This document shows, piece by piece, positions 1-64,000 of a stretch of DNA of 64,000 nt. How positions within the stretch are numbered: the stretch's first letter is position 1; every line of letters starts with the position of its first letter. Both the position numbers and the translations under genes were made by a program. The stretch is from a virus (taxonomy: Duplodnaviria > Heunggongvirae > Uroviricota > Caudoviricetes), in the IMG/VR virus record IMGVR_UViG_2778260992_000001; one strand, written 5' to 3'. The notes under the pieces were generated by a model. That model saw only the letters and a list, made by a program, of their open reading frames with translations, did not search any database and had not been told where the DNA came from.

Positions 1-97
1 TATTGACCTGGATACATTGGTAGCCGGTTTAAAACTGGGATAACGGAAATTTCGGCGGTTCCGGCGTAGAACCCCATATCAATTCTATGAGGTAACA

Positions 98-343
98 ATG
101 ACGATCACTATCTACGGACGAGATAACTGCTCATACTGCAAACGTGCGGTCGAGCTGGCGAAGCAACTAAAGGGACATGGCTACGGTGATTATGAGTACA
201 TCGACATCACCACTGCCGGTATCGACAAGGAAAAACTTAGTGAAATTGTTGGTAAACCGGTAGAGACTATCCCCCAGGTACTGATCGATGGCCAACCGAT
301 TGGCGGATACACAGAACTGGCTGCATACGTCAGCACCCTCTGA
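98..343 (+). CDS. glutaredoxin-like redoxin (NrdH / T4 NrdC type)
   Basis: 81 aa; CxxC redox motif (CSYC) near N-terminus; hairpin plus T-tract terminator immediately downstream. Confidence 0.8.
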   Translation: MTITIYGRDNCSYCKRAVELAKQLKGHGYGDYEYIDITTAGIDKEKLSEIVGKPVETIPQVLIDGQPIGGYTELAAYVSTL

Positions 344-349
344 TTTAAA

Positions 350-371
350 CGGCTCACAGGAGCCGTTTTTT
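350..371 (+). terminator. rho-independent terminator after glutaredoxin gene
   Basis: CGGCTC-acag-GAGCCG stem-loop followed by TTTTTT. Confidence 0.7.
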
Positions 372-424
372 ATTCCCACCAAACTCACTCCTGTTTCCCT
401 TAAAATTCAAAAAACAACGTCTAA

Positions 425-455
425 ATGATTCCATACCTACTATGTATGGAATCAT
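425..455. other. 12-bp perfect inverted repeat with 7-bp spacer (candidate recombinase core site)
   Basis: ATGATTCCATAC-ctactat-GTATGGAATCAT, about 100 bp upstream of the tyrosine recombinase gene. Confidence 0.4.
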
Positions 456-508
456 TACTGAAAATGAGTTACTTTTACTCTTGATCCTATAAGAATCTAT
501 GCCTAATA

Positions 509-528
509 TACTGTTTACTTATACAGTG
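509..528. promoter_or_regulatory. LexA (SOS) box-like site upstream of recombinase gene
   Basis: TACTGTTTACTTATACAGTG matches the CTGT-N8-ACAG consensus with an AT-rich spacer. Confidence 0.5.
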
Positions 529-554
529 AATCGGCGTAACTCGGTGATTGTCAT

Positions 555-1658
555 ATGAAAAATAGCTTTGACAGAGCGCGCGCTGCGGAGAACACCTCAA
601 AAGAGGCGATTGAGTATCTCGAAAGAGCATCTCAAATGCAGGCCGTTATGATCTCGCAGGTTAGCAATGACATGAGATTCTCGGACGCTTTCATGTTATT
701 CACTCGCTTATCTCTGCTGATAACCAGACGTCGGCCAGAGATCGCTGTTCATTGTATTTTGATACATGTTTTGCCGCACATTGCCGATGTAAAAGTAAGT
801 GACATTAATAGGTTCATGGTGAACCAGCTGGTCAACCCACTAATACTGGATGGCAAAATTGTTATGGGCCGCCGCGTTTTCTCTCTGATGAAGCAGTTCC
901 TTAGCTGGTGCGCCTTCCAGGGGATGATAGACGTGTCACCGTTAAACGATATGTCACTAAACAAAGTTGCCGGTGGCGCAAAGCCCACACCTCGCGAGCG
1001 GAAGCTGACCGACGCAGAGGTATGGGTGTTCTGGAATATATGGGACTACTTCAATGTGTGCGCTGGTACAAAATGGGCGGCCAGGCTGTGTCTTGTATCA
1101 GCAAGACGACCTGACGAAGTACTGCGGGCTAAAAAAAGTGAGTTCAATCTTAAGCGTGGGGTTTGGAATCAAGGCAAGAGAAACAAGTCAGCACGTGAGC
1201 ATTCGCTGCCTTTAAGCACATTGATGCGCACATGCATTGAAGAGTTGTTCGAATACGGTAAAGACAGCCAGTGGCTCGTGCCTTCGAATAAAAAAATCGG
1301 GAAAGACCTTCCTATGTCTAAAGTGGCAATAGCCCAGGCATTACGTCGTATTCTGGAACGACCAGAACTGATGGAGCTTGAGCCATTTACACCCCGAGAT
1401 TTGCGCCGTACTGCGCGTAGTTACTTCCCAGCATTAGGCATAAGCCAGGAGGTATCACGCAAAATCATGAACCACAGTCTTGAGGGGATAGATCGGGTCT
1501 ACGACCGGCACGATTATATGGACGAGATGCGAGACGCCTTAGAAAGTTTCTCGACGTACATCGCATCAATCGTAGAGCAACCGGATTTAGACGAAATTGA
1601 CCACAAATTCAAGGGAGATCGTCTATCAACAGAGCTTATTCGTGTAAATTTTTCATAG
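555..1658 (+). CDS. tyrosine site-specific recombinase (phage integrase family)
   Basis: C-terminal catalytic region PRDLRRTARSY ... RVYDRHDY typical of P4/CP4-57-type integrases; N-terminal region atypical. Confidence 0.7.
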   Translation: MKNSFDRARAAENTSKEAIEYLERASQMQAVMISQVSNDMRFSDAFMLFTRLSLLITRRRPEIAVHCILIHVLPHIADVKVSDINRFMVNQLVNPLILDGKIVMGRRVFSLMKQFLSWCAFQGMIDVSPLNDMSLNKVAGGAKPTPRERKLTDAEVWVFWNIWDYFNVCAGTKWAARLCLVSARRPDEVLRAKKSEFNLKRGVWNQGKRNKSAREHSLPLSTLMRTCIEELFEYGKDSQWLVPSNKKIGKDLPMSKVAIAQALRRILERPELMELEPFTPRDLRRTARSYFPALGISQEVSRKIMNHSLEGIDRVYDRHDYMDEMRDALESFSTYIASIVEQPDLDEIDHKFKGDRLSTELIRVNFS

Positions 1659-2039
1659 AGACTTTATGGCCTCAACAACCTTTTGTGATGCGCCTTTCTC
1701 TTTACCGAATCGCTCGTTATATGCAGCAAGAACCTGTTTTTCATCCTCGTTAAGAGGAGCGGTGCCTTCTTTGTATAAAAATGCTGCGAGTTCAGGTTGG
1801 CGTTCTTCCAGCACCATCATCATAAGACGACTTGGCTCAATACCCAGCGCCAGCGCCAGCGGACGAACCTTATCGATAGGCAAAGGAATTTTGCCACTTT
1901 TAATTAAAGAAAGGTTGTTGGCATTTTTATAACCAATAAGTCTGGCTATTTGGGCCTGACTCATAGGTGAGGATTCAATCAGCCCTGCGATAAAAGCAGC
2001 ATAGCGACTTTCTATAAATTCAATCTTGTTGTCAGACAT
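1653..2039 (-). CDS. XRE-family helix-turn-helix transcriptional regulator (candidate repressor)
   Basis: 128 aa; HTH segment SQAQIARLIGYKNANNLSLIKSGK; divergent from a small ORF. Confidence 0.65.
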   Translation of the reverse strand: MSDNKIEFIESRYAAFIAGLIESSPMSQAQIARLIGYKNANNLSLIKSGKIPLPIDKVRPLALALGIEPSRLMMMVLEERQPELAAFLYKEGTAPLNEDEKQVLAAYNERFGKEKGASQKVVEAIKSL

Positions 2040-2070
2040 TGTTACAACCTTTGCGCGTTTAATTCTCTCT

Positions 2071-2084
2071 GGTAAGTGCTTACC
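2071..2084. promoter_or_regulatory. perfect palindrome GGTAAGTGCTTACC in XRE regulator promoter region (class-2 operator family)
   Basis: About 30 bp upstream of the XRE start; same core recurs in about 12 other intergenic regions. Confidence 0.5.
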
Positions 2085-2290
2085 GATATTACATCAAAGG
2101 TTAGGGTTGTAAAGCTATTATCATTTTTTTCGGCAGGCACTTGTAAGACCGAGCAAAGGTCCATGCATGGAGAAAAACTAGCCCAAATTAGGTAAGAAAA
2201 TTAACTTGCATCTGATATGGATGTATTCAGTATTGATACATATTTTAGTAGTATTCCTTACCATAGTATAAGTTAGAATGGATTGATTGA

Positions 2291-2503
2291 ATGAAAACCA
2301 CTATTTCCAGCCTAATCGCTCTTGAGATCGGACACGTACAGAAATTAGCTGATGAGTGTGTAGCTGACATCCTCACCGATCTACCGAATGAGCAGATTCA
2401 GGTTGGTGTGAATGACACAACTGGCTTTATATTCGAACTTAACAACAAACGCTTCACGCTTCTCAATACCGGCTCCGGGTCTTTAGCCGTCAGAATCTGT
2501 TAA
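2291..2503 (+). CDS. hypothetical small protein (Cro-like position, divergent from XRE regulator)
   Basis: 70-aa ORF; position only, no recognisable motif. Confidence 0.4.
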   Translation: MKTTISSLIALEIGHVQKLADECVADILTDLPNEQIQVGVNDTTGFIFELNNKRFTLLNTGSGSLAVRIC

Positions 2504-2601
2504 CCCCTCTTCTCCCTGCGCGAATGGCTTAGTTCCCTGTTCGCGCAGTGCTACATTAAACACACTAGTAAATAATTTGTTTTCATAACAAAGGATTAGC
2601 C

Positions 2602-4710
2602 ATGTCTAAAAAACGTTCCATCAAAGAGGTTCAGGACTTCCGTGACAGTGTAAAACGAGTAGTCGCTCTCCTTTCAGGTAAAAACATCCCTGTTGCAGAA
2701 CGAGGGGACGACGCTTATGTACGCTATAACGATGATGGAGAGCCAATTCTCGTAAACATCCCATCAATCCCGGATAACGCAACACCGGCATTGATGAATG
2801 CTGTGCGCGGATTTCTCGATCATGAGGTTGCTCACATTTTGTTTACCGATATTCGTGTGTCCAACAAAATGAAAGAAAAAGGACGCGTTCCTTCCTGGTC
2901 GCTATGGAATGCCTTAGAAGACGTGTTCATCGAGCGAAAAATGGGTCAGGTCTTTAACGGAACAAGACGTAATCTGATGGCAACTCAGCGCCTTATAATC
3001 GAAAAAGTCTTTAAACCAAAGGCTTCAGAGGCTATTGCTTATTGTGGCAAAGATCAGCGCGCGCTTTTTCTAAACTTCTTTCTCTGTCCGGTTGTAAGAG
3101 CCTGGGATGGCCAAGCACCGTTCGTAGATTTCATGGATGAATATTGGCCTGTCATTGAGAAACCAATTTCATTATTAAAAGAACATGGTATCGATGTGGC
3201 CGTGCGTAACATGTCTTGCACCGAGGATTGTGTAAAGGTGGCTGCGACCATAGCTAAGATCCTCAAAGACACTGAAAGTGAAAGCAAAGGTAAGGAGTCA
3301 GCTCCGGGAAAAACTTCCGATCCTTCAGACGCTGACCAGACGGATGCCTCTGGAGAAAACAATGAAGACAACGAAGATCATGAGACACCCTCATTGTTAG
3401 ATAACCACAAATCTATCAAATCAGAATCACACAGTAACCACAAACATGATAATAACAACAGTGATGATTCAGATAATTCTGAATCATCAGAAACAATATT
3501 CGATGATACAGAAAATGATAAAGAGGTATCAGATTCTGATGCTTCTGATAACGCGGCGTCAGAATCATTAACCGCTGACCACGAAAAAAGAAAAACGACA
3601 GAAGACGGCTCTTCAGATATTCCAACTCCGTCAAAAATGAGTCTGGAAGAGGCTTTAGAGGAGCTGGATAGCATAGAAGATGAAGTCGGAGGCATGACAG
3701 AAGATGCTCTATCCGAAACGATTAAAAGCGAGTTAACAGAAAGCTCGAAAAGTGAATACAGGCCATACAATCGCTCATACGACTTCATCGGCTCGATTGA
3801 TCAGGCAGAAGCCCATATCAAACGGCTTATTAAAACATTCTCCGATATTGATTTAGGAGGATATCCAATCAGCCGCTATCGCATCGTTCCTGAAGGCAAC
3901 CAGCTCTTCGACAAATATATTGAAAAGCATCTTTCGTCAGGTGTTTCGTCGACGCTGGCAAAAGACCTGGAGCGAGCAATAGCAAGCAGAAACAGAGTTC
4001 AGTTTATACCGGGCCAGCGTCGGGGGCGCATTCATGGTTCTAGTATCTACAGATTAGCAATGAATGATGATCGCGTGTTTCGTAAAAAAGAAGAATCTAA
4101 AGCCGTTAATGCCTGTGTTCAACAAGTGATTGATTTATCAGGTTCAATGAGTGGTATAACGATACAATTGGCTCTTGCAAGTGCATATACCATCGCCGAT
4201 GCCCTTGATCGAATAAATGTTCCCAACATTATCACCGGCTTCACTACATTTGGTAGTCATATGGCGGCAGGAGAACTTAAGGCTGTCAAGTATGAGTTCT
4301 CTCGCTTTGAATCTTTAATGCTACCTATCATCAAAAATTGGAATGAAAAGGTAAATTCTCGCGAAGTTCGCTCACGTATGGGGTGCGTAGGCTACACATT
4401 CCCACTTCTTAATAACGTGGATGGTGAAAGCATAGCCAGCCTTGCATCGTTATTTTCCGGTCGCATGGAGGACAGGAAGATCATGCTTGTTCTGAGTGAT
4501 GGCGCGCCGTGGGCTGTTGGGAGAGGGTTTGACGCTCATTTGCGTTCGGTTGCGAAACAAATTGAAACGCAGACTGACATTGATTTGATGGCAATTGGCA
4601 TCATGACTGACGCACCGGAGAGATTTTACTCAAATCATGCCCTGGTAACGAGCGTTGATAGTCTTGGTTCATCTGTAGTTACTGAACTATCTCGTATCAT
4701 TTTGAAGTGA
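2602..4710 (+). CDS. CobT-like von Willebrand factor A (vWA) domain protein
   Basis: 702 aa; long acidic Ser/Asp/Glu-rich central region; C-terminal MIDAS motif DLSGSMSG; paired with downstream AAA+ ATPase. Confidence 0.7.
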   Translation: MSKKRSIKEVQDFRDSVKRVVALLSGKNIPVAERGDDAYVRYNDDGEPILVNIPSIPDNATPALMNAVRGFLDHEVAHILFTDIRVSNKMKEKGRVPSWSLWNALEDVFIERKMGQVFNGTRRNLMATQRLIIEKVFKPKASEAIAYCGKDQRALFLNFFLCPVVRAWDGQAPFVDFMDEYWPVIEKPISLLKEHGIDVAVRNMSCTEDCVKVAATIAKILKDTESESKGKESAPGKTSDPSDADQTDASGENNEDNEDHETPSLLDNHKSIKSESHSNHKHDNNNSDDSDNSESSETIFDDTENDKEVSDSDASDNAASESLTADHEKRKTTEDGSSDIPTPSKMSLEEALEELDSIEDEVGGMTEDALSETIKSELTESSKSEYRPYNRSYDFIGSIDQAEAHIKRLIKTFSDIDLGGYPISRYRIVPEGNQLFDKYIEKHLSSGVSSTLAKDLERAIASRNRVQFIPGQRRGRIHGSSIYRLAMNDDRVFRKKEESKAVNACVQQVIDLSGSMSGITIQLALASAYTIADALDRINVPNIITGFTTFGSHMAAGELKAVKYEFSRFESLMLPIIKNWNEKVNSREVRSRMGCVGYTFPLLNNVDGESIASLASLFSGRMEDRKIMLVLSDGAPWAVGRGFDAHLRSVAKQIETQTDIDLMAIGIMTDAPERFYSNHALVTSVDSLGSSVVTELSRIILK

Positions 4711-4805
4711 ATAAAACAGCCTTAATGATAAGTAACCACTTACGATAGTTAATGGTATATTTATATAAGAAGTTGAACGCTCATTAGAGAACAAAGGAAA
4801 AACGC

Positions 4806-6041
4806 ATGACGACTACTGCACTGCAAAATGAAAAAAATCATTCTGATTACCTTGTTTGCAAGTGGTGCGGAAAATCATTTCACTATTTTAAGTCCCATGT
4901 AGCCAATGGTAATTGCGAGGGCATTCCTGAGTCAGTAAAAGATGCCGATCCTGACACCGTACTGAAAATGTACACAACACAGTTTCCAGATGAGCCAACG
5001 CTATCGAAAAAGGCACTTGATGCAATTCAAGCTAAACGTGCCGAGCAAAAAAGCGAAATGGCCAAATCATCTGGCGTGACCAGTAGCCCAGGCTACACAG
5101 GCACAGTTGAGTACAAGACAGATCTGGTCGCAGCTCACGAACTGCTAAATGTAACGGTGAAAGAACTCGGAACAAAACGTGGGACGCCGCTCATGGTTAG
5201 CGTCAACGTCAATACGCCGTTTCCAGAGTTCGTTCCAGAAGTGAAGAAGGGATACGTATATGGCGACTTCGAACTGATCAAAGACATTTTCATGATGCTT
5301 GAACTTGGCATACCTGGCTATTTGTGGGGTCATGCAGGAACAGGCAAATCTTCATTGCCTACACAACTATGTGCTTTGCTCAATCGTCCGTTAATCCGTG
5401 CCCAACATACAGCATCAATGGAAGAGGCTCATGTTACGGGACAAATTCTGGCGCGTGATGGCTCTACGTATTTCGAGCCTGGCTTGCTTGCGCTCGCAAT
5501 GAAGCATGGCTGGGTTTACCTCGCGGATGAATACGACTTTGCGTTTCCACAGATTCTTGGCGTGTATCAGCCAGTGCTGGAAGGTGAAGCGTTGGTCATC
5601 AAAGAGGCGACTCCAGAATGGCGTCGCATTACTCCGCATGAACGGTTTGCTTTCATTGGCACTGGCAACACGAACGGATCTGGTGATGAAACCGGCTTGT
5701 ACCAGGGTACAAACATCCAGAACGCCGCGAACTTTTCGCGTTTTGGCATCGTTTCGAATGTGAAATACATGAGCAAAGAGGCAGAGATCAACATGTTGAT
5801 AAATGCCGGTATCGTGGATGAATACGCAGAAAAGATGGTTAAGTTTGCCGGTATCGTTCGCGATGGATACGAAGAACACCTTATCAGTCAGCCAATTGGC
5901 CCTCGTGAACTTTTGTTGTCGGCCAAGATTGGAATGATGCGAGGCGACTTTGTGACAGGTATTGAGCGTTCTTTCATTAACAAACTCCCTTCAGCTTCTG
6001 CGCAAGCGGCACGTGAAGTTGTTCAAAAAATATTTGGTTAA
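4806..6041 (+). CDS. CobS-like / MoxR-family AAA+ ATPase
   Basis: Walker A GHAGTGKS, Walker B-like VYLADEYD; partner of the vWA protein. Confidence 0.7.
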   Translation: MTTTALQNEKNHSDYLVCKWCGKSFHYFKSHVANGNCEGIPESVKDADPDTVLKMYTTQFPDEPTLSKKALDAIQAKRAEQKSEMAKSSGVTSSPGYTGTVEYKTDLVAAHELLNVTVKELGTKRGTPLMVSVNVNTPFPEFVPEVKKGYVYGDFELIKDIFMMLELGIPGYLWGHAGTGKSSLPTQLCALLNRPLIRAQHTASMEEAHVTGQILARDGSTYFEPGLLALAMKHGWVYLADEYDFAFPQILGVYQPVLEGEALVIKEATPEWRRITPHERFAFIGTGNTNGSGDETGLYQGTNIQNAANFSRFGIVSNVKYMSKEAEINMLINAGIVDEYAEKMVKFAGIVRDGYEEHLISQPIGPRELLLSAKIGMMRGDFVTGIERSFINKLPSASAQAAREVVQKIFG

Positions 6042-6221
6042 TCGTGCGTAAAGGATGTTTCGGCTCTCTTATCGCTGCTTCTGAAACTGGTAAGGCTTGT
6101 CTGGTGTGTCCAGACAAGCCCGATTGTCACCAATCAGCAAAAGAAGTTGCGATTTCGATGCATGGGAAGTTCGTAGGCTTCCCAAATGACAAAATCAAAA
6201 AAACCAGAAAGGTAAAAACAC

Positions 6222-9200
6222 ATGAAGGCACTGATGGTTCGAACTGACTTCTCACTTGGGGAGTCGGCTCTTAAAGCAGAAAACGCGGTGAAGATTGCCA
6301 GAGAAGCTGGCTACACCGCTGTAATTTCAGCAGATAGCATGAATATTGCGAGTGTTATTCCACTACAACGTGCCGCTGGTGACGACATGGCGGTTATTTG
6401 TGGTGTGAAACTAAACATCGTTGATGATCCCACATACGAGCACCGGGCTAAACTTGTTAAAGAATCTAAGGGATGTATGGAATCATTAGAGCGAGGACGT
6501 AACTACTCGTTTACCGCTCTAATTAAAAATGAGCAAGGATATCGCGACATCTGCGAACTAATGACGGTGGCCAACACACGAGAACAGTTCTACTTTGTAC
6601 CGCGTCTCTCGCTCGAACAGTTGGTTTCTACATATGCCAAAGGCAACATCATCCTGCTCACTTCCGACATCGGTAGCGTGTTCCAACGCAACGATTTTGC
6701 AAAAATCATAAGCACACTGATTACAGCGGGTGGAAAAGACAACTTCTATAGTGTGGTTTATCCGCACCCTACCCCATTCTACGACCAGATTAACGTCCGG
6801 GCGATGAAAGTCGCCAGCGCACTGAAAATAGAGCCAGTAGCGTTCTATCCCGCTTATTACGAATCGATCGACGATGCAGACATTAAAGACATTGCGCACA
6901 TGGTTATGAACAACATCAAAATCGACCAGCCGCATCGTCTGCGTATCCCCCACCAGCGAGATAACGCCGTCAATGGTCGCCGCCATCTCCTTGAGGCGCT
7001 TAAAGCCTTCTCCGTTCGCATGGATGTGCCGGTAACAGCTGCAATGGCCTCAACAACGCAGGATACCATTATCGATGCCTGCACATGGCGCTGGCATGAA
7101 TTGCCACCAGCACTGCCAAAGATGGCAGACGACGAGCCTGCAACGCTGATGAAACTGGCCGTTGCTGGGCTGCGTAAACGTCTTACCACAAAAGAGTTTG
7201 GCTACACACCACCGGCTTCTGAGAACAGGATTTATGTTGAACGGCTTAAGTACGAAATGGACACGCTTACTCGCCTGGGATTTTGTGGTTACTTCCTGAT
7301 GGTACGCGATCTGATGAATCACAGCCGTGAAGCTGGCATTCCTGTCGGGCCTGGTCGTGGCTCCTCCGCTGGCTCTCTGGTGGCATGGTGCATAGGTATA
7401 ACCAACGTCGATCCTATCCGTCACGGTCTTCTGTTTGAACGTTTCATCAACCCTGAGCGTCTCGACTTGCCGGATGCGGATTTGGACTTCAGCCAGGCAC
7501 GTCGCCATGAAGTGATCGAGTATCTGAATGAACGCTACGGCGAAGATTACGTTGCGGGTATTCCGAACTTCACATATCTGGGCGCAGCCTCTGCACTACG
7601 TGACACCGCTCGTATTTATGGTGTGGAGTCCGCAGATATGGCGGTATCAAAAGAACTGAAGAACGTCGAGGATGATAGCCTTCCACTGGAGGAGCTGCGC
7701 GAACAACTGGCAAGTCTCGACAAATACGCGACAAAATACCCTGATGCATTCAATGCAGCCTGCAAGTTACAAAGCCTTATGCGTGGCTTTGGTAGACATG
7801 CGGCAGGGATGATCGTAGCAGGTGTTCCTCTGACAGAACGTACACCGGTTGAGCGCCGTGGTGACGCGCGTTGTATCGCATTTGACAAGCGTTACTGCGA
7901 GGCTATGGGCCTAATTAAGCTGGACGTGCTTGGCCTGGCAACTCTCGATTTGCTCGATAGTGCAAAACGCTACATTAAAGAGAACACAGGTGAAGATATC
8001 AATCTTGATGCCATATCTCTTGAAGATCGCAAGGTGCTGGATGGTTTTGCTGCTGGGTACACTCAAGGTGTTTTCCAGCTTGAATCAGGCCCAATGCGCA
8101 AGCTGCTTAAAGATTTAGGTGGTGGAATTGAGCCAATGAGCTTTAAAACGGTCGTCGCTACGACTGCGCTCTTCCGGCCGGGGCCAATTCAGTCAGGCAT
8201 GTTGGATGACTATGTTTCTGTAGCCAAAGGCTTTATGACGCCGGAATCATTACACCCCGTTCTTGATGAGCTTACCGCAGAAACCAACGGTGTGATTCTC
8301 TATCAGGAGCAGACGATGAACGCGACCCGATTGCTTGCCGGCTTCACAATGGCTGAAGCTGACGGCGTTCGTAAAGCGATCGGCAAAAAAGATATGGAAA
8401 AAATGAAGAGCATGGGCGAGAAGTTCATCGTTCAGGCTCAAGCTGGCTGGATAGACGTTGAGCTGGAAGATGGCACTACACAGCGCATTCACCGTGCGGA
8501 ACATTTTAAATGCGAAGACGGAACTCTGAAAACTGTCGAAGAGGCACTTGAGCACGGCGCAAAACTACCTATAAACGCAGTACGCGTGACAGCGTCACAC
8601 CCAGGGCTATCAGAGATGAAAGCGAAGGAGATCTGGACCGCATTCGAAAAAAATGGTGCCTACCAGTTCAACAAATCACACTCTGTTGCTTACTCCTTAA
8701 TCAGTTATCAATCTATGTGGTTGAAAACTCATTATCCCGCAGAGTTTTTCGCTGCTGCTCTTACTATTCTTGGTGAAGATAAACACCAGGGGCTGGTTAA
8801 AGATGCGCTGACCTATGGCATTCGCGTATTGCCACCAGACGTTAATGTGTCATCTAACCGAATAGAGATCCGCACGCTTGAAGATGGCAGCCAGGTGCTG
8901 TTAGCGCCTTTCTCTGCTGTGAAGGGGTGTTCAGAGAATGGCTGCCAAGCCATCATGAGAGCGCGTGAAAAAGTTGGAGGTAAATTCGAGTCACTGGCGC
9001 AATTCGAAGAAGCTGTCGAGAAACGTGCCTGTAATAGTCGAGTACGCGAATCACTGCAAAAAGTAGGGGCGTTTGCATCCATTGAGCCTGGTAGTCTGCC
9101 AGCAACTGATCCAGAGCGTCTCCGCGACCAAGCAGAATTGATGGGAAACCTTGTCATAGACGCAGTTAAAGCCTCACGTCCGTTTGAAATGAACCCCAAA

Positions 9201-9740
9201 CGATCGGCTGAAATTAACGTGCTCATGACACGGATGGCGGCTGAAATGGGTTTAGGTGATGAACTAATCCGCCCCAGCATTGGTATTAAGCCGAAAATCA
9301 TGATCATTCTGGACAATGCGAACGGCAATGATGCTCGAACCGGTTACTTTATGGAGAACGGATACGACGATTTTAAGGCCAAGTTGCTGACGGCCGGAGA
9401 TTTGCGTATGGGCGATCTCTATGTCACAGGCGTTTGCAAGAAGGTTAAAGACAAAGAAAAAGACTACACCAAAGACGAGATCGGCCAGTTCACCGACTTT
9501 ATGCGTGAAGAGATCAATCTGGTGCGTCCGACCTATGTTCTGACGTGTGGTAGTCGGGCGACGTCGCTCTTCAACAACAAGAGCAAACCATCCGACCTGG
9601 TTGGACGCAAAGAGTATCTGCCAGAGCTGGATGTGACCGTTTTCTACGGCTTTAACCCGAATATTTTGTACTTTCGTCCAGAGGAAGGCGAGAAGCTGGA
9701 AGCAATTCTGGCAGAGGTAGCGGAGACTATTAGCAAATGA
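6222..9740 (+). CDS. dnaE: DNA polymerase III alpha-type (DnaE family) replicative polymerase
   Basis: 1172 aa; N-terminal PHP-like region; conserved GPGRGSSAGSLVAWCIGIT and LDLPDADLDF motifs of Pol III alpha. Confidence 0.9.
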   Translation: MKALMVRTDFSLGESALKAENAVKIAREAGYTAVISADSMNIASVIPLQRAAGDDMAVICGVKLNIVDDPTYEHRAKLVKESKGCMESLERGRNYSFTALIKNEQGYRDICELMTVANTREQFYFVPRLSLEQLVSTYAKGNIILLTSDIGSVFQRNDFAKIISTLITAGGKDNFYSVVYPHPTPFYDQINVRAMKVASALKIEPVAFYPAYYESIDDADIKDIAHMVMNNIKIDQPHRLRIPHQRDNAVNGRRHLLEALKAFSVRMDVPVTAAMASTTQDTIIDACTWRWHELPPALPKMADDEPATLMKLAVAGLRKRLTTKEFGYTPPASENRIYVERLKYEMDTLTRLGFCGYFLMVRDLMNHSREAGIPVGPGRGSSAGSLVAWCIGITNVDPIRHGLLFERFINPERLDLPDADLDFSQARRHEVIEYLNERYGEDYVAGIPNFTYLGAASALRDTARIYGVESADMAVSKELKNVEDDSLPLEELREQLASLDKYATKYPDAFNAACKLQSLMRGFGRHAAGMIVAGVPLTERTPVERRGDARCIAFDKRYCEAMGLIKLDVLGLATLDLLDSAKRYIKENTGEDINLDAISLEDRKVLDGFAAGYTQGVFQLESGPMRKLLKDLGGGIEPMSFKTVVATTALFRPGPIQSGMLDDYVSVAKGFMTPESLHPVLDELTAETNGVILYQEQTMNATRLLAGFTMAEADGVRKAIGKKDMEKMKSMGEKFIVQAQAGWIDVELEDGTTQRIHRAEHFKCEDGTLKTVEEALEHGAKLPINAVRVTASHPGLSEMKAKEIWTAFEKNGAYQFNKSHSVAYSLISYQSMWLKTHYPAEFFAAALTILGEDKHQGLVKDALTYGIRVLPPDVNVSSNRIEIRTLEDGSQVLLAPFSAVKGCSENGCQAIMRAREKVGGKFESLAQFEEAVEKRACNSRVRESLQKVGAFASIEPGSLPATDPERLRDQAELMGNLVIDAVKASRPFEMNPKRSAEINVLMTRMAAEMGLGDELIRPSIGIKPKIMIILDNANGNDARTGYFMENGYDDFKAKLLTAGDLRMGDLYVTGVCKKVKDKEKDYTKDEIGQFTDFMREEINLVRPTYVLTCGSRATSLFNNKSKPSDLVGRKEYLPELDVTVFYGFNPNILYFRPEEGEKLEAILAEVAETISK

Positions 9741-9874
9741 ACAAAGAGAACACCATAAAGGTGGTCAAAGAATTTATGGAAGTGAACAGATTGGCGATGT
9801 GAGACAGTATCGGCTGAAGCGTCAAACCAGAGTAACGCGATCCAACATTTTTAGTAAGAAAGTCGCTTAATTGT

Positions 9875-9898
9875 AAGGCTCGCTAAGTAGCGAGCCTT
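9875..9898. terminator. stem-loop between dnaE and the convergent AT-rich ORF
   Basis: AAGGCTCGCT-aagt-AGCGAGCCTT; weak T-tract. Confidence 0.45.
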
Positions 9899-9918
9899 AA
9901 TAGCAACAATAAGAGGAC

Positions 9919-10767
9919 TCAATATTTAACAAATATTTCATTAAGCCTAGGGTTAACTTGGTCGTATTTATCTATGTCGTCTTTTAAAACTGAATGACAT
10001 TTGACACCAATTTCAAATGCTATCAATATCGAATTTATATATTGATTATAGCATTCAATCAAAGATTTAATATCAGATGATAGTTGTATCAACCGTGGAT
10101 TGACTCTAAGAGCACTAATAACCTTATCATACTTGTTAAGCAACCCATTCAATTCATTAGCAAAATTATATGGATAACCATTTTGGTATGTATTTTCATC
10201 ATCAGCAGGACCTAAATAATCACCAATGCACTTAAGTTTATTCTTAATGAATACAGCATCTTCAGTGGCATCTATATCATTTTTCGTTAAGAAAAGTTCT
10301 ATCCACTTGTTCTTGTCCGACTCTTTCAAAAGGTTATTTTCTTTATCAAAAGTAATACAATAGCTATCACTTTTTTTCTCGTTGGAAATACTAATCATTT
10401 CCGCCAACTCGTCTTTACCTAAATGTTTCCAAAATATTACAGGGAGACCGTTGTCGTTTAGAAAAACGCGAACAATGACAATCGGATCATTAATACTTTG
10501 CCAATAAATTAAATTTTTAATAGGTACAGAAACTCTTAGTGAATCATCGATTTTTTTACTTGTTGTTTTAACTTGAACTCCAATAAACATACCTGTTGAA
10601 TGACAGTTGTCATCATAAATCTCAACCTGAGCATCCAACCCCATGTCAATATCAAGAATTCGGCAAGGCCATACAAATTTATTTGAAATCCAATATGCGA
10701 AATAAAACTCACCAGCATTTCCGTTAGCAACTCTTTCGATATATCTCATGCCCTGATCGTTTGCCAC
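9919..10767 (-). CDS. hypothetical protein, putative PD-(D/E)xK-type nuclease (DUF4365-like N-terminus)
   Basis: 282 aa; markedly AT-rich and on the opposite strand to all neighbours; N-terminal GNAGEF ... DIDMGLD ... QVEI ... VQVK pattern recalls DUF4365 from memory. Confidence 0.4.
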   Translation of the reverse strand: MANDQGMRYIERVANGNAGEFYFAYWISNKFVWPCRILDIDMGLDAQVEIYDDNCHSTGMFIGVQVKTTSKKIDDSLRVSVPIKNLIYWQSINDPIVIVRVFLNDNGLPVIFWKHLGKDELAEMISISNEKKSDSYCITFDKENNLLKESDKNKWIELFLTKNDIDATEDAVFIKNKLKCIGDYLGPADDENTYQNGYPYNFANELNGLLNKYDKVISALRVNPRLIQLSSDIKSLIECYNQYINSILIAFEIGVKCHSVLKDDIDKYDQVNPRLNEIFVKY

Positions 10768-10921
10768 TTCCGTATCCCTTGTTAAGTTATCACTGGAGCA
10801 CTTTAGAGAACACTTTGATAATTAACAAGTTGCAGCCTAGTGGATAGACAAAGGCTATTGTTTGATGTAACACCAGATAGTCATATAATTGATATATAGA
10901 AATAAGTAACAGGATACATTT

Positions 10922-11353
10922 ATGAACGCCGATATTTACGAGAAAATAATGTCTGATCTCGAGTTTGACCGAGACAATCTGGAAGACGTCTGGCGTAGAC
11001 AACCTCGCCTGTTGATGGAGTATGGTTCAAAGCTCGCCCATGCAGAAAGAAGTGTCGCAGAGGCAAAACTTAACCTTGAAGCTGTTGAAGCAAAGCTATA
11101 CGACACAGAGCGTAAGAACTTGAGTATGAACGGCATTAAGTTCAACGAATCTGTACTAGACGCTAAGGTTAAAACAAACCCACAGTATCTATCTAAACGG
11201 CAGAAGTTGGATGAAGCACGGCACATCGCAGACATATACAAACATGCTGTCGCCGCCTTTTCGCATCGCCGAGACATGATCGTTCAGGCGTCGAAGATGG
11301 CCATTGTTGAATTAGAGCGATTAGGCTCTGAACGCTTTATCACTCCCCGTTGA
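10922..11353 (+). CDS. hypothetical protein (possibly UvsY-like recombination mediator)
   Basis: 143 aa, helical; size and position next to SSB/recombinase genes; weak resemblance only. Confidence 0.3.
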   Translation: MNADIYEKIMSDLEFDRDNLEDVWRRQPRLLMEYGSKLAHAERSVAEAKLNLEAVEAKLYDTERKNLSMNGIKFNESVLDAKVKTNPQYLSKRQKLDEARHIADIYKHAVAAFSHRRDMIVQASKMAIVELERLGSERFITPR

Positions 11354-11357
11354 TTTT

Positions 11358-11388
11358 TGATAGATAATAAGTAAGTGCTGATCTATCA
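11358..11388. promoter_or_regulatory. class-2 palindrome TGATAGATAATAAGTAAGTGCTGATCTATCA
   Basis: Inverted repeat TGATAGAT/ATCTATCA around a TAAGTAAGTG core, upstream of the SSB gene. Confidence 0.45.
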
Positions 11389-11470
11389 TTTAGCAGCTCG
11401 AAAGAGTCACGAATGAACGAAAGCCCAACGCGCATAGCGCCATCGGCCAAATCACAACAAGGAGAAACAC

Positions 11471-12499
11471 ATGTCTAAGACATTACTTGATTTGCTTAAC
11501 AAAACTCGTGAAGACATTGCCGCCAAACGTGGTAACAACGTTGATCTGACTCGCTTAAAAGACGGCGTCAACTATATCCGCATCTTCCCGAATAAAGACG
11601 ACCCAAACGGTAAGTTCTTCCAGACTTTCGGTATGCACTACGTTAAGTATCAGAACGAGGAAGGTAAAGAAGCAACCAACGCTTATATTTGTGAGCAACA
11701 TACTCACGGTCGCGCTTGTCAGCTATGCGAAATGGTGATGGAAGGTCGCGCTCGTCACAAGGGTAACAAAGCAATGGAAGAACGCATCGGTCAAATGCGT
11801 GCCACTCCTCGCTACCTGGTCAACGGCATTCTTTCTGCTCGTGAGGATTTCGCAGATGCTGAGAAATGCCAGTTAATCGAGCTGCCGTCTACTGTATTCG
11901 ATGATATCTGCAAAGCAATCACCGAAGACATCGCTGATGATATCGGCAATCCACTGAGCAAAGAGGAAGGCTACGCATTCCTGATTAAACGTACTGGCTC
12001 TGGTCGCGATACCAAATATGACGTCTCGCCTAAGCGTAAAGTCTACAAAGGCGATATCGAAGATAAATTCTGGAACACCCAGCATGATCTGATCGCATAC
12101 GCAAATCAGGCTGATGAAACTCGTCTTCTGTCGACAGTTCGCACTATGGGTCGTCTGATTGGCATCGCTGCACCAACTGCCGCAGCATCTGCACCAGCAA
12201 TTTCCTCAACCGCGAAAACATCGGCTGCGGCACTACCTGGATTTGGCTCTGTCACTGGTCATACAGAAGGAGCGACGGCTGTAGCTACCGCTCATACCCC
12301 AGCTTCTGAACCAACCAGTCTGGTTGATGAAGAAATCCTCCGTGCCGTTGAAACTGAATTTAAACCAGAAGCAAGTTCCGCTGCCGTTGCCGTATCAGTC
12401 AAAGAGTCTGAAGCAGTCGCAGCGACATCTGTATCAGCCGCATCTGCGACGGAAGATGAAGGTCTGGATGATCTACTGAGAGAGCTCGACTCTCTGTAA
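11471..12499 (+). CDS. single-stranded DNA-binding protein, T4 gp32-like
   Basis: IRIFPNKDDPNGKF resembles gp32 IRFLPSKNDEQAPF; His/Cys zinc ligands (HTHGRACQLC); acidic C-terminal tail DDLLRELDSL. Confidence 0.7.
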   Translation: MSKTLLDLLNKTREDIAAKRGNNVDLTRLKDGVNYIRIFPNKDDPNGKFFQTFGMHYVKYQNEEGKEATNAYICEQHTHGRACQLCEMVMEGRARHKGNKAMEERIGQMRATPRYLVNGILSAREDFADAEKCQLIELPSTVFDDICKAITEDIADDIGNPLSKEEGYAFLIKRTGSGRDTKYDVSPKRKVYKGDIEDKFWNTQHDLIAYANQADETRLLSTVRTMGRLIGIAAPTAAASAPAISSTAKTSAAALPGFGSVTGHTEGATAVATAHTPASEPTSLVDEEILRAVETEFKPEASSAAVAVSVKESEAVAATSVSAASATEDEGLDDLLRELDSL

Positions 12500-12515
12500 T
12501 CCCATTACGTGACCA

Positions 12516-12544
12516 GTAAGGCGTCTACGGACGCCTTACTTTTT
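12516..12544 (+). terminator. rho-independent terminator after SSB gene
   Basis: GTAAGGCGTC-tac-GGACGCCTTAC followed by TTTTT. Confidence 0.65.
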
Positions 12545-12559
12545 GGAAGGAATGTACCG

Positions 12560-13504
12560 GTGAATTATCTCTTCGTAGATGGCAATAGCCTGGGTTATTA
12601 CCACCAACAATCTGACAAATTGCACAACGGCGAAATGGAAGTACAGGCTGCTTTCGGCTTTGTTAAGAACGTCCGTCGTTATGCCTCCATCCTCCATGCC
12701 AGACCTATGATTCTTTGGGATGGATTTAGTGACAAGCGTCGCGACTTTTACCCGGACTACAAAGCAAATCGCGACGACGATCCTGATATGAAAAAGATGA
12801 AGGAAGGCTTTGCTATCCAGAAGCCATACATCCTCAAAATGATGACCGCGCTTGGAGTTACCCAACTCATTGCAAAAGATGCAGAAGCGGATGATCTGGC
12901 CGGGCTGCTGGTATCCCGCATGGCACCGCAGCCAACCGTTGAACACATCTATCTGTTAACAGGCGATAGCGACTGGCTTCAGTTAGTTCGTGAAAACGTA
13001 AGCTGGGTAAGCCTGCGTGAAGACGCCAAAAACAAGCAGGTTAATTTTGAGCAATTTGCGGAGCTGACAGGATTCGCCACGCCTCGCGCATTTTTGGAAG
13101 CAAAAGCATTACAAGGCGATAACTCGGACAACATTAGCGGTGTTGGTGGCATTGGTGCTGGCGGTGCGAAAGAGCTGCTGCATGAATGGGGAAGTGTCGC
13201 AACGATGGTACGCGGCATCAACGACGGCTCAATCGTGGTTAATAAAGGGCGTCATAAGACCGCCTTCAACAAACTAGCGAAGAATGCCTTCAACGAGAAA
13301 ACAGGCTGTCGAATGCTCGAAGCGTTCAAGAGAAACATCACGCTAATGAACCTGATTGAGACGAAGTTTCCGCCTACCGAAATCGAAACAATCAAAGGCA
13401 ATCGTGACGTGAAAGCATTCGAGCAACTGTGCTACGAGCTGAATTTCCGTTCGTTCCTTGAAGACCTTGAAGTGTTTGTTCTTCCATTCGAAAGGTATTG
13501 CTAA
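12560..13504 (+). CDS. 5'-3' exonuclease / flap endonuclease (FEN, RNase H-like)
   Basis: YLFVDGNSLGYY and GDNSDNISGVGGIG motifs of Pol I-type 5' nuclease; start placed at GTG after the terminator with GGAAGG RBS (track ORF begins at 12509). Confidence 0.8.
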   Translation: MNYLFVDGNSLGYYHQQSDKLHNGEMEVQAAFGFVKNVRRYASILHARPMILWDGFSDKRRDFYPDYKANRDDDPDMKKMKEGFAIQKPYILKMMTALGVTQLIAKDAEADDLAGLLVSRMAPQPTVEHIYLLTGDSDWLQLVRENVSWVSLREDAKNKQVNFEQFAELTGFATPRAFLEAKALQGDNSDNISGVGGIGAGGAKELLHEWGSVATMVRGINDGSIVVNKGRHKTAFNKLAKNAFNEKTGCRMLEAFKRNITLMNLIETKFPPTEIETIKGNRDVKAFEQLCYELNFRSFLEDLEVFVLPFERYC

Positions 13505-13770
13505 TGCTTAAATCGCTTATTAATGGCGCTACAACCACCCCTGCCCAACTGGCAAAAGAGATTGTCTTTTATCACGGTGAGTACGCTGTCATCGCACTGC
13601 CGTCAATTCTAGGCGCTGCCGGAATGAAAGCGACAGATCGCGAGTTTGGATTAGTCAGCGAGCAGGTCGTAAAAATCCTCGCTCGTGTATCCAGACTTCT
13701 TAACCACGATGCGATTGTATTCGATGAATCCGCCGCTTTAAAACGAATCAACGAAACAAAAGGAGCCTGA
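13498..13770 (+). CDS. hypothetical protein
   Basis: 90-aa ORF between FEN and recombinase genes; no motif. Confidence 0.4.
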   Translation: MLMLKSLINGATTTPAQLAKEIVFYHGEYAVIALPSILGAAGMKATDREFGLVSEQVVKILARVSRLLNHDAIVFDESAALKRINETKGA

Positions 13771-13772
13771 TC

Positions 13773-14846
13773 ATGGCAAAAGGAAAATCCGCACTGGCAC
13801 TTGCTCTGAAAAAGAAAATCGGTAGCAACGACGAAATTCAGAAAGTAACTCATTGGATTGATACAGGCTTTCCACCGTTAAACAAAGCTATTTCTGGTCG
13901 TTACGATGGCGGCTTCCCATGTGGTCGTATCGTCGAAGTATTCGGTCCTCCAAGTGCAGGGAAAACGTTCCTTGCAACAGCAGCGATGATCTCCGCTCAA
14001 AAACAAGATGGTCTGGCGGTATTCCTCGATCATGAAAACAGTTTTGACGTTGGCCTGGCTGTAGCCAATGGCCTGAACGCAGATGAGGATGACGGTCAGT
14101 GGGTATACAAGCAGCCAGATACCTTCGAAGACTCTGTAGAGTTGATCGGCACAATACTTAAATTGGTTCGTGATGAAGAGCTTATCCCCGAATCAGCACC
14201 TATCTGTATCGTGGCTGACTCTCTTGCGTCTATGGTTCCGAACTCCAAAGCCGAGAAGTTCGAAAAGATGGCTGAAGGCACTGCCAAAGACAAAGATCAG
14301 CTAAACATGAACGACAATACGGCACTGGCTCGTGCGACGAGTGCGAACTTCCCTACTCTGGCTTTGTGGGCACGCAAATACAACGCCTGCATCATCTTCT
14401 TGAATCAGGTTCGCACAAAAATCGGTGTAATGTTTGGCGACCCTACTACGTCGCCAGGTGGAGATTCACCGAAGTTCTACGCTTCTGTACGTATCCGTCT
14501 TGGTGCATCGGTGATGAAGGATGGTAAAGAGAAGATCGGCCAGGACGTAGGCGCAGAATGCATCAAAAACAAAGTTGCACCACCGTATGGCAAATGCACC
14601 TGGAAATTCTACTTCGATCCTACTCGTGGCCTCGACGTTATCGAATCGCTCGTCGAGTACATGCTGGAAGAAGGATACCTGCCAAAGAACGCCAGCGGGC
14701 GAGTTGAAATTGGTGACAAGAAATACACCAAATCGCAGATCGTCGAGATGTATCGGGAGAAGCCACTGGCTGAAATCATTGCGGCTTTGCAGGCAATCGA
14801 CGACCGAAGAGCAAAAGACAACCCCACCGAGTCAGTAGAAGAGTAA
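13773..14846 (+). CDS. RecA/UvsX-family recombinase
   Basis: Walker A GPPSAGKT in RIVEVFGPPSAGKTFLA; RecA-like length and core. Confidence 0.75.
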   Translation: MAKGKSALALALKKKIGSNDEIQKVTHWIDTGFPPLNKAISGRYDGGFPCGRIVEVFGPPSAGKTFLATAAMISAQKQDGLAVFLDHENSFDVGLAVANGLNADEDDGQWVYKQPDTFEDSVELIGTILKLVRDEELIPESAPICIVADSLASMVPNSKAEKFEKMAEGTAKDKDQLNMNDNTALARATSANFPTLALWARKYNACIIFLNQVRTKIGVMFGDPTTSPGGDSPKFYASVRIRLGASVMKDGKEKIGQDVGAECIKNKVAPPYGKCTWKFYFDPTRGLDVIESLVEYMLEEGYLPKNASGRVEIGDKKYTKSQIVEMYREKPLAEIIAALQAIDDRRAKDNPTESVEE

Positions 14847-14851
14847 ACACA

Positions 14852-14876
14852 AGGCGTCCACAGGACGCCTTTTTTA
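14852..14876 (+). terminator. rho-independent terminator after recombinase gene
   Basis: AGGCGTCC-aca-GGACGCCT followed by TTTTT. Confidence 0.7.
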
Positions 14877-14890
14877 TCTCTTGAAAACAT

Positions 14891-14906
14891 ATAAGTACTT
14901 ACTTAT
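14891..14906. promoter_or_regulatory. class-2 palindrome ATAAGTACTTACTTAT
   Basis: Between terminator and next start codon. Confidence 0.45.
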
Positions 14907-14938
14907 TATTTTCGCATAACAACCACATTGGAAAACAC

Positions 14939-15139
14939 ATGATCAAAATCTATCTATTGGCAGTAGCCACAGGCCTTTCAGTGGCTCTCATCTACGGTTT
15001 ACTGGTTCCGTCGCTGATTTCTACCAAGAGTGATTTAGCCGTCATGTTTGGAGTTATCGTTGGTTTTGGTGCTCCTGTAATCGGTCTTATTGCTGGTCGT
15101 AAGTTTATCAACTCATTAATCAAAGCAAAGGGGAAATAA
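14939..15139 (+). CDS. small hydrophobic membrane protein (possible partner of SPFH protein)
   Basis: 66 aa, two hydrophobic helices; immediately upstream of SPFH gene. Confidence 0.5.
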   Translation: MIKIYLLAVATGLSVALIYGLLVPSLISTKSDLAVMFGVIVGFGAPVIGLIAGRKFINSLIKAKGK

Positions 15140-15142
15140 GTA

Positions 15143-15973
15143 ATGAAGAAAGGTTTACTTGCAGTTGCTCTGGCGGCTATTTGCACAATGGGTCTTACTG
15201 GCTGCGATCGCGTGGAGCCTGGATACGTTGGCATCAAAGTAAACAAATTAGGTGAAGACAAAGGGATTGGTGAAGTGGTTGGCGTTGGTCGCCAATGGAC
15301 AGGTCTTAACACCGAACTTTACGTATTCCCGACCTTCAAACAAATGAAGACCTACGACGAGCCGTTCACATTCCAGATGAGTGACGGTACTGCTATTGGT
15401 CACAAAATTGGCGTTGCGTATCTGGTTAATCGTGACAAGGTAACGACGGTGTTCCAGACCTATCGCAAAGGCGTAGACGATATCACCGAATCAGATCTGC
15501 GTCAGAAAATTGCCGACTCTCTAAACCGTTTGGCCAGCCGTATGACCACTGACTCATTTATCGACGGTGGTAAGGCACAATTGCTGGACAACGCACTGAA
15601 AGATATTCAGAAAGAGATGTCTCCGGTTGGTATTGAGGTACTGAGCCTGTCATGGGTTGGAAAGCCTGATTACCCAAAAACTGTCATTGAATCTATTAAC
15701 GCCAAAGTAACGGCTAACCAGCGTACTCTGCAACGTCAGCAGGAAGTTGAACAACGTAAAGCTGAGGCGAATATGCTACGTGAACAGGCTAATGGTGAAG
15801 CTGATGCTATCCGTGCTCGTGCGCAAGCAGAAGCAGACGCCATTCGTCTGCGCGGTGAAGCTCTGCGTCAAAACCCGAACGTTATGGAACTGGAAGCCAT
15901 CAATAAATGGAATGGCCAGTTACCGCAGTACATGACTCAAGGGGCTAACACTCCTTTCATTACAGTGAAATAA
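15143..15973 (+). CDS. SPFH/band-7 (prohibitin/HflC-like) domain lipoprotein
   Basis: Signal peptide with lipobox LTGC; band-7-like core and C-terminal coiled coil rich in A/E/R/Q. Confidence 0.6.
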   Translation: MKKGLLAVALAAICTMGLTGCDRVEPGYVGIKVNKLGEDKGIGEVVGVGRQWTGLNTELYVFPTFKQMKTYDEPFTFQMSDGTAIGHKIGVAYLVNRDKVTTVFQTYRKGVDDITESDLRQKIADSLNRLASRMTTDSFIDGGKAQLLDNALKDIQKEMSPVGIEVLSLSWVGKPDYPKTVIESINAKVTANQRTLQRQQEVEQRKAEANMLREQANGEADAIRARAQAEADAIRLRGEALRQNPNVMELEAINKWNGQLPQYMTQGANTPFITVK

Positions 15974-15989
15974 CTCCCCTAAAAAGTTC

Positions 15990-16015
15990 AGGCGTCCAGT
16001 TGGACGCCTTTTTTA
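15990..16015 (+). terminator. rho-independent terminator after SPFH gene
   Basis: AGGCGTCCA-gt-TGGACGCCT followed by TTTTTT. Confidence 0.7.
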
Positions 16016-16033
16016 TCGCAATTATCTTATTAA

Positions 16034-16048
16034 GAAAACAATTTGTTT
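16034..16048. promoter_or_regulatory. class-1 palindromic element GAAAACAATTTGTTT
   Basis: AAAACAA-N-TTGTTT inverted repeat about 20 bp upstream of start codon. Confidence 0.5.
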
Positions 16049-16064
16049 AAAAGGATAAGAAAAC

Positions 16065-16490
16065 ATGACAGCTATTAAGAAACTCTACGATGCCGCAAAC
16101 GTGGCTCTGGATGTTATTGATGATGAAGTAGCAAAAGGCTTTCCTGAACCTGATTGGGCGCATCAGCTACGAAACGCTATCGCAGAAATGACCCCACCAG
16201 ATCCACCCCCCGACGAGACAGACTGGCAGCGATTCATCCGTATGTACGCTCAGGAAATAGGTCCAACGCCAACGGCAGAGCAGGCAATGCTGCTGAAATA
16301 CTTCAAAGAGGCGGGAGAGGATTTACCAATTGATGACTCAGCATATTGGTTCCACTGCGCATGGCGTAAGTATGACGTGATATTCACACAAGGCATGGGA
16401 AGCAAAGATATGGTTGTGTGGCATCTACTCCATATAGACACAGCCGTTGACAGAGTTATTGAACAGTTTTTCCCTAAACAAGAAGATTGA
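16065..16490 (+). CDS. hypothetical protein
   Basis: 141-aa ORF with class-1 element upstream. Confidence 0.5.
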   Translation: MTAIKKLYDAANVALDVIDDEVAKGFPEPDWAHQLRNAIAEMTPPDPPPDETDWQRFIRMYAQEIGPTPTAEQAMLLKYFKEAGEDLPIDDSAYWFHCAWRKYDVIFTQGMGSKDMVVWHLLHIDTAVDRVIEQFFPKQED

Positions 16491-16545
16491 TCGCCTATTC
16501 ATAACTAACAAAATAAGTAAACACTAACCACAAAAGGAAAAACAC

Positions 16546-16821
16546 ATGAGAGTTTTAGTTCGAATCGTTACCAGCACTGTCTATGACGTGTTTCCGCTTT
16601 TTATGGTCAAAGCCGATGGCCTTAACGACGAAGAAACTGACGCGCTGATCCAGCGCATTCTCGTTGAATATACAGGTCATGACGCTGATTCAGTGATGGT
16701 TGATGATGATGGTGTTTGTTGGCATAACGGCAACTGTTGGTACGTAGAAGAGACTCAACAAATCAGTGATGAAGATGCCGCACATCTTGAGCGTATTTTA
16801 AGCATCAGCACTTTTGAGTGA
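16546..16821 (+). CDS. hypothetical acidic protein
   Basis: 91 aa, Asp/Glu-rich; conserved AAAGGAAAAACACATG initiation context. Confidence 0.5.
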   Translation: MRVLVRIVTSTVYDVFPLFMVKADGLNDEETDALIQRILVEYTGHDADSVMVDDDGVCWHNGNCWYVEETQQISDEDAAHLERILSISTFE

Positions 16822-17036
16822 GTTTACAGTAAAATTTATATAAGTTAGTATCTACCTATCATGAAGATTTTTATTGAATACTTGTTACTCATCGTGTCAA
16901 TAGCTTTTGTCATCGACTGCATTTTCACTGGTGTCATTCGTAAAGTCTTTTCCCCGGTGAACGAAGTAGTCATAAACGCTTTGGCTATCGTGCTCGTATT
17001 TAATTCAGCATTTGATGTAATCAAAGAGGTGGCAGC

Positions 17037-17372
17037 ATGAAGGCCATCCCATTCGCTCTGTTGTTCCTTTCTTCGATCGTTGTGGCCGACACCACTGTTT
17101 ATCAGTGTGAAATGTCTGTAGCCGACATTAAGAATGGCGCTTTTACCGACGTCATAAAAGCACCATATGGCGCGATGGTCGTAGACAGCGGCGACCAGTT
17201 CTATGTAGTGCGTGACGATCGAGTATTGTCATCCCCATATCTCACAAACCGTAATGGCAAATTAACCGGCGTAGGAGAAGACCACTTCGTATACAACAAA
17301 TACAAGGGCTTCTATGGCGTTCACGCTTCTCAGCAAAGCTACCTTTTCGATGACTGCAAGGAGGTTGGATAA
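17037..17372 (+). CDS. hypothetical secreted protein
   Basis: N-terminal signal peptide MKAIPFALLFLSSIVVA. Confidence 0.5.
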   Translation: MKAIPFALLFLSSIVVADTTVYQCEMSVADIKNGAFTDVIKAPYGAMVVDSGDQFYVVRDDRVLSSPYLTNRNGKLTGVGEDHFVYNKYKGFYGVHASQQSYLFDDCKEVG

Positions 17373-17584
17373 TGGCATTAACACTGGCAGGTCTGGAAAT
17401 CGAGAAAACAAGCGGCTACTGGCGTGCTAAGGGTTTCAAGCAGCCTGGCATTCTTGAGCGTCTGGAACGTGAAGATGGGTATATCGTCCACCAGCGGCGT
17501 GAATGGCGTATGTACGATCCAGAAACAGGAAAACTGACTACAAAAGCCGGAACACTTTGGGGTCTGTTAAAGAAAATACACTAA
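17372..17584 (+). CDS. hypothetical protein
   Basis: 70-aa ORF overlapping the previous stop. Confidence 0.4.
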   Translation: MALTLAGLEIEKTSGYWRAKGFKQPGILERLEREDGYIVHQRREWRMYDPETGKLTTKAGTLWGLLKKIH

Positions 17585-17593
17585 ATGCAAACT

Positions 17594-17615
17594 GACTGCG
17601 GCACGTGCCGCAGTC
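17594..17615. terminator. palindromic stem-loop GACTGCGGCACGTGCCGCAGTC
   Basis: Perfect palindrome right after the stop codon, before the iteron array. Confidence 0.5.
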
Positions 17616-17631
17616 ATATTTCATAGTCGTC

Positions 17632-18164
17632 ACCGCTGACAGCATACACAATCAATTACCGCTGATAGCATATCGAGAGTTTATCTCACCGCTCACAGCA
17701 TACTTTACTCGATTTTTTACCGCTGACAGCATACTTAAGACATTGCATGAATAATGTGTACCGGTATGGGTATAACCAGAACAAAATTACCGCTGGCAGC
17801 ATACGAAGGTCTGACATATACCATTAATTACCGCTGATAGCATATCCAAACAAAAATTCCTCAATAAAACACCGCTGACAGCATACGTTCTATCAGGGAG
17901 CAGCAGGCAATAAATGCCTTTCACTACAAGCAATCAGCGCAACGGCAATAGAATGTTAGTGAGCGCAAACCTATATGGAATGCACTCTTCGAGGTTAGTA
18001 ACCACTGGGGAGGTATGCCAGAGCATTGAGTGGTGATAGATGATTTACCGCTCACAGCATACGTTTATCTCACTATACCGCTGGTAGCATATCTTTAACC
18101 GTTCACAGCATACTTTTCAGAAAAATAGCCGCTGATAGCATACATTTCACCGCTGACAGCATAT
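17632..18164. repeat. incA-like iteron array (12 copies of ACCGCTGACAGCATAC and variants)
   Basis: 16-bp direct repeats at irregular 25-45 bp spacing downstream of repA, as in P1 incA. Confidence 0.8.
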
Positions 18165-19258
18165 CAAAGCAGTTTGAGACTATTGGAAAGGATCTCAATC
18201 ATCTTGATATTTTCAGGCGTCAAATTCTGCGAAAGTTCGGTTATCTTGTTGATAATGTTCTGTTTGGCATCAATTTCCCCAGCTTTCTCATCTGGTTTTT
18301 TGGGTTCGATGTCTTCAGGTTTTGGCGGTGCGACTTTGAGTTTTGGATTGCGGCTGTGAATCTGGATATAGATCGACCGCCCACGCTTAATCTCGCTGTA
18401 TTCGAGATAGCCCAAATCTTGGAGAGCTTTTAATCCGTTACGTATAGTCTGATTCTGCGAGCTGACATTCCTGCTACTCAAATTGAGTCGCGCACGCAAT
18501 CGAGCAAGCGATACCGGCGCAGGCTTGGTTGGAAGACTTTCGATGAAGGTGTACAGAGCCTGTGCTGTTTCTTTGCGTGGTAGCTTATTGATAACCTTTA
18601 ACTGCAAAAGAACCTTATGGTCAAAGCGATATAGTTCGGCCAGCTTCGGTTCTGCATAGAACACCACCGTATCTTTCTGCTCGTTGTAGTCCACGCTATT
18701 GATGAGGTGCACCATCAGAAGCGAGATCTTGTTAGAGCCGTCGACGTTCTTTTCTTCATACGTTCTCTGGAAAGACAGAGTTGTACGCATGATCTTCAAA
18801 AGACTGTTTGTAAGCCGGTCGCGGAGTGTTTTGCGGATCTGTGACGATGGATAGCCACAAAACTTCGCAAATTTCGTGATGCTTAACTCGACACGACCAT
18901 TAGGTTCGCCGTATTCTGCCAGCGAACGCACAACGCCCACCCACGTTTTGAAATCATGATCCATGTCCAGGCGAGGACCGGTTATCTTGATATCGGAATA
19001 GCCTTCAGAACGGGCTACTTCGAGCTGGACAAGCTCCTTTGAAGCATCGATCTCATTTGGCTTGTTACGTTTACTGTATTTTGTTCCCTTAAGCGTGGGG
19101 ACGAACAACCCCAGTCGCATCAACGCAATTGGTTGGACTGTATTGTTGCTATTAGGGACAAGTTCCCCTGTGTACAATTCAAGGGAACCTTCTTCAAAGT
19201 TGTCGATGTTATCTTCTACTTCTTTGTTATTTTTACCTTTTTTATTTTTTGTGGACAT
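18164..19258 (-). CDS. repA: plasmid replication initiator RepA (P1 RepA-like)
   Basis: Blocks NSNNTVQPIALMRLGLFVP, EGYSDIKITGPRLDMDHDFKTW, AQALYTFIESLP and IQIHSRNPKLK closely match P1 RepA as remembered; start set at MSTKNK because the upstream track extension runs over the iterons. Confidence 0.85.
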   Translation of the reverse strand: MSTKNKKGKNNKEVEDNIDNFEEGSLELYTGELVPNSNNTVQPIALMRLGLFVPTLKGTKYSKRNKPNEIDASKELVQLEVARSEGYSDIKITGPRLDMDHDFKTWVGVVRSLAEYGEPNGRVELSITKFAKFCGYPSSQIRKTLRDRLTNSLLKIMRTTLSFQRTYEEKNVDGSNKISLLMVHLINSVDYNEQKDTVVFYAEPKLAELYRFDHKVLLQLKVINKLPRKETAQALYTFIESLPTKPAPVSLARLRARLNLSSRNVSSQNQTIRNGLKALQDLGYLEYSEIKRGRSIYIQIHSRNPKLKVAPPKPEDIEPKKPDEKAGEIDAKQNIINKITELSQNLTPENIKMIEILSNSLKLL

Positions 19259-19278
19259 GTGGACACCTTTGTCATTCA

Positions 19279-19380
19279 ACCGCTGACAGCATACTTGATT
19301 TGCCGCTGACAGAATACCAAAAACAGTTGGCAGCATACGGTGAACCGCTGACAGACTATCAATTACCGCTGACAGCATAC
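19279..19380. repeat. origin iterons (about 5 copies of ACCGCTGACAGCATAC family) upstream of repA
   Basis: Same repeat as the downstream array, between repA start and the GATC cluster. Confidence 0.8.
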
Positions 19381-19420
19381 ATGAACATGGCTTCAGACCA
19401 GTCGTGGCGCGGCTTACAGC

Positions 19421-19495
19421 GATCGGGGATCTTATTTGATCTATACAAGGATCTATCTATGGATCTCTTTATTAGGATCTATCCTGTGGATATGT
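19421..19495. other. origin-associated GATC cluster (6 sites in about 60 bp) with DnaA-box-like TGTGGATAT
   Basis: Organisation DnaA box - GATC repeats - iterons - repA mirrors P1 oriR; a Dam methyltransferase is encoded in the window. Confidence 0.65.
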
Positions 19496-19579
19496 GAATA
19501 ATTAAAACAGGCATTTACTACCTTCGGCGCACCTGGTGGGTTATCGTTGCCTCGGCTAACAATCACAGAAAAATGACAT

Positions 19580-20224
19580 ATGGATCTAAAACGCACGCGC
19601 TGGGTTCGTCGTCTTGAAGACGGCTCCTACACTATCGAATCAAATTCCAACCTGAATAAGCAGAAGTTGCTTTGTGACATCTGCGGTATAGCGGCGAAGT
19701 GCCCGATCTACGAAACCAGAATTAAACTTGATAAGGCTGGTGTGAATTTTCATTTAAACAGTTGCATCAGGTACGTTCCATTACTCGCATTTCGTAAACC
19801 GATCATCGGATTGGATGCTCCCTACTTCAACACACTCCGTTCAGGTGTGACGTGGCGAGATCGTTTATCACCAGACAAGCTGATTTGCCTCGTATCCGCA
19901 GACACAGGGAAAATCATCCGTTTTGGGAAAGTAGACAAGGTTTACTCAGGCCCAGTAGACGAAATGTTGCGGAAACACAGCCGGTTTAATCATCTCTGTA
20001 TGGGTGGTGAGAAAATCGAGAAGGTAGAAGAAGTGATCCGCAAATCCTACGGACACTTTCTGACCAAAGATAGCCTGCTCACCGCAATCTACATCAGACA
20101 TGTAAAACGTGAGTTCGACCTCGAATACCACAGCGAAGAAGAGCTTAACCTTGTTGACCCACGTCCAAAAGCTGGCGTCATAAGCATAAACGCAGCGCGT
20201 AAAAAGCCCACTGACGCGCTGTAA
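19580..20224 (+). CDS. hypothetical protein
   Basis: 214-aa ORF adjacent to origin; Cys-rich N-terminus. Confidence 0.5.
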   Translation: MDLKRTRWVRRLEDGSYTIESNSNLNKQKLLCDICGIAAKCPIYETRIKLDKAGVNFHLNSCIRYVPLLAFRKPIIGLDAPYFNTLRSGVTWRDRLSPDKLICLVSADTGKIIRFGKVDKVYSGPVDEMLRKHSRFNHLCMGGEKIEKVEEVIRKSYGHFLTKDSLLTAIYIRHVKREFDLEYHSEEELNLVDPRPKAGVISINAARKKPTDAL

Positions 20225-20345
20225 CCCTCCAGATCGTATATTGGCGTAGATAGAATCTACGCCCCCTCAAAATAGCTCTCATAGCGTTCTACAGTGATCC
20301 TGTCTTATTTTTAGTCATACAGACAAGCAAAGTTGCGCCACGATA

Positions 20346-20366
20346 AATAGGTATATACTTACTTAT
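20346..20366. promoter_or_regulatory. class-2 palindrome AATAGGTATATACTTACTTAT
   Basis: Upstream of the sbcD-like gene. Confidence 0.4.
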
Positions 20367-20478
20367 AAATTTTGTATATTAAGGCGCTCGTTTCATTCCT
20401 AACATACCGTTATGCATAGTTGTTTACCTCCTCATTGCTCTTAGAATTTGTATCAAAATAACCACAAAGGAAAAATAC

Positions 20479-21564
20479 ATGACTTTGCCATACGGCGTCA
20501 TTTCTGACTGCCACTACCACAAATGGGATGCGTTCTCCACGACGAACGCTGAGGGGCTTAACTCCAGACTTGAAATACAGTTGGAAGCAACGAAAGAAGC
20601 AGCCATCGCCATGAAGAAGGCCGGTTGTAAGTACATGTTGGTTGCCGGTGATACATTTCACGTCCGAGGAACTGTGTCCCCTTCTGTTTTGCATTACGTA
20701 ACTGAAACGTACAAGTGGATTATCAACGAGCTTGATCTGACAGTAGTAATGCTGGCCGGTAATCACGATCTTGAAACCAACGATTCAGTATATAGCGCCA
20801 ACGCAGCAGCATCGCTGAGTTCTATCGGCGTGGTAATCGTATGTGGCAAGCGCCCACACTCAATAAAAATTGGTGATGTGACTGTCCACCTGATTAGCTG
20901 GCGTAACAATCATGCGGAACTTATCAGCGATCTGAAAGCATTACGTAAGAGCGTAGAAGGTGATAATCATGACGTTGTTATCCATACATCCATTAACAAA
21001 GCCATTCCAACAATGCCTGACGTCGGTATCGATGCGCAGGAGTTAAAGGATATCGGCTTTCGTCTCGTGCTTAGTGGGCATTACCACAACCACAAAGAGG
21101 TCATTCCTGGAGTTATCAGTGTCGGTGCACTGACTCATCAAAATTGGGGAGATGTTGGATCTCTGGCTGGCTACATGATCGTAAACCCGGACGGCAGTTT
21201 CAGTCACTACGAAACCAGTGCGCCTAAATTCATTAACCTGGAAGATGATGTTGCTGATGACCAAATTCGCGGCAACTACGTGCGTTTCCGCGCCGTAATT
21301 GAGAACGATGAAGAAGGCATTAAGTACCAGAACATCCTCAAAACAATGGGTGCAAAAGGTGTCGTGTGCAACTTCATCCGTAAGTCATCAATGATGGAAG
21401 GGACAGCCAGCACAACTGAAACCAGCAAAATCGATAGCCTAGGAGAGTCGGTATCTGCTTATTGCAAGATTGTCCACGATACTGACGGCGGATTTGATCT
21501 GAGCAAATTGGATATTTTGTGTCAGGAAATCCTCACCGAAGCGGAGAGTTCGGAGGCTGTGTGA
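20479..21564 (+). CDS. sbcD: SbcD/Mre11-like metallophosphoesterase nuclease (T4 gp47-like)
   Basis: Calcineurin-like phosphoesterase motifs GDTFH, GNHD, GHYH. Confidence 0.8.
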   Translation: MTLPYGVISDCHYHKWDAFSTTNAEGLNSRLEIQLEATKEAAIAMKKAGCKYMLVAGDTFHVRGTVSPSVLHYVTETYKWIINELDLTVVMLAGNHDLETNDSVYSANAAASLSSIGVVIVCGKRPHSIKIGDVTVHLISWRNNHAELISDLKALRKSVEGDNHDVVIHTSINKAIPTMPDVGIDAQELKDIGFRLVLSGHYHNHKEVIPGVISVGALTHQNWGDVGSLAGYMIVNPDGSFSHYETSAPKFINLEDDVADDQIRGNYVRFRAVIENDEEGIKYQNILKTMGAKGVVCNFIRKSSMMEGTASTTETSKIDSLGESVSAYCKIVHDTDGGFDLSKLDILCQEILTEAESSEAV

Positions 21565-21793
21565 AGCAAAGTCGTTATGGGAGCTTTCGAGACTTTGCCA
21601 TCACGATGAAAAGACTTGAACGAGGCCAGACGGTGATGTTTCACAAGCCCTACCCGCCACAAGGAAATCCCGTAGCGTTTTATCTTGGAAGGTTAACAAG
21701 AAAAGGCGTATTGAGGCGCAGATCCTTCCCGGCGCATACGGAGTTCAGATTGAAAGAAGGCCAAAAGCTAACACACGGTATCAGAGGTGTTAT

Positions 21794-23710
21794 ATGAAGT
21801 TTTTAAAGCTCCAGGTTGAGAATTTTATGGCTATCGCCAGCGCGGAGGTCGAGTTAGATCAGCGTGGTTTAGTGCTCATTCAGGGTGTTAATAGTGATGA
21901 TAGTTCCGCATCAAGTAATGGCTCTGGAAAGTCAACTCTAATGAATAGCCTGATGTGGTGTCTTTATGGCGAAACAGCTCATGGTGTGAAGGGTGACGAT
22001 GTGTTGTCTACCGACCATGAAAAGAACTGTCGTGTTGCAGTAACCATCGAGGATGAAGGCAAGAGATACGCAATCATTCGTCACCGTAAACACAAAGAGT
22101 TCAAAAATCGTCTTATCGTTCGTGGTGAAGATGGCGATATGACGAAAGGCAAAGATGCGCTGACGCAGGAGTTCGTCGAGCGTCTGATCGGTGCATCTAA
22201 AGAGGTTTTCATGGCTTCCATCTATGCGAGCCAAGAAGCTATGCCAGATTTACCTGGAATGTCCGACAAAAACCTCAAAACCATCGTAGAAGAAGCCGCT
22301 GGCGTTGACAGACTGACACGCGCCTACGCTATTGCTCGTGAGCGAGCTAATGCAGCTGCCGCACGTATGGATGTGGTTAAAACCAAATTGGAGTCGACAA
22401 TCTCGACCATTGAGGCAACACAGTCAGAAATTGAGTCCGCGAAAGCCTCCTCTGAATCATGGGAACAAGAGCGTTCTAAACGTTATGACGATGCCCTAGC
22501 TGGGCTGGCAAGTGCCGAAGTTGAGTTAACGGAAGTTGAACTTGAGATCCGCACTCTTCCCGAACAGATCCGTGATACCGAGAAGGCAATCGAAAGTGAG
22601 CGCAAAAAGTTAGCCTCAAAAGAAGAACATGATGCCAAGTTGCTCAAAGTGCGTGGTGCGATAACTGATATTCGGGCAAGCATCAAAGCTACAGAAAATA
22701 GTCAGGCTGATGCAATGAGCCGCGCGCGCAATTTTAAGACCAAAGCAGAAGAGGTTGGTACTAAAGTAGGATCACCATGCCCTACTTGTGGCAAAGCCTA
22801 CTGCGAAGAAGATCTATCAACGGTGAAGGAGAATTTCATTGAACAAGCACGTCAGGAAATTGGTCAGGCGAAGACACTTGCAGAGGCAATGGCTAAACAC
22901 AAAACGAATCTTGAGAAGGCGTTAAGCATTGAGTCTGCCCTTGTTAAAACGACACCTGATGTAACGGCTATCATTGCCCGGATTGAAGAGCTTACGAAAC
23001 AACTCTCATCTTTGCGTCATCGTGAGAAGGAGGTTGTTGCTATTGAGTCTCTTGTGACTCGTGCTCGTACTGAGGTCGATCGTATATCAAAAGAGATTAA
23101 TCCGTTTATTGCTCTTATCGCCAGACACGAAGATAACTTGGTATCCAGTAAGTCTACCTTCAAGTCCTTAAAAGATGAGTTGAAGGCTATTCAGGAACAA
23201 ACGTTGCTATTGGAAAAAGCTCGTCAGGTCTACTCTCCTGCCGGGGTGCGTTCTCATATTTTGACGTCTGTTACGCCTTTCCTGAATACACGCACTGCCG
23301 AGTATCTCAATACGTTGTCTGACGGGAATATTACTGCTGAGTGGTCGACGATGGATGTCACTAAAAAAGGTGAGTATCGCGACAAATTCAACATTAGTGT
23401 GCAGAAGAAAGGTTCAAGTAAGTCGTTCCAAACCCTCTCTGGTGGTGAGAAGCGGAAGGTTCGCATTGCGTGTTCTTTGGCATTGCAGGATCTGGTTAGT
23501 AACCGGGCGAGTAAAAACATCGATTTGTTTATCGGCGACGAAATTGACGATGCACTCGATACAGCCGGTCTTGAACGCCTCATGGGTATTCTGGAGTCCA
23601 AAGCTCGCGAGCGAGGTACTGTGCTGATTATCTCCCATAAAGAGATGAAGTCATGGTTCCGGGAAACTATTACGCTGGAAGTTAAAGAGGGGCGCAGCTA
23701 TGTCGTTTAA
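21794..23710 (+). CDS. sbcC: SbcC/Rad50-like ATPase (T4 gp46-like)
   Basis: N-terminal Walker A GSGKST; long coiled coil with central CxxC hook (CPTCGKAYC); C-terminal signature/Walker B region. Confidence 0.8.
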   Translation: MKFLKLQVENFMAIASAEVELDQRGLVLIQGVNSDDSSASSNGSGKSTLMNSLMWCLYGETAHGVKGDDVLSTDHEKNCRVAVTIEDEGKRYAIIRHRKHKEFKNRLIVRGEDGDMTKGKDALTQEFVERLIGASKEVFMASIYASQEAMPDLPGMSDKNLKTIVEEAAGVDRLTRAYAIARERANAAAARMDVVKTKLESTISTIEATQSEIESAKASSESWEQERSKRYDDALAGLASAEVELTEVELEIRTLPEQIRDTEKAIESERKKLASKEEHDAKLLKVRGAITDIRASIKATENSQADAMSRARNFKTKAEEVGTKVGSPCPTCGKAYCEEDLSTVKENFIEQARQEIGQAKTLAEAMAKHKTNLEKALSIESALVKTTPDVTAIIARIEELTKQLSSLRHREKEVVAIESLVTRARTEVDRISKEINPFIALIARHEDNLVSSKSTFKSLKDELKAIQEQTLLLEKARQVYSPAGVRSHILTSVTPFLNTRTAEYLNTLSDGNITAEWSTMDVTKKGEYRDKFNISVQKKGSSKSFQTLSGGEKRKVRIACSLALQDLVSNRASKNIDLFIGDEIDDALDTAGLERLMGILESKARERGTVLIISHKEMKSWFRETITLEVKEGRSYVV

Positions 23711-24443
23711 ATTAAGCCGCACGCAGTTTTTGCAGGTATTTGCAGTGATGCAGTCGATAAAACTGATCAATGGGCATACTTCCAATGGTGCGGCTCCACG
23801 TATTCTGTGGGGCAGCAACAATATTGACGGAGTACAATTCGCCGCGTTGCTTGGTCTAATATCCGAGACACCATTGATGCAAAGTTTGAAATCACTACCA
23901 CCTGGATGTATTGCGCCGATCCTGATTAATCCTTTTGTTGAGGGGGGATATCTTCCCAACGTCGGGCCTGGGTTTATTGCATCCCATGAAACTGAAGATC
24001 TTAACATTAATAGCGAAGGGTTCTTTGGGGGAATGGGTGCGCATCACTGTATGGCTTTCACGAACCTTATTCGACTTGCCAATAAGCGGGTGGATAGTTT
24101 GGCATCTCCAGGTGATGCTTTTACTGATTTCCTTATCCAAAGGAGGGATAAAAAGTACAGTGCGGACAAACTACAGTTTATTGGTAAGTATGGAGAAATG
24201 GTAGAAATCGAACTTCAGCTCCCTCATGTTTTAGCAAACGATAGTGCAGACAGTCGGAGGCTGTTGGGCATCATGCGTCATTTCATAGCAAGTGGCGTTA
24301 AACATGCCGTAGATAAACGTGTCACGCAGGAAAATGAGTATTCAGACTTTGCAAACTATCCCCAACCAACGTTGCAAACGGCAATAATAGCCAATTCGTT
24401 GGAGGCGAGATTATTGGAAAACCCTATATGGGGAACATGGTAA
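23700..24443 (+). CDS. hypothetical protein
   Basis: 247-aa ORF overlapping sbcC stop. Confidence 0.5.
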   Translation: MSFKLSRTQFLQVFAVMQSIKLINGHTSNGAAPRILWGSNNIDGVQFAALLGLISETPLMQSLKSLPPGCIAPILINPFVEGGYLPNVGPGFIASHETEDLNINSEGFFGGMGAHHCMAFTNLIRLANKRVDSLASPGDAFTDFLIQRRDKKYSADKLQFIGKYGEMVEIELQLPHVLANDSADSRRLLGIMRHFIASGVKHAVDKRVTQENEYSDFANYPQPTLQTAIIANSLEARLLENPIWGTW

Positions 24444-24452
24444 GGAGACTAT

Positions 24453-25022
24453 ATGAGTAAAAAAATCAGCGTAGTTGGTGTTGATCCCTCAATGAGTAAC
24501 TTTGGGCTTGCTGTGGGCACTTTAGACCTTGAAACGGACGAACTTGAGATTCACGGCCTTACTCTTGTTGAGACTAAAGCGGGGAGTAACAAAAAGACAG
24601 TTCGTGTGAACAGCGACGATCTGCGCCGTGCCAGTGAAATATGGCGTGTTGCGAAGCCAATCATTGATAAGGCAAATATGGTTTTTTGTGAGCTACCGGT
24701 TGGGAGCCAAAACTCTCGTTCGCAGACGTCTTACGGAATTTGTATCGGTGTACTTGCGTGTGTGGATAAGCCATTGATCCAGGTTACTCCAAACGAAATT
24801 AAGCATTTTGTCGGCAATAAACTTACTACATCGAAAGAAGAGATTATCCAGTGGGCTACGAAAAAACACCCTAAAGCACCGTGGCTGCGTCGTAAGCAAT
24901 CTGGACAGGATGTTCTCGTGAACAAAAACGAACATTTGGCTGATGCGGTGGCTGCCATCCATACCGGTATGCAAACGGATCAGTTCCGCCAGGTGCGCGA
25001 TGTTCTTAAGTCTCTCATTTGA
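24453..25022 (+). CDS. RuvC-like Holliday junction resolvase
   Basis: N-terminal VVGVDPSMSNFGLAV and C-terminal ADAVAAIHTG resemble RuvC/YqgF-fold resolvases. Confidence 0.65.
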   Translation: MSKKISVVGVDPSMSNFGLAVGTLDLETDELEIHGLTLVETKAGSNKKTVRVNSDDLRRASEIWRVAKPIIDKANMVFCELPVGSQNSRSQTSYGICIGVLACVDKPLIQVTPNEIKHFVGNKLTTSKEEIIQWATKKHPKAPWLRRKQSGQDVLVNKNEHLADAVAAIHTGMQTDQFRQVRDVLKSLI

Positions 25023-25028
25023 TTTCAT

Positions 25029-25050
25029 TGATAGGTAAGTGCTTATCTAT
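25029..25050. promoter_or_regulatory. class-2 palindrome TGATAGGTAAGTGCTTATCTAT
   Basis: Upstream of nrdA, followed by a GGGCCACTA/TAGTGGCCC hairpin. Confidence 0.45.
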
Positions 25051-25095
25051 TAACATGGGCCACTATATTTAGTGGCCCTCTTTATTTGGTGATAC

Positions 25096-27411
25096 ATGAT
25101 AAGCATCGTAAAACGTAACGGCCAAACAGAGCCGTTATCCGAAGAAAAATACAACCGCGTCGTAATGTATGGCGTAGAAGGCATTCGTGGTGTAAGCGCA
25201 TCCGCTGTAGCAATGGGAGCTGCGGCCAGCATTTTTGATGGGATTACCACCAGCCAGTTGCATGAGGCTTTGGTTAAATCTGCCGCTGATTTGATCTCAC
25301 CAGATGCACCAAATTACTCACAGGTGGCTGCCCGCCTGAACATTTTTAAAATCCGCAAAGATGCCTTCGGTCGTTACGACTATCCGAACTTCTACCAACA
25401 CATTGTCAAGAACGTTAACAAGGGCGTTTATGACAAGGATTTGCTGACACATTATTCGTTTGAAGAGATCGAAGAACTCGGCAATTACATTAAGCCTAAA
25501 CGTGACGATCTTTTTGGCTATGCAGCTACGGTGCAATTGCAAAGCAAATACCTCGTTCAAAACCGTGTTACTGGTGAGATTCATGAGGGGCCGCAACATA
25601 TCTATATGCTGGTAGGCATGTGTCTGTTCCAGAATTGGGAAGACGACTGCGCTGGCAAAACACGTATGGAGATGGTCAAAGGTTTCTATGACGTTACAAG
25701 TACGTTCAAACTGTCTCTGCCCACACCAATCATGGCCGGCGTCCGTACTCCAACCCGTCAGTTCTCCAGTTGTGTGCTGATTGAGTCTGGCGATAGTCTG
25801 AAAGGGATTAGCGCAGCTTCAGCCGCAATTATCGACTACGTTTCACGTCGTGCTGGAATTGGTATTGGTTTTGGCCGTATCCGTGCGCTGGGCAGTGAGA
25901 TCCGCAATGGTGAAGCCACCCATACCGGAGTTATTCCATTCCTGAAGCATTTCCAGACGGCTGTTAAATCTTGCTCGCAAGGTGGTGTCCGTGGTGGCGC
26001 AGCAACAGCGTTTTACCCGATTTGGCATCTTGAAGTTGAAAGTCTGCTGGTGGTGAAAAATAACCGTGGTATCGATGAAAACCGCGTTCGCCATCTTGAT
26101 TACGGTGTCATGAGTAACCGTCTGATGTACCGTCGACTCGTCAGAAGCGAGAACATCACTCTGTTCAGCCCGCATGATGTGCCTGATATGTACGAAGCCT
26201 TCTTCACAGACCAGGAGCTGTTTGAAAAGCTGTACCATAAATACGAAGCCGATGATTCAATTCGCAAGAAGTCAGTACCTGCCATTGAGCTGTTCTCATC
26301 TCTGATGCAGGAACGAGCGTCCACGGGCCGAATTTATATTGCGAACGTCGATCATATTAATGAGCATGGCGCTTTCATTCCTGCTCTTGCACCTGTTCGC
26401 CAGTCAAACCTGTGTATGGAGATCACCCTACCCACCCGTCCACTGGCATTTACCGACGACCCGAACGGTGAGATCGCGCTATGCACTTTATCCGCTTTTA
26501 ACCTCGGAGCCATCCGTTCACTGGAGTCTCTTAAAGAGGTGGCGTTCTATGCCGTTGCTGCACTGGATTCGTTACTGGATTATCAAGACTATCCGATGGA
26601 GGCAGCCGAAGTGCCTGCCAAAGCTCGTCGTAGCTTGGGAATTGGTGTAACCAACTTTGCTTATTACCTGGCAAAGAATGGCGTTCGTTATTCTGATACC
26701 GCTGGCAATAAACTGGTGCATGAAACGTTCGAAGCTATCCAGTATTACCTTCTTGATGCCAGCTGCCGACTTGCTGAAGCAAAAGGTGAGTGTGACTGGT
26801 TTGAGCAGACCAAGTACGCAATTGGTCAGTTGCCGATCGACCATTACCGTTCTTCATTAGACGAAAGTGGCGAAACCAACTTTGAGTTAAAGATGCCGTG
26901 GGAAGAACTGCGTGAACGTATTGCAAAATACGGCCTTCGCAACTCCACACTGACGGCACAAATGCCATGCGAGACTTCCAGCCAGATCACTAATTCCACC
27001 AACGGCATCGAACCGCCTCGTGGCCCGGTGTCGGTGAAATCTTCTAAGGACGGCATCGTTAAGATGGTCGTGCCTGAGTTTGAAAAACTGAAGGAACAGT
27101 ATGAATACCTGTGGGATATGCCGGACAACCGCGGCTATCTGACAAAGGTGGCGATCATCCAGAAGTTCTTTGACCAGGCTATTTCAGCCAATACCAACTA
27201 TGACCCTTCTCGCTTTGAAGGCGATAAAGTCCCAATGATGACGCTACTGTCAGATTTGCTTCTCGCCTACAAGATGGGAGTTAAAACGCTTTACTACCAC
27301 AACACCAGAGATGGGGCAGGAAAGCGTGATGACGACGAACCGCAGAATCCACTGACGCAAGCTGTAGCCGTCGAGCCAGAAGATGAGTGCGACGGAGCCT
27401 GCAAAATCTGA
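25096..27411 (+). CDS. nrdA: ribonucleoside-diphosphate reductase alpha subunit (class Ia)
   Basis: 771 aa; N-terminal ATP-cone (ISIVKRNGQTEPLSEEKYNRV); catalytic-core motifs and C-terminal Cys tail. Confidence 0.9.
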   Translation: MISIVKRNGQTEPLSEEKYNRVVMYGVEGIRGVSASAVAMGAAASIFDGITTSQLHEALVKSAADLISPDAPNYSQVAARLNIFKIRKDAFGRYDYPNFYQHIVKNVNKGVYDKDLLTHYSFEEIEELGNYIKPKRDDLFGYAATVQLQSKYLVQNRVTGEIHEGPQHIYMLVGMCLFQNWEDDCAGKTRMEMVKGFYDVTSTFKLSLPTPIMAGVRTPTRQFSSCVLIESGDSLKGISAASAAIIDYVSRRAGIGIGFGRIRALGSEIRNGEATHTGVIPFLKHFQTAVKSCSQGGVRGGAATAFYPIWHLEVESLLVVKNNRGIDENRVRHLDYGVMSNRLMYRRLVRSENITLFSPHDVPDMYEAFFTDQELFEKLYHKYEADDSIRKKSVPAIELFSSLMQERASTGRIYIANVDHINEHGAFIPALAPVRQSNLCMEITLPTRPLAFTDDPNGEIALCTLSAFNLGAIRSLESLKEVAFYAVAALDSLLDYQDYPMEAAEVPAKARRSLGIGVTNFAYYLAKNGVRYSDTAGNKLVHETFEAIQYYLLDASCRLAEAKGECDWFEQTKYAIGQLPIDHYRSSLDESGETNFELKMPWEELRERIAKYGLRNSTLTAQMPCETSSQITNSTNGIEPPRGPVSVKSSKDGIVKMVVPEFEKLKEQYEYLWDMPDNRGYLTKVAIIQKFFDQAISANTNYDPSRFEGDKVPMMTLLSDLLLAYKMGVKTLYYHNTRDGAGKRDDDEPQNPLTQAVAVEPEDECDGACKI

Positions 27412-27416
27412 CATAT

Positions 27417-27448
27417 GGTGGGGGGTATCCCCACCTTCTCTTTGATTT
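27417..27448 (+). terminator. hairpin with T-rich tail after nrdA
   Basis: GGTGGGG-ggtat-CCCCACC followed by TTCTCTTTGATTT. Confidence 0.55.
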
Positions 27449-27470
27449 GTAAGCCTTGTTTAAACAAATA

Positions 27471-27488
27471 AGATAACAACTTGTTTAA
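27471..27488. promoter_or_regulatory. class-1 palindromic element ATAACAACTTGTTTAAAC
   Basis: Upstream of nrdB; preceded by a second copy TTGTTTAAACAA. Confidence 0.5.
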
Positions 27489-27516
27489 ACACATCAAAAA
27501 GCAAAAGGAAAAACAC

Positions 27517-28659
27517 ATGTCATATTCAACGTTCCGTTTGGGTGCTAATGATGCAACCAAAGAGCCTATGTTCCTCGGACAATCTGTCAACGTGGCACGT
27601 TACGATCAGCAAAAATACCGTGATTTTGAAAAGTTGATTGAACGTCAATTGTCTTTCTTCTGGCGGCCGGAAGAAGTTGATATTTCGAGCGATCGTATCG
27701 ACTTCAACACGAAGCTGCGGGACCACGAACGTCACATTTTTCTGAGCAATCTCCGTTATCAAACGTTACTCGATTCAGTTCAGGGACGTAGCCCAAATGC
27801 AACGCTGCTGCCGCTTATCTCTATTCCTGAACTGGAAACGTGGGTTGAAACATGGTCTTTCTCTGAGACTATCCATAGCCGCAGCTACACCCACATTATT
27901 CGTGGCATGGTGGACGATCCGAGCATTGTTTTTGACGGTATTGTTACGGATGAAGAAATCATCAACCGAGCGATCAGTATCTCTGCTGAATATGACAGGC
28001 TTTATGGGATGACCTGCGAGCGCCAGTCGTTAGGTGAGAAAGAGTTTGAACGTCTGTACGTAAATGAATATGGCTGGGAGCCATACCCTTTGCACCGTCA
28101 GCTTTTCCGCACGTTGGTGTCCATTAATGCGCTTGAGGCGATCCGTTTCTATGTAAGTTTTGCATGTACGTTTGCCTTTGGCGAACGGAAGTTGCTTGAG
28201 GGTAACACCAAAATTATGCGCTTTATTGCCCGTGATGAAGCTCTGCATTGCGAAGGAACTGAACGCATGATCCGCTTCATGCGTACCGGTCGCGAAGGTT
28301 TATTGTGGAAAGAGATTGCTGCTGATGAAGAAAACGTCATTTACGACACCATGAAATCAGTCGCCGAACAAGAAATGAACTGGGCAGACTATCTCTTCAA
28401 AGACGGTTCGATGATTGGTTTAAACGCGGATATTCTGAAGACCTATGTAAAATACCGAACCAATCTGGCTATGAATCGTCTTGGCCTGAAGGCTTTATTT
28501 CCAGAAGTTACCACAGATCCGCTGGTCTGGATGAACAAGTGGTTGTTAACCGACACACTGCAAATTGCACCACAAGAGGCAGAGCAAAGCACATATCTGG
28601 TAGGTCAGATCGATTCTACCGTGGACAAGGCTTCTCTAAGCCAGTTTGCAGACCTGTAA
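27517..28659 (+). CDS. nrdB: ribonucleoside-diphosphate reductase beta subunit
   Basis: Ferritin-like diiron/tyrosyl-radical fold; start set at ATG after AAGGA RBS (track ORF begins at a TTG codon, 27481). Confidence 0.9.
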
Positions 28660-28736
28660 ACCGATACAAAGCATTATGTGGCCTGGCAACGCTGGGCCAC
28701 AATGGATCACAAGAATTAAGAAGGAACAAAACTAGC

Positions 28737-29606
28737 ATGAACTTTACCAAACTGACTGACCACCTGAAACTTGCCACCGATCGTCTCATTGGATTTAAGC
28801 CAGAACCATATGAGTTGCATGAAGGTCATGGTGTAGCTACTGAAAGTATTTACAAGATGGTCGATCAGTTTCATGAACTCTTCCAGCATCCGAGACGCGT
28901 TATGCCGACACCAGAGCTGCTTCGTCTCCGTGCAAGCCTGATTCATGAAGAAGCTGTAGTGGAAGGTATTCCAGCTGCAATGAATGGGGATATTGAGCAA
29001 CTGCTGGATGCAATGGCCGACTTTTTATACGTTGGTGTTGGTACGATGGTCGCCATCAAAGGTGGTATTTCTACCGGCATGACCTATTACACGCAGGAAC
29101 AGAGCATTGATCGCTTTATGCAGACAATTTTTGTGCCTGGTAACACTGTTTTCGATGATATGGCAATGCCATTTCAGGAAGCTCGTGAGGCGTCATGTAT
29201 GCTCGAAGAGCTGGCAGATAAACTTGAGAACAAGACTGTTAAGGATTCTGAGCTGATTCAGGAACTGCGCCGTGTCATGAACAAAATCTATGTGGCGTGC
29301 ATGATGACCTATCGACTGGCTGATTTCCTCGGTATCAATGTCGTCGAGCTGGTTGGCGAAATTCATCGGTCCAACATGACAAAATTATGGCCTGCAGATG
29401 CCGAAGAGCGTCGCCATGCTGTGGCCAACTGCAAATACGACTCTTCTGACCTGGGATTTCGCCATGCTGATGGCACCGATAAGATGATCGGTTTTCGAAT
29501 TTCCGATGGAAAAATTCTGAAGTCTCCAACCTATAGTGATGTCGATTTATCCTCCTTTGTTGAGCAAGCTAAAGCCTCAGCAATGTACGGAATGATCAAA
29601 AAATAA
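28737..29606 (+). CDS. putative MazG-like nucleoside triphosphate pyrophosphohydrolase (tandem domains)
   Basis: Two repeats of the EExxE ... D ... ELxD pattern (LIHEEAVVEGIP ... DIEQLLDAMADFLYV; CMLEELADKLE); upstream track extension overlaps nrdB and is rejected. Confidence 0.45.
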   Translation: MNFTKLTDHLKLATDRLIGFKPEPYELHEGHGVATESIYKMVDQFHELFQHPRRVMPTPELLRLRASLIHEEAVVEGIPAAMNGDIEQLLDAMADFLYVGVGTMVAIKGGISTGMTYYTQEQSIDRFMQTIFVPGNTVFDDMAMPFQEAREASCMLEELADKLENKTVKDSELIQELRRVMNKIYVACMMTYRLADFLGINVVELVGEIHRSNMTKLWPADAEERRHAVANCKYDSSDLGFRHADGTDKMIGFRISDGKILKSPTYSDVDLSSFVEQAKASAMYGMIKK

Positions 29607-29674
29607 TTGTAGGTAGTTATCTATCTATGTATATTGTGTCGGCGCGTTAAATTTCTGAAACAACTATCCGTTTT

Positions 29675-29700
29675 TGGTGGCCTATGGCCACCATTTTTTT
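29675..29700 (+). terminator. rho-independent terminator
   Basis: TGGTGGCC-tat-GGCCACCA followed by TTTTTTT. Confidence 0.7.
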
Positions 29701-29746
29701 ATCTATCTGGTCTTGTTCTCTCAATAAATGTAAACTCACACGATGA

Positions 29747-29764
29747 ATAAGTAATTACTTATCT
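29747..29764. promoter_or_regulatory. class-2 palindrome AATAAGTAATTACTTATC
   Basis: Perfect ATAAGTAATTACTTAT palindrome about 15 bp upstream of the thyA start. Confidence 0.45.
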
Positions 29765-29777
29765 TTGTGAGGTTTTT

Positions 29778-30881
29778 GTGTCACTCCTTTTGAATCGTGA
29801 GCATACGAACGGTCAGGTAACAAACGCATCGTATGCAAAAGTTATTGAGACGGTGCTTAAAAGCGGCGTGCAGGCTGATGATCGCACAGGCACTGGTACT
29901 TTAAGCACCTGCTACGTTCCCTCTTACTACATGCTTACTGGTGGGACTGTGCCGCTTATTTCTGGAAAGGCGGTAAATCTTAAGCCACTACTTGTCGAAC
30001 TTGAGTGGTATCTGAAAGGCACGGGTAACATCCAATTTCTCAAGGATAACGGCGTGAAGATTTGGGACGCATGGGCCGATGAGAATGGTGATTTGGGGCC
30101 GGTTTACGGCAAGCAGTGGCGTCGCTGGGAAGATACCCGCATCGTGAGCCATAGTGAGTATCTGAGCAAGATCGATACGTTCCGTGAACGCGGGTACAAA
30201 GTCGAGGGATACCTGGGTATCAGTGAAGATCGCGTAGTGCTGTCCCGTGAAATCGATCAGCTACAGCGTATTGTCGATACACTGCGCACGAACCCTACCG
30301 ATCGTCGCATCATGCTTAACGCATGGAACGTAGGCGAGCTTGAGGATATGAAACTGCCACCTTGCCACTTTGTCTTCTCTTTGTGGAGTCGTGAGCTTGA
30401 TTTTGAAACCCGTTTAACGATGGCAACTGACATTGGTCTTCAACACAGTCGCCTCGGTTACGAGTCTATCTACACCAAGATGCTATACGATCTGGAGATG
30501 GTCGGCAGTGTTACTGAAACTGAACTGGATGAACTTGGAATCCCCAAACGCATCCTCAACTCCTGCCTCGTACAGCGTAGCGTAGACACTTTTGTTGGTA
30601 TGCCATTCAATATTGCTGGTTATGGCATTCTCACTCATTTTCTCGCGAAGATTACGGGTCACATGGCCGGTGCCTTTGTGCATTTTGGCTTTGACGTGCA
30701 TTTGTACAATAACCACATGGAAAGTGTGTGTGAGCTAATGAAACGACAGGCTCCAGAGCATTCAGATCCGGTCGTTATTTTCCCTCATGAATGGTCTGAG
30801 CTGGATGATTTCAAATGGGACGATATTCTGATTCTTGGCTATGACCCTCTACCGTGGATCAAGGTTCCAGTGGCGGTGTGA
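29778..30881 (+). CDS. thyA: thymidylate synthase-family protein with a roughly 50-aa insertion
   Basis: DRTGTGT, LPPCHF (catalytic Cys) and QRSVD ... GMPFNIAGYG motifs; longer than canonical ThyA; GTG start. Confidence 0.8.
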   Translation: MSLLLNREHTNGQVTNASYAKVIETVLKSGVQADDRTGTGTLSTCYVPSYYMLTGGTVPLISGKAVNLKPLLVELEWYLKGTGNIQFLKDNGVKIWDAWADENGDLGPVYGKQWRRWEDTRIVSHSEYLSKIDTFRERGYKVEGYLGISEDRVVLSREIDQLQRIVDTLRTNPTDRRIMLNAWNVGELEDMKLPPCHFVFSLWSRELDFETRLTMATDIGLQHSRLGYESIYTKMLYDLEMVGSVTETELDELGIPKRILNSCLVQRSVDTFVGMPFNIAGYGILTHFLAKITGHMAGAFVHFGFDVHLYNNHMESVCELMKRQAPEHSDPVVIFPHEWSELDDFKWDDILILGYDPLPWIKVPVAV

Positions 30882-30882
30882 T

Positions 30883-31296
30883 ATGGCAAGAGGTATGTAT
30901 GTCTTATGCGAAATTGAAGGTGTGCTGGCAAATACCAGCCATCGTAAATCTGTATCTGACGCGGATGCAGGCCAGCTCATTGCCGGTGATGAACTCATTT
31001 TCCCCACCAGCCGTATGTTGCGTGGTTTTGCTCGCTCAGGGGCTGAAGTGGTGCTTATCAGTAGCCGCTCTGAAACTCTTGAAGCGCCCACTAAACGATG
31101 GCTGAAAGATTTTGGTGTTGATTACGACTGGCTTCATCTCGTACCGAATGGCATCAGTTATGAGAAGCATATTAAGCGCACATTAGCGGAGCATAAAGGC
31201 GATCTGCTTATCGCTGCGCTGGTGCACGATCCTCGACTCCGTGCCGCTTTAGCTGACTCTCATCATAGACCGGTCATCTATGAGGTGGGCAAATGA
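30883..31296 (+). CDS. hypothetical protein (possibly HAD-like phosphatase / nucleotidase)
   Basis: Start ATG overlaps thyA stop; CEIEGVL resembles a degenerate HAD motif I; weak. Confidence 0.35.
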   Translation: MARGMYVLCEIEGVLANTSHRKSVSDADAGQLIAGDELIFPTSRMLRGFARSGAEVVLISSRSETLEAPTKRWLKDFGVDYDWLHLVPNGISYEKHIKRTLAEHKGDLLIAALVHDPRLRAALADSHHRPVIYEVGK

Positions 31297-31769
31297 AGAT
31301 GATAGCTGCTGTTGGCCGTAATTATGAGATCGGTAGAGCGAACGAACTGCCCTGGCGTTGCTCTACCGATCTGAAGCTATTTAAGAGACTCACCAAAAAC
31401 GCCACTGTCGTTATGGGACGTAAAACGATGGAAAGTCTCAAACGCCCTCTTCCAGAGCGTCATAATCTCGTTTTGACGCGCTCTCATGGCTTTGTACCAA
31501 ATGGATTCTACCCTGCTGGTGTGGATGATGTGTTGCGATTACCAGAGCCTGTGTGGGTGATTGGCGGGGAACAAATTTACTCGCTATTCATGCCGCATGT
31601 TGAAGAGATTTGGCTCTCCCACATCGGCGTTGATGTACCAAACGCTGATGCATTCTTCCCGGCAAGCATGATGCGTAACTTAGGCTTTGTGCCTGTTGAA
31701 ACAGCTTATACCCAACGAGCCAGCGAGGAAGAGCCTGGCTTTTCGCAGATCGTATACAGAAGGTCGTAA
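31293..31769 (+). CDS. folA: dihydrofolate reductase
   Basis: MIAAVGRN ... LPW ... VMGRKT pattern of DHFR; 158 aa. Confidence 0.85.
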   Translation: MKMIAAVGRNYEIGRANELPWRCSTDLKLFKRLTKNATVVMGRKTMESLKRPLPERHNLVLTRSHGFVPNGFYPAGVDDVLRLPEPVWVIGGEQIYSLFMPHVEEIWLSHIGVDVPNADAFFPASMMRNLGFVPVETAYTQRASEEEPGFSQIVYRRS

Positions 31770-32413
31770 TGGATTACCGGATTGGGATCACTGGTGCTCA
31801 GGGCAGTGGGAAAACAACCCTGGCTAAATATATCGACAAACATTACGGAATCCCTTACGTGGATGCTGGTGTCGGAAGTTTGATGAGCCGCCTCGGTGTT
31901 CGAGTAGGTGAGTCTATGCCTCTATATGAGCGGCTTCAGATTCAAATGGAAATAGCAAAGCATATAGAGCTACTTACGCGTGGTGTTGAAGGCTTTGTTA
32001 TCGATCGTACACCTGCTGATGTTATGGCCTACACGTTGGATTTGGTCGGCCATACAAATGAAGAGCGGTGTATTGAGTTAGCCCTCGATATCGAAAAGTT
32101 TTGCCACAAAACTGCCATTTCAAACTTTAACGCCATTGCTGGCTTACGCCCGGGAGTCGCTCTCTCAGAGCGAGATTACTTGCGATCACAACGAGCATCA
32201 TTAGACCGTCTGTATGTTGCTCGTATTGATGCGTTGATGTGCGGGGAACTGACAAAAATTCACCTGCATCCGCAAAGGGGAGATCTGCAAACCTTCGTCG
32301 TTTCCAACCGATATCGCACGGTTGAAGCAAGAGCCAGATCAGTGATGAGAATGCTAGATAACGCTGTAGAAAAGATAGAAAACCGGTTCTGTGGCCGAGT
32401 GACCGTTCATTAG
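31769..32413 (+). CDS. P-loop NTPase, putative (deoxy)nucleotide kinase
   Basis: Walker A GITGAQGSGKTT; located in nucleotide-metabolism cluster. Confidence 0.55.
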   Translation: MDYRIGITGAQGSGKTTLAKYIDKHYGIPYVDAGVGSLMSRLGVRVGESMPLYERLQIQMEIAKHIELLTRGVEGFVIDRTPADVMAYTLDLVGHTNEERCIELALDIEKFCHKTAISNFNAIAGLRPGVALSERDYLRSQRASLDRLYVARIDALMCGELTKIHLHPQRGDLQTFVVSNRYRTVEARARSVMRMLDNAVEKIENRFCGRVTVH

Positions 32414-32474
32414 AAATTGTTCGCCTCTTCTACATTGCGACAATAAAACTCTCAAAATGGGTTAAGGATAAAAA

Positions 32475-32894
32475 ATGTTTAGTGAAATGTTGCTTGAAGA
32501 TGAACTGGATCGGAAAACAACAGAGGCTTTGATTCGTGTGGCGGACGAACATTCTCGGTCGTTTATGAGCGATCGAGAGGCTCGTCTGGCTATTCGTGCC
32601 ATATTCGAAACTGCGCAAGGGCTTGTTGGCGCACAAGTAGGTGAAGCCATTAACATCGCCATGTCTCAGTTCAGTGAAGGCAGTAAAAAGCCTCTGTTTC
32701 CTATGCATTTGATGCTGGCTGGTGGCACGGTGCTTTATATCTCTGTTTGTCTGGATAGCAACCAAATCAATATTCTCAACACTGCGTCAGGTAAGTGGAA
32801 AGATCCGATTGTCTGTGAAACCAGTGAAGAAACTTTGAAAAAAGCGGCTCAATTTGTACGTAGCGCACTACTTAAGGGCGCTAAGAAGTTGTAA
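32475..32894 (+). CDS. hypothetical protein
   Basis: 139-aa ORF. Confidence 0.45.
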   Translation: MFSEMLLEDELDRKTTEALIRVADEHSRSFMSDREARLAIRAIFETAQGLVGAQVGEAINIAMSQFSEGSKKPLFPMHLMLAGGTVLYISVCLDSNQINILNTASGKWKDPIVCETSEETLKKAAQFVRSALLKGAKKL

Positions 32895-32903
32895 GGAGTT
32901 CTG

Positions 32904-33461
32904 ATGACAACGATTGTTGCAGGCATCGATATCGAGTCTACGGGACTGGATTTCCTTGCTGGTCATAAAATTATTGAAATCGCAATTACCCGCTATGAAC
33001 TGGAGACACAGAGACATATTGATAGTCTGGAGATGCGTTTTAACCCTCGCAGAAACATAGATCCGAAAGCTCAAGCCGTTCATGGCATTTCATTGGAACA
33101 GCTCGCAGCTGAACCTTTGTTGTCAAATCATGCCAGCGAAATTGGCGCTTATATGGGGGCATGTAGTGCGTGGATTGCTCATAACGGCGAAGCGTTTGAT
33201 ATACCATTTATTCGGCACGAGTTTTCAGGGTATGGAGTAAGACTGCCAGACGTTCCTGTTATAGATACTATGTTATCGGGATTGTGGGCCACAGAAGACG
33301 GTAAACGTCCCCGCCTTGAAGAGTTGGCCTTCTCTCTTGGCTTTATATACGATCATGCCAAAGCACATAGTGCCTTATATGACACAAACTTAATGATGCA
33401 ATGCTTCTTTAAGGCACGTAATAAGTACGGATTTTTTAAATTACCCTCTGAAATTGTGTAA
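32904..33461 (+). CDS. DnaQ-like 3'-5' exonuclease (epsilon-type proofreading domain)
   Basis: Exo I motif AGIDIESTGLD and DEDDh-type downstream motifs (HNGEAFDIPF, HSALYD). Confidence 0.8.
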   Translation: MTTIVAGIDIESTGLDFLAGHKIIEIAITRYELETQRHIDSLEMRFNPRRNIDPKAQAVHGISLEQLAAEPLLSNHASEIGAYMGACSAWIAHNGEAFDIPFIRHEFSGYGVRLPDVPVIDTMLSGLWATEDGKRPRLEELAFSLGFIYDHAKAHSALYDTNLMMQCFFKARNKYGFFKLPSEIV

Positions 33462-33465
33462 AGCA

Positions 33466-33505
33466 AAAGCCTACTTTAAAGAGAGTTTAAAGTAGGCTTT
33501 CTTTT
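33466..33505 (+). terminator. rho-independent terminator after exonuclease gene
   Basis: AAAGCCTACTTTAAA-gagag-TTTAAAGTAGGCTTT then CTTTT. Confidence 0.65.
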
Positions 33506-33621
33506 AAAGAACAGTCGCCTTTCAATCATTTCCTGCCTGTATTTAATACTTTTCCGCCTGATAGGTTTAGTCAAAATATAGCCATCGAAACGCAAATGTA
33601 ACCAAACAGAAGGAGACTTAC

Positions 33622-34431
33622 ATGAGTTCGGTTGAAAATGTAATGACAAATGATGATCTGGACGAACTGACAGCTATGTTGCAATCACTTGATGAACCGG
33701 TAAAAAAAGCTGCACAGGTTGAGAATACTGATGATATTGACGATCTGCTTCTAGGCCTCGATGCTGGCGTAGCCATGAGTTCTGATGATGTTGCCGAAGA
33801 ACTGTTCAATGAAGAAAAAGCAGGTGATTTTAGCTCCGCTTTAAATGAGTTGGAGTTAGCGCATGAGCCTATAAACGTAATTAACGCTGAAAGTGGTGAA
33901 GCTGCCGAAAATGAGCCAGAACAGTTGGGGATCATTGAGGTTGAAGAGTGTGTTGAGGTTAATGATGAATTAAAAGTTCAACAGTCAAATGATAGCAATA
34001 CAAATAAAAAAGCTCGTGCTGCAAGAGGTCCTCGTTTTACTTTAAGTGATAAAGATGATTCGTTTTTCAATAAAGCAGGCTTAGAAAAAGATATTTTCTT
34101 AGACGCTTATGAAAACGCGCCTGTCAAAGCGAAGGATAAGATATTAAACCTTCTTAATTGGTTTAGCGGAGGTCCAGATATTAGTGTTTACACGGTAATT
34201 TCCATGAGACACCTTCTCACAGAAAAGAAGGCTACAAGTAATAGTATTAAGATTGCTTTAATGAGCAATCCAGAAAAACCGTATCCGCTTAACACTGCGT
34301 CAACTCAGGCTGGGCAAATGATGGCTGTATTTCCAGCTACAGGAATTGCCGTTAGAGACGGTGGAAATCTAACATTGAACGAAGAATCACCGATCGTTAA
34401 GAAGTTTGTCGCGGAGTACACTATTGGATGA
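33622..34431 (+). CDS. hypothetical protein with acidic N-terminal half
   Basis: 269 aa; Asp/Glu-rich N-terminus, basic middle. Confidence 0.5.
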   Translation: MSSVENVMTNDDLDELTAMLQSLDEPVKKAAQVENTDDIDDLLLGLDAGVAMSSDDVAEELFNEEKAGDFSSALNELELAHEPINVINAESGEAAENEPEQLGIIEVEECVEVNDELKVQQSNDSNTNKKARAARGPRFTLSDKDDSFFNKAGLEKDIFLDAYENAPVKAKDKILNLLNWFSGGPDISVYTVISMRHLLTEKKATSNSIKIALMSNPEKPYPLNTASTQAGQMMAVFPATGIAVRDGGNLTLNEESPIVKKFVAEYTIG

Positions 34432-34582
34432 CGTTCCCCTACTGAAAATAAAGCCCATAGAGAGCTTTATAGTGCTGGGTAAGCTAACCCATACCCAGCA
34501 CCACAAAAACGCGCCAGAGAGCTTCTTGTTCGCATTTCTGGCGCGTTTTATTTGATTGCCATACATAAAATCAAATGCAAAA

Positions 34583-34602
34583 ATAGGTAATCACTTACCT
34601 AT
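34583..34602. promoter_or_regulatory. class-2 palindrome ATAGGTAATCACTTACCTAT
   Basis: Perfect 8-bp arms ATAGGTAA/TTACCTAT with 4-bp spacer, just upstream of dam. Confidence 0.5.
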
Positions 34603-34613
34603 TGAGAAAGAAG

Positions 34614-35207
34614 ATGATTGCAGCCGAAAAAATCAAACAGCGAAAGCGCGACAACTCTCTTCGTGACCTCTGGAGAACACCTGATTGGCTGTTTTCTGCC
34701 ATTCAACGTTATCTTGGGGTGACATTTGATGTTGACGTTGCCTGCAACAAGGACAATGCAAAGCTGCCTAATTTCATAGGCGTTGAGCGTGATGCTTTGA
34801 AATCTGAATGGGGACAGCCAGGTACAATTGCCTTCCTCAATCCACCCTACTCCAAAATCTCCCCCTGGATTGATGCTGCTATACGTGAGCAGGCTCGCGG
34901 AGTTACAACAGTGATGCTAATTCCTCAATCCCTCGATACAAAGTGGTATGAGCGTGCAACAGAGTATGCGAATGAGACGATTATTCTGTCTGGTGGCCGC
35001 GTAGCGTTTGTCGAGCCTGACGTCAATTTGGGTCAGGTAGAAGTAAACATCAACCCCGGTGGCAGTATGCTCGTTGTTTTTCGAGGATTCTGTCAGGACG
35101 CTGGGCACTCTATAAGCAAGATCCCTTTGGACGTAATGAAAAGTCTGGGAGGGTATGATCCTGCGAATGTGGTCAGGAAAAAAAGACCATCAAAGAAGGC
35201 TGCTTAG
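34614..35207 (+). CDS. dam: phage-type DNA N6-adenine methyltransferase (Dam family)
   Basis: WRTPDWLF and NPPY motifs; start at ATG (track ORF begins at a TTG codon, 34602). Confidence 0.8.
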   Translation: MIAAEKIKQRKRDNSLRDLWRTPDWLFSAIQRYLGVTFDVDVACNKDNAKLPNFIGVERDALKSEWGQPGTIAFLNPPYSKISPWIDAAIREQARGVTTVMLIPQSLDTKWYERATEYANETIILSGGRVAFVEPDVNLGQVEVNINPGGSMLVVFRGFCQDAGHSISKIPLDVMKSLGGYDPANVVRKKRPSKKAA

Positions 35208-35392
35208 TTTGTTCTGGCGAGTGTAATTAACCTGCTTCTGTATATAAATAACTACATATTAATTATTAATATACGGAAGCAGGCTGTTTTGTATCAGAGA
35301 CTCCCAGACCTGAACACCACTACAGAATCCACTAGAACCCCTTCTCAGACGCTTTAAAATCGATTTTATGAACCACTTTAAGGAAAACTAAC

Positions 35393-35623
35393 ATGTCATA
35401 CCCGACCAATGTTGTTGCGCTCGTAGAGAGCGATTTTCTGGCTAAGGCTCGTGAAATGATGAAAGATCGCGAGCAGGCTTTCAACTTGTACGAATGGGCA
35501 ATTAAGTGCTTGCATCTTGGGGAGCATCGCGAACTTGTTGAACAGCTTTTAGGTGAGTTGATCAACGAGGTGTTTGCCTTGAATGTTCAACTACATGGTC
35601 GAGAAAATAACCAATCGAAATGA
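35393..35623 (+). CDS. hypothetical protein
   Basis: 76-aa ORF. Confidence 0.4.
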   Translation: MSYPTNVVALVESDFLAKAREMMKDREQAFNLYEWAIKCLHLGEHRELVEQLLGELINEVFALNVQLHGRENNQSK

Positions 35624-36204
35624 TAGATAAGTACAAACTATTCATAAGATGGATTGTAAGTGCTAAGATCTGATAGTTTCCAGTCGTAGACTGGAGACTC
35701 GACCTGATGGGTGGGGGTAAGCGTCACTGGCGTCAGGTTTAAAAAAGCTCACTACCAGCGTAGAACCGGTGCCGTTTAGGTGTCGGGGAAGGGGGAACCA
35801 AAGTGAGCGGAGACAAGGGTCACTTTATGATTGTCGAGTCTGGGATGTTTCGAGAGGTTGAATCCAGTACTCCCCTTCATAAAGTGTGGGAAGATCTCGG
35901 TTCTGGGGTGCTGTCATCCATAACTTCCCAAGTCTAAGCTGGCAGTAGACTTAGACCATAGCTTTTCAGGTTATGAAACGACCAGGTTGGTGAGGAATTT
36001 TATACTCACCTCCCTGGGAGAGTATTACCTGAAAAGACAACCTCTCACTTCGTTCGAGGTGAACTTCACTCACTTCGTTCGTTCAGTTCAGGTTTATAAA
36101 AACCTGTACTGGGAAGTAATTTGTTTATTTTAATAATTATTACACGCACGCGTGTGCGCACGCGCGAGGAAAAAATCGGCGCGGCGCTTGATTCAGGAGT
36201 TTAT

Positions 36205-36795
36205 ATGACGTCGAAGACACCAGCCCGGTCGCAAGCAAAAACTCGCAAAAAAGACAAAAACAAAAATTCTCCCCGCACCAATCCCACAACGCCTGTCGTA
36301 GAGTTCAATCCCCAGCTTAAAACCGTGAAAATCTTCAGTGATGGCTCTTGCCTTAAAAATCCGGGTGGCCCGGGCGGTTACGGTATAGTTCTCCAGTATC
36401 GTGGTGAGGAACGCGAGTTCTCAGATGGTTTTCATAGCACCACCAATAACCGCATGGAGATGATGGGGGCACTTATCGGGCTGGAGCGTTTGAAATATCC
36501 ATGCAACGTTATTTTGCACTCTGATAGCCAGTATCTGAAAAACGGCATGACACAGTGGATGAAATGGTGGAAACGCAATGGATGGATGACTTCTGACAAA
36601 AAACCGGTAAAGAATGTTGATCTGTGGAAGCGTCTGGATGAGGCCGCAAGTCGACATAATGTTCGCTGGAAGTGGGTTAAAGGTCACGCCGGGCATCGTG
36701 AAAATGAAATATGTGATCGACTCGCGAAGATCGCAGCTTTTTCCGCAGCAGATATGCCTCACAAGAAAGATATTGGTTTTGTTTATAACAAGTAG
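36205..36795 (+). CDS. rnhA: ribonuclease HI
   Basis: [20 protein letters not shown] ... HSDSQYL ... WVKGHAGH ... NEICDRLA motifs; start at ATG after CAGGAG RBS (track ORF starts upstream in a GC-rich palindrome). Confidence 0.85.
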
Positions 36796-36943
36796 TAAGT
36801 AAGTGTTTACCTATCATTTTAAATCATGTATCTTATCGGCGTCAGGATGACAATGTGTCGGTAAGACACAGTTCCAGGATGGAACGAGAAAGGCGGCTGG
36901 CAATCGCCAGCCGCAACTCTTTCTGACACTGGATGGAGTCCAC

Positions 36944-37438
36944 ATGGCACGTCAAACCTATTTCACTTCTGCAACTAAACGTCCTCGTTCTTTACGTCAA
37001 ATTTTGGCCGAATTATTTAGCGGTCGTGTTATGTCACGTCTTGATGAACTAGAGACTACCGTTCGGTTGCTGAATGAACGTTTAGATAATCAAGCGTCAG
37101 TTGTTGCGAACGTGGGGGCGATTGTTGCCTCTGGTTCTTCACGCGAAGCGAAAAGTACACGGCCTTTAGTGAAGGAGAAAAACAACAAGGACAGTTCGAA
37201 TGGAAAATTTTCAAAGAAAGAGGCTGAAACCAATGGCCTACGTTCTCATTATAGTTTCACTGGCGACGGTAGCCGTTCCAGCCGGCCAGAGCCTTTTGAT
37301 GCCGGATTCATCCATCACCACACCTTCGTCGACGACAATTACCACCACTCCAGTGGAGCGTCCTGTCACTCTGGATGGGATGGCGGTGGATGCGATACCT
37401 CAAGTTCATCCAGTTACTCAGGATCATGCTGTGACTAA
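36944..37438 (+). CDS. hypothetical protein (reading frame uncertain in the 3' half)
   Basis: N-terminal 70 aa look protein-like; distal part is low complexity and overlaps a better-looking ORF in another frame (37200..37451). Confidence 0.3.
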   Translation: MARQTYFTSATKRPRSLRQILAELFSGRVMSRLDELETTVRLLNERLDNQASVVANVGAIVASGSSREAKSTRPLVKEKNNKDSSNGKFSKKEAETNGLRSHYSFTGDGSRSSRPEPFDAGFIHHHTFVDDNYHHSSGASCHSGWDGGGCDTSSSSSYSGSCCD

Positions 37439-37447
37439 GGCGGTTGT

Positions 37448-37636
37448 ATGAACTGGTTTTCAAATCACTTTGGAAAAATTTGGCTGGCAATTCTTGCCCT
37501 CATGGCCGCCGGTTGGGTATCGAACATTATAAAACTTGTTTGCTCTGGCGATCTCCAGTTTCAGGCTGGCATGACCTTGGCTCGTGTAGTTGGGATTTTT
37601 GTTTTTCCAGTTGGTTCGGTACTTGGTTATTTCTGA
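37448..37636 (+). CDS. small hydrophobic membrane protein
   Basis: 62 aa, two predicted hydrophobic segments. Confidence 0.4.
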   Translation: MNWFSNHFGKIWLAILALMAAGWVSNIIKLVCSGDLQFQAGMTLARVVGIFVFPVGSVLGYF

Positions 37637-37690
37637 CGGCTGTTAGTGCATATGCATTGACCATCTCTGCGTAAGCAATTTATGTAATTA

Positions 37691-37707
37691 GAAAACAACT
37701 TGTTTTG
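37691..37707. promoter_or_regulatory. class-1 palindromic element GAAAACAACTTGTTTTG
   Basis: Perfect AAAACAA-c-TTGTTTT about 25 bp upstream of start codon. Confidence 0.5.
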
Positions 37708-37729
37708 ACAAATAATAAAAGGAAAACAC

Positions 37730-38155
37730 ATGTTAGGTTTCTTCAAAAAGAAAACTCGTAAAGCTGTTATCGAAGTCAAAAAAATGGAGAACCGTGATGC
37801 GGTTGAGGCCACCGTGTGGGGCGCGTACATGATCTCCTATGCCGACGGCACATGTGACGCAAAAGAAATTGCCATTCTTGAGAAGACAATTGCAGCTCTG
37901 CCTGCGTTTTCTCCGTTTGCTGGTGAAATTGCCCAAATGAGCGCCAATATCCGTGCTCGTTACGAAGCGTCCCCTCGTTCTGCTAATGCACAGGCTATTC
38001 GTGAGCTGTCTGATATTGCGGGTACTCCAGAGGCGGTCGATGTTCTGTGTCTGTGCCTTGATATTGCCGATCAGGACGGCATTGGTGAACAAGAAGAGCA
38101 GGCACTGAAAAAGATCGCCCAGGCGCTTCAGTTGTCACTGGATGCTTATCTCTAA
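37730..38155 (+). CDS. TerB-like domain protein
   Basis: 141 aa; helical, SYADGTCDAKEIAILEK and later Asp-rich segment resemble TerB; conserved initiation context. Confidence 0.5.
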   Translation: MLGFFKKKTRKAVIEVKKMENRDAVEATVWGAYMISYADGTCDAKEIAILEKTIAALPAFSPFAGEIAQMSANIRARYEASPRSANAQAIRELSDIAGTPEAVDVLCLCLDIADQDGIGEQEEQALKKIAQALQLSLDAYL

Positions 38156-38313
38156 TGCTTGAGAGATTCCGGCTTGTGATCGTCATTGCTCTTCTGGTGA
38201 TGGCGGTGTTGGTGGATTTTACGGGAAAGATGATGTCTGTCATTTCTGATGGCGTCCTCATTGGTTTGGCGATCTACTTCGCTTATCCGTTAGTTCGTAA
38301 AGCAAAGTGCTAA
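38155..38313 (+). CDS. small membrane protein (52 aa)
   Basis: ATG overlaps TerB-like stop; MLERFRLVIVIALLVMAVLV hydrophobic; below the track cutoff, translated by hand. Confidence 0.4.
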   Translation: MLERFRLVIVIALLVMAVLVDFTGKMMSVISDGVLIGLAIYFAYPLVRKAKC

Positions 38314-38316
38314 TGA

Positions 38317-38345
38317 CAAGGGCCAAATGGCCCTTGTGTTTCGTT
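38317..38345 (+). terminator. rho-independent terminator
   Basis: CAAGGGCC-aaat-GGCCCTTG followed by T-rich tail. Confidence 0.65.
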
Positions 38346-38419
38346 GACCGAAATAGAGAGTTTGCACCTTTACGTTTAGCTTGCTCCCCTTTTATGCCAC
38401 ATCACAATAAAGCCAATAA

Positions 38420-38434
38420 GAAAACAACTTGTTT
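38420..38434. promoter_or_regulatory. class-1 palindromic element GAAAACAACTTGTTT
   Basis: About 20 bp upstream of start codon. Confidence 0.5.
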
Positions 38435-38452
38435 AAGCATTAGGAAAAACAC

Positions 38453-39022
38453 ATGTGCAAGAAATGCAAAGCGATAGCTGATGAACAAAACGCCTTATTC
38501 GAAGAAATGGATGCTAATGAACTGGTCAAAATGTTAGCCATTCTTCGAGGAATAGAAGACGTTTCCATATTTGAGAGAGTGGTTACAGCACTTAATTTTG
38601 AGTCCACCTTTGAAGAGCCAACTCAGGTTGTAGCTTTAGCACATCATTTCGGTGTTCATTATCTTGCTGAAAAAGAGCGCGCTGATAAGTTGCAGGCGAC
38701 TTTGGATATGGTGAGCGAGACTCAACGAACTGATGACACTAACAAGAGTGAGGCGATTATTGCCAGCAAAGATCGTGAAATTGCTGGGCTTAAATCCTCT
38801 CTAACGATGTTGATGTCTGCGTTCAATCTTATGTCTTCTCAGGCGGGTTATAAAATGCCATCACTAAACAGCGATGATCCGATGGCCGTTCGTCAGCTTT
38901 TGGGAGCAATGGCCGACCAACTCGACGACACAAAGAGTCGGCTTGAAGACATGATGCGTGAGTTAAGCCATCGACATAACCTCGCAACACAGCCACACAA
39001 AGCCTTTCAAAGCTCTAATTGA
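38453..39022 (+). CDS. hypothetical protein
   Basis: 189-aa ORF, helical. Confidence 0.5.
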   Translation: MCKKCKAIADEQNALFEEMDANELVKMLAILRGIEDVSIFERVVTALNFESTFEEPTQVVALAHHFGVHYLAEKERADKLQATLDMVSETQRTDDTNKSEAIIASKDREIAGLKSSLTMLMSAFNLMSSQAGYKMPSLNSDDPMAVRQLLGAMADQLDDTKSRLEDMMRELSHRHNLATQPHKAFQSSN

Positions 39023-39077
39023 TCTGATATGGCCGCATGATCGGCCATATTGTGTTGATAAAAAACAAGGATGAAAA

Positions 39078-39359
39078 ATGGCATACGGTACAGGGATTTA
39101 CAACAATAAAGGAATTAACGTTACTGGCTTCCTTACTCCTATTTTTTTTCTTGATCGATTTACTGCGTCATCAGGCTCTAAGACGTACTCCAATCCGCCA
39201 CCGGGTAAATCGCTACATGCCGTGTGGTCATTGATGCCTCTTAACAACGACAACTACATTAATTTACCTGTTCCAACAGTTACTATTAATGGAAATACGG
39301 TTAGTTGGTCAAATTTATATACGGGGCTTGGTTCTTACATATACACATACTGGGGATAA
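39078..39359 (+). CDS. hypothetical protein (AT-rich cassette, gene 1)
   Basis: 93 aa; Gly/Asn/Thr/Tyr-rich. Confidence 0.4.
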   Translation: MAYGTGIYNNKGINVTGFLTPIFFLDRFTASSGSKTYSNPPPGKSLHAVWSLMPLNNDNYINLPVPTVTINGNTVSWSNLYTGLGSYIYTYWG

Positions 39360-39360
39360 T

Positions 39361-39976
39361 TATGTTCGGGATGTCAATTACTCAATCAGATGGAAGTTTG
39401 TGGATGAGTCCAGAATTTACTCCGCAAAATCTGATTAATAAAGGGACAATGTCTACATCTAAAGGTTCTGTTTTTCAAACATCAATCCCATCAAACAAAT
39501 CATGCTTTTTCTTCATAAAAAGCAGTAATAAGGCGAACATGATGTTTATTCATGAGCATAGTAACGGATACAATGCTCTCAGATTGCATCAGGTAAATGG
39601 TAGCCCCGGAACAATAACAGTTTATGCTTTTTCTGATATGGTGTTACCACATTCTGGCTATGGCATTGCCATGTATAACAGCGCAGGCGCAATGGTGTAT
39701 CACGGTGAGATGATGCCCCTTGATGCGAAACTTATCACTATTTCGGACCCTCAATTTACCATAGATGTGGGGTATCCGTGTGCGGTAATGCCTGCTATGG
39801 TTGGGGTTTATAACTATAGACGAACCGATTACGACAGACCTGTCTATGTAACTATGACCGGTGCAACTGGAAACCAAGTATATAACGGTCAATGGTATTC
39901 CGGTAATGTCACATGGGATATTAAGAAGATTTATACAAACAAAATCCTGGTTATAAATACCTCAAAGTATGATTAG
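39361..39976 (+). CDS. hypothetical protein (AT-rich cassette, gene 2)
   Basis: ATG two bases after upstream stop; beta-rich composition. Confidence 0.4.
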
Positions 39977-40079
39977 CAAATACCTTTATTTAAAGGATTG
40001 CCTGTTAATTTCTATTTAGCACCTTTTCATTTTTGAAATAATTGCACCATTAAACAAATCTTTTCTTAATGGTGCAATT

Positions 40080-41765
40080 ATGAATACAGCCCTTTCCATC
40101 ATCGACGATGCCAACTCAAACACTGCTATCGATTATCGTCAGGAAATGAACGTCATCCACGAAATTGTGGCCGAGTGCGAGAAGGAGATCGCCTTCATGT
40201 ATCAGGTTCACGACTTCGTTTATGGAGACGAACGCCACAACATGATTAATCGCCTGCTGCAACTGAACCACCGACCAGATGAAGAACGCTCACGTTTGAA
40301 TCGAGCTTGGCTGGATAAAGTCGATCTGGAATGGGTGAAACAGAATATTTGGGCCGAGTACTGGAGGAAGGTCACGGATATGACTAACGTTCTGCTGATC
40401 ATGCCAGCTTCCCGTCGCGACGAGTGGCGTGAGCAGTTTATCGAGGGTAAGCAGGAAGTCATCAAAACTGACAGAACCGGCTATCAGATGAAGGTAAAAG
40501 AGTTCGTTGGTGTACCGGAGTTCAAAGCAGAAACGGTCATACCCACGATGCTTAATTTGCTGAATGACAGGCACAAATATCTCTCTGAGCGCGTGTATGG
40601 CTTGTTTAAGGCGCTGAGTCCTGCGCACAAGACAAATAAGACAAACGGTTTCAGCGAACGTCTGATAATCGCTGACTGCATTTCTGATTTCTGGCGGGAC
40701 AGCGTTAGCGTGAACTATCGCAAAGAGGACTACATCGACGATCTGCGTGTCTTGCTTCATTTCTTCGCGCACAAAGAATTTATTACCATCAACCGCACTG
40801 CTGAGGTGCTATCAGCTGCGTATAGGGCAAACGACTGCCAGACCGGTGACTGGATGAACGTCGATGGAAATCTGATGCGCGTGAAGATGTTCAAGAACGG
40901 CAACGTTCACTTTGAAATACATCCTGACGTGGCCTGGAAGTTGAATGAGGTGCTGGCTTACAGTATGCCTGCTGCAATCCCCGCGCCATGCCGAACTGCG
41001 CCAAAAACACGGGCACCAAAGCAGTTCGGTTTAATCCAGAAGACGATCTCCGTGCCGGTTCGCACTGCGCTTCGTGACGGGCGATTGAGCAAAGACAAAG
41101 GCGTATGGTACTTCTCTGATTCAGCTCTCCAGAAGTCGCAGGTGGAAGAGCTTGAGCGCACACTGAGCTTCATTGGCGGCGTGCAGGAGAAAAAGCACTG
41201 GCAGTTCCCGTATGAGATCGGCCATACGCTAAATACGATTGTGGCTACCGGATTAATACCGGATACAAAATCACACCAGTTCTACCCTACCCCACGCTTG
41301 ATTGCTGAGTACGTTGCCAGAGCCACTGAATTGAAGCCTGGTGAGAAGCTGCTGGAGCCTCAAGCCGGACGTGGGGATCTTCTGGCCTATATTAACGCCG
41401 ATCTGGAAGATGTTACCTGCATAGAAATCGCACCTCTCTTCGCTGATATCCTGCGTGGAAAAGGGTATACGAACACGATTTGCTGCGACTTCATAAAGTG
41501 GTCTGAGGACAACGCAGGTTATCAGTTCGACAAAATCGTTATGAACCCGCCGTACTCGCTTGGTCGTCATAGAGAGCACACGATGGCTGCGCTGGGGCAT
41601 CTGAAAGTCGGCGGGCGTCTTGTAGCAGTATTGCCGGGCACTGCGCCAATACTGGACTGGATGACGATGGATAATTACGTTTATGCCAGAGGGAAGTCGT
41701 TTACCAACGAGTTTGAAGATACCGGGATCACAGTCAGCGTATACGTTTTCAAACGCGTTAAATGA
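40080..41765 (+). CDS. N6-adenine/N4-cytosine-type DNA methyltransferase with about 400-aa N-terminal domain of unknown function
   Basis: C-terminal motifs FYPTPRLIAEYV, LEPQAGRGDL (AdoMet) and NPPY (catalytic); large uncharacterised N-terminus. Confidence 0.6.
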   Translation: MNTALSIIDDANSNTAIDYRQEMNVIHEIVAECEKEIAFMYQVHDFVYGDERHNMINRLLQLNHRPDEERSRLNRAWLDKVDLEWVKQNIWAEYWRKVTDMTNVLLIMPASRRDEWREQFIEGKQEVIKTDRTGYQMKVKEFVGVPEFKAETVIPTMLNLLNDRHKYLSERVYGLFKALSPAHKTNKTNGFSERLIIADCISDFWRDSVSVNYRKEDYIDDLRVLLHFFAHKEFITINRTAEVLSAAYRANDCQTGDWMNVDGNLMRVKMFKNGNVHFEIHPDVAWKLNEVLAYSMPAAIPAPCRTAPKTRAPKQFGLIQKTISVPVRTALRDGRLSKDKGVWYFSDSALQKSQVEELERTLSFIGGVQEKKHWQFPYEIGHTLNTIVATGLIPDTKSHQFYPTPRLIAEYVARATELKPGEKLLEPQAGRGDLLAYINADLEDVTCIEIAPLFADILRGKGYTNTICCDFIKWSEDNAGYQFDKIVMNPPYSLGRHREHTMAALGHLKVGGRLVAVLPGTAPILDWMTMDNYVYARGKSFTNEFEDTGITVSVYVFKRVK

Positions 41766-41784
41766 TAGGTAAATACTTACTTAA
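41763..41784. promoter_or_regulatory. class-2 palindrome TGATAGGTAAATACTTACTTAA
   Basis: Right after methyltransferase stop, upstream of next gene. Confidence 0.4.
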
Positions 41785-41826
41785 TTTGTGTAAGAATGTA
41801 GTAACTAAACGAGAAGAGAAAAACAC

Positions 41827-42531
41827 ATGAGCAACCTCCAGTTAGAGCATTTTAACGTCACAGGCCGTTCTGATTTTCCTTTCAAGTTTACATTGAAAGG
41901 TTATGCAGAGGATGCGGTAGGCCAGATCATTATTGATAAAGGCATCGTTAAGTTTGAGGGGGATTTTGATGAATCCGCGAAAACATTCATAGACTTCGTT
42001 GCCAAACGTTGGAGCGAGCAATGGAAAAACCTGGAAAAGCGCGCCAATGAGTTTGATCGGTTCATGGATGCAATGGATACAGCAAAAGAGGCTCTTGATG
42101 CCGGGACTCCGTTAGATCTGGAGTCACTTTTCAACGGCGAAGTGGCCTCTGCGATGTTTGCCACCATGTTCGCGGGTGAGTTCGTCCGCAGCGGTGCCAA
42201 AAACTACCTTGAGCTGGATTACAACGTCCCTGCAATTGGCGATTTCGTCGTTACCATCCAACGCAAAGAAGGTAAGACGCCAGGTGAACGCGTCGCAGAG
42301 CTTGAGGCCGTTGTGGATCAGCGTAACGGAGAGTGTGACCGTTTGATCAACGAGCTTCATGCACTTCGGGAAGAAAGAATATGTGCGGGTAGCAAGACAC
42401 GTAATGCAGCGGATATCTACTTCCAGTTAGTTGAGGAATGCCAGATTCCACCAGGTGGCTCTCTTGTCGATTACGTCAGACATTTAATGGCGGAAGTTAA
42501 CTCCAGCCATAAAGATGGTGAGGTGCGCTGA
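41827..42531 (+). CDS. hypothetical protein
   Basis: 234-aa ORF; conserved initiation context. Confidence 0.5.
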   Translation: MSNLQLEHFNVTGRSDFPFKFTLKGYAEDAVGQIIIDKGIVKFEGDFDESAKTFIDFVAKRWSEQWKNLEKRANEFDRFMDAMDTAKEALDAGTPLDLESLFNGEVASAMFATMFAGEFVRSGAKNYLELDYNVPAIGDFVVTIQRKEGKTPGERVAELEAVVDQRNGECDRLINELHALREERICAGSKTRNAADIYFQLVEECQIPPGGSLVDYVRHLMAEVNSSHKDGEVR

Positions 42532-42911
42532 TGTTTGGCATTGACGCACAGCGTATAGCCGCTTTTGCAAAAAGCCCTCTTGATAATCCCTTGTCTCGTA
42601 GTGAGCAAATGGAGCTGGCAAGGCTTTTTCTTCACATTCAAAAACAGGCAGACATTTTCAATAACATGCCTAATCAACCTATTCTGGATGGTCACATCCA
42701 GATGGTCATTAACAGTCATGAGAAAGGCTGGGCTGCAATCGTCCCCTGCACAATTACATACAAGTTGGCGAAAGAGGTTCAAGAGTTTCGAAAAGCCAGT
42801 GTCGAATCGGAGTCTACCAAAGCCGCAATAAACACTCTTATTCGCATGGGGTTCACATGGACCGGTGGAGCCTACTGGCAAGCACCTCACCCCATTTTAT
42901 CCGGCAATTAG
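42531..42911 (+). CDS. hypothetical protein
   Basis: 126-aa ORF overlapping previous stop. Confidence 0.45.
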   Translation: MFGIDAQRIAAFAKSPLDNPLSRSEQMELARLFLHIQKQADIFNNMPNQPILDGHIQMVINSHEKGWAAIVPCTITYKLAKEVQEFRKASVESESTKAAINTLIRMGFTWTGGAYWQAPHPILSGN

Positions 42912-43030
42912 ACGCTACAAATCCTTCGGCATGAATAAATAAAGGCCATAAGTTGTGGCCTTAAATAAATTGTTTTCTACATTTTCTTATTTGTGAAAAT
43001 AACCACAACTAGAAAACAACGGAGTTAAGA

Positions 43031-43672
43031 ATGTCTAGTATTTCCGAAGCTCATATGTTCGCCGCTGGCGCTCATGGTGGCGTTGGTCAGAAAAGAAAAT
43101 ATACCGGCGAAGACTACATCAACCACCCGGTTGCTGTCCGAGAGATTGTTGCATTGCATGACGGAACCGTGGAGATGCAAATCGCGGCGCTTCTGCATGA
43201 TGTGGTCGAAGACACCCATGTAACCATAGAGATGGTTCGTGATCACTTCGGTGAGCGCGTAGCTGAAATGGTTCAGGCTCTGACCAACATTGCAAGGCCA
43301 GAAGACGGCAATCGAATACAGCGTTTCATCATCAATGTCCGGGAGCTGGAGCAAAATCTCGACATGCAGACGCGCATGATCAAGCTGGCTGACCTGCTCG
43401 ACAATACCTCTTCTATCGTGAGTCGCGATCCCGAGTTTTCAGCTGTCTACCTCGCAGAGAAAGAACTGATGCTGGACGTACTCTTTCACGGCAAAGAGAT
43501 TGGTGCCAATGCTGATGTTGTCGAGTACATGGAGAGGATAGGTATAGAACACCCGTTGCTATTAAGCGCAATGGCGAAAGTCACTGAAGGTATTGCGCTT
43601 CTGAAACCGGTACACATCAAACGTTATGAAAAACACAAATCGCTGATCTGGAGCGCGTGGGAGGCTGCATGA
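43031..43672 (+). CDS. HD-domain (p)ppGpp hydrolase (SpoT/Mesh1-like small alarmone hydrolase)
   Basis: YINHPVAVREIVAL ... AALLHDVVEDT ... FGERVAEMVQALT matches the SpoT-type HD hydrolase signature. Confidence 0.75.
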   Translation: MSSISEAHMFAAGAHGGVGQKRKYTGEDYINHPVAVREIVALHDGTVEMQIAALLHDVVEDTHVTIEMVRDHFGERVAEMVQALTNIARPEDGNRIQRFIINVRELEQNLDMQTRMIKLADLLDNTSSIVSRDPEFSAVYLAEKELMLDVLFHGKEIGANADVVEYMERIGIEHPLLLSAMAKVTEGIALLKPVHIKRYEKHKSLIWSAWEAA

Positions 43673-44211
43673 AGGTCGAAAAAATAGATGTTCTTTCCTT
43701 TGTGCTGACGGATCTGGAACGCCTCGATCCGGTTCGAGTGATGATTGAAAACTACGAACCTGGTAAGGGAAGAATCACCATCACCTGCTACGGAAAAGCG
43801 TGGACTGCGGCTTGGTTTGCTATGGGCGGTGATGATGTGCAGACGTTCATTAAGCGAGTTAGCAACGATTATCTAATCGACAATTTCGACCCTCAACTGC
43901 TAAGCACGGTCGACGATGACAACGATGCAAATCTGCTTTTCGTAAAGTCAGAAATCATAAAGTTACGAAGAGAGAGAGAAATAGACGCCGTACTGGCTCG
44001 CGAAATGTGGGACGAGGCGGAAAACGCCGATGACGTAAAAGAAAGCTGCTGTTGTTTCGGCGTCGGTAACAAACTGCTGAATCTCTTTGGTGATGATCCG
44101 TGGTATGCCGACTGGCCAACGGTACCAAACCCGAAATACCAGTATCTGGAACGCATTGTGAACGCGGTACGTGAAGGGCTGAAAGAGTTAGATAAGTTAG
44201 AGGCATCGTAA
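43669..44211 (+). CDS. hypothetical protein
   Basis: Start ATG overlaps upstream stop. Confidence 0.45.
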   Translation: MKVEKIDVLSFVLTDLERLDPVRVMIENYEPGKGRITITCYGKAWTAAWFAMGGDDVQTFIKRVSNDYLIDNFDPQLLSTVDDDNDANLLFVKSEIIKLRREREIDAVLAREMWDEAENADDVKESCCCFGVGNKLLNLFGDDPWYADWPTVPNPKYQYLERIVNAVREGLKELDKLEAS

Positions 44212-44624
44212 TGAGAGAGAAAATCAAGAACCCGGTCGTCGTATTGTATAAACGGGAAACCAGCGATTCTTATGCGGTATCCATCACTGATGGAAGCCAG
44301 AACATGCACGATGGTCTGCTAATGGCCTCCGTATCTCCTGATGATTCTGACTACCCTTTCGCCACTTTCGCTATGGTTGGTTACTACATGGCTGCCGAAA
44401 TTGAGAAGTTGCGTGTTGAGCTGGAGACCGTTAAACAGCGGGAAAAGGATCTGTTTATGGAAAATGTTCGACTTAAGTCAGGTATAGCAGGTCTGATACA
44501 CCTCGGTATTCGATATGCGGATGTCGAAGTCATGAAAATAGCTGGAGATGCCCAGCTTTCTACTCCCTGTACTGACAGCATCATAAACAGTATTGCATCA
44601 GGCGTTTTCACCAAAGAGGGTTAG
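44211..44624 (+). CDS. hypothetical protein
   Basis: 137-aa ORF. Confidence 0.45.
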   Translation: MREKIKNPVVVLYKRETSDSYAVSITDGSQNMHDGLLMASVSPDDSDYPFATFAMVGYYMAAEIEKLRVELETVKQREKDLFMENVRLKSGIAGLIHLGIRYADVEVMKIAGDAQLSTPCTDSIINSIASGVFTKEG

Positions 44625-44625
44625 C

Positions 44626-44814
44626 ATGATGAGAACAGTAGAAGTTCGCGCTGAAGATGTAATCCCAGGTGATGTGGTCATAACATCTAAAGGCAAACGA
44701 TGTGCGGTTAAATCTTTCTGGATGGAAGGTGACAAAGTGACTCTGTTCGGTACGGATGGTTCCGAAACGGATTATGACTACGACGAATTGCTTGTTGTTG
44801 AGAGAGCTGCCTAA
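44626..44814 (+). CDS. hypothetical small protein
   Basis: 62 aa; start chosen at MMRTVEV after upstream stop. Confidence 0.4.
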   Translation: MMRTVEVRAEDVIPGDVVITSKGKRCAVKSFWMEGDKVTLFGTDGSETDYDYDELLVVERAA

Positions 44815-45518
44815 TGACCACCTTTACCAAAGAACAGTTAATCTCCCATGCACGCGAAAGCGTTAGTTATCTGGAAAACTTGAAAGGACGTGTTAGCAAA
44901 GAAGGTGCGGACTGCAAAGTTGTTCTTGAGATGGTTGAACGAGATCTAGAACTGGCACGAATTGCACTGGCCTCGCTTGAGGCAAAACCAATAGGTGCAT
45001 TCCACATTGCAGAACAGCAAGTTGACGGCACAAGTGACTACCTCAAGGATGGAGAATGGCCTATTGATAATGGAATTATTGAGGTCTACGCCGCCCCACC
45101 CATTCCAGTAGTACCTGAAGAAAAACCAATGCCTAACCCTCTTAAAATGTACGCGGTCGATGCTGTTGCCGCTATTGCAGAGGTGAGAGGCTGGAACGCC
45201 TGTCGTGCCGCCATGCTTCAGAGTCAAGATAGTGGCATTAAGGATAGCTGGATAAGCTGTAGTGAGCGAATGCCTGTAATCGGCGAGCTAAATTGGAGAA
45301 CTGGTTTTCCTTTGCTGATTACGTGTGAGATCGGCGTTATACCAGCTTATTACGGCTTTGTGAGCGTTAATGGGGGTAAGCATTATGGTTTTATGGAAAG
45401 TTTTAAATACGGAGACGATCGCGGCGGCCATCCTCAAACTAATGAATATGGACTGATTAGCAACGTAACCCATTGGATGCCGCTACCAGAACCTCCGCAG
45501 GAGTCGCAGAGTGAATAA
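44814..45518 (+). CDS. hypothetical phage protein with DUF551-like C-terminus
   Basis: C-terminal WISCSERMP ... THWMPLPEPP resembles the DUF551 pattern from memory. Confidence 0.45.
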   Translation: MTTFTKEQLISHARESVSYLENLKGRVSKEGADCKVVLEMVERDLELARIALASLEAKPIGAFHIAEQQVDGTSDYLKDGEWPIDNGIIEVYAAPPIPVVPEEKPMPNPLKMYAVDAVAAIAEVRGWNACRAAMLQSQDSGIKDSWISCSERMPVIGELNWRTGFPLLITCEIGVIPAYYGFVSVNGGKHYGFMESFKYGDDRGGHPQTNEYGLISNVTHWMPLPEPPQESQSE

Positions 45519-45717
45519 AGCAGAGTTATTTCAGAAAATATCGGCTCTCGCGACTGAATGTCACGCTATAGCATCTGAGCTTGATGTTGGCGGTGAACGA
45601 ACCGAGATGTTCGAAATATACAGTGTGCTGCGCAATCTCTGTCGGCGTGGCTACGCTACTCAGGTAGGGCGAATGACTAACCCACTACTTTCATTCTGTG
45701 ATGAGGATGACGAATGA
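45511..45717 (+). CDS. hypothetical small protein
   Basis: 68-aa ORF, overlapping neighbours. Confidence 0.4.
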   Translation: MNKAELFQKISALATECHAIASELDVGGERTEMFEIYSVLRNLCRRGYATQVGRMTNPLLSFCDEDDE

Positions 45718-46097
45718 TGCATAAATCAGTAGCCGGTGAGCTTCAGAAGGAAGTCGATAATACCACTGATCTATTGGACGATATTTTAAGCATTCTCGCG
45801 CTGCTTGAGGCTGGCGATTGGTCAGAACATTGCACTAAAACAGAGCTAGGCGGTCGGCTTGAAAGAGAGATTACACGACTGATTAGCGATGCCCAAAATG
45901 ATTTGTCACCTGAGCATCTCCCCTGCGATGTAGTTCTTGTGCCAGGGATGAGGATACACGAAGGCGTCAGAACGAAAACATTATTAACCGCATTACAGAG
46001 AAGAGCCGAACTAAGCTCGCGGATAAAGTTGATGCCATCCAAAATATTTGATGTCGTCAAATTTACGCCATCGCAACATACTGAGAGAGATAAATGA
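45714..46097 (+). CDS. hypothetical protein
   Basis: 127-aa ORF. Confidence 0.4.
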   Translation: MMHKSVAGELQKEVDNTTDLLDDILSILALLEAGDWSEHCTKTELGGRLEREITRLISDAQNDLSPEHLPCDVVLVPGMRIHEGVRTKTLLTALQRRAELSSRIKLMPSKIFDVVKFTPSQHTERDK

Positions 46098-46720
46098 GCA
46101 CGGTAGCGAAAGATCTCACAGAAGATATTCTCAATGAAATTATTGCTGGTGCAAATACCTCGCTTGAGCAACTTCTTGCGTTAGCACTGAGAGCCGAACG
46201 TCGAGACAGAAATCGTTTTTATGAGCGATTACCAGGGAAGCGACCAGATAGATCGGATGAAGAAGGTTGCGATATAGACTACATGGAGCCTTCAGAGATT
46301 TATCAACTTGGTAAAGATGACGGCTGGAACGCTTATCACGATGCTGTGATGAAGTTGGATGAAAAAGTTAAACCTCTTTCTCGACCGGTAGATCACGGTT
46401 TCCGCGATAACTGCGAATGCTCTAGTTGCCAGACCACGGCCCGTATTTGTTCCGAATTGACAGATAAGTCCAGCCTAATCTACGAAGTTAATGTAGGCGG
46501 TAATACATGGGTCGAATGCACAAGAGCTGCATACGTAAGAGCAAAAGACAAGGGTGAATTAACCAGAGTTGTTACCCATCACCCAAATAATGAGCTTAAA
46601 GATCACCAGATTAGAGAACTGGTGAACGAGTTGCGGGATATTGCGGTTCAGTACCACGGAGCGCAGCAATTGCGGGAGAAAATTGCCAGAGCAGTGAACA
46701 ACTCAGTCCGTAAAAAATAA
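46094..46720 (+). CDS. hypothetical protein
   Basis: 208-aa ORF; hairpin GGCCCCAT ... ATGGGGCC downstream. Confidence 0.45.
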   Translation: MSTVAKDLTEDILNEIIAGANTSLEQLLALALRAERRDRNRFYERLPGKRPDRSDEEGCDIDYMEPSEIYQLGKDDGWNAYHDAVMKLDEKVKPLSRPVDHGFRDNCECSSCQTTARICSELTDKSSLIYEVNVGGNTWVECTRAAYVRAKDKGELTRVVTHHPNNELKDHQIRELVNELRDIAVQYHGAQQLREKIARAVNNSVRKK

Positions 46721-46825
46721 GCAATAGTACGATAAAGAGGCCCCATGCTCTTGATGGGGCCTGTAGCAACTAGCGTTATGGACGCTGGTTTACGTACTCA
46801 ATGATCGCTTTGATAATCGCGAACA

Positions 46826-47127
46826 TCGGCGGCACGATTTTGAACAGTAAGTTAACCATAACAGGCCTCACTTAGTTTTATCGCGCCTAGCTGCAAATAC
46901 CTTTGGGCTTGCCTTTGCAGTTGCAATATCTGTAGTCGCCAGATACTTACGGCACGATTTCGAGTTAAGGTAAGGTTTTAGAGTCACCAAAAACCTGGAC
47001 TTAAATCTTCTTTGAGAACAACGATGTTTGGTAAATGGTCATTATTACCTAGCATGACGGCTCAACGTTTCTTGATGAATCCAGTACATTCGGTTAATCT
47101 TAGCTCAGTCGCCAGATACTTATGGCT
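46826..47127. repeat. interleaved direct repeats (GTCGCCAGATACTTAYGGC x2; GGCACGATTTYGA x2), parS-like
   Basis: Contain TCGCCA hexamers and CGATTTCGA/CGATTTTGA, resembling P1 parS box B and box A as remembered. Confidence 0.35.
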
Positions 47128-47157
47128 CAGGAACAGAGGCGCAAACTCTGTTTCCTT

Positions 47158-47190
47158 TTAAAAAGCCCAGCCTAGTCAACTGGGCTTTTT
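47158..47190. terminator. bidirectional rho-independent terminator
   Basis: AAAAAGCCCAG-cctagtcaa-CTGGGCTTTTT. Confidence 0.7.
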
Positions 47191-47485
47191 AATGTCCGTT
47201 TTTAACCAAATGTACCCACAATACCGCAACATCAGTGTCTTGCGAATTAAGATAGGATTTATAGAGACTATGTGCAAGTGCATAACTTTGTGGATAACTC
47301 GTAAAGGAAAAAGTGGTTTCCGCGGACATTAGTTCAGACAAGGAGTCTGGGAAAGTCAATGGGAAGTAAAAATTTGTTAAAAATAACGTTTGTTGGAATT
47401 GTATATATTTATGCCTTTCAATAGTTAGCATCTTATTAACATCTTTTTTAAGAGATAGAGTTCAAAAATATATAGCTTCAACATA

Positions 47486-47505
47486 TACTGTATGCATATA
47501 CAGTA
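47486..47505. promoter_or_regulatory. LexA (SOS) box
   Basis: TACTGTATGCATATACAGTA, perfect CTGT-N8-ACAG palindrome 17 bp upstream of the umuD-like start. Confidence 0.75.
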
Positions 47506-47521
47506 TTAAGAGGCGAGTATT

Positions 47522-47911
47522 ATGGGCTTCCCTTCTCCTGCGGCGGATTATGCTGAGAGCCGTATTTCTCTTGATCAGCAGATAATTAGACATCCTTCAG
47601 CGACCTACTTCATGAGGGCAGCTGATAGTCATCATCGTGAGGGAATATTACAGGGTGCATTGCTGGTGGTCGATTCCTCACTTACCCCGGTTGATGGTTC
47701 TCTGCTTGTATGCGCTCTGGATGGGGAATATCGCGTAAAAAGATACCGGAAGTATCCACGTCAGCATCTGGAGGATTTAAGAACCGGTAAGAAGGAAGCA
47801 TTGCCAAAGGATGACGATGGATGCACGGGCAGCAATGCCGTGTTTGGTGTGATCACTCACATTATCAACGACGCAAGAAGTGGCGAGTTTGATGATTGTC
47901 CCGTGATGTAG
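47522..47911 (+). CDS. UmuD-prime-like SOS mutagenesis protein (P1 HumD-like; S24 LexA-type fold)
   Basis: GFPSPAADYAESRI ... HPSATYF ... VDGEYRVKR aligns with the UmuD C-terminal domain but lacks the N-terminal arm; 129 aa; LexA box upstream; no umuC partner adjacent. Confidence 0.7.
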   Translation: MGFPSPAADYAESRISLDQQIIRHPSATYFMRAADSHHREGILQGALLVVDSSLTPVDGSLLVCALDGEYRVKRYRKYPRQHLEDLRTGKKEALPKDDDGCTGSNAVFGVITHIINDARSGEFDDCPVM

Positions 47912-47923
47912 GAGAACTGATTA

Positions 47924-47948
47924 GGCGGTGCAATGCACCGCCTTTTTA
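47924..47948 (+). terminator. rho-independent terminator after umuD-like gene
   Basis: GGCGGTGC-aat-GCACCGCC followed by TTTTT. Confidence 0.65.
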
Positions 47949-49049
47949 TCACACTGCGCGGAATGCGATTTCGCCAGGTATTACTTCACCTTGCCAATAC
48001 ATTTGGGCAGCAACGCGATCTGCGAGGTCACGATAAATAGCCGTAAATTCGCTATCTGGACGACTAATAACGGTTGGTGTTCCGTTATCCAGATCTTCAC
48101 GAAGAGAGATATGAAGTGGCATTTGGCCTAACAACTGCGTGTTGTATTTCTCGGCCAGTTTCTGTGCGCCACCGGTGCCAAAAATTGGCTCGTGATGACC
48201 GCAGTTACTGCAAATATGCACACTCATGTTTTCAACGATACCCAGTACCGGCACTTCGACTTTTTCGAACATCACAATGCCTTTCTTCGCATCGATCAGC
48301 GCGATGTCTTGCGGCGTAGTTACCACAACCGCACCAGTTACAGGAATGTTCTGCGCCAGCGTCAACTGAATATCACCAGTGCCCGGCGGCATATCGAGAA
48401 CGAGATAGTCCAGATCAGGCCACAGTGTTTCCTGCAACATCTGCATCAGCGCCTTGCTGGCCATCGGTCCACGCCACACCATTGCATTGTCGTCGGTGAC
48501 CAGATAACCAATAGAGTTGGTTGCCAGGCCATGAGACATGATAGGTGCCATGTGAGTACCGTCAGGTGAGGTTGGACGTTGGTTTTCCGAGCCCAGCATG
48601 GTTGGAATTGATGGACCATAGATATCGGCATCCAAAATACCAACTTTCGCACCTTCAGCAGCCAACGCCAGTGCCAGGTTTACCGCCGTGGAGGATTTAC
48701 CCACGCCGCCCTTGCCTGAGCTGACGGCGATAATGTTCTTCACGCCATTAATGCCTGGTTGGTTTTTGACGCGCTTAAGCGTGGCAATGTTGTACGACAG
48801 CTTCCAGTCAATAGCCTTTGCGCCAGTGATACGGAGCAGATCACCACTACATTGCTCTTTCAGGTCTTCAAAAGGCTTATTCCACACGAAAGGCATGATT
48901 AGTTCGACATGCAGTGTGTCATCCATCAACGCAACATGGTGTAACGCTTTAAGCGTAGTCAGGTTGTGTTTCAGGGTTGGGTGCTGAAAATTAGCCAGCG
49001 TACCGGCTACCATTGCTCTCAGGGCATCCGGCGATTTGGACTCGCTCAT
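47949..49049 (-). CDS. mrp: iron-sulfur cluster carrier ATPase Mrp/ApbC (host-type)
   Basis: Near-identical to enterobacterial Mrp over its length as remembered (ALRAMVAGTLANFQHPTLKHNL ... SSGKGGVGKSS ... CSNCGHHEPIFG). Confidence 0.9.
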   Translation of the reverse strand: MSESKSPDALRAMVAGTLANFQHPTLKHNLTTLKALHHVALMDDTLHVELIMPFVWNKPFEDLKEQCSGDLLRITGAKAIDWKLSYNIATLKRVKNQPGINGVKNIIAVSSGKGGVGKSSTAVNLALALAAEGAKVGILDADIYGPSIPTMLGSENQRPTSPDGTHMAPIMSHGLATNSIGYLVTDDNAMVWRGPMASKALMQMLQETLWPDLDYLVLDMPPGTGDIQLTLAQNIPVTGAVVVTTPQDIALIDAKKGIVMFEKVEVPVLGIVENMSVHICSNCGHHEPIFGTGGAQKLAEKYNTQLLGQMPLHISLREDLDNGTPTVISRPDSEFTAIYRDLADRVAAQMYWQGEVIPGEIAFRAV

Positions 49050-49206
49050 CCCGTCTCCTTTATTTTAATTTGCGCAATTGTCGCCTTGTAGTGTACTCCA
49101 GCTACGACATTTAATCATTTATGAGAAATGCTGTTATCACATGGCAGACATAAGGCCATTTTGTTACTATCAAGCCCCTTTTCACTACAAAGAAGTAATG
49201 CCTACT

Positions 49207-51240
49207 ATGACCCAAGTCGCGAAGAAAATTCTGGTGACGTGCGCGCTGCCGTACGCTAACGGCTCAATCCACCTCGGCCATATGCTGGAGCACATCCAGG
49301 CTGATGTCTGGGTTCGTTACCAGCGAATGCGCGGCCACGAGGTTAATTTCATCTGTGCCGACGATGCCCACGGTACGCCGATCATGCTGAAAGCACAGCA
49401 GCTTGGTATCACACCGGAACAGATGATTGGCGAAATGAGTCAGGAACACCAGACTGATTTTGCAGGCTTTAACATCAGCTATGACAACTATCACTCGACG
49501 CACAGCGAAGAGAACCGTCAGTTGTCCGAGCTTATCTATACTCGCCTGAAAGAGAACGGTTTTATTAAAAACCGCACCATCTCTCAGCTGTACGATCCGG
49601 AAAAAGGCATGTTCCTGCCGGACCGTTTTGTGAAAGGCACCTGCCCGAAATGTAAAGCACCGGATCAATACGGCGATAACTGTGAAGTCTGCGGCGCTAC
49701 TTACAGCCCGACTGAACTGATCGAGCCGAAATCGGTAGTTTCTGGTGCTACGCCGGTAATGCGTGATTCCGAACACTTCTTCTTTGATCTGCCTTCTTTC
49801 AGCGAAATGTTGCAGGCATGGACCCGCAGCGGTGCGTTGCAGGAGCAGGTGGCAAACAAAATGCAGGAGTGGTTTGAATCTGGCCTGCAACAGTGGGATA
49901 TCTCCCGCGATGCGCCGTACTTCGGTTTTGAAATTCCGAACGCACCGGGCAAATATTTCTACGTCTGGCTGGACGCGCCGATTGGCTACATGGGTTCCTT
50001 CAAGAATCTGTGCGACAAACGCGGCGACACTACCAGCTTCGACGAATACTGGAAGAAAGACTCCACCGCCGAGCTGTACCACTTCATCGGTAAAGATATC
50101 GTTTACTTCCACAGCCTGTTCTGGCCTGCCATGCTGGAAGGCAGCAATTTCCGCAAGCCGACCAACCTGTTTGTTCATGGCTATGTGACGGTGAACGGTG
50201 CGAAGATGTCCAAGTCTCGCGGCACCTTTATTAAAGCCAGCACCTGGCTGAATCATTTTGACGCTGACAGCCTGCGTTACTACTACACTGCGAAACTCTC
50301 TTCGCGCATTGATGATATCGATCTCAACCTGGAGGATTTCGTTCAGCGCGTGAATGCCGATATCGTGAACAAAGTGGTTAACCTGGCCTCCCGTAATGCA
50401 GGCTTTATCAACAAGCGTTTTGACGGCGTGCTGGCAAGCGAACTGGCTGACCCGCAACTGTACAAAACCTTTACTGATGCTGCTGAAGTGATTGGTGAAG
50501 CATGGGAAAGCCGCGAATTTGGTAAAGCGATTCGTGAAATCATGGCGCTGGCTGATCTGGCTAACCGCTATGTCGATGAACAGGCTCCGTGGGTGGTGGC
50601 GAAGCAGGAAGGGCGCGATGCCGATCTGCAGGCGATTTGCTCTATGGGCATTAACCTGTTCCGCGTGCTGATGACGTACCTGAAACCGGTACTGCCGAAA
50701 CTGACTGAACGTGCAGAAGCATTCCTGAATACAGAACTGACCTGGGATGGTATCCAGCAACCGCTGCTGGGCCATAAAGTGAATCCGTTCAAGGCACTGT
50801 ATAACCGCATCGACATGAAGCAGGTTGAAGCACTGGTGGAAGCATCCAAAGAGGAAGTAAAAGCCGCTGCCGCGCCAGTAACTGGCCCACTGGCAGATGA
50901 TCCGATTCAGGAAACCATCACCTTTGACGACTTCGCCAAAGTTGACCTGCGCGTGGCTCTGATTGAAAACGCGGAGTTTGTCGAAGGTTCTGACAAACTG
51001 CTTCGCCTGACGCTGGATCTCGGTGGCGAAAAACGTAATGTCTTCTCCGGCATTCGTTCCGCTTATCCAGATCCACAGGCACTGATTGGTCGTCACACCA
51101 TTATGGTGGCCAACCTGGCTCCGCGTAAAATGCGCTTCGGTATCTCCGAAGGCATGGTGATGGCTGCTGGCCCCGGCGGGAAAGATATCTTCCTGTTAAG
51201 CCCGGATGCTGGTGCTAAACCAGGCCACCAGGTTAAGTAA
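49207..51240 (+). CDS. metG: methionyl-tRNA synthetase (host-type)
   Basis: [26 protein letters not shown] (HIGH) and KMSKS motifs; essentially the E. coli-type MetG sequence; start set at MTQVAKK, 43 codons inside the track ORF. Confidence 0.95.
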
Positions 51241-51323
51241 TTAAGCAACCATTCTTCACAATGCCCGGCAATACGCTGGGCATTTTCATTTAGACACAAT
51301 CCCTTCTGATTTACACATACCCT

Positions 51324-51338
51324 AAAACAATTTGTTTT
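51324..51338. promoter_or_regulatory. class-1 palindromic element AAAACAATTTGTTTT (first of a tandem pair)
   Basis: First element-type motif after the metG stop; second copy GAAAACAACTTGTTTT at about 51374-51389. Confidence 0.5.
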
Positions 51339-51401
51339 CTGCCTTTTGTTGATTGAGATAATAAACCACATAAGAAAACAACTTGTTTTGGAGTGGTTTA
51401 A

Positions 51402-51701
51402 ATGTTGAACATTACCCAAGCCTACCAGGTGGCATTGATCAGCTCATCTCATACATCAGAGGAAGATGCTCGCCGATTCATGATCGCAAGCAATGAGCTG
51501 GATTGGGTTTCACAAATTGAGTACGGTTGCATTGTCCACGCCGGGTTACAGGATGATGTCTGGAAAGACAACTTGCGTCGATATGGTATATCCGAGGGCG
51601 CGATTTCGAACATTCAGAAGGTACTTGATGTAGGCTTCGACTCTGTACATTTCGATTGTGGCGCACCGGTCGTTGAAGGGCTTGAGTGCTGGCAATGGTA
51701 A
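51402..51701 (+). CDS. hypothetical protein
   Basis: 99-aa ORF with class-1 elements upstream. Confidence 0.5.
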   Translation: MLNITQAYQVALISSSHTSEEDARRFMIASNELDWVSQIEYGCIVHAGLQDDVWKDNLRRYGISEGAISNIQKVLDVGFDSVHFDCGAPVVEGLECWQW

Positions 51702-51737
51702 TCCGGCAATCGCTTCATACTAGATAACGGAGAATTT

Positions 51738-51923
51738 ATGCTTAAAGAAGACTCATATCTACTAAAGGCGCTTGAAATGCGTGGCGTTGAACCTACAGTG
51801 AAAAACGCCCACGATATCTACCTTCAGTTTTCACCGGAGCTGAAACGGCTCATAAATCAATACGGGGTTAATGACTCAAGTGTTAAAGCGATGATAGATG
51901 ATGAATTAGACCATCTCATCTAA
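51738..51923 (+). CDS. hypothetical small protein
   Basis: 61-aa ORF. Confidence 0.4.
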   Translation: MLKEDSYLLKALEMRGVEPTVKNAHDIYLQFSPELKRLINQYGVNDSSVKAMIDDELDHLI

Positions 51924-52075
51924 TCGTTATCCTATGATAATGGTTTCACTTTGAGATTGTCATTTTTCATAGCCAAAGCTGATGTTTGTGGAAGGTGGAT
52001 TGATAAACGGATGCGTATTTAGGTTATACAAGTGAGAAAATTGATAATATATAAAAGCGATTTTTATGTGATGGA

Positions 52076-52645
52076 ATGGATGTGATGGAAACCCAGAACC
52101 AACAAACAAAACCTCTGAATAACATTTATGCGTGGATTCTAGCGTTCATGCCTTTCTTCTTTGGAGTATTGCCGGAAGAGTATACCAATTACGCTATTAT
52201 AATTGGGGGTGTAACTACCATCGGTTTGTTAGTAGCTGACAGAATGGCTCTATCGGAGTCTGGCTGTGAACCACCTTCAATTCTATGGGGGGTATTCCTC
52301 CTGCCTGTCTATCTCTGGAAGCGCGCGACTATTACAAAAGGCAGCAGAGTGCCATTTATCATAATCGTTGCGTCGCTGGCTTGGATTATCTTCATCGGCA
52401 TCCCACACAAGGACGAGGTTGCTCTTGAAGAAGCAGCCTGCCCTCTCGTGACAACTATTCTGAAAGAGAATAACGGTTCGACTGCACCAAAATGTATGAA
52501 GGTGACAATAGAGGACAAGGTGACGGATAAGTTCTATAGAGCAACGGCTACACTAGACAATGGTAATGACATTAACATTACTCTGGAACTTACCGGTGAC
52601 AGGAACTTCTACGTCCGTGTTCCAAATGTTTATCTGAACAACTAA
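52076..52645 (+). CDS. hypothetical membrane protein
   Basis: 189 aa; N-terminal hydrophobic helices, soluble C-terminal domain. Confidence 0.5.
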   Translation: MDVMETQNQQTKPLNNIYAWILAFMPFFFGVLPEEYTNYAIIIGGVTTIGLLVADRMALSESGCEPPSILWGVFLLPVYLWKRATITKGSRVPFIIIVASLAWIIFIGIPHKDEVALEEAACPLVTTILKENNGSTAPKCMKVTIEDKVTDKFYRATATLDNGNDINITLELTGDRNFYVRVPNVYLNN

Positions 52646-52759
52646 CGGTTGCAACTTATTGATAATGGCGGTCACAATTTGATTCTTTTCTATAAGAATC
52701 CGTTGATCGCCACTACTCCCCTTCCATACCTGCAATCATACCCTTAAATATCAATAGGT

Positions 52760-53560
52760 TATGGTTGTTTATACAAATAAGAAAACAACTAAATAACAGA
52801 TCAACGAAACGTCAACGCTTTCACCCGATTTGGTCTAAAAAATTGACGTTTTCACACATCACTTCTTATACCCGTAACTCTACGCAGCAGACAGCGCCAC
52901 AGCGTCCAATTTTCACCACAGACGACCCAACACACTACCAACAAAAACACACGCTCAAAATCGCTCCCGTTGCGTTACGCAACCATATAAACAACTTATT
53001 TTCAGGCATAACAAAACAACTAAATAACACACATGCCATTCCCAAAAACAACCAACCTCTTTATGGCAGGCTACCGAAAAGACCCACCTCTTCTCCCCAG
53101 GCTACCGGACAACCAACCTAACTTTCACAGGCAATCCGAAAACATTCATACGCGCGATACCCACGACACGCCATTACCCAAACAGCGAAGAAATACCAGA
53201 CTCACTGAAACCCCAACGAAGCCTGTTACCGCAAGGATTCTCTCAATCCCAAAAGACACGAAACAGAACAATCACGGGAAACGCCATTACCCAATACACG
53301 AATAACTACAAAAGCCTTTCAGGCACTCCAGACAAACAACTCAAACACAATAACGAAAGCAATCGCCCACCTGCCATTACTCCATACACGGAGAAGAACA
53401 ATCACCAAAACGACGAGAACACCCCATAGAAGAACCACCGCAAAACGAACGAAACCACATACACCGACAGAGAAAACAACACACCCAATTCACCAACAGA
53501 AATAGTCGCCGTATAGGACATTCTGGAAGGAGTGAGCATTAACGCCTATAGAGAGGTTGA
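52760..53560 (+). repeat. strongly strand-asymmetric A+C-rich, G/T-poor tract with degenerate internal repeats (candidate ncRNA or Rho-loading region)
   Basis: By eye about three-quarters or more A+C on the + strand over about 0.75 kb; repeated GCCATTACCCAA and AAAACAACTAAATAACA units; putative -35 TTGACG (52843-52848) and -10-like at 52866-52871; track ORFs here are low-complexity. Confidence 0.5.
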
Positions 53561-53618
53561 GACAGATAAAACACAACATGTATAGCGAAGAAGCCAGGTA
53601 TGTATAAGTGGGGATGGA

Positions 53619-53645
53619 AGGAGGGGTGTCGCCTCCTTTTTCGTA
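53619..53645 (+). terminator. rho-independent terminator closing the A+C-rich tract
   Basis: AGGAGG-ggtgtcg-CCTCCT followed by TTTTCGTATTT. Confidence 0.6.
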
Positions 53646-53699
53646 TTTATTCAACTCCTGATTTTATCCCCCGTAACACCCCTACGGTCAGCCTTCGGT

Positions 53700-53840
53700 C
53701 CATACAGGGGAAAGGCTGCATCCCGCTACAGAAACGGCTGGGTTGCCTTTGGGAACGGCTGGAGGTTTTCAGGGAAACGGTCGAGTTGCCTGTGTGGATT
53801 TCGGGAAAAGGCTCGATGCCGGTTCAGGAACGGTGGCGTA
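53700..53840. repeat. cluster of GRAAACGGC repeats (copy 1)
   Basis: GGGAAAGGCTG, AGAAACGGCTGG, GGGAACGGCTGG, GGGAAACGGTCG, GGGAAAAGGCTCG, GGAACGGTGG within about 140 bp. Confidence 0.55.
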
Positions 53841-54167
53841 CCGGTATAGCGAGAGGGAGAGTTGCGGCTACCCACCTGTAATGTGCGGGAAGAAGAGAGG
53901 CGCTCACGTAGGCGGACTTGCTTACCGCTGGATTCCCTCTGAATGCCCAGCTACAGCGTAATTGTGCCAGACAGCCAACGGGTCACAATCGATTTCAGTA
54001 GGTTTTTGGGGAGAGGATTACTCTGCCACCAGCCACTTTCGGCCACTAAATCAGAATAATGTAAAAAGTGTACTCGGTACTGAACCTGAAAACTCACTGC
54101 CAAAACCACATTCACCGGAACAAAATCCTTTTTCGCCTGTGCGTTATTGCGATAATAACACCATCAA

Positions 54168-54182
54168 GAAAACATGTTGTTT
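54168..54182. promoter_or_regulatory. class-1 element GAAAACATGTTGTTT with extended -10-like TGCGATAAT upstream
   Basis: CGATAAT-ACACCA-CAAGAAAACA block conserved with the 56.3 and 56.8 kb copies. Confidence 0.5.
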
Positions 54183-54194
54183 AAGGATTGCTTT

Positions 54195-54524
54195 ATGTTT
54201 ACAAATATCGACATCAACCAAATCAAGAAATTAACTCAAAAAGAGTTTGATCAGTTTTATGAGTTAGAAGGTTGGTCTTCCACTCTGATCAATTCAAGAT
54301 GGGTGCTGGAACTGATGACTCGTGATGACGCACCTGCTTTGATGATCAGCGACCTGGGTGAAGATGCTGACTTTATGGATATGAGCGAATTTTGTGTGGA
54401 CACATACAACCGCAGCCAGAAGTACTACTTCACATGCGATAGCGAAAATGACGTGATTTCTAAGGTCTATCTTCACCTCGTCCAGCATTGGGACGTTCAG
54501 GAGTTTCTTGAAGTATTCGAGTAA
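54195..54524 (+). CDS. hypothetical small acidic protein
   Basis: 109 aa, Asp/Glu-rich; start at ATG after AAGGA RBS. Confidence 0.5.
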   Translation: MFTNIDINQIKKLTQKEFDQFYELEGWSSTLINSRWVLELMTRDDAPALMISDLGEDADFMDMSEFCVDTYNRSQKYYFTCDSENDVISKVYLHLVQHWDVQEFLEVFE

Positions 54525-54650
54525 CCCCAACCAAAGCCAGCATTGCTGGCTTAATTTCTCTATAGCCGCAGGGAAGAACCTGCATATAGCTCATGCACCT
54601 GATCAATATGCTTTGTAGCCGTTTTCTTACTGGTATTATTTACGCCATTG

Positions 54651-54668
54651 AGAAAACAAGTTGTTTAC
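54651..54668. promoter_or_regulatory. class-1 palindromic element GAAAACAAGTTGTTTAC
   Basis: Upstream of the 54678 start. Confidence 0.5.
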
Positions 54669-54677
54669 GGAGTTGTG

Positions 54678-54989
54678 ATGAAAAAATCATTGGTTCTTGG
54701 TCTGGACAAAGACCAGAAGAGAAAAGAGAAGCCTGCGCTGGTTGCTCAATTAACTTTGCTGGACATCGTTGCCAATGGAACCTCTATTCGTCTGTTCCGT
54801 GAAACAGCGGTGTCTTTCGATAAAAACACCTTTACTCGTTATGTAATGAATGTTCGTCGCCAGCGTGGAAAAGGCTGGGTGGCATTTCAAAGAATGTGGC
54901 CGGAACATCAGCTCGAACTGGCTTTGATGGAAGTTAACCGCGTGGCCCAGCAAGAGATTCAGAGAGCATCAGTGATGGCAATAGCCTGA
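54678..54989 (+). CDS. hypothetical small basic protein
   Basis: 103 aa; start at ATG after GGAG (track ORF begins at a TTG codon, 54648). Confidence 0.5.
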   Translation: MKKSLVLGLDKDQKRKEKPALVAQLTLLDIVANGTSIRLFRETAVSFDKNTFTRYVMNVRRQRGKGWVAFQRMWPEHQLELALMEVNRVAQQEIQRASVMAIA

Positions 54990-55022
54990 TAATGTGCAAG
55001 TGGTAATTAGTCGACCGTACGA

Positions 55023-55050
55023 CAGCCCCGCCATCCTTACGGGGCTTTTT
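55023..55050 (+). terminator. rho-independent terminator
   Basis: AGCCCCG-ccatccttac-GGGGCT followed by TTTTTT. Confidence 0.65.
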
Positions 55051-55055
55051 TGTAT

Positions 55056-55071
55056 TGTAAGTACATACTTA
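55056..55071. promoter_or_regulatory. class-2 palindrome GTAAGTACATACTTAC
   Basis: Perfect 7-bp arms; between terminator and next gene. Confidence 0.45.
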
Positions 55072-55115
55072 CGATCATAGAATATAAAAATAACCAAAAC
55101 ACTACGGAGAGTGAA

Positions 55116-55511
55116 ATGACCGTTAAACGCGAAAAACTGACAGTTGATGTTTACTATGCCTCTGAAACCGCCGAAGGTAAGAATGTGGCAAAAATCACCG
55201 TTGTTACGTACAACACCGAAACTGGTGCCGAAGTCCAGGCCAGTACGATCGTGCGTAAAGGTGATGCCTCCGGCGGCGAGTACGCGACTCAATACCAGTC
55301 CATTCTCGATGCAACTGACCCGCTGCTGCTGAAAATCGAGAACTACTTCCGCCAGGTTAATGAAGAGGTGTTTGAAACCATGATGAATATGGTTAACACC
55401 GTATTCGCCTCCAGCCTGAATACCAACACTACCTGGATTGGTCAGTACGGCCTGCGCATTACCTCTGGCATTCCTGCCGACACCTTAATCCCTGAAAGCG
55501 TATTCGCTTAA
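55116..55511 (+). CDS. hypothetical protein
   Basis: 131 aa; start at ATG after GGAG RBS. Confidence 0.5.
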   Translation: MTVKREKLTVDVYYASETAEGKNVAKITVVTYNTETGAEVQASTIVRKGDASGGEYATQYQSILDATDPLLLKIENYFRQVNEEVFETMMNMVNTVFASSLNTNTTWIGQYGLRITSGIPADTLIPESVFA

Positions 55512-55520
55512 TCCTCTTTA

Positions 55521-55550
55521 AATGGCGCGTAAACCGCGCCATTTTATTAT
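55521..55550 (+). terminator. rho-independent terminator
   Basis: AATGGCGCG-taaac-CGCGCCATT followed by TTATTAT. Confidence 0.65.
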
Positions 55551-55557
55551 GCCCGAT

Positions 55558-55570
55558 AACAATTTGTTTT
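55558..55570. promoter_or_regulatory. class-1 palindromic element AACAATTTGTTTT
   Basis: Same AACAATTTGTTTTCTGCC block as at 51.3 kb. Confidence 0.5.
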
Positions 55571-55628
55571 CTGCCTTATCTGATTTGTGAAAATGATTTC
55601 ACTGAAGCAACTTAATAAGGAAACCATC

Positions 55629-56003
55629 ATGGGACTTGATATCTATATCGAGACGCAGCCTAAAAACGATCTGAATAACGAGGCATCCAGAAAGCAGGTT
55701 GCTTACTTCCGTAAGTTCAATGCGCTCGTTGGGTGGATGGAGCGCAACGTAGGTGAAGTCGAAAATTGTGAGCTTTTAGAATTAACGATGAATGACATTT
55801 GTTTTCTGAAGGCTCATTTGATGCACATAAACGAAAGTAATTGCGAAGAGTACTTGCCTACCCGGGAAGGTTTTTTCTTCGGCAGTCAGGAGTACGATGA
55901 AGGTTACTGGCATGATGTGGGGCAGTTGAAAGAGCTTGTGGAAGATCTGATTAAGAACCACGACTTTCACAATAACAGACTGACCTTCTGCGCCTGGTGG
56001 TAA
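55629..56003 (+). CDS. hypothetical small acidic protein
   Basis: 124 aa; start at ATG after AAGGA RBS (track ORF begins at GTG 55587). Confidence 0.5.
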   Translation: MGLDIYIETQPKNDLNNEASRKQVAYFRKFNALVGWMERNVGEVENCELLELTMNDICFLKAHLMHINESNCEEYLPTREGFFFGSQEYDEGYWHDVGQLKELVEDLIKNHDFHNNRLTFCAWW

Positions 56004-56154
56004 ATATGGGCGATTTCAAGAAACGCCTGAAGGAAAGAGCCGAGATGGTCAGAAAGCAAAACGCCTCTTCTGTCATCAGATACGCAAGGCAGTTTAGTCG
56101 CAACAACAAATCAGTTGAGGAAAAGATCCTTAGCGTAATCGGGCGATAATTATT

Positions 56155-56178
56155 AAGGCCACCAGCATTGGTGGTCTT
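56155..56178 (+). terminator. hairpin AAGGCCACCAGCATTGGTGGTCTT (repeat copy 1)
   Basis: Near-identical copy at 56625-56648; both followed by AAATGACT. Confidence 0.5.
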
Positions 56179-56304
56179 AAATGACTTTTAATAACCGAAG
56201 GTTAGTTTGAAACCTGGCTATCAACTTCCATAACCTTTCTTGTGTATTCAGCCTGTATTAACTTCTTTTATGCCTTATCTACACTGCGATAATTACACCA
56301 ACAA

Positions 56305-56319
56305 GAAAACAACATGTTT
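56305..56319. promoter_or_regulatory. class-1 element GAAAACAACATGTTT with upstream TGCGATAAT
   Basis: Conserved promoter block. Confidence 0.5.
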
Positions 56320-56338
56320 ACGCAGTTAGGATATGCTC

Positions 56339-56620
56339 ATGACTGATTTCACCATTACCCCTAAAGCACAAAATGTATTTCTTGAATCATGGCTGGACTT
56401 GCCGGAAACAGAACAGCAAGAAATGGATCATGTGGATTATGACGAGCAGGTAAGCACGCGATTCTTCCACTTTGAGGGATGCGTTTACGACATTGTCGAC
56501 TTCATGCGAGATGACCGCTTCCCTGAATGGCACGCAAGCTATCCACTAAACGCCTTTGCCATGCTGATGATCCGTGTGGATGATTCAGGGGATACCATCG
56601 ACATCGGTCTGCTCCACTAA
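56339..56620 (+). CDS. hypothetical small acidic protein
   Basis: 93 aa, strongly acidic (DLPETEQQEMDHVDYDEQ); start at second ATG with better RBS spacing. Confidence 0.5.
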   Translation: MTDFTITPKAQNVFLESWLDLPETEQQEMDHVDYDEQVSTRFFHFEGCVYDIVDFMRDDRFPEWHASYPLNAFAMLMIRVDDSGDTIDIGLLH

Positions 56621-56624
56621 AGGC

Positions 56625-56648
56625 TAAGGCCACCAGCATTGGTGGCCT
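56625..56648 (+). terminator. hairpin AAGGCCACCAGCATTGGTGGCCTT (repeat copy 2)
   Basis: Perfect stem; duplicate of the 56155 hairpin. Confidence 0.5.
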
Positions 56649-56789
56649 TAAATGACTATCTTGTTTCCCGCAGGCTAAAAACACCAACCTCTTACCTCCA
56701 GGCAACCGACAAACCCACCTGTTCCCGTCCGGCTACCGTAACTTTCCACTTTGACGCCTTATTCGTACAACGATAATTAACACCAACAA

Positions 56790-56803
56790 GAAAACAATTT
56801 GTT
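56790..56803. promoter_or_regulatory. class-1 element GAAAACAATTTGTT with upstream CGATAAT
   Basis: Conserved promoter block. Confidence 0.5.
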
Positions 56804-56824
56804 ATTTACGATAAGGAATTAATC

Positions 56825-57307
56825 ATGAATTTTATCGCTACTGTAAACGCACCCGCACATGGCAATATCGCTGTAACGTTCTCTGACATTGAAAAACGAG
56901 TACTTGGTGCATGGCGCGACAATGAGACGGTAGAACTGTCAGCACAAGAAAAATGCATTATTGCACGCGACATCATTGGCAATCGTCGTTACTCGCGGGT
57001 ATTTGAAAAAGCGTATGTGGTAAATTCTGGATTCGGAACGTTCGTCTTTCCGGTGCGCTCCGGGCGATTCTGCCAGTCCAAGCTGATTGAGTTCGCTACG
57101 CAGATTTCTGTCTGGATTAAAACTCAATCGTCGTTCAAATTTTCCGACGATGAAGCAGTATCGCAGGGGATGCGGATCGCCAACAATGCAATTAAATGCA
57201 AAAACATTACGTATACCGCTGGCGTTGATACATGGAAACTGTTTTGCGCTAACTTTATGCTGAATGTATACGCAAGCAACCGCATCCACATCCTTGATGG
57301 CGTGTAA
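56825..57307 (+). CDS. hypothetical protein
   Basis: 160-aa ORF; terminator hairpin GGGCC-agaaac-GGCCC downstream. Confidence 0.5.
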   Translation: MNFIATVNAPAHGNIAVTFSDIEKRVLGAWRDNETVELSAQEKCIIARDIIGNRRYSRVFEKAYVVNSGFGTFVFPVRSGRFCQSKLIEFATQISVWIKTQSSFKFSDDEAVSQGMRIANNAIKCKNITYTAGVDTWKLFCANFMLNVYASNRIHILDGV

Positions 57308-57314
57308 CTGAGAA

Positions 57315-57500
57315 GAGGGCCAGAAACGGCCCTTTCTCTATAGCCACCAGCTGCCGCAGGGAAATTTTCAGAAACGGCGAGGAACGTATTCATGAGCCGA
57401 CGGGAAACGGCCAGGATTTTTTCGGGAAACGGCTGCATTCGCCTTTATGTAGAAAAAACATCGGGAAGCTGGTGGAATCCAACCAGCGGTTGTCGGACAG
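57315..57500. repeat. cluster of GRAAACGGC repeats (copy 2)
   Basis: CAGAAACGGCCC, CAGAAACGGCGAGG, GGGAAACGGCCAGG, GGGAAACGGCTGC, GGGAAGCTGG; TTCTCTATAGCC also shared with the 54.55 kb region. Confidence 0.55.
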
Positions 57501-57894
57501 GTGAGCGGGGAAAATTATGATGACTTTCGTCACCTGAGACATCCAGATTTCTTTCGTAGCATAATCACATACGTGATTAAGTGGTGTGATTATGTGAAAA
57601 ATCACGCGCACATAATACGCGAGCGGATACAGAACAAAACAAAATGCCGATCCGCACCGACAAATAAACGCGGATCACATAGCAAGACTAAAAGCCAATG
57701 ATTAACCATACTCTATAGCGCAATATAACGCGTTTTAAGCGCGTTAATGTGTTAAGTAATGGGTATGTACTGGCAAGGATATAAAAGCGCGTCTATGGCG
57801 TTATTTTGGTGCTTATTTTTATGTTGTTGGAGTGAGTTAAAGACAATAAAAAACGCGCCATTGATGGCGCGTTATTGTGGAAGTATTGGAAACG

Positions 57895-57930
57895 AAAAAA
57901 GCGCCCATAGTGGGCGCTCGATTTTATTTA
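57895..57930 (-). terminator. terminator hairpin GCGCCCATAGTGGGCGC flanked by A- and T-tracts
   Basis: Perfect 7-bp stem; A6 upstream and T-rich downstream on + strand, so it can act for the minus-strand cassette; duplicate at 58397-58413; related ACGCGCCATTGATGGCGCGT hairpin at 57851-57872. Confidence 0.55.
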
Positions 57931-58154
57931 TGTAAACTGATTTCAAATCCCATTTCTACAAACGCTTTCAGCATTAAAAATATATCAGCGTCGTTCACGT
58001 CTGCTTTTTTTCGCTCCTGGTCGCTCAATAAGTCAATTTTGCGCGTCGTTTCATCTATAAGCTCGACTGCGCGCCCAGCGTAACCAGCGATCCCAGCGAT
58101 GCGATTAACATAATATTCGTTATGGACGTTAACGCCAGCGATAAGAACAAACAT
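57924..58154 (-). CDS. hypothetical small protein (cassette gene 3)
   Basis: 76-aa ORF, last gene of a minus-strand three-gene cassette. Confidence 0.4.
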   Translation of the reverse strand: MFVLIAGVNVHNEYYVNRIAGIAGYAGRAVELIDETTRKIDLLSDQERKKADVNDADIFLMLKAFVEMGFEISLHK

Positions 58155-58174
58155 GATTAAGCTCCTTAAAAAAA

Positions 58175-58378
58175 TTAAATAGAATTTTGAAGTTTTCCAA
58201 TTAATGCGCTTAAACGTAAGTATTCACGTTTGCGCTTGCAATCTCGCTTGCTGTTAAGCAAATCAGAAAACGTAAAATTTAATTGGTCGCGTTGCGCGAT
58301 TAAATCATCGATTAATTCTAGTTTATAAGCGCGATACTTTGCGCGATATTCCGCGCGGATCTTGTCATAGCTGACCAT
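58175..58378 (-). CDS. hypothetical small basic coiled-coil protein (cassette gene 2)
   Basis: 67 aa from MVSYDK with AAGGAG RBS; Lys/Arg-rich; track extension runs into the hairpin and is rejected. Confidence 0.4.
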   Translation of the reverse strand: MVSYDKIRAEYRAKYRAYKLELIDDLIAQRDQLNFTFSDLLNSKRDCKRKREYLRLSALIGKLQNSI

Positions 58379-58426
58379 TTTCAAAGCTCCTTTAAAGCGC
58401 CCATAGTGGGCGCTTGATTCCATTAA

Positions 58427-59077
58427 TTACGCTTTGAAAGCATCAGCTAAATAATTGTAGAAATCATTTTTAATGAAGCGATATTGCTGAGTACCAGCTT
58501 TCGCGCTCCCAGCTCCTTTGACTTTTTCAACAAGTCCAAGACGTTCGCAAAGATTGATCAACTGGTTGGCTTGAGTATAACCAGCGTCCAATTTAATTTC
58601 ACACGCTTTTTTAGCTTCATTCATTAAATCGAAAACAGCGCCATTAGTGAACGTGTCGATCTCGTCGTTAATCATATCGATTAAAGCGAATACACGAGAT
58701 CCAGACATATCAGCGATGGAATAAACGCATTTACCAGATTTAATTGATTTAACCAGATAAACCAGTTTTTCCAGAGAATAACTATTAGTCATTGCATCAC
58801 GGAAAAATACTTCTGGCGCTTGTTTGCTTGCTTTAATCGCATAGTAGAAAACAGAGCATAATTTTTCGTCTTCTACTGCGTTTACGACGTTGTTGATGAA
58901 GTAAGCAAGTTTAGTGGTCGCAGCTTGCATATTTGCTTTGTCTGCTTTAGTGTGCGTACCATTTTTATAATGTTCGTTATATGTTTGAGTTGCCAGATCT
59001 GCTTTTTCGCGCAGTTCATCGGATACAATGGAAGCAGCTTCAATGATGGATTTTTTAGAAATGATAATGTTAGCCAT
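58427..59077 (-). CDS. hypothetical protein (cassette gene 1), possible C-terminal winged-helix
   Basis: 216-aa ORF; sequence style (GCGCG-rich, AT-rich flanks) differs from neighbours. Confidence 0.5.
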   Translation of the reverse strand: MANIIISKKSIIEAASIVSDELREKADLATQTYNEHYKNGTHTKADKANMQAATTKLAYFINNVVNAVEDEKLCSVFYYAIKASKQAPEVFFRDAMTNSYSLEKLVYLVKSIKSGKCVYSIADMSGSRVFALIDMINDEIDTFTNGAVFDLMNEAKKACEIKLDAGYTQANQLINLCERLGLVEKVKGAGSAKAGTQQYRFIKNDFYNYLADAFKA

Positions 59078-59319
59078 GATAATTTTTCCTTATGTAAATT
59101 TAAAATTTATTGTCGTTAGCGTCTTCGCTTTCGACGAGTTCAATTATCGATATGCGAAAAAAGATTGCAAGTGTTTTTTTTAAATTTTTTGCAGGGATGA
59201 AAGTCCTAGAAATAAAAGCGAGATCGTCGAAGGTGTTCCCTAAATAAATAATCGATTGCGGCTTTAGACCTTATATATATTTAGGTTATTTGATTTGTAG
59301 ATATAAAGAAGTGATGTGA

Positions 59320-59350
59320 AAAATAATAACCGGACTTAGCCGGTTATTAA
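59320..59350 (-). terminator. terminator hairpin AATAACCGG-acttag-CCGGTTATT for minus-strand genes
   Basis: A-tract on + strand upstream gives a T-tract after the hairpin on the minus strand. Confidence 0.5.
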
Positions 59351-59360
59351 CCTTATAGAT

Positions 59361-59669
59361 TTATTGAACAGAATCTACAGCCTTACGATTGGTGTCAAAT
59401 AGCGCATCAACGAACTGTGCCGATGACTCGCTAGATTCGCAATCCAACATTGCCCGTTCTTCATTTGCCACTTTCTTACACAGTTCTACATTCTCACCTA
59501 TCGCTTTTCCTGCTTTTACGGCTGCCGAAAATTGATACATGCAAACTGATACATTCTGAGACGTTGAGCACACGTCATTCATCAGCGACTGAATGACAGG
59601 CTTATAGTCCATTGCATTTGCCGCAACTGAGCAAAGTAAAAATAATGGTGGTAACAATATCGATTTCAT
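59361..59669 (-). CDS. hypothetical secreted Cys-rich small protein
   Basis: Signal peptide MKSILLPPLFLLCSVAANA; four Cys in mature part. Confidence 0.5.
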   Translation of the reverse strand: MKSILLPPLFLLCSVAANAMDYKPVIQSLMNDVCSTSQNVSVCMYQFSAAVKAGKAIGENVELCKKVANEERAMLDCESSESSAQFVDALFDTNRKAVDSVQ

Positions 59670-59672
59670 AAC

Positions 59673-60197
59673 TCAAAAAGGCAAAATTCGTTCAACCCAA
59701 TCGAACAAAACAACTATTTTTCTACCGTTCTCGACACGTAGTGTAACCTGACAAGCATCTGCGCCTGCTGACACCCCCTCAATTTCACGGCCATCCGCCA
59801 TGTACACCCTTATAGATTTGTTTGCTTTGTAGGCTTGGTTGCAAATTGCAAAAAAATCGCGGCGTGATGGCCGATTATCGACATAATCAGGGTGAACTGT
59901 TAGTCGACCTTTGAAATCGTGAGCGATACTGTCAACCACACCTGATTCAATTGTACTAATGCGTTCAAGTGGGAGCCTTATACGATTTTCTTTGTCAAAA
60001 GGGGCTGGGCAAAGGTCAACTTTGTTACGAGATGGCATGAGGCCATAAACGTACATGCAAAACGCCTGGCCATCTTCGAGAGTGACCCTTACAGGAATTT
60101 GTTCTCTGCGCCAGAACATCAGTAGTTTTTCAACGTTAGTGTAATCTCGCGGCCAGAGTTCAGCTTGGATACCGTAGGTAATATCTTTGGTTGTCAT
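59673..60197 (-). CDS. hypothetical protein (weak tandem Rof/YaeO-like resemblance)
   Basis: Start set at MTTKDITYG to avoid overlap with upstream lipoprotein gene; resemblance is weak. Confidence 0.4.
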   Translation of the reverse strand: MTTKDITYGIQAELWPRDYTNVEKLLMFWRREQIPVRVTLEDGQAFCMYVYGLMPSRNKVDLCPAPFDKENRIRLPLERISTIESGVVDSIAHDFKGRLTVHPDYVDNRPSRRDFFAICNQAYKANKSIRVYMADGREIEGVSAGADACQVTLRVENGRKIVVLFDWVERILPF

Positions 60198-60201
60198 GTC
60201 A

Positions 60202-60666
60202 TCACAGAGTTGTTGGCAGAATGTCGATGTCACCAGAATTGCTGGTGAACACCCTGAACGCTTTTGTGTCTCCATTCTTCAGAGTCGTTTCTCGCTCTTG
60301 ACGAGCGGGGTTTAGAGCACATAAACCTGCACCTTCAAGAGATGCACCCACAATTAATTCTCCGGCATTTAAATGAAAAGTCGCTTTTTCGCCTGTAGCC
60401 AGTTTTGCGACAGTTTCGCCATTGATGAAAATGGAAGCATCACATCCAGCTCCTACAAAACCTGTGTCTCTCATTACCACCAACGTAGCTGGCGCTGCGC
60501 TTTGATACTTGAACACTTTGGCCTGCGGTGCTGGTTTGGCGTCATGGATTGATATTGGACGTGATTGGCACGCGGTAAGCATCAACACTGGTAACGTTAG
60601 TAGAGGGAGAAGCGAGTATTTCATGTTAGTTTTAGAACAGAAAGTGAACAGTATGGGAGACTTCAT
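60202..60666 (-). CDS. lipoprotein (DUF2846-like by pattern)
   Basis: Lipobox LTAC after hydrophobic signal; start may instead be the internal MKYSLL. Confidence 0.5.
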   Translation of the reverse strand: MKSPILFTFCSKTNMKYSLLPLLTLPVLMLTACQSRPISIHDAKPAPQAKVFKYQSAAPATLVVMRDTGFVGAGCDASIFINGETVAKLATGEKATFHLNAGELIVGASLEGAGLCALNPARQERETTLKNGDTKAFRVFTSNSGDIDILPTTL

Positions 60667-60692
60667 CTTTGTCTCCCTAATTGATAGCGTGA

Positions 60693-60971
60693 TTATTTTA
60701 ATCTGCTTAATAGCGTTTCAAGATCTTCCTTTGTCATATTAGAGTTCTCATAGATACGCATGATTTTCTCACGAGTCTTAGCGGAAGCCCCGACAGAAGA
60801 TATAACCTTGTCAAAGTCGGCCATTGTCAATTGTTCCAGAATGGTATTTATGACTTCAGCCTTAGACATTTTGATATTTTTTTCTTTTAGTTTCACTTGA
60901 AACTTTCCAAGTTTGTCATTGGCCTTATCAGACAATGCTACCTGACAGTAAGTTGTTTTCTTTTCACTCAT
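60693..60971 (-). CDS. hypothetical protein
   Basis: 92-aa ORF, Lys/Glu-rich. Confidence 0.4.
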   Translation of the reverse strand: MSEKKTTYCQVALSDKANDKLGKFQVKLKEKNIKMSKAEVINTILEQLTMADFDKVISSVGASAKTREKIMRIYENSNMTKEDLETLLSRLK

Positions 60972-60973
60972 AA

Positions 60974-62533
60974 CTAATCTCGTTTCAGAACTCCAAAATC
61001 GAATGCTCCATCAATAGGCAATACACCTTCTGCAAAGCCAGGTGTGGTGTCGATGATGTGTTTTCGCTCATAAGAGTGAGACAACAGGTATTTGTTGCTA
61101 ATGTCAATGAAATCAGTGATAAAACACACGTTTGCCTGATTTTTTTTGGCTCGTAAGCCACGACCGACACGCTGTCTCATTTCAACTTCTGCTTTCCCAC
61201 CACCAGCAAGAATGACCGCACCAACGCTTGGCACATCAACACCAACATCCAGAATAGTCGAGCCTATTAAAACATCTATTTCACCAGACGCTAAACTATT
61301 CAGCTTTGCTTGCCTTGTCGTCTGGTTAGATTCCCCATAGATGAAATCAACTTTAAGACCTGACTCCTTCATCATCTCCATCAGGATTTGCCCGTGGCGT
61401 TTAAGACGAACCAGAGTCATGCAGTTGAGTGAATGTTGCTTATAAAGCAATGCCTCGCGCACTATGGCCTCGTTACGTCCCAAATTATACACGATCCCCA
61501 ACTGATAAGCCTTTTGGTAGGCGGTGCTCATACCAACTCTAAAATTAAGGTGTTTGTTGGCAAGTTCCGCCTTGATTCTGACCTCGTCTGGCTTGTAAGC
61601 AACTTTATGATAAAGGAAGTACGGTTTTGCCAGAATGCCTCGATCAATCAGGTACTTTTCTGTGACTTTAATTTCAATTCGACCGGCCACAGCCATCAGA
61701 CGCATGTTGGCTTCTGTAGAATCCTTCATGAACGGCGTGGCCGTAAGCGCCAGACGATAGTCTGCGTTCACACATAATCTGGCAATGTCATAGAAATTAG
61801 AGCCTGAAGACTCATGCGCTTCTTCCAGAATAAGCAGAGACACACTTGAAAGGAAGCGTTTCACTAGCTCCCGACGTTTGAGGTGGTAGCTCTTTTTATC
61901 TGGTGTTGCATCGCGTGGTGGTTCTTCAAGGAAACTTGCCAGAGTTTGAACTGTAGCGACGTTGATATGTCGTGATACCTGGAACTCACCCGAGCCAATG
62001 ACTCCAACCTTTTGGTCTTTTAACCACGGTTCGCCATTTTCGGCGCGGTAGTCGATGGATCTCTGGAAGTTTTCGGCCATTTGAAACATCAGAACAGAGC
62101 GGGTTGTTAAAAATAATGTCATTCGACCGATACGTGCAGCTGCTTTGCAGGCAACGTTAGATTTCCCGCCACCAGTAGCGATCTGCGCAATCATCATTCC
62201 CTCTCGAACCAGTGTTTCCACAGTCTGATCCTGATATGCATAATCAGGATTGTATGGGAATGGGTTAACCGCCGGATTTGGTTTACCAAGCGCCGGGGCT
62301 TTGTCTTTGCGGATATGAACACATTTGATGCCCGCCTTGTTCAAGTTCGCCGCTACAGGCTTGGCAAAGCCAGCAGGGAACGAGTTTTTACTCCAGTTGA
62401 ACATCGTGCTTGTGCCCTTCCAGTCGCCAGTCTCGACTTCGTAGCTCAACATTTGCTGCACCAGTTGCTTTACCTTGTCATCTGCGCCAGAAATAAGCGC
62501 ATTTACTGCGTTAGATACAATCCGAACAGTCAT
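60974..62533 (-). CDS. superfamily-2 DNA helicase (DEAD/DEAH-like, type III restriction res-subunit-like core)
   Basis: Walker A ATGGGKS; motif II LILEEAHE; C-terminal helicase motifs. Confidence 0.7.
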   Translation of the reverse strand: MTVRIVSNAVNALISGADDKVKQLVQQMLSYEVETGDWKGTSTMFNWSKNSFPAGFAKPVAANLNKAGIKCVHIRKDKAPALGKPNPAVNPFPYNPDYAYQDQTVETLVREGMMIAQIATGGGKSNVACKAAARIGRMTLFLTTRSVLMFQMAENFQRSIDYRAENGEPWLKDQKVGVIGSGEFQVSRHINVATVQTLASFLEEPPRDATPDKKSYHLKRRELVKRFLSSVSLLILEEAHESSGSNFYDIARLCVNADYRLALTATPFMKDSTEANMRLMAVAGRIEIKVTEKYLIDRGILAKPYFLYHKVAYKPDEVRIKAELANKHLNFRVGMSTAYQKAYQLGIVYNLGRNEAIVREALLYKQHSLNCMTLVRLKRHGQILMEMMKESGLKVDFIYGESNQTTRQAKLNSLASGEIDVLIGSTILDVGVDVPSVGAVILAGGGKAEVEMRQRVGRGLRAKKNQANVCFITDFIDISNKYLLSHSYERKHIIDTTPGFAEGVLPIDGAFDFGVLKRD

Positions 62534-62575
62534 AAACCTCTTTCCTTAGTGCCTTTTGTATGTTATTTGGCTATT

Positions 62576-62601
62576 ATAATAAGTAAGTGATTACTTAGTG
62601 G
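62576..62601. promoter_or_regulatory. class-2 palindrome ATAATAAGTAAGTGATTACTTAGTGG in divergent promoter region
   Basis: Between helicase start (minus) and ParB-like start (plus). Confidence 0.45.
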
Positions 62602-63296
62602 ATTGTAGCAATAAAATGGATGTAAAAATCACGATTTTGCAGGTTGATGTTGCCAACCTTCGCCCGAATACCTGGAACACCAATTCGGTTGGTGCGCAGA
62701 ATTTTGAAAAACTGAAAGGTTCTATCGAAAAATTGGGCTTTTTTAAGCCAATTTTGGCTCGTGAACTTGAAGATGGATTTTTTGAAATCCTCGGCGGTGA
62801 ACATCGCTGGCGTGCTGCTATTGAGCAAGGAATTTCAACGGTTCCGGTGCTTTCTGTGGGCAAAATTAGCGATGTCGTAGCTAAACAGATGTCACTGGTG
62901 GACAACGAGCGATACGGTGAAGACGACCAAATCGCATTGCAACGCTTCATTGAAGAAATTCAGTCAGAACTTGACTATCAACTGTTTGAAATCGCTCCGT
63001 ATGACGACGAAATCTCGATGGTTTTAGCAAAAGAGGCGGCAATCGACCTTGAAGCACTGGAGGCGTTGTCTCGTGGTAGTGATGAGCCTGTCGATACCGA
63101 CAAACGAGAGAAAACCGAACGTGTGGGTGCGGAACATCAGACCATGCGCTTCAAAGTAACTTTCGATGCGTCAGATCGTGTTGCAGAAACCATAAAAAAC
63201 ATCATCAAAGAGCAGGCTATTAACACCGGTAATGAAATGGAGAACGCTGGTGAGGCTCTGGTGTGGCTGGTCGACTACTACAAGGAGCGTATGTAA
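62598..63296 (+). CDS. ParB-like nuclease-domain protein 1
   Basis: ParB/Srx-fold N-terminal motifs including GGEHRWRAA. Confidence 0.6.
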   Translation: MDCSNKMDVKITILQVDVANLRPNTWNTNSVGAQNFEKLKGSIEKLGFFKPILARELEDGFFEILGGEHRWRAAIEQGISTVPVLSVGKISDVVAKQMSLVDNERYGEDDQIALQRFIEEIQSELDYQLFEIAPYDDEISMVLAKEAAIDLEALEALSRGSDEPVDTDKREKTERVGAEHQTMRFKVTFDASDRVAETIKNIIKEQAINTGNEMENAGEALVWLVDYYKERM

Positions 63297-63964
63297 TGAC
63301 CAAAAAGTTTGAAATCGTATATCGCGACCCGGCAGATCTTATTCCCTATGAGATGAATGCCAAAAAGCATGATGAACAGCAGATCAGAGATCTGGCCGCA
63401 GCCATTAAAAAGCGCGGATTTGACCAGCCAATTACGGTCGATAAGAACGACGTAATTATTACTGGCCACGGCCGCCGTGAGGCTGCAATTTTTGCTGGAC
63501 TTGAGCGCGTACCGGTTATTGTTCGCGATGATCTCAGTGATGACGAGGTTCGTGCGAAGCGCCTTGAAGATAACCGACTTGCCAGCATTGATTACGATGC
63601 AATTAAGCTACAGAAAGAGCTTGAGTCGCTTGTTCTGGACGATATCGAGGTTTTCGGCTTTGAAGAGCGTGAGTTGAATGTTCTCGTTGGCAGTATGACA
63701 GAAGAAATGGACACCGACTCGCTAGTTATCGATCTTGGCGAAGAAACTAAACGACAGAAGGATGAACACACCGAGATCAGTCGTGAAGTTGCAGCGGAAG
63801 AAGTACGTGTTGTCGACGTATTGGGCTTTAAAACGCTCCCTGCTGGCTCTGCCATTGTTGTTGGTGATTTGCTTGCCCATATGGAAGAAATGACGGGAGA
63901 AAGCGGGGTAGACGCATTTGTGGCATATGCGGAGAAGATCTCTTCCGGGGAGATGGCTGCATGA
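63296..63964 (+). CDS. ParB-like nuclease-domain protein 2
   Basis: GHGRREAA ParB/Srx motif; ATG overlaps upstream stop with AAGGAG RBS. Confidence 0.6.
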   Translation: MTKKFEIVYRDPADLIPYEMNAKKHDEQQIRDLAAAIKKRGFDQPITVDKNDVIITGHGRREAAIFAGLERVPVIVRDDLSDDEVRAKRLEDNRLASIDYDAIKLQKELESLVLDDIEVFGFEERELNVLVGSMTEEMDTDSLVIDLGEETKRQKDEHTEISREVAAEEVRVVDVLGFKTLPAGSAIVVGDLLAHMEEMTGESGVDAFVAYAEKISSGEMAA

Positions 63965-64000
63965 GCAAATACATCATCAACGTATCGTTTCAGACACGCG

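Follow-up and report, generated by a model that had tools for sequence, protein, structure and literature searches.

Replicons that carry two separated clusters of iterons are well known, as in P4 (ori and crr), P1 (oriR and incA), F (incB and incC), and R6K. Arrays of short direct repeats also serve as centromeres, as in TubR–tubC, ParR–parC, and box A of P1 parS, where they are bound by small winged-helix or RHH proteins. The DNA considered here, a window of 64,000 nucleotides from a virus of the class Caudoviricetes, derives from an SSU5/pHCM2-type phage-plasmid and contains two arrays of a short motif. We propose, at a probability of roughly 40%, that these arrays are iteron-like sites of an asymmetric motif for a DNA-binding protein encoded by the phage backbone and that they mark a candidate replication-type cis locus. 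For this plasmid group, the literature that we searched describes only RepA-proximal iterons (PMC6735626) and contains no mention of the arrays. A protein-bound repeat array is a familiar kind of element, and it is this instance, its affiliation with the backbone, and the candidate orphan protein that appear to be undescribed.

Positions 53000–58000 of the window are 97.5% identical to Escherichia phage Cyrano and also match hundreds of nonmobilizable plasmids of ~105–115 kb from Escherichia, Klebsiella, Enterobacter, Salmonella, and Citrobacter. Cyrano is an SSU5-like phage-plasmid carried by E. coli LF82. The arrays are surrounded by small plus-strand genes to which no function is assigned, and the right side is occupied by a minus-strand operon that ends with a UvsW-like helicase. 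PHROGs places the neighboring proteins chiefly in families of unknown function. Comparison of ten of these proteins with Pfam and NCBIfam returned a single match, to the FljA family, and a PDB sequence search with three of them returned none; fold comparison of the 160-aa protein encoded upstream of array 2 was uninformative. Phage-plasmids of this type also code for a helicase, a primase, Pol III alpha, SSB, and UvsW/UvsY-type proteins of their own.

The repeat units of the two arrays are as follows.

53707 GGGGAAAGGCTG, 53729 CAGAAACGGCTG, 53750 TGGGAACGGCTG, 53772 GGGAAACGGTCG, 53803 GGGAAAAGGCTC, and 53825 CAGGAACGGTGG, plus strand: the units of array 1 (12-mers)
57321 CAGAAACGGCCC, 57369 CAGAAACGGCGA, 57402 GGGAAACGGCCA, and 57424 GGGAAACGGCTG, plus strand: the strong units of array 2 (12-mers)
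~57359 (GGGAAATTTT; CGCAGGGAAAT at 57356–57366, conserved) and ~57463 (GGGAAGCTGG; CGGGAAGCTGG at 57462–57472), plus strand: weak or degenerate units of array 2

Array 1 consists of six plus-strand copies with the core RGRAAMGGY at 53707–53836, which follow one another at 22, 21, 22, 31, and 22 nt. The strong units of array 2 (57321–57435) are spaced by 48, 33, and 22 nt, and the array covers the region 57321–57470 when its weak copies are included; the two arrays lie 3.6 kb apart. The preliminary description, made from the sequence of the window, had reported two clusters at 53.70–53.84 and 57.32–57.50 kb, and both are borne out, with six copies in the first and four (plus two weak ones) in the second, beyond chance. 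Its literal consensus, GRAAACGGC, does not carry over, as it matches only two copies, both in array 2, and the family is degenerate. The motif is of the GGGAAACGG type, with RGRAAMGGY as a working consensus, and often has TTTTC before it and TG after it (TTTTC-n-GGGAAACGG-C-TG). The clusters had also been called homologous, which is true of the motif common to both; beyond it, arrays 1 and 2 cannot be aligned with each other. One of the two flanking strings said to be shared, CAGAAACGGC, is indeed common to both arrays. The other, TTCTCTATAGCC, is not found beside array 1: it has exact copies at 54556 and 57334, both directly after a terminator-like hairpin, and near array 1 it is represented only by an inverted copy with 2 mismatches at 53544.

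The arrays are real and are clustered far beyond chance. With up to 2 mismatches to GGGAAACGGC allowed, the densest same-strand cluster holds 5 matches in 120 nt, compared with a maximum of 3 in 300 first-order Markov simulations, and GGRAAMGGY has 8 matches where 3.1 are expected. A position weight matrix, built from the same array units that it then scored, finds these units and a lone site at 54866, inside a gene, at ≥13 bits in the window. At the same threshold there is one site in the 1–37-kb part of Cyrano, and a simpler scan with the core pattern revealed no further clusters in the remaining stretches of that genome.

The DNA that flanks the arrays contains several elements of its own.

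52700..53550, plus strand: A+C-rich, G/T-poor tract of 850 nt, directly upstream of array 1
53617..53642, plus strand: terminator-like hairpin directly upstream of array 1, the only helix of the region with any covariation support
53649..53706, plus strand: conserved noncoding block from the hairpin to array 1, with ATTCAA, ATCCCCCGTAAC, and a small CC-UNCG-GG hairpin
57318..57340, plus strand: intrinsic-terminator-like hairpin of the gene for the 160-aa protein, GGGCC-AGAAAC-GGCCC followed by a T tract, read from the sequence and conserved
57476..57920, no strand assigned: gene-free stretch adjoining array 2, rich in inverted repeats, lower in GC, and closed by bidirectional terminators

The composition of the CA-rich tract is kept in all relatives and its sequence in part, and the tract has its own repeats, GCCATTACYC, in three copies. 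The loop of the small CC-UNCG-GG hairpin reads UUCG, UGCG, or UCCG in relatives. The hairpin at 57318–57340 was identified by direct reading and is absent from the output of the terminator scan; its loop and 3′ arm are at the same time the first unit of array 2 (57321). The gene-free stretch that follows array 2 measures ~0.45 kb and has more short repeats, which are GCTAAAAC-like, with tandem 16-mers in the divergent relative L172. A GC content of 37–42% at 57.6–58.0 kb makes the DNA beside array 2 moderately AT-rich, and no DnaA box was seen near array 2 by eye. The layout in the window is thus a terminator, array 2, inverted repeats and gene-free DNA of lower GC, and terminators, all 3′ of the operon that runs from the helicase to a winged-helix protein. 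Two relatives, L181 and L183, have the same order of array, long inverted repeat, and AT-rich tract. The stretch at 57476–57920 is, by this arrangement, a candidate for an origin-like or other cis-acting core.

Neither array is coding. A protein-coding repeat was rejected because indels among relatives measure ~22, 23, and 54 alignment columns, together with others that are not multiples of 3. The gene tables of the plasmid relatives show no gene at the site of array 1 in three of four cases, the fourth having a 200-nt hypothetical CDS there; in the record of Cyrano, array 1 is covered by an annotated CDS (CYRAN_104).

PhiR41_1 and phage SSU5 carry both arrays at matching locations, as do a Klebsiella plasmid, an Enterobacter plasmid, and two Salmonella plasmids, one of which is pHCM2; both arrays are also found in divergent metagenomic relatives. 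The arrays are thus kept in relatives from E. coli, Salmonella, Klebsiella, and Enterobacter. An alignment of the array 1 region from 57 unique relatives shows near-invariant cores with variable spacers between them; as this set was chosen by a nearby conserved block and at least 3 motif matches, the conservation of the cores is partly by construction. For array 2, the 49 sequences were selected by the motif itself, and invariance within that set is circular. A set of 77 loci retrieved via the 160-aa protein, which is independent of the motif, has the arrays wherever the locus is long enough, and no relative that was found without use of the motif lacks the pair of units at 57402 and 57424, with TTTTC leading into it. 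The gaps of ~22, 23, and 54 columns correspond to whole units gained or lost. A scan of a genome collection for two cores 22 nt apart gave mainly chance matches in unrelated taxa; the relevant ones, each with array 2, come from a Buttiauxella contig and from a 108-kb Y. pestis contig that is presumably pMT1. Array 1 was not seen within the stretch of the Y. pestis contig that was examined.

The RepA protein of the window is 88% identical to that of the Klebsiella plasmid and 48% identical to those of Cyrano and pHCM2. Next to repA lie five iterons of another kind (CCGCTGACAGCATAC, 19279–19384), which the Klebsiella plasmid shares and which Cyrano and pHCM2 do not have, and all four elements carry the same GGGAAACGG arrays. 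Because the type of RepA differs while the arrays are identical, the arrays belong to the backbone and not to the replicon. They are part of the conserved phage backbone and not of the exchangeable replicon or, probably, of the partition modules of the plasmid.

Among the divergent relatives, L172, L174, and L183 retain the GGGAAACGG core but not the spacing, which is 25–34 nt in L172 and 11 and 27 nt in L174; L183 has a dense run, GGGAAACGGGAAACGGGGAAAGGGCCGGGAAACGGGGAAAGGC. A spacing of 21–22 nt is limited to the window and its close relatives, and values of 7, 11, 13, 25–27, 33, and 43 nt are found in distant ones. Strict helical phasing was therefore rejected as a general feature: with distant spacings of 7–43 nt it is not a conserved constraint, and because the spacing is this loose, phasing is unusable as an argument for action at the DNA level. 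The invariant part of the motif is AAMGG, and GGA is missing in the conserved units AGAAACGG, GAGAAACGG, and CAGAAACGG. In the AT-rich relative L181, the equivalent position holds two palindromes of the GGGAAA..TTTCCC type, GGGAAAgtTTTCCC and GGGAAcgttTTCCC. Such palindromes are typical of, and argue for, a dimeric DNA-binding protein.

Three sets of proteins encoded to the right of array 2 could be considered as ligands.

58427..59077, minus strand: orphan 216-aa protein, the candidate binder, helical in its N-terminal region and with a winged helix predicted at the C terminus
59673–60275: FljA-like protein of PF03614 (Flag1_repress), assigned by family match
62616–63964: two ParB_N-domain proteins, ~5 kb to the right of the arrays and conserved

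The gene for the 216-aa protein lies ~1 kb from array 2 in the minus-strand operon of the UvsW-like helicase. The protein has no Pfam, NCBIfam, or PDB sequence match, and its family is tiny, amounting to 23 representatives (50% identity) in a set of 1.8 billion proteins. An AlphaFold2 model based on 15 sequences (mean pLDDT of 76.5) contains a C-terminal helix-helix-strand-strand module; the structural matches of this model include TubR, and a Foldseek search against viral structures found nothing at E ≤ 0.001. In all relatives whose loci were examined through this region, L181 and L183 among them, the gene keeps its synteny with array 2. The best-conserved segment among homologs of ~30% identity is a putative recognition helix, TQxNQxxxLxERLGL, and a conserved helix of this kind fits the conserved GGGAAA-type core of the motif. 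Synteny and predicted fold make the 216-aa protein a possible binder of the arrays, an assignment that we regard as tentative. The two ParB_N-domain proteins and the FljA-family protein remain alternatives.

The proposal of the preliminary description that the arrays are binding sites for a packaging, partition, or replication protein is in keeping with the conserved cores, the variable spacers, the gain and loss of whole units, and the palindromes of L181; identity with the RepA iterons is excluded, and the arrays do not adjoin par or terS genes. In the model that we favor, a sequence-specific protein encoded by the backbone would occupy the units, with the 216-aa winged-helix protein as the best candidate. 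A replication-type cis site would be formed by array 2 and the 0.45 kb of gene-free DNA beside it; this could be a second, phage-mode origin or the control region of one. Array 1, beside the CA-rich tract, could be its distal partner and pair with array 2 by protein-mediated looping, in a manner like that of P4 ori/crr or P1 oriR/incA. A replication site separate from the oriR of RepA is plausible, given the layout, the presence of a second array, and the element's own replication proteins. The most likely specific function would be of a replication type rather than insulation or partition, a choice that we make with reserve. Next in our ranking come operator or insulator sites, then partition, and then packaging. 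The most complete version, which we consider rather unlikely, unites the arrays with the CA-rich tract of 0.85 kb and the hairpin-rich gene-free stretch in one undescribed cis-acting locus, a RepA-independent second origin of phage mode with a distal partner, served by the orphan winged-helix protein of the UvsW-like helicase operon.

Two compositional indicators of an origin were tried and set aside. Chi sites flank array 2 in an outward-protecting orientation in the window; the best switch point of Chi polarity differs among Cyrano, pHCM2, and a Klebsiella plasmid, and two-switch models are not significant, with scores as high as the observed one in 773, 599, and 281 of 2000 permutations. 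The cumulative GC skew of Cyrano is uninformative, as it tracks the direction of transcription.

The arrays could instead be operator or insulator sites that bracket an island of small, individually promoted genes at 54.17–57.31 kb, possibly with looping like that between lambda OL and OR. The island that they flank varies in gene content, with 6 genes in the window, 10 in L172, and 7 in L174; a terminator-like hairpin precedes each array; and a winged-helix fold is typical of repressors. Like lambda OL and OR, the arrays form two clusters of 3–6 sites that lie 2–4 kb apart, with a spacing of about two helical turns. However, the sites of the arrays are asymmetric and in direct orientation, and no promoter predicted by a consensus scan overlaps them. 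In addition, the genes of the island already have an operator-like palindrome of their own, AAACAAnTTGTTT, and there is no plus-strand gene after array 2. We consider this alternative doubtful.

A different possibility is that the motif acts in RNA, with a plus-strand transcript serving as a platform or sponge for CsrA or for the neighboring FljA-like PF03614 protein. All units share the strand of the plus-strand genes that flank the arrays, many units contain GGA, and the long CA-rich tract upstream would be unstructured as RNA. The spacing in distant relatives, which goes down to 7 nt, fits a single-stranded array of motifs equally well. FljA binds fliC mRNA, and a protein of this family is encoded within the window. 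Like the CsrB and RsmZ sponges, the arrays thus present repeated short GGA-containing motifs on one strand. Unlike them, they have no relevant match in Rfam (50–61 kb, E ≤ 1), no presentation of GGA in hairpins, and no predicted promoter–terminator pair of their own. Folding of the single sequences is no better than that of shuffled ones (z = −1.2 and +0.43 for arrays 1 and 2, respectively). RNAalifold, with 15–16 diverse sequences per array, yields weak energies of about −15.6 kcal/mol per ~250–300 nt, and the covariation terms are +0.9 and −0.94; neither consensus contains hairpins that present GGA in loops. Both arrays lie just past intrinsic-terminator-like hairpins, and the consensus scan predicts no promoter between these hairpins and the units and no plus-strand terminator after array 1 until 54534. 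The conserved units AGAAACGG and GAGAAACGG have no GGA, so the part of the motif under selection is not GGA. No member of the Flag1_repress family is among the genes called in L181 or L183, and the sites in L181 are palindromic.

Expression in the LF82 lysogen points the same way. In the published RNA-seq table, which reports gene-level values for the lysogen only, CYRAN_103, in the CA-rich tract, is at the floor, and CYRAN_104, over array 1, averages 14.3 compared with 56.9 for CYRAN_102, or ~4-fold lower (PMC9928086, Table S1). For CYRAN_102 itself, the authors list a value 6-fold higher than local background (PMC9928086, Table 1). The earlier suggestion of a CsrA/RsmA-sponge sRNA is therefore not upheld, given the lack of an Rfam match, of stable or covarying structure, and of retained GGA, together with lysogen RNA near background. 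On balance, we think it probable that the arrays act as DNA and not as RNA, and a role in RNA of any kind seems distinctly unlikely.

Less probable again is a centromere, with either the Par proteins of the plasmid or the two ParB_N-domain proteins as its ligands. Type Ib, II, and III centromeres typically consist of short-repeat arrays, and the conserved ParB_N pair lies ~5 kb to the right. The motif core also resembles, to our eye, a half-site of parS or NBS (GTGAAAC, GGGAAAT), a likeness that we count in favor of a centromere as a lead only. However, the ParB_N proteins have no recognized HTH and no partner ParA, and they stand at the head of the operon that runs into the terminase genes. 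The parA gene of Cyrano (29.3 kb) is separated from array 2 by ~38 kb along the shorter arc of the circle, and upstream of it the array motif is absent and other motifs occur. As to parS in particular, no par gene adjoins the arrays, and the sites in the window are asymmetric rather than palindromic. Two arrays 3.6 kb apart, neither of them beside a par gene, would be unusual. The arrays share with known centromere arrays their short direct repeats and a candidate protein that structurally matches TubR; they differ in that no gene for a partition ATPase or GTPase adjoins them and in that they do not vary with the replicon module of the plasmid. A partition function is thus improbable.

Recognition sites for the terminase small subunit, of the pac or cosB type, are very improbable. 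Repeated short sites in two groups recall P1 pac and lambda cosB, and the R sites of lambda contain CGTTTCC, the complement of GGAAACG, a likeness that we likewise treat as a lead only; yet terS is ~9.5 kb away from array 2, and a whole operon separates the two. LytTR and AlgR sites were considered as resemblances too and are also, in our view, leads only. The idea that the arrays are iterons of RepA, or that they serve the plasmid replicon as an incA-like array for copy control, has practically nothing left to recommend it and was rejected, since the ~22-bp spacing of the direct repeats is iteron-like but the iterons beside repA have another sequence, repA is 34 kb distant, and RepA type and iterons change among relatives in which the arrays stay constant.

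Phage-plasmids of the SSU5/pHCM2 type, which bear resistance genes, are often found in clinical Enterobacteriaceae, and the switch from maintenance to the lytic state is poorly understood. If the arrays are iteron-like sites of a replication-type locus as proposed, a cis site of the backbone together with a candidate cognate protein would provide a concrete handle on the switch between plasmid and lytic replication. If they are only regulatory, they would be an ordinary feature that had previously gone unannotated.

Overall, the described systems that the arrays most invite comparison with are the replicons with two separated iteron clusters. The locus differs from these in that no recognizable initiator gene, of the Rep_3, lambda O, or P4 alpha type, stands beside the arrays, in that the spacing is not conserved in distant relatives and no DnaA boxes are seen by eye, and in that the known RepA iterons are located elsewhere and are unrelated in sequence. 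It is like them in having a short asymmetric motif in the same sense throughout, in two clusters a few kilobases apart, with a spacing of ~22 bp in the window. Also as in such replicons, one of the two arrays adjoins a stretch of gene-free DNA that is rich in inverted repeats, lower in GC, and insulated by terminators.

Array 1, the six plus-strand RGRAAMGGY-core units at 53707-53836, is preceded by sequence of unusual composition that carries a second conserved repeat family.

52700-53550: A+C-rich tract of 850 nt, directly upstream of array 1, recognized by composition
53170, 53283 and 53373, plus strand: GCCATTACYC repeat, inside the A+C-rich tract

In this tract, A and C together make up 61-83% of each 100 nt, with GC skew reaching -0.57 and AT skew reaching +0.66, and every relative, even the distant L172 and L174, keeps the composition at the equivalent place. 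The annotation of Escherichia phage Cyrano places hypothetical ORFs over part of the tract; in the gene tables for the related plasmids, no plus-strand gene covers it. Possible roles are those of an unstructured RNA, a target of Rho or Hfq, or an R-loop-prone template. GCCATTACYC occurs three times where 0.15 copies are expected, and most related loci have one to four copies at the equivalent place on the same strand.

Further small elements lie close to the arrays.

53691-53700: CC-UUCG-G(G/U), a small hairpin 5' of array 1
53519-53610 and 53845-53862, plus strand: loose motif family, (C/G)YTATAG followed by a purine-rich run
54556, 57334 and 57709, inverted sense: the same motif family

The loop of the hairpin reads UUCG, UGCG or UCCG in relatives and is of the UNCG type throughout; this hairpin hints at constraint at the RNA level and is the only such sign in the region. 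The (C/G)YTATAG family, exemplified by CCTATAGAGAGG and GGTATAGCGAGAGGGAG, surrounds array 1 and, inverted, also follows two terminator-like hairpins; its exact 9-mer is only weakly enriched (4 observed versus 1.3 expected). Immediately 3' of array 1, CCGGTAyAG is conserved, with CTCACTATAGGG at the equivalent spot in the divergent relative L183. Short repeats resembling GCTAAAAC and GCTATAAC were also seen 3' of array 2, at 57700-57760; in L172 (7730-7810) they have grown into tandem 16-mers, CTAAATGGCTAAACTG. These repeats may be a further, putative array of binding sites.

The island of small plus-strand genes between the arrays has repeated elements, one of which recurs elsewhere in the window and in Cyrano.

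54127-54183, 54607-54667, 56260-56320 and 56749-56803: shared segments upstream of island genes
56154-56186 and 56625-56657: near-identical (97%) terminator-like hairpins
16036, 37693, 38422, 51325, 51376, 54170, 54654 and 56307: operator-like palindrome AAACAAnnTTGTTT
Cyrano 82, 29259 and 32080: the same palindrome

The upstream segments are 55-61 nt long and 60-74% alike, and the small genes look like repeated cassettes; island genes vary in number and identity among relatives. The palindrome sits just 5' of many genes, the small island genes among them, and in Cyrano it precedes terS, parA and the gene for a DnaB-like helicase. The palindrome is probably the mark of a regulator or promoter class that extends across the genome.

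The window has 14 Chi sites (GCTGGTGG) where 1.4 are expected, an excess of about 10-fold; five of the 14 are given here as examples.

54026, 56159 and 56630: Chi
57344, minus strand: Chi
57468, plus strand: Chi

Cyrano has 24 sites, the Salmonella relative pHCM2 33 and a Klebsiella relative 26. Two Chi sites flank array 2, and two fall inside arms of terminator-like hairpins (56153-56180 and 56625-56651). The polarity pattern of Chi was without significance.

Two sets of protein-coding genes lie beyond array 2.

59673-60275, minus strand: FljA-family protein of 200 aa, Pfam PF03614
62616-63964, plus strand: two adjacent ParB_N proteins of about 225 aa each

The first matches FljA, repressor of phase-1 flagellin, with E=2.5e-84 and has a weak Hfq-like segment. 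Most relatives keep a PF03614 protein; the family is never listed among the genes called in the relatives L181 and L183. ParB_N is the sole domain in both members of the pair, which in relatives is followed by an ABC-type ATPase gene and begins an operon that continues into the terminase genes.

The replicon module is less like that of Cyrano than the 53-58 kb stretch would suggest.

18164-19219, minus strand: repA
19279-19384: five RepA iterons, CCGCTGACAGCATAC, spaced 21-23 bp

Across the compared 53-58 kb stretch, the window and Cyrano are 97.5% alike. Despite this likeness, the window's RepA shares only 48% identity with its Cyrano and pHCM2 counterparts, against 88% with the RepA of a Klebsiella variicola plasmid, a sequence comparison that indicates a swap of the replicon module in the window.

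Follow-up and report, generated by a model that had tools for sequence, protein, structure and literature searches.

A conserved orphan gene with a predicted winged helix and a hairpin-bounded slot for small genes in SSU5-like phage-plasmids

The cassette was examined within a 64,000 nt stretch of viral DNA (the window), which, judged by its sequence, is a phage-plasmid of the SSU5/pHCM2/pMT1 type. The region was 97% identical to Escherichia phage CMS-2020a, and the gene order around the cassette was found to be that of SSU5 and Cyrano. SSU5-like phage-plasmids are frequent in clinical Escherichia, Klebsiella, Salmonella and Enterobacter, Y. pestis pMT1 and S. Typhi pHCM2 belong to the same group, and the lytic-lysogenic control of these elements is essentially unstudied.

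Three open reading frames of 216, 67 and 76 aa, here named genes A, B and C, are all carried on the minus strand (Table 1), as described in an earlier note made from the sequence alone. The 82 aa given for gene B by the ORF lister include an extension that crosses a hairpin, and both the PHROG profile and the annotations of relatives start at the internal ATG used here. The distinct composition that had been remarked upon was confirmed, with a GC content of 38.5% in the cassette versus 45.6% in the window (3rd percentile) and a GCGC density of 13.0 per kb versus 3.7 per kb (3.5-fold enriched, 98.6th percentile). The genes had also been described as opposite in orientation to a surrounding array of small genes, but a plus-strand array faces the cassette only on the low-coordinate side; on the high-coordinate side the genes as far as a helicase at 62533 are co-oriented with it, and the cassette therefore closes a block of minus-strand genes that is convergent with the array. 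A divergent ParB-ParB-ATPase-terminase block adjoins the locus.

Table 1. Features of the cassette and its upstream region, with window coordinates
Feature	Coordinates	Strand	Basis
Gene A, 216 aa, orphan core protein	58427..59077	-	ORF and relatives
Gene B, 67 aa, optional	58175..58378	-	phrog_6145
Gene C, 76 aa, optional	57924..58154	-	phrog_1585
Intrinsic terminator of the preceding gene, TAATAACCGG-CTAAGT-CCGGTTATTA and T-run	59324..59349	-	terminator scan
Direct repeats (A/C)TATAAGG(T/G), two copies, candidate protein-binding sites	59358-59350, 59276-59268	-	motif count
Further TATAAGG copies, two, inside the upstream FljA-like gene	59815, 59982	-	motif count
Conserved upstream block TTTATTTAGGGAACACCTTC	59248-59229	-	alignment of 74 distinct upstream regions
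Conserved upstream block TTATTTCTAGGAC	59215-59203	-	alignment of 74 distinct upstream regions
Predicted sigma-70-like cassette promoter, TTGCAA, 16 nt, GATAAT, with an A-rich tract before it	59143..59170	-	promoter scan
Leader hairpin GTCG-AA-AGCG-AAGA-CGCT-AA-CGAC, directly downstream of the -10	59112..59135	-	predicted fold, -9.8 kcal/mol
Internal hairpin copy, 16 nt past the gene A stop	58395..58415	-	sequence and predicted fold
Terminal hairpin copy and TTTTTT, full intrinsic terminator	57893..57919	-	terminator scan and predicted fold
Back-up intrinsic terminator AACGCGCCA-TCAA-TGGCGCGTT and T6	57852..57873	-	terminator scan and predicted fold

PLSDB holds 815 plasmids with gene A, of which 62 are Y. 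pestis pMT plasmids, and all SSU5-like elements that were examined carry the gene in conserved synteny. Its position after an SF2 helicase gene is retained even where the product is only 30-39% identical, and in the most distant relative the helicase and gene A are the minimal pair that is kept. Searches of Pfam, NCBIfam and PADLOC returned no match above noise for the product of A, B or C (the PADLOC match for B reached 12 bits, E 0.027), and in PHROGs the three belong only to unnamed families. For A, single-sequence and profile searches against PDB sequences gave nothing, and an exhaustive profile search of 1.84 billion representatives recovered only 23 proteins, all of its own family, indicating that A has no bridge to a known family. 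The distant members match phrog_1513 only, a tblastn search of phages with these members gave nothing, and no paper on gene A was found in the literature, where WP_002211799 is mentioned nowhere.

The earlier view that no product has a recognisable motif thus holds at the level of sequence, but not at the level of structure. The AlphaFold model of A is confident and consists of an N-terminal helical bundle (approximately residues 8-114) and a C-terminal winged helix (approximately 126-213), in which a three-helix bundle with a recognition helix precedes a beta-hairpin wing. The likely recognition helix is YTQANQLINLCERLG, the wing is lysine-rich, and the invariant residues of the family fall in these two elements. 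The structural match is to the generic winged-helix fold, and the full-length protein matches nothing. On this model it is plausible that A is a DNA-binding protein, as yet uncharacterised, and a regulatory role, which the earlier note had listed among its suggestions, is plausible for a protein with such a domain. Few genes that are universal in the group lack a known function, and A is among them; it can now be given a testable assignment, as a DNA-binding protein that is on in the lytic phase and off in lysogens and has its own set of conserved sites upstream.

Gene A differs from the ArsR/SmtB, MarR and PadR regulators in giving no significant match to a family profile, in having an N-terminal helical bundle of ~115 residues with no counterpart there, and in showing no evident ligand or metal site. 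It differs from partition adaptors of the TubR/ParR kind, such as the winged-helix protein of the type III system TubR-tubC with its upstream repeat array, in that no NTPase partner gene follows it, only B and C, and in being silent in the plasmid state, the stage that requires partition; ParA and ParB genes are encoded separately by the element. T4 MotA, an activator of middle promoters, is ~211 aa long and combines an all-helical N-terminal domain with a C-terminal DNA-binding domain. By analogy of architecture only, A may be likened to MotA in its size, its two-domain logic and a role as a phage regulator of the lytic phase.

The region upstream of gene A was aligned among relatives. The terminator of the preceding gene is kept in all of the aligned relatives, and insulates the cassette from upstream genes that are expressed in lysogens. 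The predicted promoter retains CTTG in the -35 and GATAAT in the -10 across relatives, and from its sequence looks constitutively competent. When the region around this promoter was searched for an operator that recurs elsewhere in the window, only 11-mers at chance level emerged, and no operator common to other promoters of the window was found. Each of the two conserved blocks, TTTATTTAGGGAACACCTTC and TTATTTCTAGGAC, is near-invariant across the 74 distinct upstream regions and unique in the window, and both could be recognised in Pectobacterium Drgb1 and in the distant relative L199. The leader hairpin, likewise unique in the window, switches its outer pair between G-C and A-T without exception across lineages, while AGCA/TGCT variants of the inner stem occur among relatives; a few lineages, such as PhiR41_1, carry a different leader in its place.

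TATAAGG occurs six times in the window, and four of these copies, all on the minus strand, are upstream of gene A; all four copies in the whole SSU5 genome are found no more than 400 bp upstream of the gene A orthologue. Two to three copies are retained in relatives with a gene A product only 30-39% identical. Genome-wide avoidance of the motif was also considered but, as Markov models expect ~4-5 copies, depletion is not significant and the signal is one of clustering rather than of depletion elsewhere.

The perfect hairpin noted earlier between the cistrons, GCGCCCATAGTGGGCGC (GCGCCCA-NNN-TGGGCGC), occurs exactly twice in the window (57901-57917 and 58397-58413), where 0.1 matches are expected, and has a predicted RNA stability of -15 kcal/mol. 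The SSU5 genome likewise has two copies, both at the cassette locus, and in IMG/VR the hairpin is confined to this locus except for chance matches. After the internal copy comes TTTAAAGGAGC, in which the T-tract is broken and leads into the Shine-Dalgarno sequence of gene B; counted from 58415 to 58395, the stem is that of an intrinsic terminator but only TTTAAAGG follows in place of a T-run. With such a tract, the internal hairpin is expected to terminate leakily or to act as a 3' stabiliser. A G+C-rich stem-loop followed by at least five T is present both at 57919-57899 (then TTTTTT) and at 57873-57852 (then TTTTTT). The terminal hairpin is terminator-like on the plus strand too, and the back-up terminator is found in relatives with a varied sequence. 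Among 79 distinct relatives, T-tracts are interrupted after internal hairpin copies and comprise T5-7 after the last copies. A match to Rfam suhB/mmgR over the tandem terminators (22.5 bits versus a gathering score of 41) was dismissed as a terminator artefact. The terminators reported earlier at each end are therefore present, with the upstream one belonging to the preceding gene, and with its own conserved predicted promoter, an insulating terminator upstream and tandem terminators downstream the cassette is, as had been proposed, a self-contained unit.

All copies share one 7 bp stem, GCGCCCA/TGGGCGC, including those of relatives with diverged flanks and a gene A only ~61% identical, and function as a terminator does not on its own explain this invariance. 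The 3 nt loop, in contrast to the stem, varies freely and occurs in both orientations. Inversion of the cassette was rejected as the cause of the loop flips, as these affect single hairpins and the orientation of the genes never changes. The repeat unit shared by the copies consists of the hairpin and T(3-4)AAGGAGC. No -35/-10 pair was found within or beside this unit, and the promoter scan found none ahead of B or C.

Genes B and C occupy a slot that is bounded by this same hairpin in all 79 distinct relatives. The product of gene B is basic (pI 9.7) and probably helical from its composition; homologues are confined to SSU5-like elements, and the gene is absent from Cyrano and many other relatives. 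The label 'MIT family metal ion transporter' attached to it in databases goes back to the SSU5 record and is hardly credible for a charged protein of 67 aa; it is regarded here as an annotation error. The product of gene C is acidic (pI 5.2) and its AF2 model (pLDDT 54) is too poor for a fold to be assigned. Its homologues are also confined to SSU5-like elements, although SSU5 itself lacks the gene, and a second allele type, C', that is 37-50% identical is found in other elements.

The layouts found among the 79 relatives were A alone, A-B, A-C, A-B-C and A-C'-C. The slot holds no gene in 9, a B-type gene in 27 (plus 4 with tandem hairpins), C in 16, C' in 3, B and C in 18, and C' and C in tandem in 2 (L025 and L030), and a single gene A clade can hold several of these layouts. 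Genes B and C are dispensable passengers, and the term accessory, applied earlier to the whole cassette, fits these two optional genes but not the core gene A. In L199, gene A is followed by a leaky hairpin, an ORF for a 32 aa membrane peptide and a strong terminator, and the hairpins are unrelated to those described here; judged by this sequence layout, the logic of the slot is the same.

The PeSL cassettes of T4-type phages contain small non-essential ORFans flanked by short repeated motifs that include a terminator stem-loop, and close relatives differ by insertions, deletions and replacements bounded by these motifs (PMC2839356; PMC4122927). The slot resembles them in that the repeated motif includes a terminator stem-loop and bounds the gain or loss of small ORFs between relatives. 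However, the repeat here is a 17 nt hairpin with a ribosome-site segment and without the strong sigma-70-like early promoter, and the cassettes therefore depend on read-through from gene A. In addition, each genome has a single slot instead of dozens, and the host is a temperate phage-plasmid of siphovirus type. The slot provides a compact natural example of the shuffling of small phage ORFans, and could be used to insert genes when these elements are engineered. B and C also resemble the morons of lambdoid-type phages in being small, different in composition, terminator-bounded, located between conserved genes and variably present. A moron, however, brings its own promoter and is usually active in the prophage, whereas B and C lack one and gene C is silent in lysogens of Cyrano.

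Expression was assessed using the LF82/Cyrano RNA-seq data (PMC9928086, S1 Table), which represent one relative that lacks gene B. In lysogens grown in LB, CYRAN_113 (gene A) and CYRAN_112 (gene C) gave log2(FPKM+5) values of 2.3-2.8, i.e. approximately zero, while the upstream co-oriented genes CYRAN_114, CYRAN_117 and CYRAN_118 were expressed in the same lysogens (PMC9928086). The unit, as represented by A and C in Cyrano, is therefore silent in lysogens. The one rise of gene A, to ~5.6, came in macrophages at 6 h, when the major capsid, tail and lysis genes rose as well, and gene C reached about half of the level of A. As the cultures were bulk cultures with few induced cells, the timing of gene A expression, early or late, is uncertain.

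Taken with its conservation and anatomy, this pattern makes it about an even chance that the SSU5-like phage-plasmid transcribes the region in the lytic phase as an autonomous unit, which comprises a DNA-binding regulator and a hairpin-delimited slot for small genes. The conserved sigma-70-type promoter, insulated by the upstream terminator, would drive gene A and would be off in the plasmid (lysogenic) state. A would be a sequence-specific DNA-binding regulator of the lytic programme, acting on, and probably autoregulating via, the TATAAGG-type repeats and conserved blocks upstream of its own promoter; the TATAAGG repeats are possibly its target, given that they are adjacent to the gene and conserved along with it. 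The hairpin after A, whether leaky or 3'-stabilising, would leave A in excess and allow some read-through into the small genes, and the second hairpin copy with its full T-tract, followed by the back-up terminator, would end the unit. Between the first and last hairpin copies the slot holds zero, one or two small genes in different relatives, and gene gain, loss and exchange presumably take place at the junctions formed by the identical hairpins and by the recurring ribosome-site segments TTTAAGGAGC.

Of the other explanations weighed, the one that survives best, while still unlikely, is that A is not a transcription factor but an origin-binding or recombination accessory protein working with the adjacent SF2 (UvsW/RecG-like) helicase, at either the TATAAGG sites upstream or the GGGAAACGG repeats at 57320-57440 in the 600 bp non-coding region downstream. 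The retention of helicase and A as the minimal pair in the most distant relative would fit such a role, and a unique cluster of direct repeats beside a winged-helix gene is the classic initiator-iteron layout. The GAAACGG repeats downstream, with 22 nt spacing, are conserved, and Foldseek detected weak similarity of A to the Orc1/Cdc6 lid and winged helix and to a replication terminator protein. However, these matches (E ~0.09-0.16) fall short of significance, A lacks an ATPase domain and is not homologous to the families of Rep_3, lambda O or DnaA, and GAAACGG clusters at other intergenic sites too (e.g. 53731 and 53774). No AT-rich unwinding element or DnaA boxes were identified, and in Cyrano the expression of A tracks that of the capsid, tail and lysis genes, not of DnaB, primase and PolIII.

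It is less likely again that the invariant hairpin is a sequence-specific RNA or DNA recognition element that defines the slot and is read by an RNA-processing, antitermination or recombination factor, possibly A itself. The constancy of the stem at ~61% gene A identity beside a free loop, and the restriction of the hairpin to this locus, are consistent with this proposal. Nevertheless, unrelated hairpins are found in the same positions in Pectobacterium (A ~39% identical), in L091 (about a third, from the bit score) and in L199 (~30%), and gene conversion between copies with frequent recombination among elements could suffice to keep the copies identical without a reader protein. Binding of the hairpin by A was rejected as a main model, since the recognition helix is conserved in distant relatives whose hairpins differ, which argues against its specific recognition by A. 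A bolder form of the idea, held with equally little confidence, is that GCGCCCA-NNN-TGGGCGC functions, in the manner of PeSLs or of integron attC sites, as a site of recombination or recognition that captures and exchanges promoter-less small genes for expression by read-through in the lytic cycle, and that A, with its own TATAAGG repeat cluster, is an unrecognised lytic master switch. If true, this would be a master switch for a clinically widespread group that includes Y. pestis pMT1 and S. Typhi pHCM2.

The possibility that A coats DNA or assists packaging as an abundant late-phase protein, histone-like or tied to the terminase/ParB-nuclease module, rather than regulating specific genes, is considered very unlikely. 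A strong Shine-Dalgarno sequence precedes gene A, and this, the A-rich tract upstream of the promoter and the 3' stabilising hairpin would suit an abundant product, as would a Cyrano signal for A that follows the late genes and amounts to about a quarter of that of the major capsid gene under the sole inducing condition; the adjoining ParB-ParB-ATPase-terminase block also accords with packaging. However, the pI of A is near neutral (7.6), its invariant recognition-helix residues suggest sequence-specific binding, and a dedicated repeat cluster lies upstream.

An accessory toxin-antitoxin, superinfection-exclusion or defence module of benefit to the lysogen, as raised in the earlier note, is barely credible, as B and C, although small, compositionally distinct, terminator-bounded, variably present and, as in some toxin-antitoxin pairs, basic and acidic, respectively, are not an obligate pair, with one found alone in most relatives, while gene A is universal and, as stated above, no defence or toxin family was matched. 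Scoring the cassette as a defence or toxin-antitoxin locus should thus be avoided. Toxin-antitoxin and exclusion systems also need to be expressed in lysogens, and the silence of A and C in Cyrano therefore counts against both readings; the KacT, HicAB and RelE toxin-antitoxin pairs on Cyrano were strongly expressed in the same data set, at 90-590 FPKM in LB lysogens.

The 1.8 kb around the three-gene cassette (genes A, B and C) share 97% identity with Escherichia phage CMS-2020a and 81-94% with PhiR41_1, Cyrano (pLF82) and Salmonella phage SSU5, indicating that the window is part of an SSU5/pHCM2-type phage-plasmid. One gene order at the cassette locus was common to the annotated relatives: ParB-like genes and, divergent from them, an SF2 DEAD/ResIII helicase gene, a 92-aa gene, a lipoprotein gene, a FljA-like gene and the cassette. 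In the window and these relatives the cassette is convergent with a long array of small plus-strand genes. The opposite orientation described in the earlier note holds only towards this array, on the low-coordinate side; on the other side, the genes as far as the helicase are read in the same direction as the cassette. Almost all of the 103 kb SSU5 genome is read from a single strand, the helicase-to-cassette block being one of the few units on the opposite one.

Salmonella FljA is a repressor of phase-1 flagellin, as is the FljA-like protein by family annotation, so the element may modulate host flagellin; the Cyrano orthologue of this protein (CYRAN_114) is expressed in lysogens. The FljA-like gene is separated from the cassette promoter by a gene for a 102-aa protein with several cysteines, an N-terminus resembling a signal peptide by eye and no family matches. 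Only a subset of relatives carries this gene (SSU5, Cyrano and PhiR41_1 lack it), and it looks like a lysogen-side accessory insertion.

The three ORFs, the perfect intercistronic hairpin, the terminators at each end and the distinct composition reported previously were all recovered. The mechanical ORF call for B was 82 aa, its first 15 codons crossing the hairpin, and the start was placed at an internal ATG, where the PHROG profile begins and where B starts in the annotations of PhiR41_1 and SSU5. The hairpin, GCGCCCATAGTGGGCGC, has a predicted fold of ~ -15 kcal/mol and occurs twice in the window against 0.1 copies expected by chance. The cassette is low in GC (38.5% versus 45.6%; 3rd percentile of equal-sized windows) yet enriched in GCGC (13.0 versus 3.7 per kb; 98.6th percentile), and is an autonomous, terminator-insulated unit.

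Features of the cassette and its surroundings in the window
Feature	Coordinates	Strand	Remarks
FljA-like gene	59673-60275	minus	Pfam Flag1_repress, E 2.5e-84; just upstream of cassette
102-aa protein gene	59361-59669	minus	
Insulating terminator	59349-59324	minus	before cassette; first in upstream alignment
Conserved blocks			TTTATTTAGGGAACACCTTC and TTATTTCTAGGAC; between TATAAGG repeats and A-tract (upstream alignment)
Predicted sigma-70-like promoter	59170-59143		TTGCAA, 16 nt, GATAAT
Predicted leader hairpin	59135-59112		
Gene A	58427-59077	minus	ORF, 216 aa
Hairpin copy	58397-58413		
Gene B	58175-58378	minus	ORF, 67 aa
Gene C	57924-58154	minus	ORF, 76 aa
Hairpin copy 3' of C	57901-57917		followed by TTTTTT
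Second terminator			46 nt beyond terminator after C
Terminator-like sites	57677-57648, 57621-57605	minus	
Inverted repeat	57560-57594		CATAATCACA/TGTGATTATG
Repeated motif	57321-57435	plus	(C/G)(A/G)GAAACGGC, 4 copies

Sequence searches assigned A to phrog_1513, a family of unknown function. Among 5.8 billion proteins, 102 close homologues were found, nearly all of 216 aa and nearly all on ~100-113 kb contigs from Enterobacterales, and only 23 proteins came up when 1.84 billion cluster representatives were searched exhaustively with a profile. A tblastn search detected A in 815 PLSDB plasmids, including 346 from Klebsiella, 217 from Escherichia, 91 from Enterobacter, 62 from Yersinia (pMT1) and 49 from Salmonella. 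As distant members (~30-53% identity) occupy the same position after the helicase, the two genes being directly adjacent in the most distant element, A is a core gene of the lineage and not accessory as had been proposed. The idea of a self-contained accessory system thus stands for the autonomy of the unit but not for A, as only B and C are optional. A role for A in replication or recombination together with the neighbouring helicase is one alternative to the regulatory role favoured here.

The AlphaFold2 model of A, built from a 19-sequence alignment, was confident (mean pLDDT 84.9) and comprised a helical bundle (~residues 8-114) and a winged helix (~residues 126-213). Foldseek found no significant match to the whole model in PDB or BFVD. 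On this model A is an orphan winged-helix protein encoded by a core gene. Four of the residues that never vary, T168, Q169, N171 and Q172, belong to the predicted recognition helix, and others are wing lysines and glycines, a pattern that would fit a sequence-specific DNA binder.

Along an alignment of 74 distinct upstream regions the insulating terminator comes first, then (A/C)TATAAGG repeats, conserved blocks, an A-tract, the promoter and the leader hairpin, and these elements are still recognisable at 30-39% A identity. The outer pair of the leader hairpin switches between G-C and A-T between lineages without exception. TATAAGG occurs 6 times in the window, 4 of these copies falling within 59275-59982 on the minus strand, and 4 times in the whole SSU5 genome, always <400 bp upstream of A. 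With ~4-5 copies expected per genome under Markov models, this clustering is significant, and avoidance of the word elsewhere in the genome is not. No operator-like word common to the cassette and other window promoters was found. As this private repeat cluster adjoins a conserved winged-helix gene, A may bind the repeats upstream of its own gene. The favoured reading is that A is a lytic-phase sequence-specific regulator, probably autoregulatory. Two TATAAGG copies fall within the FljA-like gene.

A, B, C and the hairpin were mapped on 88 A-carrying loci, and layouts were counted over 79 distinct regions. The first hairpin always lies ~16 nt past the A stop codon, and zero, one or two small genes stand between the first and second hairpin copies. 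No small gene was present in 9/79 regions, a B-type gene in 27/79 (with 4 more that have an additional tandem hairpin), C in 16/79, C' (a second allele type of C, 37-50% identical) in 3/79, B plus C or C' in 18/79, and C' plus C, both genes having a hairpin of their own, in 2/79. B is missing from Cyrano and C from SSU5, and Y. pestis pMT1 carries C'. B and C are thus optional small genes in a hairpin-delimited slot, and several layouts occur within one clade of near-identical gene A, so their gain and loss are recurrent.

The junctions are precise: every small gene opens with T(3-4)AAGGAGC straight after a hairpin and ends <=12 nt from the next. The B-C junction of the window reads TAA-TTTTTTTAAGGAGC, with no hairpin between the two genes. 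The T-run is interrupted after internal hairpin copies (TTTAAAGG, TAGTTTTA and similar) and is T5-7 after last copies, which predicts that termination is leaky behind A and complete where the unit ends. The first hairpin may set the ratio of A to B/C expression, and the repeated hairpin and ribosome-site segments may be recombination joints for cassette turnover.

Homologues of B and C were found in these elements only, and the AlphaFold2 model of C was unreliable (pLDDT 54). B (SSU5_119) is labelled 'MIT family metal ion transporter (CorA)' in the SSU5 record (NC_018843.1), and phrog_6145 takes over the CorA name and a 'moron/AMG' category; for a charged, hydrophilic 67-aa protein this assignment is ruled out as a propagated annotation error. 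The AGIAGYAG segment of C is encoded by an imperfect 9-nt tandem repeat (CCAGCGATC/CCAGCGATG; 58075-58109), exactly where homologues have in-frame 3- or 6-codon deletions, suggesting slippage-driven length variation. In Y. pestis Antiqua pMT (locus L089), an IS1541 copy (IS200/IS605 family; 4022-4480) lies ~110 bp past the C'-type gene in the pMT1 cassette; the related Y. pestis locus L005 has its terminal hairpin and terminators in this region.

The 7-bp hairpin stem is identical in all copies, even at loci with only ~61% A identity and diverged flanks, and the 3-nt loop is variable, occurring in both orientations: CTA in 62 first and 60 last copies, TAG in 8 of each, and a TCA/TGA pair in one element (L039). 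Loops flip in single copies, independently, in otherwise (near-)identical elements (loci L011, L013, L021, L023, L026, L029, L039, L043, L044 and others), and gene orientation is constant. This excludes inversion of the cassette, and the flips look like recurrent local template-switch inversions at an extruded palindrome. In IMG/VR the exact 17-mer is almost confined to these elements, in 1-3 clustered copies, and in the full SSU5 genome it occurs at the cassette locus only. A could itself be a sequence-specific reader of the hairpin, but this is unlikely, as Pectobacterium Drgb1 and two further relatives (L091, L199) have unrelated hairpins at the same positions while the A recognition helix is conserved. 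Concerted evolution or another reader could possibly account for the identical stem. In L199, the most distant element, the slot after A (7686-7785) holds a 32-aa hydrophobic peptide ORF (MKSLFTKVFQFILIGVLVVPLVWWWMLAF) with a predicted leaky hairpin before it and a predicted strong terminator after it, therefore the layout of A plus an optional small gene predates the invariant hairpin.

Expression was taken from per-gene RNA-seq of Cyrano in the LF82 study (PMC9928086, S1 Table), given as log2(FPKM+5), where 2.32 is zero. A (CYRAN_113) and C (CYRAN_112) gave 2.3-2.8 in LB and remained close to the floor in culture medium, and the upstream co-oriented CYRAN_114, 117 and 118 (the helicase) were clearly expressed. 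Only at 6 h inside macrophages did A reach ~5.6 and C ~4.6, a condition that also raised major capsid, tail and lysis genes, ParB and an ABC-type ATPase, with no rise in DnaB, primase or PolIII (PMC9928086). The near-floor LB values and the rise with capsid, tail and lysis genes therefore place the unit in the induced (lytic) set and show it to be silent in lysogens, in bulk data from one relative without B. C was at about half of A, as predicted for leaky termination. A could also be an abundant late DNA-coating protein, although the invariant residues favour the sequence-specific regulator. The toxin-antitoxin or exclusion role first suggested is disfavoured mainly by silence in these Cyrano lysogens, where toxin-antitoxin pairs are clearly expressed (PMC9928086).

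CYRAN_98, a LexA-like S24 peptidase, was at ~148 FPKM in lysogens (PMC9928086, S1 Table). It is a candidate SOS-cleavable master repressor, beside the annotated 'putative repressor' CYRAN_45, and either might be what silences the cassette promoter. From its position in the shared gene order, the orthologue in the window is presumably the 129-aa ORF at 47522-47911.

Of the mechanisms already described, PeSL-mediated modular shuffling in T4-type phages (PMC2839356, PMC4122927) comes closest. The cassette unit works alike but lacks the promoter feature that defines a PeSL, hence it is not one. The cassette is real and tidy, and amounts to a moderately interesting variation on phage genome architecture that is already known rather than to a system of a new kind.

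Array and cassette are separated by a 616-bp non-coding gap with the repeated motif, which also occurs at 53731 and 53774 in the window, at 4464-4530 in L080 and at 7035-7158 in L091. All copies are in array orientation and are conserved in distant relatives; with a spacing of 22 nt for two copies in the gap and four in L080, they appear iteron-like. The region 57340-57850 is a large conserved non-coding stretch with several further hairpins and no Rfam family matches, possibly a small RNA or regulatory site.

Follow-up and report, generated by a model that had tools for sequence, protein, structure and literature searches.

A probable FljA-family regulator and two accessory envelope genes in a three-gene unit of an SSU5/pHCM2-type phage-plasmid

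Introduction

FljA is a textbook part of flagellar phase variation in Salmonella, and its fold, its recognition of RNA, and its origin are poorly known. A plasmid-borne relative, FljA(z66) of the linear plasmid pBSSB1 in S. Typhi, is 67% identical to LT2 FljA and represses fliC post-transcriptionally, and a derivative of the plasmid renders motile E. coli non-motile (PMC2652032). The z66 protein thus acts across genera, and FljA-like repressors also accompany extra flagellins in E. coli. Among phages, T4 RegA is a small protein that binds mRNA leaders and shuts off the translation of a set of genes, and small lipoproteins of the outer-membrane type, produced by infected cells or lysogens, include Llp of T5 and Cor of phi80 and N15; the cor and llp genes adjoin receptor-binding genes.

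The locus described here lies in a 64,000-nt stretch of DNA (the window, meaning the whole stretch that was analyzed), which belongs to an E. coli phage-plasmid (P-P) of the SSU5/pHCM2 type; the region shares 99.3% identity with the E. coli plasmid pTHO-010-2 and 79.6% with Salmonella phage SSU5. It probably constitutes a three-gene transcription unit of SSU5/pHCM2/pMT1-type P-Ps, composed of one core regulator, the FljA-like middle gene, and two accessory envelope genes on its flanks, one for a lipoprotein and the other for a small secreted protein. A literature search for fljA in connection with SSU5, phage-plasmids, or pHCM2 found no paper that links them.

Organization of the locus

Three consecutive ORFs on the minus strand make up the unit: a lipoprotein gene (60202-60666, with an alternative start at 60624), a gene of the FljA family (PF03614, Flag1_repress; 59673-60197), and a gene for a small secreted protein (59361-59669). 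They are tightly packed, with intercistronic gaps of 4 and 3 nt. All three are real genes, as judged from dN/dS values of 0.02–0.14 for the lipoprotein gene and of 0.09–0.26 for the middle gene, the latter indicating purifying selection and including a Klebsiella–Klebsiella pair, and from intact homologs of the small ORF at 64–87% identity. A sigma-70-like promoter candidate on the same strand (60692-60721; TTGAAA, 18 nt, AATAAT; 10 of 12 consensus matches), predicted by a consensus scan only, sits in the 3' end of the p92 gene and could drive the unit, and read-through out of the helicase–p92 genes is possible as well. Directly after the last stop codon, an intrinsic-terminator-like hairpin is predicted on the minus strand (59324-59349; 10-bp stem, 6-nt loop, T-run), in keeping with the closing terminator noted earlier; it is kept in all lineages compared, where the gene before it is the small ORF or the FljA-like gene.

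The surrounding genes are p92, encoding a 92-aa protein (60693-60971), and a DEAD/DEAH helicase gene (60974-62533) on the upstream side, and p216 (58427-59077) and p82 (58175-58423) on the downstream side, with the helicase gene, p92, and p216 forming the conserved frame of the locus. All four are on the minus strand like the trio, which is at odds with the initial description of a cassette running opposite to its neighbors; it is the whole block 58175-62533 that runs against a mostly plus-strand window. The intergenic region upstream of p216 (59078-59323, minus strand) is a candidate regulatory target region. It carries a conserved promoter candidate on the minus strand (TTGCAA at 59170-59165 and GATAAT at 59148-59143) and, upstream of it, conserved non-coding blocks at 59269-59280, 59227-59249, and 59197-59216, which are kept even in lineages whose flanking proteins share no more than 35–49% identity. 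An Rfam scan of 57000-64000 (E ≤ 1) returned only three sub-threshold chance matches. In the window, a crude motif scan revealed no flagellin-like sequence, and there was no Hin-like invertase among the 189-aa ORFs.

The FljA-like protein

The product of the middle gene, 174 aa long instead of the 175 aa assigned at first, had been listed simply as a cytoplasmic protein. The protein has no signal peptide and is by no means anonymous. It matches Pfam PF03614 (FljA, phase-1 flagellin repressor) with an E-value of 1.5e-84 and 282.4 bits (cut-off 24), spanning profile positions 1–170 of 170, and phrog_1444 with an E-value of 1.9e-100. With Salmonella FljA (sequence P0135, from a cluster of 1141 members named "phase 1 flagellin gene repressor FljA"), it shares the length class, 36% identity over 171 residues, that is, over the full length (pairwise E 1e-37), and the motifs DI(T/S)YG..AE.WPRDY, PSRRD(F/Y)F.IC, and FDWV.RI. 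The first of these motifs, which is N-terminal and common to true FljA, would suit a shared kind of target. PF03614 is a small family, with only 26 representatives among 1.84 billion protein-cluster representatives, and many source records name the FljA-like protein "transcriptional regulator".

In genetic context, the window gene departs from Salmonella fljA: there is no flagellin gene upstream of it and no invertase nearby, and it resides in the P-P backbone between the helicase operon and p216, where it is kept in non-flagellate hosts. Instead of the canonical fljBA-type arrangement, its neighbors are the lipoprotein and small secreted-protein genes. FljA(z66) and the FljA-like repressors of E. 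coli extra flagellins are, like the window protein, FljA-type proteins borne on mobile elements, but they pair with flagellins of their own and belong to the canonical branch, whereas the window gene has no such partner and its product is 36% identical to canonical FljA. The likeness to T4 RegA is one of proposed role, a functional analogy only, with no sequence relationship.

Residues 120–162, in the C-terminal half of the protein, produce Hfq/Sm-like signals that appear weak but convergent, each below significance: Pfam Hfq at an E-value of 6.8e-4 (19.6 bits, cut-off 27), TIGR02383 at 0.073, and Hfq-like PDB chains of M. jannaschii at 0.18. These are the sole secondary signals, and no DNA-binding domain was detected in the protein. 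When profiles of the N-half and the C-half were compared by hhalign to look for an internal duplication, the expected segments were aligned with an E-value of 0.0029 and a probability of only 10.6%. The single-sequence structure model was unusable (mean pLDDT 35.9), and the protein on its own, searched by sequence against the PDB, gave zero matches.

Distribution, synteny, and selection

The FljA-like gene was found by tblastn in 831 plasmids overall. Matches to it and to the helicase, respectively, occur in 341 and 346 plasmids of Klebsiella, 229 and 228 of Escherichia, 92 and 92 of Enterobacter, 62 and 62 of Yersinia (Y. pestis plasmids), and 10 and 10 of Cronobacter. The order helicase, p92, a variable segment, FljA-like gene, terminator, and p216 was present in all 10 loci compared, including one lineage only 36% identical. 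As far as these sequence comparisons reach, the FljA-like gene belongs to the syntenic core of the enterobacterial SSU5-like P-Ps, residing in essentially every one. Its hosts include bacteria that do not swim, namely K. pneumoniae, which is without flagella, and the non-motile Y. pestis.

Among species-representative genomes, six loci at 55–83% identity lie in a P-P context without a flagellin gene, and five chromosomal loci at 35–39% identity have a flagellin gene approximately 90 nt upstream in every case. A chromosomal homolog from E. coli (P0074) was rejected as a flagellin-linked fljA; its neighborhood is an apparent decayed P-P segment without a flagellin gene. In an identity matrix, canonical FljA shows 33–37% identity to the main P-P clade and 25% to a second P-P clade, and a neighbor-joining tree with midpoint rooting puts it inside the P-P diversity, a placement that is not robust.

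The flanking envelope genes

The flanking genes are distributed differently from the FljA-like gene. Compared with its 831 plasmids, tblastn located the lipoprotein gene in 421 and the small protein gene in 259, and the Klebsiella elements carry a 28%-identical lipoprotein homolog in the equivalent slot in reverse orientation, so that the view of the trio as a conserved functional unit has to be abandoned. Their presence is patchy, the lipoprotein also occurs in foreign phage backgrounds, and the promoter and terminator of the unit are predicted only; by comparison across elements, both flanking genes are accessory add-on genes ("morons"), varying in presence and orientation.

The lipoprotein has 140 aa when read from ATG 60624, the start common to most homologs, or 154 aa from ATG 60666, which is preceded by a Shine-Dalgarno-like AGGGAG. 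The lipobox reported in the first-pass annotation is well founded: LTA↓C follows a hydrophobic stretch (LTAC being residues 16–19 of the 140-aa form), and its Cys is invariant in the homologs, which carry LSAC, LTAC, LTGC, or LIGC. The protein thus has the signal peptidase II substrate pattern of bacterial lipoproteins, and lipidation is predicted. The +2 residue after this Cys is Q, S, or F in homologs and never D; sorting to the outer membrane is predicted because it is Gln here. The predicted route leads through Sec export and lipidation at the Cys to the outer membrane, and the predicted mature form of 121 aa contains two further conserved Cys. The family is phrog_890, annotated as "lipoprotein" in PHROGs. 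Of 33 homologs, 28 weakly match the first half of DUF2846 (PF11008), itself a family with no known function; the best E-value is 9e-4, and every score stays below the curated cut-off (18 bits versus 34.3). The structure model built from the 33-sequence alignment is all-beta and of low confidence (mean pLDDT 59), and Foldseek found nothing for it in the PDB at E ≤ 1e-3. LecB, CBM35, and Ena3A were discarded as fold relatives, these being generic beta-sandwich matches (TM 0.38–0.45, E ≥ 4e-3).

Relatives of the lipoprotein gene reside in tail modules of temperate phages beside host-specificity or tail-assembly genes, as in mEp390, HK639, and a 54-kb linear P-P of Klebsiella, and homologs are present in Pseudomonas and Vibrio phages, too. 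Exclusion morons are found in tail-module locations of that kind, and the position near tail or host-specificity genes of lambdoid phages recalls that of cor and llp near receptor-binding genes. Llp, Cor, and the window lipoprotein are alike as small phage lipoproteins of the outer-membrane type. The last, however, belongs to phrog_890 with its weak DUF2846 signal and is about twice as large in its mature form (121 aa), and no sequence or significant fold similarity to them was detected.

The small protein, 102 aa in length, carries the N-terminal Sec signal and the four Cys assigned to it earlier. Cleavage is predicted at ANA↓MD (signal region MKSILLPPLFLLCSVAANA↓MD), and the signal, with its n-h-c regions and AXA pattern, is kept in 7 of 7 aligned homologs (A.SA or A.NA). 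The mature part of 83 aa is acidic (pI 4.6) and contains the four Cys, three of them invariant and the fourth missing in one homolog; the protein would be periplasmic. It belongs to phrog_9536, a family of unknown function.

Together, the lipoprotein and the small protein probably alter the cell surface of the lysogen, and one or both may confer superinfection exclusion, a reading that is inapplicable to the FljA-like middle gene. None of the three proteins matched PADLOC models, and no similar protein was found for any of them among characterized exclusion or defense proteins by PADLOC or PHROGs, or, for the lipoprotein, by a PDB fold search.

Expression and candidate target of the FljA-like protein

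In E. coli LF82, the homolog of the FljA-like gene in the P-P Cyrano, CYRAN_114 (a 78.5% identical allele), is transcribed in the plasmid state, reaching 7–8 on the log2(fpkm+5) scale in growing or intramacrophage bacteria, compared with 3–5 for structural genes. The p216 homolog, CYRAN_113, is at background (2.3–3.9). In samples where CYRAN_114 is expressed, LF82 flagellin mRNA reaches up to 11.7, and the strain is described as motile. These are data at the mRNA level only, and since FljA acts mainly on translation, repression of the FliC protein is still compatible with them.

By homology, the FljA-like protein would bind the leader of an mRNA and block its translation, as Salmonella FljA and FljA(z66) have been shown to do. 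Given that the gene is kept in non-flagellate hosts, is never linked to flagellin in P-Ps, and is transcribed amid abundant flagellin mRNA, its conserved target is most likely some transcript other than host flagellin, found wherever the element resides and probably one of the element's own. The leading candidate would be the neighboring p216 operon, in which leader and promoter region are conserved to an unusual degree; the protein is connected to this operon by adjacency and conservation only. Similarity to the E. coli fliC leader in the 64-kb window, sought by blastn-short, did not exceed chance level (best E 0.41). Repression of host fliC in motile hosts, although possible, would be secondary. 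Taken this way, the FljA-like protein would probably control gene expression after transcription, with something other than flagellin as its probable main target.

Alternative explanations

The same homology can be read as lysogenic conversion by silencing of host flagellin, such that the FljA-like protein would repress the translation of fliC mRNA and lysogens would lose their flagella, avoiding flagellum-dependent phages and recognition by TLR5 and saving energy. In favor of this, homology to FljA spans the whole protein and includes shared motifs, plasmid-borne FljA(z66) represses fliC post-transcriptionally and its plasmid renders a motile E. coli non-motile, most host genera are motile once Klebsiella and Y. 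pestis are set aside, and transcripts of the gene are found in the plasmid state. Such silencing is nevertheless unlikely to be the conserved role, considering that 341 plasmids of Klebsiella and 62 of Y. pestis retain an intact gene, which is under purifying selection, and that, unlike every chromosomal relative examined, it has no linked replacement flagellin. Moreover, LF82 with Cyrano has very abundant flagellin mRNA and is described as motile, and S. Typhi strains with pHCM2, which are typed H:d, also count against it.

Alternatively, the protein could be a transcriptional repressor that binds DNA, as most database annotations have it, and would act on the blocks and promoter at 59143-59280 so that p216 and the genes after it stay off in the plasmid state: the adjoining non-coding blocks are kept between lineages with divergent flanking proteins, CYRAN_113 is at background while CYRAN_114 is expressed in LF82, and "transcriptional regulator" is the name in many records. 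This is improbable, since repressors of the FljA type work post-transcriptionally (the protein is absent although fliC mRNA is there), the only secondary signals of the protein are Hfq/Sm-like, and the conserved blocks could bind some other factor. Very improbable is the proposal of the first-pass annotation that the three products jointly form an envelope cassette that stops superinfection by receptor masking or by blocking DNA entry. Tight packing, a shared terminator, two products predicted to be envelope-targeted, and the occurrence of lipoprotein homologs as add-on genes in phage tail modules are consistent with it, and the envelope part of the proposal survives for those two add-on-like genes. 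The middle product, in contrast, carries no signal for export, and its family is one of regulators that bind mRNA; each of the three genes can occur without the others, the lipoprotein gene may be inverted or replaced, and there is neither a PADLOC match nor a fold match to a solved exclusion protein. Preference is therefore given to a core FljA-family regulator that would act on a transcript of the element itself, accompanied by two accessory envelope genes, an explanation that is on balance probable as a whole.

Implications

The two envelope genes enlarge the list of uncharacterized prophage surface-protein candidates and are ordinary on their own; the wider interest lies in the FljA family. 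It is conceivable, and put forward tentatively here, that this family is primarily a core post-transcriptional regulator of SSU5-type P-Ps, possibly with an Sm-like fold, that silences an operon of the element (the p216 unit being the candidate) in the plasmid state, and that the FljA proteins of Salmonella, Atlantibacter, Franconibacter, and Citrobacter are a domesticated offshoot, captured beside a flagellin gene, with fliC mRNA as the new target. If true, this would offer an origin for FljA and would call for caution against a literal reading of "flagellin repressor" annotations on plasmids. SSU5-like P-Ps are present in approximately 2% of the complete genomes of E. coli and number in the hundreds among clinical plasmids of Klebsiella; if the FljA family is mostly a core plasmid-state gene of such common elements, they would contain a previously unrecognized step of post-transcriptional control.

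Genomic setting and anatomy of the unit

The 4.6 kb around the locus shares 99.3% identity with the E. coli plasmid pTHO-010-2 and about 100 other non-mobilizable plasmids of ~110 kb each, 98.6% with Escherichia phage CMS-2020a, and 79.6% with Salmonella phage SSU5, so the window is assigned to the phage-plasmids (P-Ps) of the SSU5/pHCM2/pMT1 type. Among 5426 complete E. coli genomes, 117 have the 1.4-kb three-gene unit, plasmid-borne in every case. Elsewhere in the window, a full-length gene for methionyl-tRNA synthetase, metG (49078-51240, plus strand; PF09334, E = 5e-166), adjoins and diverges from an apbC/mrp-type P-loop NTPase gene (47949-49049, minus strand); the arrangement of this pair (47949-51240) matches the E. 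coli chromosome, and the pair occurs at 95-99% identity in ~190 E. coli SSU5-like plasmids and is rare in other genera. The P-P segment also lies on two contigs (L021 and L022) whose labels place them in metagenome-assembled genomes of Bacillota and "Candidatus Fimivivens" and whose helicase is 82-93% identical to that of the window, and a protein labelled Gemella morbillorum (P0079) belongs with the same enterobacterial segment; these labels are probably binning or contamination artefacts.

As the first-pass annotation had described, the unit consists of three consecutive minus-strand genes; they encode a lipoprotein (60202-60666), a 174-aa product (59673-60197) and a small secreted protein (59361-59669), with gaps of 4 nt and 3 nt between them. 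A promoter-like site with 10/12 consensus matches lies at 60721-60692 on the same strand, and the closing terminator is borne out as a predicted hairpin (59349-59324, minus strand; 10-bp stem and T-run) located after the final stop codon and kept in every lineage compared. The unit had been said to run opposite to its neighbours, which is wrong locally: the helicase gene and those for p92, p216 and p82 (products of 92, 216 and 82 aa) on both sides are also on the minus strand, and only the block 58175-62533 as a whole runs counter to the mostly plus-strand window.

All three ORFs are real genes. The predicted lipobox, LTA↓C, is preceded by a run of hydrophobic residues; its Cys is invariant across aligned homologues, two more Cys residues of the mature part are invariant or nearly so, and Asp never occurs at residue +2. 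The lipoprotein gene has a dN/dS of 0.02-0.14 and the middle gene one of 0.09-0.26. The small protein likewise has the expected Sec signal, conserved and with an A-x-A end, followed by an acidic mature part of 83 aa with four Cys; intact homologues exist, one of them unannotated in pHCM2 of S. Typhi (L007, 4517-4822; 102 aa, signal peptide present).

Lipoprotein and small secreted protein

The lipoprotein, which belongs to phrog_890 and of whose 33 homologues 28 give a weak DUF2846 signal, is present in 421 plasmids and the small protein (phrog_9536) in 259. Klebsiella elements carry a 30%-identical relative of the small protein after the FljA-like gene described below, as in the K. pneumoniae TH1 plasmid (L004, 4532-4831). 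In most Klebsiella P-Ps, the lipoprotein slot holds an inverted, 28%-identical homologue (pairwise E = 5e-18; 3399-3836 in L004), found at ≥95% identity in 241 plasmid records, nearly all from Klebsiella; in other lineages the slot is occupied by different exported or cytoplasmic proteins. More distant lipoprotein homologues (27-52% identity) are found as add-ons within the tail modules of lambdoid phages and a linear P-P: between gpK-like and gpI-like genes in mEp390 (L015, 3420-3866), after the tape-measure gene in HK639 (L016, 3459-3872), and before the host-specificity protein gene in a 54-kb linear Klebsiella P-P (L013, 4956-5378). In HK639, only one gene separates this relative from a YafO-family toxin gene further downstream. 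Temperate phages of Pseudomonas and Vibrio have further homologues, and one on a Xanthomonas plasmid adjoins a restriction-modification system.

The lipoprotein and the small protein are typical prophage surface add-ons, and the positions of lipoprotein homologues in other phages make an exclusion role plausible for the lipoprotein. PADLOC defence models gave no match for any of the three proteins, and the all-beta lipoprotein model (pLDDT 59) had no significant match in PDB. The neighbouring DEAD/DEAH helicase (60974-62533) gave moderate matches to PADLOC PbeA models (best E = 5e-23), probably generic helicase similarity, since this is a core gene of the P-Ps and its product is annotated as UvsW-like in Escherichia phage Cyrano. 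The earlier reading of the unit as an envelope cassette acting in exclusion is only partly supported: lipobox and signal peptide fit envelope targeting of the outer two products, and the reading does not apply to the middle one, listed as a 175-aa cytoplasmic protein, whose family had been overlooked.

The middle gene belongs to the FljA family

The middle product is a full-profile match to Pfam PF03614 (Flag1_repress, repressor of phase-1 flagellin; E = 1.5e-84). The family is very small, given that 1.84 billion cluster representatives, searched exhaustively with HMMER, yielded just 26 relatives. Among them is P0135, the head of a 1141-sequence cluster named "phase 1 flagellin gene repressor FljA [Salmonella enterica]"; it shares 36% identity with the window's product along its whole length. 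Three weak matches, none significant alone, suggest that residues 120-162 may be Hfq/Sm-like, which would fit RNA binding.

The gene was detected by tblastn in 831 PLSDB plasmids, near full length in 822, and its counts per genus track those of the neighbouring helicase (FljA-like/helicase: Klebsiella 341/346, Escherichia 229/228, Enterobacter 92/92, Yersinia 62/62, Citrobacter 27/25, and Cronobacter 10/10). The order helicase, p92, variable slot, FljA-like gene, sometimes a small ORF, terminator, conserved intergenic region and p216 is common to ten loci, taken from E. coli, Salmonella, Y. pestis and Klebsiella, even in a lineage whose FljA-like protein is just 36% identical. Flagella are absent in K. 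pneumoniae, as is motility in Y. pestis; nevertheless, the copies in both are intact, retain the motifs shared with FljA and are under purifying selection.

Among one-genome-per-species representatives, the family splits cleanly in two: six loci (55-83% identity) in P-P context with no flagellin gene, and five chromosomal loci (35-39% identity; Salmonella diarizonae, two Atlantibacter, Franconibacter and Citrobacter) with a flagellin gene directly upstream. The window gene falls in the former class and, unlike the canonical fljBA system, lacks the flagellin linkage that defines the latter's context. Canonical FljA is 33-37% identical to the main P-P clade vs 25% to a second one, which hints that the phase-variation repressor may have derived from a P-P gene.

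Expression and possible target

Cyrano corresponds to pLF82, the P-P carried by E. coli LF82, and its FljA-like gene, CYRAN_114, encodes a protein 78.5% identical to that of the window. In published LF82 transcriptomes (log2(fpkm+5); PMC9928086 S1 Table), CYRAN_114 reads 4.2 in overnight LB and 6.9-8.1 in growing and intramacrophage bacteria, compared with about 3-5 for terminase and capsid genes and 6.4-10.3 for the lysogeny repressor; the FljA-like gene is therefore transcribed in the plasmid state. The homologue of p92 (60693-60971; phrog_1466), CYRAN_117, reads 6.3-9.9, among the top-expressed plasmid-state Cyrano genes and 12-fold over local background, and that of p216 2.3-3.9, near background.

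FljA-type proteins act post-transcription, as with FljA(z66) of pBSSB1, where fliC mRNA is present and flagellin is not made, and a pBSSB1 derivative turns E. coli non-motile (PMC2652032). LF82 flagellin mRNA is very abundant in the same transcriptome samples (up to 11.7) and LF82 is described as changing over from motility to biofilm behaviour (PMC8149705), which argues against constitutive flagellin silencing, as far as mRNA-level data and an allele other than the window's bear on it. A scan of the window for sequence resembling the E. coli fliC leader found none.

We propose that the promoter candidate at 60721-60692, or read-through from the helicase operon, gives rise to a single mRNA that would cover the three genes and end at 59349-59324. 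The lipoprotein would be cut at LTA↓C and delivered to the outer membrane, and the small protein cleaved at ANA↓MD and released to the periplasm. The FljA-like protein would remain cytoplasmic and, by homology, bind an mRNA leader to block translation. Given that its gene is core in hosts with and without flagella, unlinked to flagellin and expressed in the LF82 plasmid state, its main target probably lies on the element itself. The best candidate is the adjacent p216 unit, because its upstream region is conserved and because the p216 homologue stays silent in cells that express the regulator. Three non-coding blocks there (ATATATATAAGG, ATTTATTTAGGGAACACCTTCGA and TTTATTTCTAGGACTTTCAT; blocks at 59269-59280, 59227-59249 and 59197-59216) and a promoter candidate, TTGCAA-16-GATAAT (59170-59143), are conserved beyond the flanking proteins, even in a lineage where these are 36% and 49% identical; this stretch (59143-59280) might act as operator sites or encode a small RNA.

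The FljA homology is not new, since the annotations of SSU5, pHCM2 and some plasmid records already call the product a putative phase-1 flagellin repressor. Our literature search found no paper linking fljA with SSU5, pHCM2 or phage-plasmids, and flagella and motility go unmentioned in two large surveys of P-Ps. What appears to be unreported is that the FljA-like gene is a core gene, expressed in the plasmid state, of the entire enterobacterial group, non-flagellate hosts included.
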